Shown here: one piece after another, positions 1 through 24,643 of the stretch
Layout of the letters: each line of letters begins with the position of its first letter
Numbering within the stretch: the stretch's first letter is position 1
Origin: a virus
Taxonomy: Duplodnaviria > Heunggongvirae > Uroviricota > Caudoviricetes
Reading direction: 5' to 3' (one strand)
DNA length: 24,643 bases
IMG/VR virus record: IMGVR_UViG_2778261316_000001
Location: 1 to 24,643 of that record
The notes under the pieces: generated by a model
What the model saw: the letters and a program-made list of their open reading frames with translations, nothing else
Databases searched by the model: none
What the model was told of the DNA's origin: nothing
Position numbers and translations under genes: made by a program

Positions 1-111
1 TCCACCTGCAAAATAAGTGGGTGCTTAAGTTACAGGATCCTGGATTCGGGACCAGACGGTACTCAGACGACGCTTACACTTCAGGAGGCATAACAAAAGG
101 AGTACAACGAT

Positions 112-867
112 ATGTCAACTCAACCCTTAATGAAGCATGAAGTAGTTCTTCCGGTCATCGTTGACGGCTATCACTGGGCCTGTAATCAGGACCGTATGTG
201 GAACCTGAACGAGCTACATAGGACGCTTGGGCTTCCACCTGCTAAGGAGCCGGGTCAGTGGCGTAGCTCTCTAAAAGACAAGCTCGTTAAAGATGCAAAT
301 TTGCATGTTTTAGCAGGACGCTCCGGTGGCACACTGGCAACTGAGGAAGCGGCTATTGCCTATGCGATGTGGGTCTCTGACGATTTCTACCTAAAGGTCA
401 TCCGTGCTTTCATCGCTTTACGTAACGACAAAGTGTCAGAAGCTAAGGCGCTGGCGCAGGACTCCAAGGAACTTAAGGGTCTCAAGCCTATAGCCCGTAA
501 CTGGCTGGAAAAGCTGGATAACCCGAAGCAGGGCCACACCCTGACAGAGTGTCTTAAGAATCTCGACTTCAGGCTAGGTACAAAGCTGGTATCAGCCAAG
601 GCTCTTAATGCCGTATTGAAGTCAGGGCGTATAGCTAATCCCTTCTATAGTCGCAAGCTGGACGGTCGAGGACAGCCTGTATTTGACATCTCGTCAGGTG
701 GCTGGATGACCAGCTTCAATCCGAAGGGTCTGGAGAACGGCTATTACCGTCTTCAGGATAACCACTACAACGGTCAGGAGGGGCTTAAGGTCCTCACCAA
801 GGGTTACGAGTGGCTTAAGTCCAACAAGGTCGAGCTGGTTCGTCTGTGCGCTAAGGGAGGACTCTAA
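112..867 (+). CDS. KilA-N-like domain protein (phage antirepressor/regulator-like), 251 aa
   Basis: ORF preceded by AGGAGG...AAGGAG; N-terminal ~100 aa resemble KilA-N/APSES DNA-binding domain pattern (e.g. EEAAIAYAMWVSDDFYLKVIRAF). Domain call from memory, not searched. Confidence 0.45.
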   Translation: MSTQPLMKHEVVLPVIVDGYHWACNQDRMWNLNELHRTLGLPPAKEPGQWRSSLKDKLVKDANLHVLAGRSGGTLATEEAAIAYAMWVSDDFYLKVIRAFIALRNDKVSEAKALAQDSKELKGLKPIARNWLEKLDNPKQGHTLTECLKNLDFRLGTKLVSAKALNAVLKSGRIANPFYSRKLDGRGQPVFDISSGGWMTSFNPKGLENGYYRLQDNHYNGQEGLKVLTKGYEWLKSNKVELVRLCAKGGL

Positions 868-868
868 G

Positions 869-1036
869 ATGATCGACCCGCGCACACCTGAGGGTCGCAT
901 GACTCTCCGTTACCGTGGCTACCGGACTGAAGTCATCCTGAAGGAGCTTGGTCTAGACCCGGAAGATGAGACCCGCCAGCACCAATCACGAGATGAGCTA
1001 ATAGCCCAACTGGTCGCTATGAAACTGTCTGCCTAA
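869..1036 (+). CDS. Small hypothetical phage protein, 55 aa (MIDPRTPEGRMTLRYRGYRTEVILKELGLDPEDETRQHQSRDELIAQLVAMKLSA)
   Basis: ATG 1 nt after the stop of the upstream ORF, suggesting translational coupling; not in ORF track because shorter than 60 aa. Confidence 0.3.
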   Translation: MIDPRTPEGRMTLRYRGYRTEVILKELGLDPEDETRQHQSRDELIAQLVAMKLSA

Positions 1037-1132
1037 TTTTAAAACCTTTTGAGATGACCGATGCGGGGAGACCCGTAGGCGCTACTGCGTCTGCGATACC
1101 GATAGTCTCAACTCTCAAGAGGAGTAATTACT

Positions 1133-1642
1133 ATGTCTAGCAAAGCTAGTGCGTTATTCAACAACAATGACTGGAAACTCCATGTCACCGACATCAATCT
1201 CTACGAAAACACTGTGAGTCTGGACGGTCAGTCCTACCCACTGTCCTTCGCTATTAAGACCCTGATTCCGGGCTACCTGTCAGGACTGCCTGCCACCAGC
1301 CGCGAGTCCATGGAATTACTGGAAGCTCTGGCTGAAGCTGGCGTGACCATTGGAAACTTCTTCAGCAATGACCTGATGACCGCCTACCAACGTCGCCAGC
1401 AGAACAAGCGAGCCGAGGCTGAGCGTATCGCTAAAGAGCAGCGCATTCAGGCTGAGCGTATGCGTGAAGAGAACATGACCGATGCAGAGTGGCAGAAAGA
1501 GCTACAGCGCCGCAAACAGGTCAAAGCTGAGCGCCGGACCTATGGTGAGAACCTCCGCAGTGCTACCCATTCCGCTGGTCGCTCCCGTGCCGCTATTGTC
1601 GCTGACATTGAGTCAGGCGGTAACTGGATGGACAGCCTCTAA
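1133..1642 (+). CDS. Hypothetical phage protein with charged coiled-coil segment (scaffold-like), 169 aa
   Basis: RBS AAGAGGAG upstream; central AEAERIAKEQRIQAERMREE...QKELQRRKQVKAERR heptad-like charged region. Function inferred only from composition and position. Confidence 0.4.
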   Translation: MSSKASALFNNNDWKLHVTDINLYENTVSLDGQSYPLSFAIKTLIPGYLSGLPATSRESMELLEALAEAGVTIGNFFSNDLMTAYQRRQQNKRAEAERIAKEQRIQAERMREENMTDAEWQKELQRRKQVKAERRTYGENLRSATHSAGRSRAAIVADIESGGNWMDSL

Positions 1643-1716
1643 GACAGACACACAAGTGGTCCTGACCTGATGTCGGGACCCACAGTATCTAAAACTAATT
1701 TAGGAGATTGATTATT

Positions 1717-2706
1717 ATGACCATGATTAAAGATAGCTATCAGTTCGGCATTGAGCCAGTACGTATCACCGACACCGACAACATTCAGGTAAACGAAGGT
1801 CTTCCGACTAACGCCGACCCTCAGGTCTATGCCTTCCAGTTAGCTAAGCTGGTGAAGACCATGCTCAATTCTGTACTTAAAGACGCTCAGGATAACATTC
1901 CGTTCCCTGTAGAAGTCCTGCCAGCTCGCAACAGCTTACCGACGCCAATCATTGCTCACACTCTGGCTGACCGCTCTGTGGTCGTTCCTGTCCGTGGTGG
2001 TAAACGACCTGAAGTCGTGACCGCTCCGTCTGGTACTGAAATCACCGTTGAGCCGATTGAGCAAGCTATCCTCGTGTCCCACCAGACCAAGCTATGGGAC
2101 GCTAAGTCATCCACCGGATTCACTCAGGGCACACTTCAGCAGGACGCTATGAACATCTGTGAGAATGTGGTCCGTACCATCAACGCTCGCATGGTCGACG
2201 TTCTGGAGTCCTCCAAACTGTTGAAGACCGTAGAGCTTCCTGTCCTGACTGGTAGCCTGACCGCTAAGGCAGACGATATCATGGACGCTCTGTATGACAA
2301 CACCGAGCCATCTTTCGGTTCTGAGGTTTCTGACTATGGCATTATCGCCCATGAGTCACACATCAAGGCTCTCTCTCGTCTGGCTGCTAAGCAGGGCTTC
2401 TCTGGTGAAGACGCTATCGTGGATATGCTGGGTACCGACATCGCGTATTACAACGGTGAGGACAAAGGTGTGTTCATGTTGGCTAAACGCTTCACGGCCC
2501 TGAGCTTCGGCTGCTTCCGTCACGACGGTGAGAATATTACGGTCGTCCTTTCACGTGATGGCGACTCTCAGTCCCACGACTTGGAAATCCTCGGTAAAGT
2601 GTTCGTTGTCGCTGAAGCTGCTACGACCGTCAAGATGGGCACTGGCTCAGCTACTGCCGTCCTGCCTGTAGTCAAACGCCTGAAGTTCACCAAGACCGAA
2701 GCGTAA
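1717..2706 (+). CDS. Hypothetical phage structural protein, possible major capsid protein, about 329 aa
   Basis: TAGGAG 10 nt upstream of ATG at 1717 (track start 1708 is TTG); T/V/A-rich, low K/R composition and size typical of capsid proteins; follows the coiled-coil ORF. Product is a guess. Confidence 0.4.
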   Translation: MTMIKDSYQFGIEPVRITDTDNIQVNEGLPTNADPQVYAFQLAKLVKTMLNSVLKDAQDNIPFPVEVLPARNSLPTPIIAHTLADRSVVVPVRGGKRPEVVTAPSGTEITVEPIEQAILVSHQTKLWDAKSSTGFTQGTLQQDAMNICENVVRTINARMVDVLESSKLLKTVELPVLTGSLTAKADDIMDALYDNTEPSFGSEVSDYGIIAHESHIKALSRLAAKQGFSGEDAIVDMLGTDIAYYNGEDKGVFMLAKRFTALSFGCFRHDGENITVVLSRDGDSQSHDLEILGKVFVVAEAATTVKMGTGSATAVLPVVKRLKFTKTEA

Positions 2707-2711
2707 GACCA

Positions 2712-2951
2712 ATGGGTAAGAGCATTAGTAAAGGCTTCAGGTCCATCGCCAAGGGCCTGACAGGTGGTGCTGGGACTCAAGGTGGGGCTTCGGTCCCGCC
2801 TCCTGTAGCTCCTCCTGTAGCTCCTCCAGATGACGCTCAGCAAGCTGTAGTCGATACCCAAGGTCAGGAGACCGAGGGAGGTAAGACCATGAGCAGAGGT
2901 AAGTCTGGACTGAATATCAGCAGGACTTCAGGTGGTGGGCTATCACTGTGA
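2712..2951 (+). CDS. Small Gly/Pro-rich hypothetical protein, 79 aa (contains PPPVAPPVAPP)
   Basis: ORF starts 6 nt after the upstream stop, same strand as the block. Confidence 0.3.
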   Translation: MGKSISKGFRSIAKGLTGGAGTQGGASVPPPVAPPVAPPDDAQQAVVDTQGQETEGGKTMSRGKSGLNISRTSGGGLSL

Positions 2952-2961
2952 TTAACTAACT

Positions 2962-2987
2962 ATGGTCTGGACCAATGGTCTGGACCT
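2962..2987. repeat. Tandem direct repeat ATGGTCTGGACC x2 (1-nt spacer)
   Basis: Read directly: ctATGGTCTGGACCaATGGTCTGGACCtg; related copies (AAGTCCAGACC, GGTCCTGACC, AATGACACAAGTCTGG, AATGACACAAGGTCTTG) lie in 3280-3375. Confidence 0.5.
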
Positions 2988-3027
2988 GTTGTTAATGTAA
3001 TAATATAACATAACAGATAGGGGCTTT

Positions 3028-3183
3028 ATGTCTATGACTTCCGCAGACCTGAAGTCCCTCCTGACTCTGGTCTATAAACTCGTGTTCCTCTCTGTGGGTC
3101 TCTACATGGTCCTCTCTGGTCGACTCGGTGTGGATGTGTTCGACACTCTGTCTAAGGCTGTGGGTGGACTTCTAGGTCCTTAG
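3028..3183 (+). CDS. Small predicted membrane protein, 51 aa (MSMTSADLKSLLTLVYKLVFLSVGLYMVLSGRLGVDVFDTLSKAVGGLLGP)
   Basis: GGGG upstream of ATG; one hydrophobic helix; last ORF before the junction region. Confidence 0.3.
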   Translation: MSMTSADLKSLLTLVYKLVFLSVGLYMVLSGRLGVDVFDTLSKAVGGLLGP

Positions 3184-3376
3184 GTTTGGACTCACAGTGG
3201 GACCGATGGTTTCTGACAGAAAAATGTGAATGACCATCTAATACATTAAGCCAGCAGACTTCCCCCCATAGGCCCACCTCAAGTCCAGACCGAGGCCACC
3301 GGGGGTCCTGACCAGCCGTCTAGACATCCAGTCTAATGACACAAGTCTGGCACAAAGAATGACACAAGGTCTTGAC

Positions 3377-4834
3377 TCAATGCAGGACCTCAGGCCTACT
3401 AAGGGTCCGCTTCAAGTCCTTGTAGTTCCAGATGAACTTAATGGGCACATCCAGTTTATCTTTGCCGCGGACGCCGTCGCGGATTGCCGTCATTTGCGGA
3501 CCATGATCGATAGCATCTGTCCAGCTGAAGCAGGAGATTGACGTTTTGACCGGATTATCCAGCACCGGCAGGCGTTCTATGGTAATGGTATAGGTCGATT
3601 CACGCGCGCCACTATTTCCGCCGCTGATGCCGACATTGCCCGTCAAAATAGGTAACATAGCAATAGCGCGTGCAGTCAGTTCGCCGTTTGCCTGGCGTTG
3701 TGGCCCCCAGCCCTGGCAGATATAAGCGGGTTTTGCTGTGCCAATTTCACGCGCCAGTTTGATGATACGGTCCTCCGGGATACCGGTAATTTGCGAAGCC
3801 CACTGCGGCGTTTTCGCTGTTTTATCGTCACCTTCACCAAGAATATAGGCTTTATAGTGACCATTTTTGGGTGCATCTGCGGGTAAGGTTTTTTCGTCAT
3901 AGCCGACGCAGTATTTATCGAGAAAAGATTGATCAACGAGATTTTCGTTAATCAATACCCAGGCAATACCCGCAACCAGCGCGGCATCGGTGCCCGGGCG
4001 AATAGGGAGCCATTCGTCTTCACGACCGGCAGCCGTATCGGTATATCGCGGATCGATAACAATCATTTTGGCGTTCGATTTCTCGCGCGCTTTTTCAAGA
4101 AGATAAGTGATGCCACCACCGCTCATGCGGGTTTCTGCCGGGTTGTTACCAAACATCACGACCAGCTTGCTGTTTTCAATATCCGTGGTGCTGTTGCCAT
4201 CATTACTGCCGTAGGTGTAGGGCATGGCACAGGAAATTTGCGCAGTGCTGTAGGAGCCATACTGGTTGAGTGAACCGCCGTAGCAGTTCATCAGGCGTTT
4301 GACCGCCGAGGCTGATGGCGAAGAGCGGGTCATATTGCCGCCAACGATCCCCGAAGAGTACTGAATATATACAGCCTCATTGCCATATTGTTCGACGGTT
4401 TTCTTCAGGCTACTGGCGATAGTATCCAGGGCTTCATCCCAGCTAATCCGTTCGAATTTGCCTTCGCCGCGTTTGCCCACGCGTTTCATTGGGTAATTCA
4501 AGCGATCGGGATGATTAATACGCCGGCGGATGGAGCGACCGCGCAAACAGGCGCGTACCTGATGGTTGCCGTACTCATCGCTGCCGGTATTGTCAGTTTC
4601 CACCCAGGTCACTTCATTATCTTTAACATGTAGACGAAGTGCACAGCGGCTACCACAGTTGACGGAACAGGCACCCCAGACCACTTTTTCGCGGGCCTGT
4701 TGTACCGATGCTGCTGCATTGCGCAGGGTAAACGGCAAAGAAAAACCGCCTGCAGCCAGCGCCAGAGAACCTATCGCGGTAGATTTAACGAGTGTTCTGC
4801 GGCTGATGCCCACCATTCGTTCATTTTTGGACAT
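3377..4834 (-). pseudogene. ynfE: ynfE truncated: N-terminal ~471 codons of DMSO-reductase-family molybdoenzyme catalytic subunit, Tat signal present
   Basis: Begins MSKNERMVGISRRTLVKSTAIGSLALAAG (twin-arginine motif) with CxxCxxxC cluster; homology to YnfE/DmsA ends after ...VPIKFIWNY (about 3422); last 14 codons (KDLKRTLSRPEVLH) are read-through into foreign DNA. Full-length protein is about 800 aa. Confidence 0.8.
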
Positions 4835-4933
4835 AACTCACTCCCTGTTCTTTATCGTTATATAAAAGTTTATATATTGAATATTTAGCGCGCTAACAAT
4901 AGAGGGAGTCTACCCATTTTGGGTTAAGAATTA

Positions 4934-4947
4934 TTAATCCATATCAA
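4934..4947. promoter_or_regulatory. FNR-like site TTAAT-N4-ATCAA upstream of ynfE
   Basis: ttaatccatatcaa matches FNR consensus TTGAT-N4-ATCAA at 9/10 positions, about 100 bp upstream of the ynfE start; ynfE is an anaerobically expressed operon. Confidence 0.3.
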
Positions 4948-4993
4948 TAGAAGGGTATGAGTAATAAGGTGGGATTATGTTGTATGTTCAAAT

Positions 4994-5016
4994 CGCCGGA
5001 TTTGTCATATCCGGCG
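4994..5016 (-). terminator. Stem-loop downstream of ynfD (cgccggat...atccggcg), weak U tract
   Basis: 8-bp inverted repeat immediately after the ynfD stop at 5033; U-tract is poor, so intrinsic terminator is tentative. Confidence 0.3.
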
Positions 5017-5032
5017 TTCAGTCGATAATGTG

Positions 5033-5338
5033 TTACTGCGGTTCGGCAGGCGCGCCATCCTGGCTAGACTGCGCGGGAGCAGAGACGTTACCGCTGGTGG
5101 TGCGGGTATAGAGAATTTTATGCGTATCATTAGCGCAATGGCCGACGACCTGGGAATCAGGCTGATCAACCTGGTCATTGGGTACAATACTTAACGTGAA
5201 GCTGCTTTCGGGTACGCCATTATTGATAATGCGCTGTGATATATCGCTCTGTATGCGCTCACAGGATCCCGGCGCGGCGAGTACCGCGGGTGAGGCGAGG
5301 GCGAGCAGAAGCGCGGCACAGCAGGTTGAGAGTTTCAT
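5033..5338 (-). CDS. ynfD: YnfD, DUF1161 secreted protein, 101 aa
   Basis: MKLSTCCAALLLALASPAVLAAP... signal peptide; matches recalled K-12 YnfD; start taken at the internal Met of the track ORF. Confidence 0.85.
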   Translation of the reverse strand: MKLSTCCAALLLALASPAVLAAPGSCERIQSDISQRIINNGVPESSFTLSIVPNDQVDQPDSQVVGHCANDTHKILYTRTTSGNVSAPAQSSQDGAPAEPQ

Positions 5339-5445
5339 CATAAGCTCCTTACGCGAAGATAACTTCTTTAAGCATAGCATTTAACGTGTAAAGTACTGTA
5401 TTTGCTACTATGATTGAGAATCATCTCTACTCTCTGGTGACTGTT

Positions 5446-6156
5446 GTGAAATACAAATTACTACCATGCTTACTCGCGATATTCCTCACAGGATGTGACC
5501 GCACAGAGGTAACACTTTCATTTACCCCTGAGATGGCCAGTTTCTCTAATGAATTCGATTTTGATCCGCTGCGTGGTCCGGTAAAAGATTTCACTCAGAC
5601 ATTAATGGATGAGCAAGGTGAAGTGACGAAACGTGTTTCTGGGACTTTGTCGGAAGAAGGCTGTTTTGATTCACTCGAATTACTGGATCTGGAAAATAAT
5701 ACCGTGGTCGCTCTGGTACTGGACGCCAATTATTACCGTGATGCCGAGACGCTGGAGAAGAGAGTACGTTTACAGGGAAAATGCCAGCTAGCAGAATTAC
5801 CTTCTGCCGGGGTGAGTTGGGAAACCGATGATAATGGCTTCGTGATTAAAGCCAGCAGCAAACAAATGCAGATGGAATATCGCTATGATGATCAGGGTTA
5901 TCCGCTGGGTAAAACCACGAAAAGTAACGACAAAACATTATCTGTCAGCGCCACGCCATCAACGGATCCGATCAAAAAATTAGATTACACAGCGGTTACT
6001 TTACTGAATAATCAACGGGTTGGTAATGTAAAACAGAGCTGTGAATATGACAGTCACGCTAATCCGGTGGACTGTCAGCTAATCATTGTTGATGAAGGAG
6101 TAAAACCCGCCGTCGAACGGGTTTACACCATTAAAAATACGATCGATTATTATTAA
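5446..6156 (+). CDS. ynfC: YnfC, UPF0257 lipoprotein, 236 aa
   Basis: (V)KYKLLPCLLAIFLTGC lipobox; GTG start at 5446 gives the K-12 length; conserved position between ynfD and speG. Confidence 0.85.
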   Translation: MKYKLLPCLLAIFLTGCDRTEVTLSFTPEMASFSNEFDFDPLRGPVKDFTQTLMDEQGEVTKRVSGTLSEEGCFDSLELLDLENNTVVALVLDANYYRDAETLEKRVRLQGKCQLAELPSAGVSWETDDNGFVIKASSKQMQMEYRYDDQGYPLGKTTKSNDKTLSVSATPSTDPIKKLDYTAVTLLNNQRVGNVKQSCEYDSHANPVDCQLIIVDEGVKPAVERVYTIKNTIDYY

Positions 6157-6158
6157 TG

Positions 6159-6719
6159 CTATTGTGCGGTCGGCTTCAGGAGAGTCTGACCCGGTGTTTT
6201 GTGCTCTGCCAGATACTGATGCTGGAATATACACATGCGAATGGCATTACGATATTGACCATTAATAAAGAACTCGTGCATCAATTCACCTTCAACCGAA
6301 AAGCCAAGCTTGCGGTAAATGTGAATCGCTTTTTCATTCTCTTTATCAACGATCAGATACAGCTTATAGAGATTGAGAACGGTAAAGCCATAGTCCATTG
6401 CTAATTTGGCGGCACGGGTTGCCAGACCTTTCCCCTGATACTCCGGGGAGATAATTATCTGAAATTCTGCGCGGCGATGAACATGGTTAATTTCCACCAG
6501 CTCCACCAGACCGGCTTTTTCGCCGTCACATTCCACCACAAAGCGCCGTTCGCTCTGATCGTGAATATGCTTATCATACAGATCAGAGAGTTCAACAAAG
6601 GCTTCGTAGGGTTCCTCAAACCAGTAACGCATCACACTGGCGTTATTGTCGAGTTGATGTACATAGCGTAAATCTTCACGCTCCAGCGGGCGTAGCTTAA
6701 CACTGTGGGCGCTTGGCAT
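6159..6719 (-). CDS. speG: Spermidine N1-acetyltransferase SpeG, 186 aa
   Basis: Full-length match to recalled SpeG ([26 protein letters not shown]...), GNAT fold. Confidence 0.92.
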
Positions 6720-6753
6720 AACGTGTCCTTACATTCCTTAAATCAATAACAGG

Positions 6754-7095
6754 TTAGGGGGTAATAACGCGGCCAGTTCGACGGTCCAGGCAGCGCAAAG
6801 TATTGGGCTCCCAGTAGGCATTGATGTTGGCGCTTTGCTCACATTTATCGCGGTTATCAAAAGCGGCGTCGGCTTTATCCCACTCTTTTTCAGTGCGTTT
6901 ATTCACTTTCTGGCGCAGATTGCGCGTGTCATTCCATTGCTCTTTTTCCATAGCGGCGTGCTGGCGGCTTTGTGCACTGTCGCCAGACTCAATCACCAGT
7001 TTGTTAGTTTCGGCATGAACAGTTGTGCTCAATGCCAGTGCGCAAGGCAGCAGAATAGCGAGCAGGCCGATTCGTTTGCTGAGAGTGATTTTCAT
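6754..7095 (-). CDS. ynfB: YnfB, UPF0482 secreted protein, 113 aa
   Basis: [28 protein letters not shown] signal peptide; conserved neighbour of speG. Confidence 0.85.
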
Positions 7096-7229
7096 AATTC
7101 ATTCCCTGTATGAATGATTAAAGGTGATTCTACACCATCCACTGCGGACGCAAAACGTACCAGGAGGGTGTTTATATTGATGATATTATGTCGCCCTATA
7201 ACTATACATGATGTCAATAAGAGACAAAG

Positions 7230-7556
7230 ATGATTAAAACAACGTTACTATTTTTTGCTACTGCGCTGTGTGAAATTATTGGATGCTTTCTGCCCTGGTT
7301 GTGGTTAAAACGAAACGCCAGTATCTGGCTGTTGCTTCCGGCGGGGATTTCACTGGCGCTGTTTGTCTGGTTGTTAACGTTGCATCCAGCGGCGAGTGGG
7401 CGTGTTTACGCGGCTTATGGTGGCGTTTATGTCTGCACGGCGTTGATGTGGTTGCGCGTTGTGGATGGCGTGAAACTGACTCTTTATGACTGGACGGGTG
7501 CGTTGATTGCGCTTTGCGGCATGTTGATCATTGTTGCGGGCTGGGGGCGCACGTAG
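7230..7556 (+). CDS. ynfA: YnfA, UPF0060 small inner-membrane protein, 108 aa
   Basis: Four hydrophobic helices; [26 protein letters not shown] matches recalled YnfA. Confidence 0.88.
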
Positions 7557-7761
7557 GAACATAAATCCATTTTATCAATAAGATAAGAGGAAGTGTCAGC
7601 TGACAAAAGGTATTCTATTTCATCTTTTGTCAACCATTCACAGCGCAAATATACGCCTTTTTTTGTGATCACTCCGGCTTTTTTCGATCTTTATACTTGT
7701 ATGGTAGTAGCTCAGTTGCGTAGATTTCATGCATCACGACAAGCGATGCAAGGAATCGAAC

Positions 7762-8976
7762 ATGAAGATCGTAAAGGCTGAAGTTTTTGTTACCTGTCCG
7801 GGGCGTAATTTCGTCACATTAAAAATCACCACTGAGGACGGTATTACGGGCCTTGGGGATGCCACCCTCAATGGACGTGAGCTTTCCGTGGCCTCTTATT
7901 TGCAGGATCACCTTTGTCCGCAGCTTATTGGTCGCGATGCGCACCGTATCGAAGATATCTGGCAGTTTTTCTATAAAGGTGCTTACTGGCGTCGCGGTCC
8001 GGTTACGATGTCGGCCATTTCAGCGGTTGATATGGCGCTGTGGGATATTAAAGCCAAAGCTGCCAACATGCCGCTTTACCAGTTACTCGGCGGCGCGTCT
8101 CGTGAAGGGGTGATGGTTTATTGCCATACCACCGGTCACAGTATTGATGAAGCTCTGGATGATTATGCCCGTCATCAAGAGCTTGGATTCAAAGCCATCC
8201 GCGTGCAGTGCGGAATCCCTGGTATGAAAACCACCTACGGCATGTCGAAAGGTAAAGGTCTGGCTTATGAACCCGCAACCAAAGGACAGTGGCCGGAAGA
8301 GCAGCTGTGGTCGACGGAGAAATACCTCGATTTCATGCCGAAATTGTTTGACGCGGTACGTAACAAGTTTGGTTTTAATGAACATTTGCTGCATGACATG
8401 CACCATCGCTTAACGCCTATTGAAGCGGCGCGCTTTGGTAAAAGCATTGAAGATTATCGCATGTTCTGGATGGAAGACCCGACGCCTGCGGAAAACCAGG
8501 AATGCTTCCGTCTCATTCGCCAACATACCGTCACACCCATCGCAGTGGGTGAAGTCTTCAACAGCATCTGGGACTGCAAACAACTGATTGAAGAGCAACT
8601 CATCGATTATATCCGCACCACGCTGACCCATGCAGGCGGAATTACCGGTATGCGCCGGATTGCCGATTTTGCTTCGCTGTATCAGGTACGTACTGGCTCA
8701 CACGGTCCTTCCGATTTGTCACCAGTCTGCATGGCTGCGGCGCTGCACTTTGATCTGTGGGTCCCCAATTTCGGTGTCCAGGAATACATGGGTTATTCCG
8801 AACAAATGCTCGAAGTCTTCCCGCACAACTGGACTTTCGATAACGGCTATATGCATCCGGGAGACAAACCGGGTCTTGGTATCGAATTCGATGAAAAGCT
8901 GGCGGCGAAATATCCCTATGAACCTGCTTATCTACCAGTCGCACGTCTGGAAGATGGCACGCTGTGGAACTGGTAA
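7762..8976 (+). CDS. rspA: RspA, starvation-sensing protein, mannonate dehydratase-like enolase superfamily, 404 aa
   Basis: [40 protein letters not shown]... typical enolase-superfamily N-terminus; start at internal Met of track ORF; operon with rspB. Confidence 0.9.
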
Positions 8977-8987
8977 GGAGTAAGATA

Positions 8988-10007
8988 ATGAAAAGCATAT
9001 TAATTGAAAAACCGAATCAACTGGCGATTGTCGAACGTGAAATACCCACCCCGTCAGCGGGTGAAGTACGAGTAAAAGTGAAACTTGCCGGAATTTGTGG
9101 TTCAGATAGCCATATTTATCGTGGGCATAATCCTTTTGCGAAATATCCGCGCGTCATTGGTCATGAATTCTTTGGCGTCATTGATGCAGTGGGTGAAGGC
9201 GTGGAAAGCGCCAGAGTCGGTGAACGTGTTGCTGTCGATCCGGTGGTCAGCTGTGGGCATTGCTATCCGTGCTCTATAGGTAAACCGAACGTTTGTACGA
9301 CACTGGCTGTATTAGGTGTGCACGCTGACGGTGGTTTCAGTGAATATGCCGTGGTTCCGGCAAAAAATGCGTGGAAAATTCCTGAAGCAGTGGCCGATCA
9401 ATATGCGGTAATGATCGAACCTTTTACCATTGCGGCTAACGTAACCGGACATGGTCAACCGACTGAAAATGATACCGTTCTGGTTTATGGTGCCGGTCCA
9501 ATCGGCCTGACGATCGTTCAGGTATTAAAAGGCGTCTATAACGTTAAAAATGTGATTGTTGCCGATCGCATTGATGAACGACTGGAAAAAGCGAAAGAGA
9601 GCGGGGCTGACTGGGCGATTAATAACAGCCAGACACCGCTTGGCGAGATTTTCACTGAAAAAGGCATCAAGCCGACATTAATTATCGATGCGGCTTGTCA
9701 TCCTTCTATCCTGAAAGAGGCCGTAACGCTGGCTTCTCCAACGGCACGTATTGTATTGATGGGGTTCTCCAGTGAACCGTCTGAAGTGATTCAGCAAGGA
9801 ATTACCGGAAAAGAACTCTCTATTTTCTCTTCACGCTTAAATGCAAATAAATTCCCGATCGTTATCGACTGGTTAAGTAAAGGGTTAATTAAACCAGAAA
9901 AATTAATTACCCATACGTTTGATTTCCAGCATGTTGCTGATGCCATTAGTTTATTTGAACAGGATCAAAAACATTGCTGCAAAGTCTTACTCACTTTTTC
10001 TGAATAA
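8988..10007 (+). CDS. rspB: RspB, Zn-dependent alcohol dehydrogenase-like starvation-sensing protein, 339 aa
   Basis: MKSILIEKPNQL...; GHEFFG zinc-ADH motif and GAGPIG Rossmann motif; overlaps the rspA stop. Confidence 0.9.
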   Translation: MKSILIEKPNQLAIVEREIPTPSAGEVRVKVKLAGICGSDSHIYRGHNPFAKYPRVIGHEFFGVIDAVGEGVESARVGERVAVDPVVSCGHCYPCSIGKPNVCTTLAVLGVHADGGFSEYAVVPAKNAWKIPEAVADQYAVMIEPFTIAANVTGHGQPTENDTVLVYGAGPIGLTIVQVLKGVYNVKNVIVADRIDERLEKAKESGADWAINNSQTPLGEIFTEKGIKPTLIIDAACHPSILKEAVTLASPTARIVLMGFSSEPSEVIQQGITGKELSIFSSRLNANKFPIVIDWLSKGLIKPEKLITHTFDFQHVADAISLFEQDQKHCCKVLLTFSE

Positions 10008-10064
10008 TACCAATAACGGCGAGTAAGTAGTACGCATCTTACCTCTTTTTTAGAGATAACCATT

Positions 10065-10175
10065 ATGACAATAGAAAAACACGAAAGAAGCACTAAGGAT
10101 TTGGTGAAAGCAGCAGTATCGGGATGGCTGGGCACTGCGCTTGAATTTATGGATTTCAAGAGTCATACGTGTTAA
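10065..10175 (+). pseudogene. ydfJ: 5' fragment of ydfJ (MFS transporter) interrupted by prophage insertion
   Basis: Track-consistent reading gives MTIEKHERSTKDLVKAAVSGWLGTALEFMDF then an early stop; the rest of the transporter is absent and an integrase gene follows. Coordinates +/-1 nt because of a local text/track mismatch. Confidence 0.6.
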
Positions 10176-10194
10176 CTATTTGATAAATATTAAA

Positions 10195-11475
10195 TTAATT
10201 TTTCATTGCTTCGTTATGGGGCATGGTTGGGGCAAACTCGCTTAACTGTGTATTTAACAAAGCTACCTGTGCATTATTGTTTTCAGACATCCATTTTCCG
10301 TATACCTGAAATACCATTTGCGCATCTGCATGGCCCATCTGGTTTGCTATAAATGCCGGGTTAGCACCAGCTGTCAGCGACCAGCAGGCATAAGTATGTC
10401 TCGACTGATATGATTTTCGATGGCGGAGTCCGGCACGTTTTATCGCTGCGTCCCACATCTGCCTTATTGAGTCAACGGTAAAATGGTCACCATAATTTTT
10501 TACTCTCGCTGACACTTCAGGTTGAAAAACAAAGGTGCATTTTTGTTTTTCTGTTCTGCCATACTCTCTGAGGTGAACATCAATGATATGCTCTTTGCTC
10601 AGTCTCGTTAATGTCATCTGACTCCGGAGAGCGTCGATTGCTGGCTTAATAAGATGAATGACCCGATTGGTTCCCGCCTGTGTTTTTGGTACCGTGAAAC
10701 GGTCTTTTGCTAAATTTCTCCTGATCATCATTGTTCCATTTTTCAGATCTATGTCCTCCCATCCAAGTGCACACAGCTCACCAGGGCGAACGCCAGTATA
10801 AACAGAAACACACCATAAATTTTTGGCTTGCTGATTTCTGCACGCATCGATAAGACGGATGAATTCCTCCCGCGAAAGAGGATCCGGAATGGTTCTTGAT
10901 TCCTTTAATGGCGAGATCCCCTTAAACGGGTTATCTGCCAAGTAACCGTTATCAACACCAAACTGGAACACGGCGTTAAGATTTGTCATGTAATTATTTA
11001 CAGTTACAGCCGATCTCCCTGGTTGTGTAACAATATAGTTACTTTTGGGGATCTGGTATCCAGTCAGTAGCTCTTTACGAACCTCCAGTAATTTTTCTTT
11101 ATTAATCGATGAGGCAAGATTTTTTTCACCGATTATGCTCAGGATATTTTTGATGACGGCACGGTATGTGTTGAGTGATGTTTTTGCGACTTCAGTTTCT
11201 TTCAGTGCCAGAAATTTTTCAGCCAGTTCTTTTATGGTTAAATCTTGTCGGGCCTCACCAAATTTTTCCAGATTGCGTGAGGAGGGAAACTGTTTTGCAT
11301 AGTCGAAAACACCAGTTTTTATTGCGTAACAAACAGAGGCGCGTAGTTCACCTGCAACGCGCCTGTTTTTTGCTGTGTCAGGAACCCCCAGATTTTCCCT
11401 GACTCTTACGCCTTTATAAACAAACCAGATACGTAATTTCCCTCCATGGTTTTCCACGCCTGTCGGATATTTCAT
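10195..11475 (-). CDS. int: Phage tyrosine integrase (lambda/Rac IntR-like), about 426 aa
   Basis: N-terminus MKYPTGVENHGGKLRIWFVYKGVRVRE resembles IntR-type integrases; C-terminal catalytic region with HxxR and terminal Tyr context (SYQSRHTYACW...HADAQMVFQVYGKW); adjacent to the ydfJ junction. Confidence 0.85.
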   Translation of the reverse strand: MKYPTGVENHGGKLRIWFVYKGVRVRENLGVPDTAKNRRVAGELRASVCYAIKTGVFDYAKQFPSSRNLEKFGEARQDLTIKELAEKFLALKETEVAKTSLNTYRAVIKNILSIIGEKNLASSINKEKLLEVRKELLTGYQIPKSNYIVTQPGRSAVTVNNYMTNLNAVFQFGVDNGYLADNPFKGISPLKESRTIPDPLSREEFIRLIDACRNQQAKNLWCVSVYTGVRPGELCALGWEDIDLKNGTMMIRRNLAKDRFTVPKTQAGTNRVIHLIKPAIDALRSQMTLTRLSKEHIIDVHLREYGRTEKQKCTFVFQPEVSARVKNYGDHFTVDSIRQMWDAAIKRAGLRHRKSYQSRHTYACWSLTAGANPAFIANQMGHADAQMVFQVYGKWMSENNNAQVALLNTQLSEFAPTMPHNEAMKN

Positions 11476-11509
11476 TTCAACTTCTCTCATTAGTTAGTGT
11501 GGCTTTTAG

Positions 11510-11761
11510 TCAAGTAAGATGACGTCTTGGTCTCGCTGATGCCTGGCGCTCAATCCAGCGATCAATTTCTTCCAGGTTGTAAAAGCATGGGCTGTTATCC
11601 CATGGCATACCGTCATGAGCGACATGCTTATATTCCCTTCCTTCCATAAACGATTTTTCCCGGGCCTTTTTTAACGTACCTTTTTTTATTCCTTTCAGCG
11701 CAATTAACTGCTCTTCGGATACCCATTTGCCGGGAGAGACAATCATGATTACTTCGCTCAT
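11510..11761 (-). CDS. xis: Putative excisionase (YdaQ/Xis-like), 83 aa
   Basis: Small basic protein immediately upstream of int on the same strand; resembles recalled Rac YdaQ. Confidence 0.6.
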   Translation of the reverse strand: MSEVIMIVSPGKWVSEEQLIALKGIKKGTLKKAREKSFMEGREYKHVAHDGMPWDNSPCFYNLEEIDRWIERQASARPRRHLT

Positions 11762-11833
11762 CGATTTCTTTATCTCTTACATTAGACGAGCGCCGGTTGC
11801 AGAATACCAGTCACAACCGGCGACAGTTGAACA

Positions 11834-14305
11834 TTAAGAATCAGCCTGACTCGGGATCAGTTTTTGCCAGATAACTGAAACGTATTTTGCCTGGTAACGG
11901 GCGTCATCAAGTGCATTATGGCGCTCACCTTCGAATGGAATAGCCGTTCTGGCATCGAAGTCTATGGCTTTCCCCAGCTCAACGATTGTGCGTACATCGC
12001 GATCGTTGTAGTAACGCCACGGGCAGGGGATCCCCTGCCGTTCGTATGAACGGCGCAAAATCGTGTTGTCGAAGTTGGCTCCATTTCCCCAAACCTGAAC
12101 AAAAAATTCACCGGAGTTTTCGTCGATAAATTCCCGCAATTGTAACAGTGCATCATCTAACGGGATTTCATCGGTCATAATGGCAGATTGCGCTTCGCGT
12201 GATTGCTTAAGCCACCATTTAATGGTGTCCCGATCAATGACTCCGCCAGCAGTTTCCAGATCGATAGTCTTACTAAATTCCGGTCCCATATCTCCGGTTT
12301 GCGGATCGAAAAATATTGCACCTATTGAGATGATCGGGGCATCAGGATTTTTTCCCATGGTTTCAAGGTCGATCATTAGATGGTCACACGTCCTGCTGGT
12401 GGATGTGATTTCGTGATGACCGTTCACCTTAATTGAGTGATCTGCCGTCTCGCCAGTTTCATTATCGCTATTGTGATGCTGATTGCCGCCAGTGTTCTCC
12501 TTGTGTGGATGTTCAGCGCCTTCCATTTCCTCCAGATCATCTTCCTGAACTTCAACCTGATACTCTTCATCGAATGTTTCCTGGTATGTTGCGTCGCCCA
12601 TCACCGCGCCACAATCAGGGCAGTTGCCGCCGCCGGTCTGACCGCAGGCGGTGCAGACTTTTTCCACTTCCAGTTGCGCCACTGGTTCAGGCTGTTTCGT
12701 TTCTGGCTCGTTTTGTAACGCATTTGTGCTGTTTTGTTCCGCTTTTTGGTAGTTCCGTTCCGATTCATGCTGGTTCTGGTTCACAGAATCGCGGGTCTGG
12801 ATCCCCTTAACCCATTTCGGATCATTCGGGTCACTAATCCCTTCAACAAATTCACCACGTGATGCAGCAAGCAACTTATCGGCGTCAGGCTGGCTGATAT
12901 TGGCTGCCTGCATAATTTTGTTTACTTCGTCAGCGGTAACTTTTATCGGCTCTGGTTGTTCTGAATCTTCAGCGGTATCTACATTTTGCGGTAAGCCCGT
13001 GTATGTGCCATTTTTTCGGGCAAAATATTCTTCTTTTGTGATTTCAGTGGCGCCAGCAGCCAGTGCCTTATCCAGACCAGAAAGTTTGTTTGCGCGACCG
13101 TATTTTTCTCCGTCCTTATCTGCGAAGAGGAAATAGAACGGCCCCTCACGCTCTACAGATGGTTCAGCTTCCGGCGCGGTTTCATTTTTTGGGATATCAG
13201 ATACCTCAGTTTCCACTGCATCAGTTTGTGTTTCTGATGACTGGAGAACATCAACAGTGCCCAGGTCTGTTTCTTCATTCTCAAACACGCCCTTTGTCGT
13301 CAGGTATTCGCAGATATATTTGTTCAGTGCTATGGGATCTTTGTGAATGTCGATCGGACGCTCACGGACAAGGCCAAAAATAGTCTGGCGGTCGTAGCGA
13401 AGGGCATCAGGCTGTTTGCGCATTGATGCCGAGATACGCTTCCAGTCTTCGCGGTCGTTGTCGATAACTTCTTTTTTTGCCCAGCGATGGATGCTGCCGT
13501 CAATGTTTCCGGCATCCACATCACCAGGCCAGAGAGCGTAGGCCAGTTCGTCATCCAGTGTTTTCCATGTCTGCTTGTATTCGCGATGAATGGCAGCAAT
13601 GACCGGGCTGATTTTTCCTGTTGAATTTTCAGTGTACTGTTGATTGGTTCTGGCGCGGGCGAGATCAACAACAGACGTGTATTTTCCGGTTTCCTTGCGT
13701 TCACCTTCGCGACGTTTTTTCCAGATGCGCATCTCTGCCTGAATTTCGGGCCATTTAGCACCAGGAATACATTTATGCTTAACCCACCCAATGGCGTGCA
13801 ACTTAAGCTCCGGATACATGGCGTTAACTTCTGGCATTTTCATCAACGCTTCAACGATATGTCCGTCGAATGTTGCCATGTCTTCCTGCAACAATTCCTG
13901 TGCGCTAATAACCATATCAACGGTGATGTTTTCACATGTGTCGAACTTAACCATGACAGCGTTCTGTACTTCAGGGGCCAGCTTGTCAAAAGTGACGTTC
14001 ATCGGATCGGATTCAGTCTCAACCGGGACAAAAGAAGCAGACTCCTCATCCCAGCGGTTTTCCTGCATATATTCAGCATCCCATGAATCGAGGGCAGGGC
14101 GGGGTATGCCAGGTTTATCCTCGCAGACAATAAATTTATAAGCGCAGTCCTGAGCAGCCGGATAATGTTCCAGGAACTGCCAGTGAAATTTTGCTCGAGC
14201 ACGGCGTTCGTCGCCAGCTTCAATGGCTGTGGCTACAGCCACAGCGCCTTCTTCCCTTGTTGCCAGTTCGTCAGGAATAGCGGCGCAAATAAAGACTTTA
14301 CTCAT
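11834..14305 (-). CDS. RecE-like exonuclease VIII family protein with C-terminal DnaQ-like (DEDDh) 3'-5' exonuclease domain and internal Cys4 zinc ribbon, 823 aa
   Basis: Middle segment DADKLLAASRGEFVEGISDPNDPKWVKGIQTRD matches a recalled RecE segment; C-terminus has MIDLETMG, WGNGANFDN and HNALDDARY (Exo I/II/III motifs); CTACGQTGGGNCPDCG zinc ribbon. Confidence 0.7.
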   Translation of the reverse strand: MSKVFICAAIPDELATREEGAVAVATAIEAGDERRARAKFHWQFLEHYPAAQDCAYKFIVCEDKPGIPRPALDSWDAEYMQENRWDEESASFVPVETESDPMNVTFDKLAPEVQNAVMVKFDTCENITVDMVISAQELLQEDMATFDGHIVEALMKMPEVNAMYPELKLHAIGWVKHKCIPGAKWPEIQAEMRIWKKRREGERKETGKYTSVVDLARARTNQQYTENSTGKISPVIAAIHREYKQTWKTLDDELAYALWPGDVDAGNIDGSIHRWAKKEVIDNDREDWKRISASMRKQPDALRYDRQTIFGLVRERPIDIHKDPIALNKYICEYLTTKGVFENEETDLGTVDVLQSSETQTDAVETEVSDIPKNETAPEAEPSVEREGPFYFLFADKDGEKYGRANKLSGLDKALAAGATEITKEEYFARKNGTYTGLPQNVDTAEDSEQPEPIKVTADEVNKIMQAANISQPDADKLLAASRGEFVEGISDPNDPKWVKGIQTRDSVNQNQHESERNYQKAEQNSTNALQNEPETKQPEPVAQLEVEKVCTACGQTGGGNCPDCGAVMGDATYQETFDEEYQVEVQEDDLEEMEGAEHPHKENTGGNQHHNSDNETGETADHSIKVNGHHEITSTSRTCDHLMIDLETMGKNPDAPIISIGAIFFDPQTGDMGPEFSKTIDLETAGGVIDRDTIKWWLKQSREAQSAIMTDEIPLDDALLQLREFIDENSGEFFVQVWGNGANFDNTILRRSYERQGIPCPWRYYNDRDVRTIVELGKAIDFDARTAIPFEGERHNALDDARYQAKYVSVIWQKLIPSQADS

Positions 14306-14398
14306 TTTGTTTTAACCTCATGACAGATTTAAGGATGAACAAATCCCTGCCATTGCTGGCATATAAGAATGAAACCGGATATTTATTACGGAACTGTT

Positions 14399-14590
14399 TT
14401 AAAGACCTGCCGGGATTTCGATATTATCCTGGTGAATAACTTTATCGACCGGGTAACAGTTACCGGGAATTTTCTGTTCGGTTGCTGCAGTCATACACTC
14501 CTGCATTGTCCTGTGCACACTGACTGCAATATCAACTGGCTCTCCGGAAACAAGAAAAACTGTCAGAACAAGCACAAATGCTGAATTCAT
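14399..14590 (-). CDS. ydfD: YdfD-like small prophage protein, 63 aa
   Basis: MNSAFVLVLTVFLVSGEPVDIAVSV... one hydrophobic helix; start overlaps the dicB stop (ATGA); position after dicB as in Qin. Confidence 0.7.
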   Translation of the reverse strand: MNSAFVLVLTVFLVSGEPVDIAVSVHRTMQECMTAATEQKIPGNCYPVDKVIHQDNIEIPAGL

Positions 14591-14775
14591 TGTGCACATC
14601 CTTTTGGCATCAGACGTAAACGAGCCAGCATTGAAACAATGCATATTTTATTTAATAGCTCCCGTTCTTGTTTTCTCTTGTTAATGGCATCTTCAGTAAA
14701 TACTGGGTTACTGATAGTGACACCAATTTCAAAACAACCTTCAGACGTATTAACGTTTGGTAATAACGTTTTCAT
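14587..14775 (-). CDS. dicB: Cell-division inhibitor DicB, 62 aa
   Basis: MKTLLPNVNTSEGCFEIGVTISNPVFTEDAINKRKQERELLNKICIVSMLARLRLMPKGCAQ matches recalled DicB; lies just downstream of dicF on the same strand. Confidence 0.85.
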   Translation of the reverse strand: MKTLLPNVNTSEGCFEIGVTISNPVFTEDAINKRKQERELLNKICIVSMLARLRLMPKGCAQ

Positions 14776-14949
14776 TATCGCGTCCTCAACAATGAATTTT
14801 GTGATGCAGTGCCTGGTGCCTCCAGGTGACGTTAACCAGTTAACAATTAACGCCGGATACAGAGAATCCACCCATAACACTGTTTTTGGTTTTAACTGTT
14901 CCGCGTGCGCTCAGCCGCATTCACCACATCACAAAATTCACTTTAAAAA

Positions 14950-15002
14950 GGGCGGCAGAGCAGTCACGGAGTAAAACTGATACCGCCAAACGTCACCAGA
15001 AA
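14950..15002 (-). ncRNA. dicF: DicF small RNA (53 nt) with intrinsic terminator
   Basis: Reverse complement reads TTTCTGGTGACGTTTGGCGGTATCAGTTTTACTCCGTGACTGCTCTGCCGCCC followed by TTTTT, identical to the recalled K-12 DicF sequence. Confidence 0.9.
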
Positions 15003-15342
15003 ATTGATAACAGAGGGCGTTGCAGCGGGGTTGTCACTTAAGCGTATGGTCAACCTGACAACCCGGTGTCCTCAACGGGGAAGGAATAACCCCGCCATAC
15101 TTACCGCCGCGCCATTTCGCGGGTTGCCACAACCGGAAGCGCACGGTCGACGAAAATTTAACGACAGGCTATCTATGAACCAGCTACCTCGCCGTGCGCT
15201 TTCGCGTTATGGTCTGACTTTTCAGGGAAATATCCTTTCAGTAAACTGTCAGTGCCGGATGCTCACCCGTGTCCGGCGCACGCACTCCACCTCACCCGTG
15301 GAGAACTCCTTAATTACTAACCTTAGCTTTGTTGATTAGCTA

Positions 15343-15561
15343 CTAACGCGGGTATGTAATCATTCTGGCAATGCTTAATGCCGCTGCTTTTTCCAGATTG
15401 GTGATATCCTGCTCCAGAGCGGACAGATTTTCAGCCTGCTTAGCCCTGGTTTCATTGGCCCATTTCAAATCCTGCGCTGCATTAATTTTCTGGCGCATCC
15501 ACTCATAAAGTTCATCATCGGTATAGTCTGGCGCGATGATGACGGGTTCTCGTTTCTGCAT
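15343..15561 (-). CDS. ydfC: YdfC-like prophage protein, 72 aa
   Basis: Size and position (between ydfB and dicF) match the Qin dicB operon; sequence MQKREPVIIAPDYTDDELYEWMRQ... resembles recalled YdfC. Confidence 0.7.
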   Translation of the reverse strand: MQKREPVIIAPDYTDDELYEWMRQKINAAQDLKWANETRAKQAENLSALEQDITNLEKAAALSIARMITYPR

Positions 15562-15590
15562 ACTGATTCCTCGCGGTGCTGTTTCGCTTA

Positions 15591-15719
15591 TCAGCCGTTA
15601 GATTTTGCCGAACTGGAAAGCGCCTGTTTAAATTCGTTGAAGCTGAGAGCTTCTTCGCCGTCGGCAAGACCTTCCAAGTATTCTTCGTAAGCCTTTTCCA
15701 TGATTGTGTCGAAATCCAT
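15591..15719 (-). CDS. ydfB: YdfB-like prophage protein, 42 aa (MDFDTIMEKAYEEYLEGLADGEEALSFNEFKQALSSSAKSNG)
   Basis: Found by manual translation (below track cutoff); start is 2 nt after the ydfA stop; size matches K-12 YdfB. Confidence 0.6.
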   Translation of the reverse strand: MDFDTIMEKAYEEYLEGLADGEEALSFNEFKQALSSSAKSNG

Positions 15720-15720
15720 A

Positions 15721-15876
15721 TCACTCACCTGGGTTTCTTTCCAGCCAGCGACGGGCACCATTTTCGGTTTTAAACGTTTTGCTTTTGGTATACGTCATCG
15801 CGGTGAACGTACCGTCCTGGTTGGGGAACACGCCACATACCAGAGATTCGCTGTTGCCAAGATCGATAGTATCCAT
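15721..15876 (-). CDS. ydfA: YdfA-like prophage protein (DUF1391), 51 aa
   Basis: MDTIDLGNSESLVCGVFPNQDGTFTAMTYTKSKTFKTENGARRWLERNPGE; first gene downstream of the dicB-operon promoter. Confidence 0.7.
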   Translation of the reverse strand: MDTIDLGNSESLVCGVFPNQDGTFTAMTYTKSKTFKTENGARRWLERNPGE

Positions 15877-15990
15877 GCTGACCTCATTTCCCCTTAACGC
15901 CGGGGTAGCGGAACTGTTTGCTGAGAACACCGTGCGGTGTCTTGATGGAAAATAATTTAGAATAACCTAACATGAGAGGCAAGTGTTTTT

Positions 15991-16008
15991 TGTTAGATTG
16001 ATCTAACA
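15991..16008. promoter_or_regulatory. Palindrome TGTTAGA-TTGA-TCTAACA in the dicB-operon promoter region (candidate DicA operator)
   Basis: Perfect 7-bp inverted repeat between the dicA 3' end and the ydfA start; the same half-sites recur at 16502-16519. Confidence 0.5.
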
Positions 16009-16044
16009 AAAAGGGTGGGCGCAACTAATCACTTGAAAAGAATG

Positions 16045-16452
16045 TTATTTTATTGATTTATTTTTACGCGCTTTAAGCATTTCTTCGAAGAGTTTGTTGA
16101 AGTTTTCTACTCTTGCGCGCATTTCAGACAGCAAGGCTTCCTGCTCGGAAGATGGAAGAGCATCGAATAATTCGATCAATTCTTTGTGGTTGGGAGTTAG
16201 CTCTGTTTCCACATGAAGTTCTTGTGCAGGCACTGGTGCCTTGTCTTCGTCACCAAACATTAGCCATGTAGGTGAGCACTTCAGAGCATCCGCTAAAGCA
16301 AACAATCGTTTTCCGACTGGCTGGGTTTCGTCTCTTTCCCATTGTGAAATTGTGACGTGAGCAACTCCAGCGAGGCGCGCGGCTTCTCGTTGTGTTAAGC
16401 GTAATTCTTTTCGTCGCGCCAGAACTCGCTGGCCCAGGGTTCTTGTATCCAT
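16045..16452 (-). CDS. dicA: DicA, HTH-XRE repressor (cI-like), 135 aa
   Basis: N-terminal HTH (LRLTQREAARLAGVAHVTISQWERDE); C-terminal part (FALADALKCSPTWLMFGDEDK...EMRARVENFNKLFEEMLKARK) matches recalled DicA; divergent from dicC. Confidence 0.85.
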   Translation of the reverse strand: MDTRTLGQRVLARRKELRLTQREAARLAGVAHVTISQWERDETQPVGKRLFALADALKCSPTWLMFGDEDKAPVPAQELHVETELTPNHKELIELFDALPSSEQEALLSEMRARVENFNKLFEEMLKARKNKSIK

Positions 16453-16501
16453 AGTTAGGTAATTCTAATTTTTCTTGACTTAGGTATCCCGCGCACAATA
16501 A

Positions 16502-16519
16502 TGTTAGAAAAGTCTAACA
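16502..16519. promoter_or_regulatory. Palindrome TGTTAGA-AAAG-TCTAACA in the dicA-dicC intergenic region (candidate operator)
   Basis: Perfect inverted repeat just upstream of the dicC RBS (GAGGGGGG) and about 50 bp from the dicA start; a TTGACT -35-like hexamer lies upstream. Confidence 0.5.
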
Positions 16520-16533
16520 AGAGGGGGGCTTTG

Positions 16534-16761
16534 ATGCTTAAAGTTGACGCAATTACTTTTTTTGGCAGCAAAACAAAGCTTGCCAATGCCGCAGGAGTGA
16601 GGCTGGCAAGTGTTGCTGCTTGGGGGATACTGGTTCCTGAAGGTCGCGCGATGCGTCTACAGGAGGCATCTGGCGGGGAGCTTCAGTATGATCCCAAAGT
16701 TTATGATGAATATCGTAAGACGAAGCGGGCGGGGCGGTTGAACAATGAAAATCACTCCTGA
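16534..16761 (+). CDS. dicC: DicC, Cro-like regulator, 75 aa
   Basis: MLKVDAITFFGSKTKLANAAGVRLASVAAW...; start at internal Met after the RBS (the track start at 16501 would include the operator). Confidence 0.8.
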   Translation: MLKVDAITFFGSKTKLANAAGVRLASVAAWGILVPEGRAMRLQEASGGELQYDPKVYDEYRKTKRAGRLNNENHS

Positions 16762-17266
16762 ACAGGCTCGTGAGGCTCTGGATGCCTGGATATGTCGACC
16801 AGGAATGACACAGGAGCAGGCGACGATATTAATCACTGAAGCATTCTGGGCTTTGAAAGAGCGCCCGAACATCGATGTTCAGCGTGTCACAGATGAAGGT
16901 GGCGCGGTTGATCAGCGAGCGCTTGGTGTTAATCGAGTGAAGATATTCGAACGCTGGAAGGCTATCGACACCAGGGATAAGCGTGAAAAGTTCACGGCGC
17001 TAGTGCCTGCGATTATGGAGGCTATCCGGATTAGTGATTTCAGGTTGTATCGTGAAATTACTGACGGAAAAAGCATCACGTGCATGATCGCCGGGTTAAA
17101 CAAAGAATATGGCGATGTGGTGGAGTCCGGACTGCTTTTTGCTGATCCTGCCGTAGTGGATCGTGAAACTGACGAACTTATAGAAAAAGCAATTGCTTTC
17201 AAGCTTGCGTATCGACAGCAATACCAACAAAAAGCTGGATGGAATTATGAGCCTTCTTTTTGCTGA
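16745..17266 (+). CDS. Hypothetical prophage protein, 173 aa, in the cII/YdaT position
   Basis: ORF overlapping the dicC end and the replication gene start; no motif recognised. Confidence 0.5.
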   Translation: MKITPEQAREALDAWICRPGMTQEQATILITEAFWALKERPNIDVQRVTDEGGAVDQRALGVNRVKIFERWKAIDTRDKREKFTALVPAIMEAIRISDFRLYREITDGKSITCMIAGLNKEYGDVVESGLLFADPAVVDRETDELIEKAIAFKLAYRQQYQQKAGWNYEPSFC

Positions 17267-18190
17267 ACGCCCACTGGTTATAAACACGCAGCTGGCAATG
17301 AAAATTGGCTTAAACGAAGCCATTGTTTTGCAACAACTGCACTACTGGTTGAGAGATACCAACTCCGGCATGGAATGTGATGGTGTTCGCTGGATTTATA
17401 ACACAACGGAACAATGGCTGGAACAGTTCCCATTCTGGTCAGAGTCAACGTTAAAGCGCGCGTTTGCAAGTCTGAAAACGCTGGGGCTTTTGCGTTGTGA
17501 AAAGCTCAATAAATCAAAGCGCGATATGACCAATTTCTACTTTTAGATGGTGGCAAATTGAGCGAATCCATCGGTTCAAAATGCGCCGCTCCATCAGGTC
17601 AAAATGACACGATGGAAGAGGTCAAAATGAAACGCTCCATTGGTTCAAAACGACCCAATGTCATCGGGTCAAAATGGCCTGATGATCTTACAGAGAATAC
17701 AACAGAGATTACTACAGAGAATAAAAACACTTTTCGTCCGGAAGCTTCGCAACCGGACCCGCAGACGACTGAACAGGATTCTTTAACCCGGAACTCCGAC
17801 GCGGTTGTGTTTAGTGCGAAAAAACGCCAGTGGGGTAGCAGGGAGGATTTGGCGTGTGCGCAGTGGATCTGGGGGCGGATCGTGGGTCTCTACGAACAGG
17901 CAGCCAGTGATGATGGCGAGATCATGCGACCAAAAGAGCCTAACTGGACTGCCTGGGCCAATGACGTGCGCACAATGCGGATGCTGGATGGCAGAAGCCA
18001 CAGACAAATTTGCGAAATGTTTGGTCGGGTTCAGCGAGATCCATTCTGGGTAAAAAACATCATGAGCCCGTCAAAGCTCCGCGAAAAATGGGACGAACTG
18101 GTCATCCGCCTGGGACGTTCACCTGTACAGCGTTGTGTTAATCATATTTCTGAACCGGATACAGAAATTCCGCCTGGTTTCAGAGGATAA
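17247..18190 (+). pseudogene. Phage replication initiator (O-like) split into two frames at a T-run, with origin iterons inside
   Basis: N-terminal ~100 aa (MSLLFAERPLVINTQLAMKIGLNEAIVLQQLHYWL...) in frame 0 ends at 17546; continuation in another frame from about 17513/17558 to 18190; frames meet at ctacTTTTagatgg. Confidence 0.55.
17562..17680. repeat. Five iterons (consensus TCCATYGGTTCAAAATG) at 23-24 bp spacing, followed by an A+T-rich stretch: candidate prophage replication origin
   Basis: CAAAATG/CAAAACG cores at 17577, 17600, 17623, 17646, 17670; downstream acagagaatacaacagagattactacagagaataaaaac. Confidence 0.65.
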
Positions 18191-18230
18191 GTGTTGATTT
18201 CAGGTCATGAGGTAATTTTAAGGGGGACTT

Positions 18231-18653
18231 GTGGCAAAAGTTTTTACACAAGAAGAGCGGGAAAAAATTAAATGGCAGGTGGTGGAACTCGTGCGCCAGA
18301 GCGGCCGTGAGACGTTACGGCAACTGGAAGCTAAAACAGGTGCGACTAGATATCTGATGAGCGTTCTTGCCAGAGAGCTGGTAGCCAGTGGCGATGTATA
18401 CAACTCCGGCTACGGGTTATTCCCCTCTGAACAGGCGCGTAAGGACTGGCAAAACGCCCGCAAAAAACTCTCGAGGGCAAAGGTGAAGAAACCTGCTGTG
18501 GTTGATCCGGACCTTATCTGGTCATCACCTGACGGAGAAATACGTCGCTACGACAGTCGCCTAAACATAATCTGTCGCGAGTGCCGGAAGAGCGAAGTTA
18601 TGCAGCGCATACTGGCTTTCTATCAGGGTAATTTTCAGGACGTGGCGCAGTGA
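18231..18653 (+). CDS. Hypothetical prophage protein, 140 aa (GTG start)
   Basis: ORF after the replication gene, overlapping the methyltransferase start (GTGA); basic, with a CxxC pair (CRECRK). Confidence 0.4.
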   Translation: MAKVFTQEEREKIKWQVVELVRQSGRETLRQLEAKTGATRYLMSVLARELVASGDVYNSGYGLFPSEQARKDWQNARKKLSRAKVKKPAVVDPDLIWSSPDGEIRRYDSRLNIICRECRKSEVMQRILAFYQGNFQDVAQ

Positions 18654-19139
18654 GTGCACCGGCAACCATTCTTGATATGTGCTGTGGCAGCCGCATGTTC
18701 TGGTTCGATAAGTCTGACAAACGGGCGATATTCAGCGATATCAGAAAAGAAGGATACACATTACGCAATGGGAGACGCTTGATTATCAGCCCTGACATTA
18801 TCGCAGATTTTCGTGCATTATCATTTGCAGACGCATCTTTTTCGATGGTTGTATTAGACCCTCCGCATCTTGAGCGTGTTGGTGATAACGCCTGGATGGG
18901 AAAGAAATATGGACGGCTGAATAAAGATGCCTGGCGTGATGATTTGCGACAGAGATTTAAAGAAGCTTTTCGGGTGTTGAGGCCGCACGGCGTTCTGATT
19001 TTTTAATGGAATGAAACGCAAATACCGGTAAGCCAGATTCTGGCACTGACAGATAGAAAGCCTGTTATCTGTCAACGAACAGGGAAAAAACGATAAAACC
19101 CACTGGATTATTTTTATGAAAGAGGCATCCAGTGAGTAG
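18650..19139 (+). pseudogene. Phage DNA methyltransferase (DPPH motif) disrupted by an in-frame TAA and a frameshift in an A-run
   Basis: ILDMCCGSR (motif I-like) and VVLDPPH (motif IV); in-frame TAA at 19004-19006 inside ...GVLIF*WNETQIPVSQ...; reading shifts frame in AAAAAA at 19085-19090 to continue ...NDKTHWIIFMKEASSE. Confidence 0.6.
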
Positions 19140-19616
19140 ATTCGTAAGGTTACAGATACGTATATCTGAATAATTAAATTCAGTTCTGTAAATAAAACTT
19201 AATCCTTAACCGGATGGATTTCTGCACCCTCAGAACATCAGGAGGCCGCCCGAAAGGGCGGTAGTGAAATGCGAAAGTTCAAAATTATTATTGAAACGGA
19301 AATAGCTGGTGGAGATTTTGAGGATGTATTCGAAGTGGACGATGACGCAACACCTGATGAAATTCATGACGGAGCATAAGAAATTTTCTTTAACTACTGC
19401 AATTACTCATACCACGAAATAAAAGACGATGAGGAAGAACAAAGTGGCTGATTTTTGTTCAGCTAAATATAACATCAGTTTTGAAGAGCGGGATGAACTA
19501 TTAATGGACTATGGTGAATTACGCGGTGGAAGTGCTGCTGATGTCGAATCCTAGCGTGATGACTATGAAGCGGGAAAAACTCCGGTCGAAGCATATTGTG
19601 ATGAGTGGGGCGATGA

Positions 19617-19871
19617 ATGAGCGAGATTAATTATCAGGAAGGGCATGAAACGGCGGGGCAAGCAAAACCAGTGGCATGGCGATATCGCTACGTGAAAAAA
19701 GCGTTACGGACTTTCAGGGGAAGTAGTGGTCTGGTGACTGGAAATATGTACCGAAAAAAGAGGATTGTAACGACAGGCCGAACTATCAAATTCAGGCCTT
19801 ATTCACTGCCTCACCAGTCCCGGTTACATCAGAAGAACTGGTTAAAGCTGTGCACTTTTATGAACAACTAA
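19617..19871 (+). CDS. Hypothetical protein, 84 aa, possibly frameshifted
   Basis: Track ORF; an alternative frame from about 19700 gives a more protein-like continuation (WKYVPKKEDCNDRPNYQIQALFTASPVPVTSEELVKAVHFYEQLKREN) without a start codon. Confidence 0.3.
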   Translation: MSEINYQEGHETAGQAKPVAWRYRYVKKALRTFRGSSGLVTGNMYRKKRIVTTGRTIKFRPYSLPHQSRLHQKNWLKLCTFMNN

Positions 19872-20157
19872 AACGCGAAAATCCACCAACATCCGGCAAC
19901 TAGATTAATGGATTAACTATGTCGGTTAAACGACCAGCCAACTGAAAAAGCGGAAACCTGATTACAGGTTGCCAGATAAGGCAATGAGCTACCTGGCGCG
20001 GAACGGGCTGATAAGTATGGGGAATGTTTTACGATGAACCTTTAGACTAAAGAGTTTGTAACGCTATGTAAGTGATTTTTTCTGGTTTAGATATTTATAT
20101 GTCCGGCCAAATTGAGGTGTGTTTAAATGTAATTGCACATTGATTGTAGGAGGAATA

Positions 20158-20337
20158 ATGAAAAACGCATTGCAGTTTTTGTTTGTTGCGTTCTGGTTGT
20201 TCGCATCATGTATGCCCATCATCTTCACAGCAAGGTATATGGAAAAAGTTGATGTTTTGATATTAATATTTGGATATATAAATGCCCTTTTTTTAGGGGT
20301 GTTCATGGCGGTCATGTGCATTGAATACTGGCGGTAA
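20158..20337 (+). CDS. Small two-helix membrane protein, 59 aa
   Basis: Strong RBS (TAGGAGGAATAATG), A+T-rich upstream region; MKNALQFLFVAFWLFASCMPIIFTARYMEKVDVLILIFGYINALFLGVFMAVMCIEYWR. Confidence 0.4.
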   Translation: MKNALQFLFVAFWLFASCMPIIFTARYMEKVDVLILIFGYINALFLGVFMAVMCIEYWR

Positions 20338-20643
20338 ATACAGCGAACTCCATTGGTTTAGTTGGATATTTACTGTGCTGGACAAAAACGGTTTGCGGGG
20401 AAATCTTAGTTAAGTAGAATGACTGCGGGTGCTTGAGGCTATCTGCCTCGGGCATGGACACCAACGGCAGATAGAGAAAAGCCCCAGTTAACATTACGCG
20501 TCCTGCAAGACGCTTAACATTAATCTGAGGCCAATTTCATGCTAGACACATGTAGGTTAGCCTCTTACGTGCCGAAAGGCACGGAGAAGCAGGCTATTGT
20601 TAACACCAAGCTGTAATGTCCCCTTTGAACCATTCTAAAATGT

Positions 20644-20670
20644 CCCCAGACAATTCTCTGGGGGATTTTT
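20644..20670 (+). terminator. Intrinsic terminator-like hairpin (CCCCAG...CTGGGG + TTTTT) immediately upstream of the transposase start
   Basis: 6-bp GC-rich stem, 8-nt loop, then GATTTTT; ends 1 nt before the ATG at 20672. Confidence 0.4.
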
Positions 20671-20671
20671 C

Positions 20672-22012
20672 ATGATCAAAGAGACTGTTACGATGAGTCA
20701 TAAGGAACTCCACCGACTTCAGATTATTCAGGAGTCAATTAATCGACATATTACTCAGGAACAAGCTGCGGCACGCATTGGCATTTCTATTCGGCAGGTT
20801 AAACGTCTGGTGCAACGGTATAGAAATGAAGGGCCTTCTGGTCTGGTTTCCCACCGACGTGGAAAGCGTCCTAATAATTCCTTTTCTACTGAATTCAGAG
20901 CAACAGTAATTTCACTCCTCAAAGGCCGTTACGCTGATTTTGGACCTACGTTTGCGTGCGAAAAATTGCGCGAGATACACGGTTTATCTTTATCCGTTGA
21001 AACTCTCAGAAAGTGGATGATAGAAGAGGGGTTATGGCGTGAACGCCGTCGTAAAATTGCCCGTATATATCAACGCCGCATGCGACGACCATCTTACGGT
21101 GAACTGATCCAGATTGATGGCTCACCTCATGACTGGTTTGAAAATCGAGGCCCCAGATGTACACTGATCGTTTTCATTGATGATGCCACCAGTGCGTTGA
21201 TGGCGTTGCGTTTTGTGCCTGCTGAAACAACCCGGGCTTACATGGAAACCCTCCGGGGTTACCTTAATGATCATGGCGTACCGCTCGCTCTCTACTCTGA
21301 TAGACACAGTATATTCAGGGTAAATAACCCAGAGCGGGAAGGTGAGCTGACCCAGTTCACTCGTGCGATAAAGACACTGGGCATCGAGCCAATCCATGCC
21401 AACAGCCCGCAGGCAAAAGGGCGGGTAGAGCGCGCCAATCAGACACTACAGGACAGGCTGGTCAAAGAAATGCGGCTTCAGAATATCAGTGATATTGAAA
21501 CAGCAAATGCATGGTTGCCGACCTTTATTGAAGCCTATAACAACCGGTTCGCTACGTCGCCTCGTACTACTGATAATGCTCATCTTGATGTGCACCATTC
21601 TGAAGAGGAACTGGGTTATATCTTCAGCCTACAGGCGAAGCGCGTTCTGTCTAAAAATCTCACTTTCCAGTACAAAAGCAGTGCGTTTCAGGTACGCAGT
21701 GAGAGCCGGGGATATCGACTTAGGCATTCGGTTGTTACTGTATGCGAGAACTTTGACGGTGAAATTAACGTTCTGTATGACGGGAAAGCGCTGGGCTGGG
21801 AAAAGTATGTTGATGGCCCGGAGCCTATACCACTGGATGATGAAAAGAGTGTCCATGAACGAGTGGATAATGCCCGTATTGATTTACGCTCAAAATACTA
21901 TGTTAAACCTAAAGCTGACCATCCCTGGCTTACGCGCCGAACGCAAAGTCATCAGCAAGTTAAGCCCCCGAAGTTACCTAAAAAGAAGCCTGATCCCGAT
22001 AAAAAAGATTGA
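20672..22012 (+). CDS. DDE transposase (HTH N-terminus plus rve integrase-core domain), 446 aa; IS481/ISNCY-like
   Basis: N-terminal HTH (ITQEQAAARIGISIRQVKRLVQRY), catalytic core with D...D...E pattern (IQIDGSPHDWF..., LYSDRHSIF, ...RVERANQTLQ), basic C-tail. Family assignment from memory. Confidence 0.8.
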   Translation: MIKETVTMSHKELHRLQIIQESINRHITQEQAAARIGISIRQVKRLVQRYRNEGPSGLVSHRRGKRPNNSFSTEFRATVISLLKGRYADFGPTFACEKLREIHGLSLSVETLRKWMIEEGLWRERRRKIARIYQRRMRRPSYGELIQIDGSPHDWFENRGPRCTLIVFIDDATSALMALRFVPAETTRAYMETLRGYLNDHGVPLALYSDRHSIFRVNNPEREGELTQFTRAIKTLGIEPIHANSPQAKGRVERANQTLQDRLVKEMRLQNISDIETANAWLPTFIEAYNNRFATSPRTTDNAHLDVHHSEEELGYIFSLQAKRVLSKNLTFQYKSSAFQVRSESRGYRLRHSVVTVCENFDGEINVLYDGKALGWEKYVDGPEPIPLDDEKSVHERVDNARIDLRSKYYVKPKADHPWLTRRTQSHQQVKPPKLPKKKPDPDKKD

Positions 22013-22404
22013 AACCAAGATCGATTCGGTTGAGTGCATATCCATTCATAGGGTAGATTCTTAAGTCGCGTTTCTGGTGTTCATTTTCGGGTGGTTTGTT
22101 ACTTGTTTTACCGGGGATATGCCAGAAACGCGCTGAGTCAGTCTGGGCGGTGCGCGTAATGAGGCGTTATGGTAAATAGCCTATGCTAATGTCCGCTAAG
22201 AGCAAGAAGCGGAAGTTGGCAGTTTTGTGGACTGTCCCCACAAAAGTGACTACAGAAATAGTTGCAATTCATAATTGATCATGGGTTGTCAGTTAAACTC
22301 GTGGCGATTTAAATAGACTAATTGGGAGTGCGTCCATTACTTATATCTTGTAATGTTAACTATCAGAAATGATACAAAGATAATATGTCTTTAAAGAAAA
22401 GGCT

Positions 22405-22434
22405 GATGGCGAAAAGTGGCCCGATGAGGGCCAC
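22405..22434 (-). terminator. Intrinsic terminator downstream of flxA (GTGGCCC...GGGCCAC + U tract)
   Basis: 7-bp GC-rich inverted repeat 15 nt after the flxA stop, followed on the minus strand by UUUUC. Confidence 0.45.
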
Positions 22435-22448
22435 AATACGGCTGTCAC

Positions 22449-22781
22449 TTAGACGTAAATATCAATGGTGCCAGCGGTATTTGTATCGTCTTTTTTCTCT
22501 TCTTTTTTATCAGGCTGAACTGTCGCGTCTTCATTCTTTTTCTCTGCCTGCTGCCTTAACAACTGCTCCAGTTGAGCCCAGAGGCTTTCAATTTGCTTCT
22601 GTACCAATGCAGCCATTTCTTTTTTCTGCTGTGTCGTCATCCCCTCTTCCGATGAGATTTTCCCAAGCTTTTCAGTCAGCACCTGAATTTGTCTTGTGAT
22701 TTTGGCTATTTCTGATGTTCCTTCCGGGGCGGAGTTGTTTGAAATAACGGTTGAGGTATTTCCCTGAATTGTGACAGACAT
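22449..22781 (-). CDS. flxA: FlxA (FliA-regulated prophage protein), 110 aa
   Basis: Full-length match to recalled FlxA (MSVTIQGNTSTVISNNSAPEGTSEIAKITRQIQVLTEKLG...). Confidence 0.9.
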   Translation of the reverse strand: MSVTIQGNTSTVISNNSAPEGTSEIAKITRQIQVLTEKLGKISSEEGMTTQQKKEMAALVQKQIESLWAQLEQLLRQQAEKKNEDATVQPDKKEEKKDDTNTAGTIDIYV

Positions 22782-22804
22782 AGATTTCTCCTTTTAAAAA
22801 AGCA

Positions 22805-22832
22805 CTATCGGCATGAACAAAAAAATCTTTAA
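22805..22832 (-). promoter_or_regulatory. Sigma-28 (FliA) promoter of flxA: TAAAGA-N14-GCCGATAG
   Basis: On the minus strand TAAAGAtttttttgttcatGCCGATAG lies about 25 nt upstream of the flxA ATG; matches class-3 flagellar promoter consensus TAAAGTTT-N11-GCCGATAA. Confidence 0.55.
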
Positions 22833-22983
22833 TCGTATTTCTTGTGTCATTAATTGTTTGATGTTCAGATTGTTTTCCTCGCGGGCTGGCGCGCCTCAGA
22901 AAGTAAAGCTTGTTGACAGGGGTAAACGTTCGGCAATAATTTTCTGCCGCATGCGGGTGTTGCATAAAACGTGTTACGTTCCT

Positions 22984-23289
22984 TTATCGACAGGTCAGGT
23001 CACCGCTCACCCGCCGACGAGAAAGCAACACTGACATGCTAAAGCAAAAAATAGATGAATAAGTTGAGTTGTGCATATGTAGCCTGACCGTCACAAAGTA
23101 TATGGTGTCTGTACCAGTAAGATGATGGCCGGACTCTTTAAAAACGAGCTGACCTGCACAATACAGGATGGACTTAGCAATGGCTGCTCCTGGCAGAAAG
23201 CGGACAGTGATCACCGTTCTTACGACTACTTTCTGACTTCCTTCGTGACTTGCCCTAAGCATGTTGTAGTGCGATACTTGTAATGACAT
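22984..23289 (-). CDS. ydfV: Possible YdfV-like prophage protein, 101 aa
   Basis: Assigned only by position (between flxA and relB) and by size equal to K-12 YdfV; sequence has odd composition and may be non-coding. Confidence 0.3.
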   Translation of the reverse strand: MSLQVSHYNMLRASHEGSQKVVVRTVITVRFLPGAAIAKSILYCAGQLVFKESGHHLTGTDTIYFVTVRLHMHNSTYSSIFCFSMSVLLSRRRVSGDLTCR

Positions 23290-23302
23290 TTGTAATTACA
23301 AG
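23277..23302. promoter_or_regulatory. relBE operator/promoter: CTTGTAAT-N10-ATTACAAG with internal palindrome TTGTAATTACAA
   Basis: Inverted repeats 12 nt upstream of the relB ATG; RelB-RelE autoregulation through such operators is established. Confidence 0.5.
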
Positions 23303-23313
23303 AGGTGTAAGAC

Positions 23314-23553
23314 ATGGGTAGCATTAACCTGCGTATTGACGATGAACTTAAAGCGCGTTCTTACGCCGCGCTTGAAAAAATGGGTGTAACTCCTTCTGAA
23401 GCGCTTCGTCTCATGCTCGAGTATATCGCTGACAATGAACGCTTGCCGTTCAAACAGACACTCCTGAGTGATGAAGATGCTGAACTTGTGGAGATAGTGA
23501 AAGAACGGCTTCGTAATCCTAAGCCAGTACGTGTGACGCTGGATGAACTCTGA
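23314..23553 (+). CDS. relB: RelB antitoxin, 79 aa
   Basis: Near-identical to recalled RelB (MGSINLRIDDELKARSYA...PKPVRVTLDEL). Confidence 0.92.
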   Translation: MGSINLRIDDELKARSYAALEKMGVTPSEALRLMLEYIADNERLPFKQTLLSDEDAELVEIVKERLRNPKPVRVTLDEL

Positions 23554-23840
23554 TGGCGTATTTTCTGGATTTTGACGAGCGGGCACTAAAGGAATGGCGA
23601 AAGCTGGGCTCGACGGTACGTGAACAGTTGAAAAAGAAGCTGGTTGAAGTACTTGAGTCACCCCGGATTGAAGCAAACAAGCTCCGTGGTATGCCTGATT
23701 GTTACAAGATTAAGCTCCGGTCTTCAGGCTATCGCCTTGTATACCAGGTTATAGACGAGAAAGTTGTCGTTTTCGTGATTTCTGTTGGGAAAAGAGAACG
23801 CTCGGAAGTATATAGCGAGGCGGTCAAACGCATTCTCTGA
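23553..23840 (+). CDS. relE: RelE mRNA interferase toxin, 95 aa
   Basis: Matches recalled RelE (MAYFLDFDERALKEWRKLGSTVREQLKKKL...); start overlaps the relB stop. Confidence 0.92.
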   Translation: MAYFLDFDERALKEWRKLGSTVREQLKKKLVEVLESPRIEANKLRGMPDCYKIKLRSSGYRLVYQVIDEKVVVFVISVGKRERSEVYSEAVKRIL

Positions 23841-23911
23841 ACCAAAGCATGACATCTCTGTTTCGCACCGAAGGTGACACTTCTGCTTTGCGTTGACAGG
23901 AGAAGCAGGCT

Positions 23912-24067
23912 ATGAAGCAGCAAAAGGCGATGTTAATCGCCCTGATCGTCATCTGTTTAACCGTCATAGTGACGGCACTGGTAACGAGGAAAGACCTCTG
24001 CGAGGTACGAATCCGAACCGGCCAGACGGAGGTCGCTGTCTTCACAGCTTACGAACCTGAGGAGTAA
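23912..24067 (+). CDS. hokD: HokD (RelF) Hok-family membrane toxin, 51 aa
   Basis: MKQQKAMLIALIVICLTVIVTALVTRKDLCEVRIRTGQTEVAVFTAYEPEE, found by manual translation; typical Hok architecture. Confidence 0.85.
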   Translation: MKQQKAMLIALIVICLTVIVTALVTRKDLCEVRIRTGQTEVAVFTAYEPEE

Positions 24068-24137
24068 GAGACTCGGCGAGTGAGAAATCCCTCGCCACCT
24101 CTGATGTGGCAGGCATCCTCAACGCACCCGCACTTAA

Positions 24138-24160
24138 CCCGCTTCGGCGGGTTTTTGTTT
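24138..24160 (+). terminator. Rho-independent terminator after hokD (CCCGC-TTCG-GCGGG + TTTTTGTTTTT)
   Basis: 5-bp GC stem with tetraloop followed by a T-run, about 70 nt after the hokD stop. Confidence 0.6.
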
Positions 24161-24283
24161 TTATTTTCAACGCATTTGAAGTTCTGGATGGTGCCGGAAT
24201 AGAATCAAAAATACTTAAGTAGCGCGCAGGGATAAGAGGGATGGTCCCTTAAAGGGGAGAGCTAATTATCCGGAAGGATTCTG

Positions 24284-24535
24284 ATGATGAACATCGAAGA
24301 ACTGCGTAAAATTTTTTGTGAAGATGGCCTCTATGCTGTGTGCGTTGAAAATGGAAATATTGCTAGTCATTACCGCATTGTGTGTTTGCAAAAAAATGGG
24401 GCTGCGTTAATTAATTATGTGGATGCCCGAGTGACGGACGGATTTATCTTGCGCGACGGTGAGTTTGTCACTTCATTACAGGCATTGAAAGAGATCGGAA
24501 TAAAAGCTGGCTTTTCTGCTTTTTCAGAAGAATAA
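24284..24535 (+). CDS. rem: Rem-like prophage protein, 83 aa
   Basis: Size and position after hokD match K-12 Qin rem; sequence MMNIEELRKIFCEDGLYAVCVENGN... resembles recalled Rem. Confidence 0.65.
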   Translation: MMNIEELRKIFCEDGLYAVCVENGNIASHYRIVCLQKNGAALINYVDARVTDGFILRDGEFVTSLQALKEIGIKAGFSAFSEE

Positions 24536-24643
24536 ACTCATCTACAATCTTGCGCGGGGCTGAACTCCATAAGCGCTAACTTAAGGGTTGTGGTATTACG
24601 CCTGATATGATTTAACGTGCCGATGAATTACTCTCACGATAAC

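Follow-up and report, generated by a model that had tools for sequence, protein, structure and literature searches.

A 59-codon gene for a predicted membrane hairpin, located 5' of hok/sok in Qin-type prophages of Escherichia coli

ORF59, a short reading frame in the nin region of a Qin-type lambdoid prophage, is, on comparative sequence evidence, a genuine protein-coding gene that has been under purifying selection between two distant lineages. Its predicted product is a 59-residue hairpin of two hydrophobic helices joined by a loop of ~7 residues, and the family that it represents is new, taxonomically narrow, and of a familiar kind. The gene is best explained as a real accessory gene for a small membrane protein that would be expressed by read-through and would modulate a membrane process. 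This reading as a whole is considered rather probable, a judgment that blends high confidence in a real gene for a membrane hairpin with a tentative view of its expression route and mode of action.

The window, i.e., the whole stretch of 24,643 nucleotides that was analyzed, corresponds to a Qin-type lambdoid prophage that is integrated beside rspAB in E. coli. Its left part carries, in this order, integrase, excisionase, exonuclease, ydfD, dicB, DicF (Rfam match at 14950-15001), ydfC/A, a dicA-like repressor, and dicC. The middle part continues after dicC with a YdaT-family gene, replication protein O, DUF977, a methyltransferase pseudogene, DUF7167, and a frameshifted pseudogene, and the right part consists of ORF59, an ISNCY/IS1202-like transposase, ydfW, flxA, ydfV, relBE, hokD, and rem. 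ORF59 occupies an accessory position in the nin region and precedes the Q antiterminator, and the lysis cassette comes after Q; in locus L001, the lysis genes essD, rrrQ, and rzpQ lie ~10.5-12 kb farther on. The features of the region are listed in Table 1.

Table 1. Features in and around ORF59, in window coordinates.
Feature	Position	Strand	Basis or remark
Upstream neighbor, frameshifted phrog_660-family pseudogene, separate from ORF59	19617..20037	+	PGAP and PHROG matches
A+T-rich stretch 5' of ORF59, GC ~0.33-0.35	20040..20157	+	Kept with ORF59 in lineage A
Antisense ORF, 85 aa	20064..20321	-	Annotated in some phage records; rejected as a gene
Shine-Dalgarno sequence AGGAGG	20148..20153	+	4-nt spacer to the ORF59 ATG
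ORF59, 59 codons plus stop, lineage A	20158..20337	+	Translation, paralog, pN/pS, neutral simulation
Predicted hydrophobic helix 1, ~residues 4-25	20167..20232	+	Hydropathy, AlphaFold2, alignments
Predicted hydrophobic helix 2, ~residues 33-55	20254..20322	+	Hydropathy, AlphaFold2, alignments
hok promoter-like hexamers TTGCGG (20393-20398) and TAGAAT (20415-20420), 16-nt spacer	20393..20420	+	By eye
hok mRNA 5' leader with mok start and Sok-target region	20427..20597	+	Rfam RF01794
Target duplication, left copy, 15 bp, GGAGAAGCAGGCTAT	20583..20597	.	Exact repeat
ISEsa1-like (IS1202-family) transposon, 3301 bp, TGT... ends	20598..23898	+	Repeats, ends, annotation
Target duplication, right copy, 15 bp, overlapping the hokD ATG	23899..23913	.	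Exact repeat
hokD CDS, parted from its leader by the transposon	23912..24067	+	Annotation, alignment

The original prediction had set the ORF next to the insertion sequence, which is not the case, as ~260 nt intervene that hold a hok promoter-like site and a hok/sok leader, and the real neighbor of ORF59 is the hok/sok locus, not the IS. The leader was recognized by the Rfam sok model RF01794 at 20427-20598 (104.1 bits, model positions 1-157), in a match that ends where the hok ATG is expected. The two promoter-like hexamers, 7 nt before the start of the Rfam model, plausibly constitute the hok promoter, while a stricter scan did not flag them. Where the IS is absent, an intact leader and hokD come directly after ORF59, and the leader is contiguous with the hokD CDS in L003, L004, and L007. 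Among the 183 fetched loci, the hok leader lies 3' of ORF59 in 182, where it is followed directly by the hok CDS in 119 and by the IS in 61. A toxin with an antisense RNA, as originally imagined, does exist here in the form of the neighboring hok/sok, and is probably not ORF59 itself.

ORF59 opens with an ATG at 20158, closes with a TAA at 20335-20337, and encodes MKNALQFLFVAFWLFASCMPIIFTARYMEKVDVLILIFGYINALFLGVFMAVMCIEYWR. The AGGAGG ribosome-binding site and the A+T-rich upstream region described for it are both present, as is the frame of 59 aa with two hydrophobic helices. The arrangement AGGAGG-N4-ATG occurs once in the window, against 0.19 occurrences expected, although 76 of 197 copies of this lineage (lineage A) carry the polymorphism A20151G, which turns the Shine-Dalgarno sequence into AGGGGG. 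GC content falls to 0.33-0.375 across 20020-20380, against 0.43-0.50 in the flanks, with a T-rich + strand, and this low-GC island comprises ORF59 and the ~120 nt preceding it. An ATG-initiated ORF of at least 59 aa arose in 8.9% of shuffles of 20040-20430, so length alone is not beyond chance and the reality of ORF59 rests on comparative evidence. The close copies cannot settle its coding status, since all copies of a 241-nt lineage-A region in 5426 complete E. coli genomes are at least ~98% identical.

The decisive comparison is provided by a second lineage. Homologs were sought with phmmer (HMMER) against 1.84 billion proteins and then by a profile search of 5.8 billion; further lineages were looked for with tblastn in phage genomes and by scanning IMG/VR DNA for a degenerate motif. 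These protein, profile, tblastn, and motif searches returned lineages A and B and none beyond them; another candidate, P0043, was rejected as a spurious repeat protein. Lineage B (P0041, P0046, and variants) is exactly 59 aa long and 41% identical to ORF59 without gaps, in an alignment that runs from Met1 to a C-terminal I-E-x-W-R, with coinciding start and stop. It lies between ttcA and uspF, in the Rac attachment region, within a decayed remnant of a similar nin region, where a 3' segment is left of the DUF977 gene (74.5% identical), followed by the ORF and then by a fragment of the hok CDS (80.6% identical) in which the 5' end is missing and a stop codon has been acquired. The lineage-B ORF is intact although DUF977 is truncated and hok destroyed around it. 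Both lineages share a Qin-type nin region arranged as DUF977 ... ORF59 ... hok.

DNA similarity between the lineages is restricted to the ORF, and their 5' sequences are unrelated. Identity at codon positions 1, 2, and 3 is 0.58, 0.71, and 0.48, respectively, and pN is 0.34 against a pS of 0.72, which gives a Jukes-Cantor-corrected ratio of ~0.19. When the same 73 differences were placed neutrally in 20,000 simulation runs, the frame stayed open in 2.7% (548); none of these 548 replicates reached the observed pN/pS, and three had an amino-acid identity as high as the observed one. Conservation applies to the 59-aa form, since lineage B has an in-frame TAA 5 codons 5' of its ATG; a GTG-extended form of 72 aa was rejected because of this stop.

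The ORF59 product has a GRAVY of 1.27 and a best 19-residue Kyte-Doolittle mean of 2.39, and hydropathy delimits the two segments given in Table 1. The AlphaFold2 model is a helical hairpin with helices at residues 2-26 and 28-58 and a mean pLDDT of 74. In the first helix, W13, S17, C18, P20, I21, I22, and T24 are kept in both lineages, and in the second, F38, G39, N42, A43, L44, and G47. The second helix presents a G-xxx-A-xxx-G face and leads to the conserved I-E-x-W-R C-terminus, the tail after it in ORF59 being the four residues E-Y-W-R with a net charge of 0. As defined from the alignments of both lineages, the family is characterized by its length of 59 aa, W13, S-C-x-P-I-I-x-T, F-G-x-x-N-A-L-x-x-G, and the C-terminal motif, and a DNA pattern derived from these motifs matched lineages A and B and nothing else among the fetched and IMG/VR loci. 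The protein would be inserted in the inner membrane with both termini cytoplasmic, a topology favored by the basic N-terminus (MRK) and acidic loop of lineage B together with the E-x-W-R end common to both lineages.

The description of the gene as strongly expressed-looking holds for its good Shine-Dalgarno sequence and not for its other features. No sigma-70-like site was detected on either strand in a promoter scan of 19500-20800, the A+T-rich lineage-A stretch before the ORF included, and the ORF contains several rare codons (three ATA, one AGG, and one CGG). The 5' region folds no better than its shuffles (z=0.40), and Rfam places no RNA family over 20040-20340, the sok match being confined to the leader. 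Strong expression would be disfavored by the rare codons, the low GC, and the missing promoter-like site. Terminator scans found none on the + strand between the replication genes and ORF59 and none between ORF59 and the hok promoter. Given this lack of a promoter-like site or terminator of its own and the orientation that it shares with the early-right operon, ORF59 would most likely be made by read-through of the early-right transcript (dicC, O, ..., Q) on derepression or induction, helped by its strong Shine-Dalgarno sequence.

The polar and small residues that are predicted to be embedded in the membrane (S17, C18, P20, T24, G39, N42, A43, and G47) point to specific packing between helices, which may take the form of self-association or of binding to a host inner-membrane protein. 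We infer that ORF59 is accessory and dispensable and acts by modulating a membrane process. Within this reading, an exclusion- or protection-type role appears somewhat more likely than a killing role, a weak preference, since a modulatory or protective role fits better with a lineage-B gene that is intact beside a destroyed hok.

The strongest competing explanation, although an unlikely one, is that ORF59 is a small membrane-damaging toxin, either GhoT/OrtT-like or a second toxic or helper component working with Hok. Its size and two-helix hydrophobic architecture match those of GhoT/OrtT, it adjoins hok/sok in both lineages, it bears a G-xxx-A-xxx-G face and an Asn predicted to lie within the membrane, which generally favor oligomerization, and a strong Shine-Dalgarno sequence stands before an otherwise promoter-less, A+T-rich, and probably silenced gene. 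However, neither GhoT/OrtT nor Hok/Gef is matched by it in Pfam at E<=10, and neither an antitoxin-like gene nor an RNA family nor an unusually folded 5' RNA turned up for it. Moreover, lineage B has been kept intact in 1045 genomes despite the destruction of the neighboring hok, and the other prophage hok loci have no ORF59-like ORF.

A different possibility, regarded as distinctly unlikely, is that ORF59 is a past gene and now a functionless, slowly decaying relic in cryptic prophages. Among 197 lineage-A copies, nine nonsynonymous and no synonymous substitutions were found, and the density of variable sites is not significantly lower in the ORF than in its flanks (10 of 180 against 20 of 207, p=0.18). 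Recent constraint in lineage A is therefore not demonstrable, as the polymorphism is sparse and all nonsynonymous. The divergent copy in L007 combines three 1-nt deletions and a 3-nt insertion with a damaged Shine-Dalgarno sequence, truncated and interrupted variants occur (IS1 insertions included), K-12 has lost the gene without known consequence, and the gene immediately 5' is already a pseudogene. As the neighbors of the broken L007 copy are intact, ORF59 is clearly dispensable. Against decay, only one of ~200 lineage-A copies in IMG/VR is frameshifted, so that >99% are intact, although stop codons arise easily at their GC content of 37%. The replacements in lineage A are mostly hydrophobic for hydrophobic (A16V, V31I, I37M, Y40H, M53T, and others), the lineage-B ORF is open amid decayed neighbors, and ORF59 occurs in deposited phage genomes.

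The association with hok in both lineages raises the further possibility, a very unlikely one, that ORF59 is a functional third component of the prophage hok/sok module. If true, ORF59 could, as a two-helix protein of the inner membrane, gate, buffer, or redirect the insertion or toxicity of Hok, or give immunity to it, and its place immediately 5' of hok in lineages only 41% identical would be explained. The linkage is most simply read as co-inheritance of a module.

The antisense strand holds the longest ORF within 20040-20430, and this 85-aa frame is what the phage records PV340562, ON470612, and ON470619 annotate, once as "hornerin" and elsewhere as hypothetical. That it is the real gene, with ORF59 as its shadow, is nevertheless highly improbable, since lineage B has the 59-aa frame of the + strand open but its antisense frames interrupted, with stretches of 27 and 33 aa left, the codon-position pattern between the lineages fits the + frame, and the antisense ORF opposes the direction of the operon. 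Least credible of all is an origin of ORF59 as part of a larger, disrupted gene, for instance the 3' part of the frameshifted pseudogene that terminates ~120 nt 5' of it, a possibility raised with the original prediction that failed when checked: the intact 151-aa counterpart of this phrog_660-family pseudogene in L007 stops short of the ORF59 region, the paralog has the same 59 codons, start, and stop with an in-frame stop upstream, and no longer homolog was recovered from the 1.84 billion proteins searched.

Lineage A was found in 1567 of 5426 complete E. coli genomes (29%) and also in three deposited phage genomes, and lineage B in 1045 of the same 5426 (19%), ST131 among them. The family, as far as the searched sequences reach, is confined to prophages and prophage remnants of Escherichia/Shigella and is previously undescribed. 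The RefSeq rows inspected have no feature over either lineage, other sources label the product "hypothetical" or "membrane protein," and a literature search with peptide strings and the hokD/Qin context returned nothing on ORF59. K-12 MG1655 lacks window positions 17025-21827, a deletion of 4.8 kb, and hence lacks ORF59. This loss left K-12 with two gene remnants, ydfX from the N-terminal part of the YdaT-family gene and ydfW from the C-terminal part of the transposase, and it makes ORF59 unfindable by small-protein screens in K-12. The recognition of ORF59 corrects phage records that annotate the wrong strand and puts forward a tractable candidate among the small membrane proteins encoded by phages, a class that is poorly understood.

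The transposon between the hok leader and hokD was also characterized. It sits exactly at the hokD start codon, splitting the gene from its leader, and its cargo consists of the transposase (20672-22012), flxA, ydfV, relB, and relE. Its left end reads TGTTAACACC... and its right end, as reverse complement, TGTCAACGCA..., with ~22 of 30 positions matching and subterminal TGTC-CC repeats in both ends. End-to-end copies of the 3301-bp unit, at least 99.5% identical, are carried by plasmids of Salmonella, Enterobacter, and E. coli. The unit on an IncF plasmid is inserted at the SD/ATG of a different hok gene and flanked by the duplication GGAGAAGAAGGCCA; that on an IncI plasmid is inserted at the pnd-type hok gene and flanked by the duplication TGGAGGGGCTATGAT, and the orientation is identical at these two sites. 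On an IncHI2 plasmid, a variant with a 91.8% identical transposase adjoins yet another hok leader, again at this position. Each site has a duplication of its own that agrees with the local sequence on either side, which indicates independent and targeted insertions. The ISEsa1-like relBE transposon has inserted at the translation-start region of at least three different hok-family loci, and a related copy abuts a fourth leader.

Published descriptions of the IS1202 family report TGT ends, passenger genes, duplications that fall into classes of 5-6, 15-17, and 27-28 bp, and targeting of dif sites by one subgroup; ISEsa1 itself was described with 1609 bp and no duplication detected. Our literature search found no paper linking ISEsa1 to hok or relBE. 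If the pattern holds, the relBE-hokD (relBEF) operon of K-12 is the footprint of such an insertion, and this pattern is probably more important than ORF59.

The lack of a recognizable family, noted from the outset, was confirmed for ORF59. Scans of ORF59 against Pfam, PHROGs, NCBIfam, and PADLOC gave no family at E<=10 or E<=1, and the family profile found nothing among PDB sequences. Across both lineages, the best result was a match of P0046 to DUF4212 (E=0.071, 13.9 bits, cutoff 30), which was treated as hydrophobic noise. A Foldseek search of the AlphaFold2 hairpin against BFVD and PDB returned generic helical hairpins only, all at E>1, and BFVD entries named holin appeared only at E=4.5 and E=5.9. 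The roles suggested initially, i.e., toxin, holin, or superinfection exclusion, could not be shown, and the holin, Hok/Gef, GhoT/OrtT, and T4-Imm families were unmatched.

GhoT and OrtT are the type V and orphan membrane toxins of E. coli, ~57 aa long with two helices. ORF59 resembles them in its length, two hydrophobic helices, short loop, and lack of a soluble domain, whereas it differs in having no match to Pfam, whose library presumably includes a GhoT/OrtT model, and no GhoS-like partner gene, and in being prophage-borne and operon-internal.

The class II holins and pinholins such as S of phage 21 are likewise small, phage-encoded proteins of two helices with small-residue faces. Holins, however, lie in the lysis cassette after Q, beside the endolysin and spanin genes, whereas ORF59 lies before Q, between the replication genes and hok; holins of this class have a long, hydrophilic, and highly charged cytoplasmic tail at the C-terminus in place of the four residues of net charge 0 in ORF59, and no holin family of Pfam or PHROG was matched at E<=10.

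Hok/Gef proteins are similar to ORF59 as small hydrophobic prophage proteins and are linked to it in both lineages. Hok has one TM helix, a periplasmic tail that contains Cys, and a long structured leader with mok and Sok, whereas ORF59 has two predicted helices, no periplasmic domain, no structured leader, and no RNA family or Hok/Gef match. Type I toxins in general are recognized by an antisense RNA encoded in cis or in trans and by a structured mRNA that masks the Shine-Dalgarno sequence; neither the Rfam scan nor the folding of the 5' region nor the promoter scan of both strands gave such a sign for ORF59, although a novel antisense RNA may exist.

T4 Imm and HK97 gp15, as small phage-encoded inner-membrane proteins in accessory positions, are comparable to ORF59, the localization of the latter being predicted. 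ORF59 differs from them in having no sequence, structural, or PADLOC match and no evident promoter active in the lysogen. Superinfection-exclusion morons are marked by expression in the lysogen and by a promoter and terminator of their own, which the scan of 19500-20800 did not detect for ORF59, and the low-GC island in which the gene stands is moron-like.

The 3301-bp ISEsa1-like transposon, which carries flxA, ydfV, and relBE as cargo, was found to have hit three different hok-family genes at the SD/start codon, namely, the Qin hokD, an IncF hok, and an IncI pnd-type hok. Its orientation is identical at all three of these sites, and the duplications are 14–15 bp long. In addition, a related ISEsa1-like copy adjoins an IncHI2 hok leader at a position equivalent to that of the other hok insertions. 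The transposon looks to have target specificity for hok loci; no paper on its insertion at such loci was found in the literature. In the window, the orphaned hok/sok leader terminates at the expected site of the hok ATG, and the mok reading frame, which begins at 20539, continues into the transposon. The hokD gene is found 3.3 kb away from this leader, behind relBE, and is without a Sok target of its own. Insertion of the transposon at hokD would account for the origin of the relBE–hokD (relBEF) operon.

Coordinates of features in the window and in the comparison loci L007 (divergent lineage-A locus), L010 (lineage-B locus), L217 and L219 (plasmids), and L218
Feature	Sequence	Coordinates	Strand	Remarks
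DicF sRNA	Window	14950-15001	-	canonical; 76.7 bits
Gene upstream of ORF59	Window	19617-20037		frameshifted
Gene upstream of ORF59	L007	3366-3821		intact
Orphaned hok/sok leader	Window	20427-20597		Rfam sok, 104 bits
ISEsa1-like (IS1202-family) transposon	Window	20598-23898		3301 bp; direct repeats 20583-20597 and 23899-23913
ISEsa1-like transposon copy	L217	2501-5801		
ISEsa1-like transposon copy	L218	2501-5801		
ISEsa1-like transposon copy	L219	from 4001		
Integrase fragment	L010	within 5293-6600		
DUF977 3' end	L010	5347-5447		
ORF59 paralog	L010	6001-6180		intact
hok CDS fragment	L010	6235-6296		with stop codon
ABC-3-family (PF00950) gene fragments	L010	within 5293-6600		

The ISEsa1 of ISfinder is 1609 bp long, and where an element of this length should terminate in the comparison locus L220 (about 5620–5640), there is an IRR-like ...CGTTTGGTTGACG; the stretch of the window matching this expected end (22190–22220) is degenerate in sequence. 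It may be, therefore, that the proximal right end was lost and a distal one at 23898 came to be used in its place, giving rise to the 3.3-kb unit. In the L217 and L219 plasmids, an ISKpn8 transposase gene (L217 1030–2399; L219 2531–3900) adjoins the hok leader remnant and stops approximately 100 bp short of the left terminus of the ISEsa1-like element. A further, separate match to Rfam sok is found in L217, where it is located at the upstream edge of ISKpn8.

ORF59, the two-helix membrane-protein gene next to the hok leader, is replaced in the annotation of three phage records (PV340562, ON470612, and ON470619) by a non-conserved antisense ORF (window 20064–20321, minus strand), which bears the product name "hornerin" in two of them. 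A frameshift disrupts the gene upstream of ORF59 in the window, as it does in most genomes. In L007, that gene encodes an intact 151-aa phrog_660 protein, and it is only in this copy of the locus that ORF59 itself carries a frameshift. Truncated variants of the ORF59 protein were also recovered (match-list rows H2–H9), many of which diverge directly past ...PIIFTA(R) (window about 20230–20245, codons 25–29), and several genomes have IS1 within a 751-bp stretch including ORF59; together, these observations suggest an insertion or recombination hot spot within the gene.

The ttcA–uspF region of ST131 and other lineage-B genomes contains a decayed Qin-like nin-region remnant (L010 5293–6600). Three 5.7-Mb genomes, one of them bovine (H178, H183, and H187), have a DUF977 gene abutting the left end of the transposon, which suggests that ORF59 and the hok leader were removed by a deletion beside the IS.

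Relative to window 17025–21827, K-12 MG1655 (NC_000913.3) has a 4.8-kb deletion that took out ORF59 together with the hok leader and the left terminus of the transposon. In K-12, all that is left of the YdaT-family gene is its N-terminal stub, ydfX, and the IS1202-family transposase persists as ydfW, which corresponds to its C-terminal 49 aa. The DicF sRNA of the window is located upstream of dicB, in line with Qin.

Follow-up and report, generated by a model that had tools for sequence, protein, structure and literature searches.

A hok mRNA leader cut off from its toxin gene by an IS1202-family transposon that probably homes to hok loci

The window considered here, i.e., the whole stretch of 24,643 nucleotides of viral DNA that was analysed, carries a hairpin-dense region of about 300 bp (20340-20640) directly in front of a transposase gene, which raises the question of what this region is and to which of its neighbours it belongs. 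A sequence-only reading had described several inverted repeats in a row, located between a small membrane gene and the transposase gene and covered by no ORF, and had offered a structured RNA, the terminal region of the IS or a regulatory leader as explanations. All three inverted repeats are present: CTATCTGCC (20439-20447) was read from the sequence to pair with GGCAGATAG (20466-20474) in hairpin 1, GCGTC (20498-20502) pairs with GACGC (20509-20513) around the loop CTGCAA in hairpin 2, and CGTGCC (20568-20573) pairs with GGCACG (20578-20583) around the loop GAAA in hairpin 3. Likewise, the neighbours had been described accurately, with a small hydrophobic ORF (20158-20337) to the left and the transposase gene (20672-22012) to the right, and the region is essentially free of ORFs as stated, those overlapping it being mechanical ones of at most 60 aa and a 25-codon mok remnant. 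The 171 nt from 20427 to 20597 fold with -64.5 kcal/mol as compared to -46.2 +/- 4.0 kcal/mol for dinucleotide shuffles (z = -4.56), with 0 of 200 shuffles being as stable, and for the minus strand across 20466-20556 a z of -4.28 was obtained. The Rfam scan which had been proposed was run on the whole window and returned two matches only, to DicF (14950-15001, minus strand) and to RF01794. The latter is found on the plus strand at 20427-20598 with 104.1 bits (E = 5.8e-23; gathering score 59) and spans model positions 1-157 of 157; the structured RNA was thus right in kind. RF01794 ('sok antitoxin') is named after Sok, yet the matching strand is the hok-sense strand, as the model reaches from the mRNA 5' end to the hok AUG and as in 11 loci the match lies on the strand carrying hok. 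The region 20427-20597 is the leader of a hok mRNA, with a predicted gene of the Sok antisense RNA on the minus strand. As an RNA element it is ordinary, being of a known kind and already in Rfam; what is new is not the RNA element but the targeted insertion next to it.

The features of the locus are compiled in Table 1. A simple sigma-70 consensus scan of 20300-20720 yielded zero sites at its thresholds, hence the hok and Sok promoters were assigned only by position and by homology to intact loci. The putative hok -10 box would lie 6 nt upstream of Rfam model position 1, with the transcript probably starting near 20427, and its sequence TAGAAT is conserved in two empty sites of other E. coli, here referred to as L001 and L003, which are intact loci with which the leader is colinear through 20597. 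When 11 diverse hok leaders are compared, the pairs of hairpin 1 are kept, and two of these pairs show compensatory changes. When the isolated leader is folded, the minimum-energy structure favours another 5' hairpin over hairpin 1, which agrees with the metastable structures known for hok mRNA. The tip formed by hairpin 2 comprises 17 nt and is shared with L001 and L003, but is absent in the 10 other leaders compared; read on the minus strand, it caps and thereby lengthens the predicted Sok terminator, a long hairpin followed by the U-tract CUUUUCUCU. Within hairpin 3 the GCC/GGC pairs are kept in 11 leaders, whereby the loop is GAAA, GCAA or GGAA, and the Sok -35 box of the minus strand falls within this hairpin. 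At position 20582 the window possesses C where the empty sites possess A, and it is only through this change that hairpin 3 forms a perfect 6-bp stem here; the same substitution converts AAGGAG to ACGGAG. Among insertion-bearing genomes this position is polymorphic, C being carried by 58 of the sampled loci and A by at least 20. The Sok -35 box reads GTGCCT in the window as compared to TTGCCT in the empty sites (L003 compared), and by this T-to-G exchange Sok would be weakened further. Complementary to the 5' end of the leader is an element downstream of hokD: with -32.3 kcal/mol, the duplex of 20427-20450 with 24105-24130 ranks first among 501 windows spanning the 24.6-kb window and was equalled by 1 of 500 shuffles. 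For the hok mRNAs of the R1 system such 5'-3' fold-back pairing is established; here the partners are now 3.7 kb apart. The mok frame of the intact locus L003 continues in frame into hok, thus comprising 19+51 = 70 codons, which accords with what PMC6379469 notes as '70 to 51 codons'.

Table 1. Features of the split hok locus and of the inserted transposon (positions refer to the window).
Feature	Position	Strand	Remarks
hok promoter, putative	20392-20420	+	-35 TTTGCG 20392-20397, 17-nt spacer, -10 TAGAAT 20415-20420
hok mRNA leader	20427-20597	+	cut within the hok start codon, at its AT
Hairpin 1, long 5' stem	20439-20474	+	in the Rfam consensus structure
Sok antisense RNA gene, putative	20474-20547	-	about 74 nt, ends approximate; start deduced from the promoter position
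Hairpin 2, lineage-specific extra tip on the second stem-loop	20498-20513	+	insertion as compared to the Rfam consensus
mok frame remnant	20539-20616	+	25 codons, running into the IS, stop TAA
Sok promoter, predicted	20554-20582	-	-10 TAACCT 20559-20554, 17-nt spacer, -35 GTGCCT 20582-20577
Hairpin 3, GNRA loop	20568-20583	+	directly before the hok SD
Target duplication, left copy GGAGAAGCAGGCTAT	20583-20597		by comparison with empty sites
IS1202-family (ISEsa1-type) transposon, 3,301 bp	20598-23898	+	ends shared by loci with different flanks
Left inverted repeat TGTTAACACCAAGCTGTAATGTCCCC	20598-20647	+	plus internal repeat of the inner part, 20629-20647
Hairpin followed by T-run in the IS end	20643-20664	+	terminator-like site; covers the transposase SD
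Transposase, 446 aa	20672-22012	+	NCBIfam NF033594 ISNCY, 466 bits (cut-off 250)
flxA (cargo)	22449-22781	-	Pfam FlxA, 53.8 bits; annotation in L002 and L233
ydfV (cargo)	22984-23289	-	5' part in the conserved relBE block starting near 23186
relB antitoxin (cargo)	23314-23553	+	Pfam RelB, 112 bits
relE toxin (cargo)	23553-23840	+	Pfam ParE_toxin, 51 bits
Right inverted repeat ...GGTGACACTTCTGCTTTGCGTTGACA	23849-23898	+	plus internal repeat ATGACATCTCTGTTTC
Target duplication, right copy GGAGAAGCAGGCTAT	23899-23913		just before the hokD ATG
hokD toxin ORF, displaced partner of the leader	23912-24067	+	Pfam HOK_GEF (PF01848), 82.9 bits
fbi-like 3' element	24105-24130	+	complementary to the leader 5' end, 20427-20450

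With the hok/sok systems of plasmid R1 and the E. coli chromosomal loci the window shares the long 5' stem, the mok start, the Sok target and the GNRA hairpin before the SD, as well as the 3' fold-back element, and a putative antisense Sok gene with a predicted promoter lies within the leader. In contrast to the canonical hok/sok, however, the locus is cut at the start codon, and the toxin ORF is found 3.3 kb away behind the relBE promoter. What adjoins the leader in the window is not a Hok ORF but the IS end at 20598, and adjacency of leader and toxin gene is obtained only upon excision. The 15-bp target duplication GGAGAAGCAGGCTAT is present twice in the window, as compared to a single copy in L001 and L003; the insertion lies past the hok SD and ahead of the G in the hok start codon ATG. 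In-silico excision of 20598-23913 renders the sequence colinear with both empty sites except for a few SNPs, whereby the alignment spans the leader, the 51-codon hok ORF and the 3' UTR, and for L003 continues into rem. L001 possesses the same small upstream gene as the window; L003 has a leader that is 98.4% identical, an identical HokD protein, and downstream of it rem, a DUF968 gene, rusA and Q in this order. Contiguity of leader and hokD in intact loci was tested, and such loci exist. A search of the complete E. coli genomes with 20340-20640 gave matches in 4,332 genomes, and in Hok-annotated loci the match always ended at query position 258, i.e., window position 20597, which is where the similarity to more than 1,500 E. 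coli hok loci breaks off. The hairpin region and hokD are the two halves of one locus, split by an insert of 3,301 bp, since excision realigns the window with L003 and L001 and since the 5' end of the leader pairs with the hokD 3' UTR. The leader is physically uncoupled from hok, and it ends at 20597 because the transposon inserted there, thereby duplicating 15 bp.

The inserted element was assigned to the IS1202 family, with PGAP naming its transposase 'IS1202-like element ISEsa1 family' and Pfam identifying HTH_28/29/32/23 and rve_3 domains. Of the properties compiled for this family (PMC10132070), transposases of 394-507 aa with N-terminal HTH domains and a DDE/RNase H core are matched by the 446-aa protein, and 5'-TGT...ACA-3' ends with imperfect repeats of about 24-26 bp by the ends TGTTAAC... 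(20598) and ...TTGACA (23898), whose inverted repeats agree at 19 of 26 positions. The second copy of the inner repeat, which in this family is found near each end, is present as well, at 20605-20623 and 20629-20647 on the left and at 23849-23864 and 23873-23889 on the right. Deviating from a simple IS of this family, which has about 1.4-1.7 kb and the transposase gene alone, the unit in the window comprises 3,301 bp and five further genes. Target duplications in the family were classified as 3-5 bp, 16-28 bp or, for ISEsa1, none (PMC10132070); the 15 bp found here come close to the long-duplication subgroup and contradict the 'none' listed for ISEsa1, for which 1,609 bp, inverted repeats with 15/22 matches and no target were reported in addition. 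In an ungapped 52-nt scan the right end at 23898 did not stand out statistically; its position was defined by conservation across loci. An internal right end near 22206, where the core homology stops, was considered and rejected, the ungapped scan giving nothing above background there, and 23898 was therefore treated as the only right end.

The relatives of the element were collected from one genome per species (78 loci) and, by an exact left-end search, from viral and metagenome contigs (150 loci). The same left end, beginning at 20598, is shared by more than 20 loci whose left flanks are unrelated, and its conservation extends to the copies in Hahella, which are 62% identical at the protein level. 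The right end at 23898 (...GCGTTGACA) is common to L006-L012, L016, L020-L023, L048 and L074, and that of the Scandinavium copy L036 is similar (...GCTTTGCGTTGACA). The Hahella relatives are simple IS of 1.45 kb, present in at least 10 copies, each with a duplication of 15-17 bp; the right end of the window element is homologous in architecture to theirs, and the internal repeats have the same layout. Among the enterobacterial elements two blocks are conserved, i.e., a core (20598 to about 22206) and a block with relBE and the right end (23186-23898), the latter being 98-99% identical even where the core is 91% identical, and the cargo between them varies. Elements of IncHI2-type plasmids carry cytochrome b561, a CDF transporter and the IS110-type ISEsa2 there, other relatives a LysR regulator with membrane proteins or an AAA kinase, and L036 possesses TacA and a GNAT toxin in place of relBE. 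Bounded by the duplication, the units range from 3,301 to 7,694 bp, those of the relatives measuring 4.2-7.7 kb, and thus differ from the IS1202-family IS of 1.5-1.6 kb by their size (3.3-7.7 kb), their variable cargo and a toxin-antitoxin module by the right end. Over 4.4 kb, a Shigella flexneri chromosome (L015) matches the window with 100% identity; strains that possess the complete junction and show no difference from the window there include E. coli CFSAN064036 and S. flexneri SFBU0723. The core has exactly the length listed for ISEsa1, 1,609 bp, and the ISfinder entry of ISEsa1 would seem to stop where the conserved core ends, short of the true right end.

Taken together, the region is best explained as the promoter and leader of a hok gene, cut from hokD by a transposon of the IS1202 family that lands at this position in many hok leaders, a reading to which we assign a probability of roughly 0.9. 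The 'regulatory leader' of the sequence-only reading was hence a leader in kind, namely that of a hok mRNA, but the leader of the displaced toxin and not of the transposase. As a consequence of the insertion, leader, mok and Sok would no longer control hok. Transcripts from the hok promoter would enter the IS end and probably be stopped, or left untranslated, at the hairpin and T-run of 20643-20664, which probably block read-in from this promoter; a terminator-like hairpin near its end is the usual device of an IS against outside transcription. Sok, if still made, would find as targets the truncated leader or related hok mRNAs elsewhere. The SD of hokD is retained inside the duplication, and expression of hokD would depend on the relBE promoter, so that the toxin would be made only as the product of the third gene of a relBE operon, as published for relBEF of K-12.

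Three other ways of relating the hairpin region to its surroundings were weighed, next to its being a product of chance. The one to survive best, which we nevertheless regard as unlikely, sees the remnant as an orphan Sok gene whose antitoxin RNA acts in trans, with related hok mRNAs of other prophages or incoming plasmids as its targets, in the sense of an anti-addiction function. In the predicted Sok gene the -10 box, the spacer, the body and the hairpin of the terminator are preserved, related hok leaders occupy a median of 2 places per E. coli genome, many genomes thus having several of them, and the leader/IS junction is kept complete in 693 of 5,426 complete E. coli genomes, although this retention may reflect recent common descent. 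Against such a function speak the exchange of TTGCCT for GTGCCT in the Sok -35 box, found in the window and in the 58 sampled loci, and the deletion of the region in K-12 and in L083-type lineages. Slightly less probable still is that the leader has been co-opted, i.e., that the hok promoter and the Sok-controlled leader drive or regulate the transposase. Leader and transposase gene have the same orientation and are separated by 75 nt up to the transposase ATG, the hok -10 box is intact, and nearly all hok sites carry the element in the same orientation. However, one locus (L019) carries it in the opposite orientation, the hairpin and T-run intervene and cover the transposase SD, and the mok frame already ends 55 nt upstream of the transposase ATG, which renders translational coupling unlikely. 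That the hairpin region is a terminal non-coding part of the IS and travels with it is most improbable. A hok-type leader does adjoin the left IS end in most of the copies sampled, but these leaders differ in sequence and subtype from copy to copy because the element inserts there, homology among the copies begins exactly at 20598, intact hok loci possess the region without the IS, and the target duplication sits between the two. The copies at non-hok sites L008, L016, L036, L074 and L235 lack the region, and when 20427-20597 was looked for at element sites unrelated to hok, none was seen. What had been suspected to be IS terminus is so for the last 43 nt only (20598-20640, belonging to the left inverted repeat) and not for 20340-20597. 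A chance cluster of hairpins in non-coding DNA, in favour of which nothing but the weak promoter consensus can be named, is just as improbable in view of the shuffled folds (z = -4.56, 0 of 200 as stable), the Rfam E value of 5.8e-23 and the pairs conserved across 11 leaders.

Returning to the transposon, its insertion site would not be accidental, as the element family lands here in many hok leaders. Among 240 related loci, at least 15 clearly different hok leaders, counted after collapsing near-duplicates, contain an element of this family inserted in the same register. Out of 73 distinct left flanks of 45 nt, 35 match the RF01794 consensus (nhmmer E 2e-18 to 3e-4), the matches ending at about model position 148 of 157, which corresponds to the hok SD. 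In 10 of 14 representative loci the Rfam gathering score is reached with the match ending at the IS end; the other 4 have a different 5' half, and their 3' half alone matches. The leaders targeted are R1-like, HokD-like, HokE-like and of a fourth type, and the ORFs in the right flank were identified as Hok/Gef proteins of different subtypes in 6 of 6 cases tested. Six kinds of matching flanking duplications were found, i.e., GGAGAAGCAGGCTAT, GGAGAAGAAGGCCAT(G), GGAGAAGAAGCCATG, GATATGCTGACAAA, GATGTTAGCCATG and GGAGATGTATGGGTCC, which are unlike between loci and yet the same on both sides of each element; their length is 15 bp in the window, and for the 20 enterobacterial sites that were verified it is 13-16 bp. 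These six side-matched duplications document separate transposition events and thereby rule out that the element spread between hok loci by homologous recombination; together with the unrelated perfect duplications at non-hok sites they also rule out site-specific (att-core) recombination. In five loci (L020, L156, L215, L174 and L195) two elements are found in tandem at one hok target. The left end is present in 621 PLSDB plasmids, 505 of them conjugative, and 8 of nine plasmids picked from these matches at even steps carry it in association with hok, the sampled plasmids comprising IncHI2, IncFII, IncFIB, IncFIA and IncR replicons from six genera.

About 17 insertion sites are not hok sites, and the preference for hok therefore appears to be strong but not absolute. 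As to its molecular basis, G[GT]CAA or ACA is common just 5' of the duplication at hok sites (GGCAA|GGAG), at non-hok sites and in Hahella, but this motif is too short to explain the enrichment alone. Mimicry of the element end by the hok target was considered and dropped, as 9 of 26 matches, counted by eye, are no better than chance. Likewise, no single rule for the insertion point, be it the distance from the hairpin, the SD or the AUG, fits all cases: in L012 it follows the distance from the hairpin, in L038 and L217 that from SD or AUG. Post-insertion selection could add to the enrichment. It seems probable that ISEsa1-type transposons of the IS1202 family home to the translation-initiation region of hok, consisting of GNRA hairpin, SD and AUG, and that relBEF originated in this way.

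The targeted insertion would explain the relB-relE-hokD operon of E. coli K-12. Around relBEF of the Qin prophage, relB, relE, hokD, ydfV and flxA correspond in identity and order to the genes of the window, and the protein accessions are identical in L002 and L233, but it is the window that keeps the complete structure. In K-12 MG1655 the element begins only at the equivalent of window position 21828. Its left 1,230 bp were lost together with the whole hok leader in a deletion that reaches from ydfX into the transposase gene, of which the last 49 codons are left as 'ydfW'. L083-type lineages are likewise without the leader region. In K-12 hokD hence appears as a bare ORF behind relBE, and the origin of relBEF is invisible there. 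Pedersen & Gerdes 1999, which PMC7232551 cites, reportedly attributed the inactivation of hokA, hokC and hokE in K-12 to IS150 or IS186 in their vicinity, and that of hokD to 'a major rearrangement'. In contrast to these K-12 disruptions, the disruption in the window is due to a cargo-bearing transposon of the IS1202 family, and it differs from what is known for hok loci in that it recurs at one exact position in many of them. Horizontal acquisition of relBE and its integration into an ancestral hokD have been proposed before (PMC6379469, PMC5120126), the ancestral gene having 70 codons according to Ramisetty & Santhosh 2016 as related in PMC6379469, and co-transcription of relBEF is ascribed to Gotfredsen & Gerdes 1998 by PMC6379469 and PMC5120126. 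A survey of Hok diversity from 2025-26 mentions IS genes near hok and names no IS1202 element, and a paper on the transcription start sites of Shigella M90T contains nothing on the hok leader/transposon locus. In the ISEsa1, IS1202 and hok literature that was found, targeting of hok is undescribed, whereby Ramisetty & Santhosh 2016 and Pedersen & Gerdes 1999 may precede parts of the present findings.

Among the known elements with a fixed insertion place, the ISAjo2 group of the IS1202 family, which targets pdif/dif (PMC10132070), shares insertion at a recognisable sequence with the element described here; the flank in the window, however, is a hok leader instead of a Xer site, and this flank together with the 15-bp duplication sets the element apart from that group. 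By analogy, the insertion can be likened to that of Tn7 at attTn7. For the branch of the IS1202 family around ISEsa1, both a target preference and a target duplication are thereby provided where PMC10132070 reports neither, and, if the proposed reading is true, ISEsa1 as listed in ISfinder (1,609 bp, no duplication) covers no more than the conserved left portion of a mobile unit that is larger. For K-12, it would give a base-precise origin of relBEF, a locus under study for decades, namely the insertion of a relBE-carrying DDE transposon into a prophage hok gene, downstream of its SD and upstream of its start codon, with flxA, ydfV and 'ydfW' being transposon cargo or debris. The insertion would disconnect hok from its promoter, mok and Sok and place it behind relBE; Hok genes in this position would have lost their type I regulation and should not be counted as hok/sok, and orphan 'sok' Rfam matches beside ISNCY transposases would be the other half of such split loci. 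If true, a transposon carrying one toxin-antitoxin system (relBE or tacAT) uses the locus of another one as its attachment site, a locus found almost only on plasmids and prophages; as hok is a hallmark of conjugative plasmids and prophages, this choice of target would guarantee the spread of the element.

The window was found to be marked as a Qin-like defective prophage by the co-occurrence of DicF, flxA, relBE and hokD. The 59-aa reading frame that directly precedes the hok promoter gave no match in either Pfam or NCBIfam and is also kept in L001, the related hok site that lacks the transposon. As to the leader itself, the Rfam model RF01794 carries the name 'sok antitoxin', but what it matches is the hok-sense strand (window 20427-20598 and ten other loci), and it spans from the 5' end of the hok mRNA to the hok AUG; Sok lies within this span, but on the opposite strand.

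Further features annotated in the window
Feature	Window position	Strand	Remark
DicF sRNA, full length	14950-15001	-	Rfam RF00039, 76.7 bits
59-aa hydrophobic ORF with good SD	20158-20337	+	directly upstream of hok promoter
Hairpin followed by ATTTTT	20643-20664	+	inside IS left end; overlaps second transposase-site repeat and transposase SD

Within the IS1202-family element, the conserved core was identified to comprise window 20598-22206, i.e., 1,609 bp, which is identical in length to the ISfinder entry ISEsa1, for which an IR of 15/22 and no TSD are listed. Judged by this listed length, the ISfinder entry probably stops at the limit of conservation, short of the true right end. The hairpin with its ATTTTT tract inside the left end probably serves to block transcription or translation arriving from outside. 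In E. coli K-12 (L233), the element survives only from the equivalent of window 21828 onward, joined to a truncated ydfX, and 'ydfW' (49 aa) was identified as the C-terminal end of the ISEsa1-family transposase (window 21863-22012; L233 3036-3185).

At most insertion sites across the element family, G[GT]CAA or ACA was found to abut the 5' side of the target duplication (L008, L016, L036, L149, L152 and the Hahella loci L024-L034), and the hok sites, where GGCAA is immediately followed by GGAG, share this motif, which is similar to the ends of the element itself (TTGACA and TTAACA). On IncHI2/IncF plasmids, the same hok leader is adjoined by the IS3-family element ISKpn8 (left flanks of L145 and L236; L234 6531-7900). 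There the duplication of the ISEsa1-type element reads GGAGATGTATGGGTCC and spans the apparent ISKpn8 end, and this suggests that the determinant of target choice resides upstream, on the leader side. Two related elements were moreover identified in tandem at a single hok target (L020, ~7545-7570; L156, L215, L174, L195 and L238, left flank of the IS end), spaced solely by the duplicated 10-16 bp, and some of the upstream elements possess a different right end (...gtgaacttacaca). In one lineage (L083, L085 and 14 further loci), a secondary deletion joins window ~18590 to ~20570. The GNRA hairpin preceding the hok SD is thereby fused to the DUF977-like gene at window 18231-18653; the fusion point is the microhomology gtgccg(g)aa, and most of the hok leader was lost while the IS junction was retained.

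The family's left end was found in 621 PLSDB plasmids, 505 of which are conjugative. A 6.1-kb form of the element, found in the C. sakazakii IncHI2 plasmid pGW1 (L234 8001-14100) and also in L006 and L009, carries ISEsa2 (IS110 family), cytochrome b561 and a cation-diffusion-facilitator transporter ahead of relBE. The Scandinavium relative (L036 5927-10201; 4,275 bp), whose core is 71% identical, carries GrpB and a hexapeptide acyltransferase as further cargo, and here the antitoxin TacA, together with a GNAT toxin, adjoins the right end in place of the relBE of the other elements. A toxin-antitoxin module at the right end seems to be a recurrent trait.
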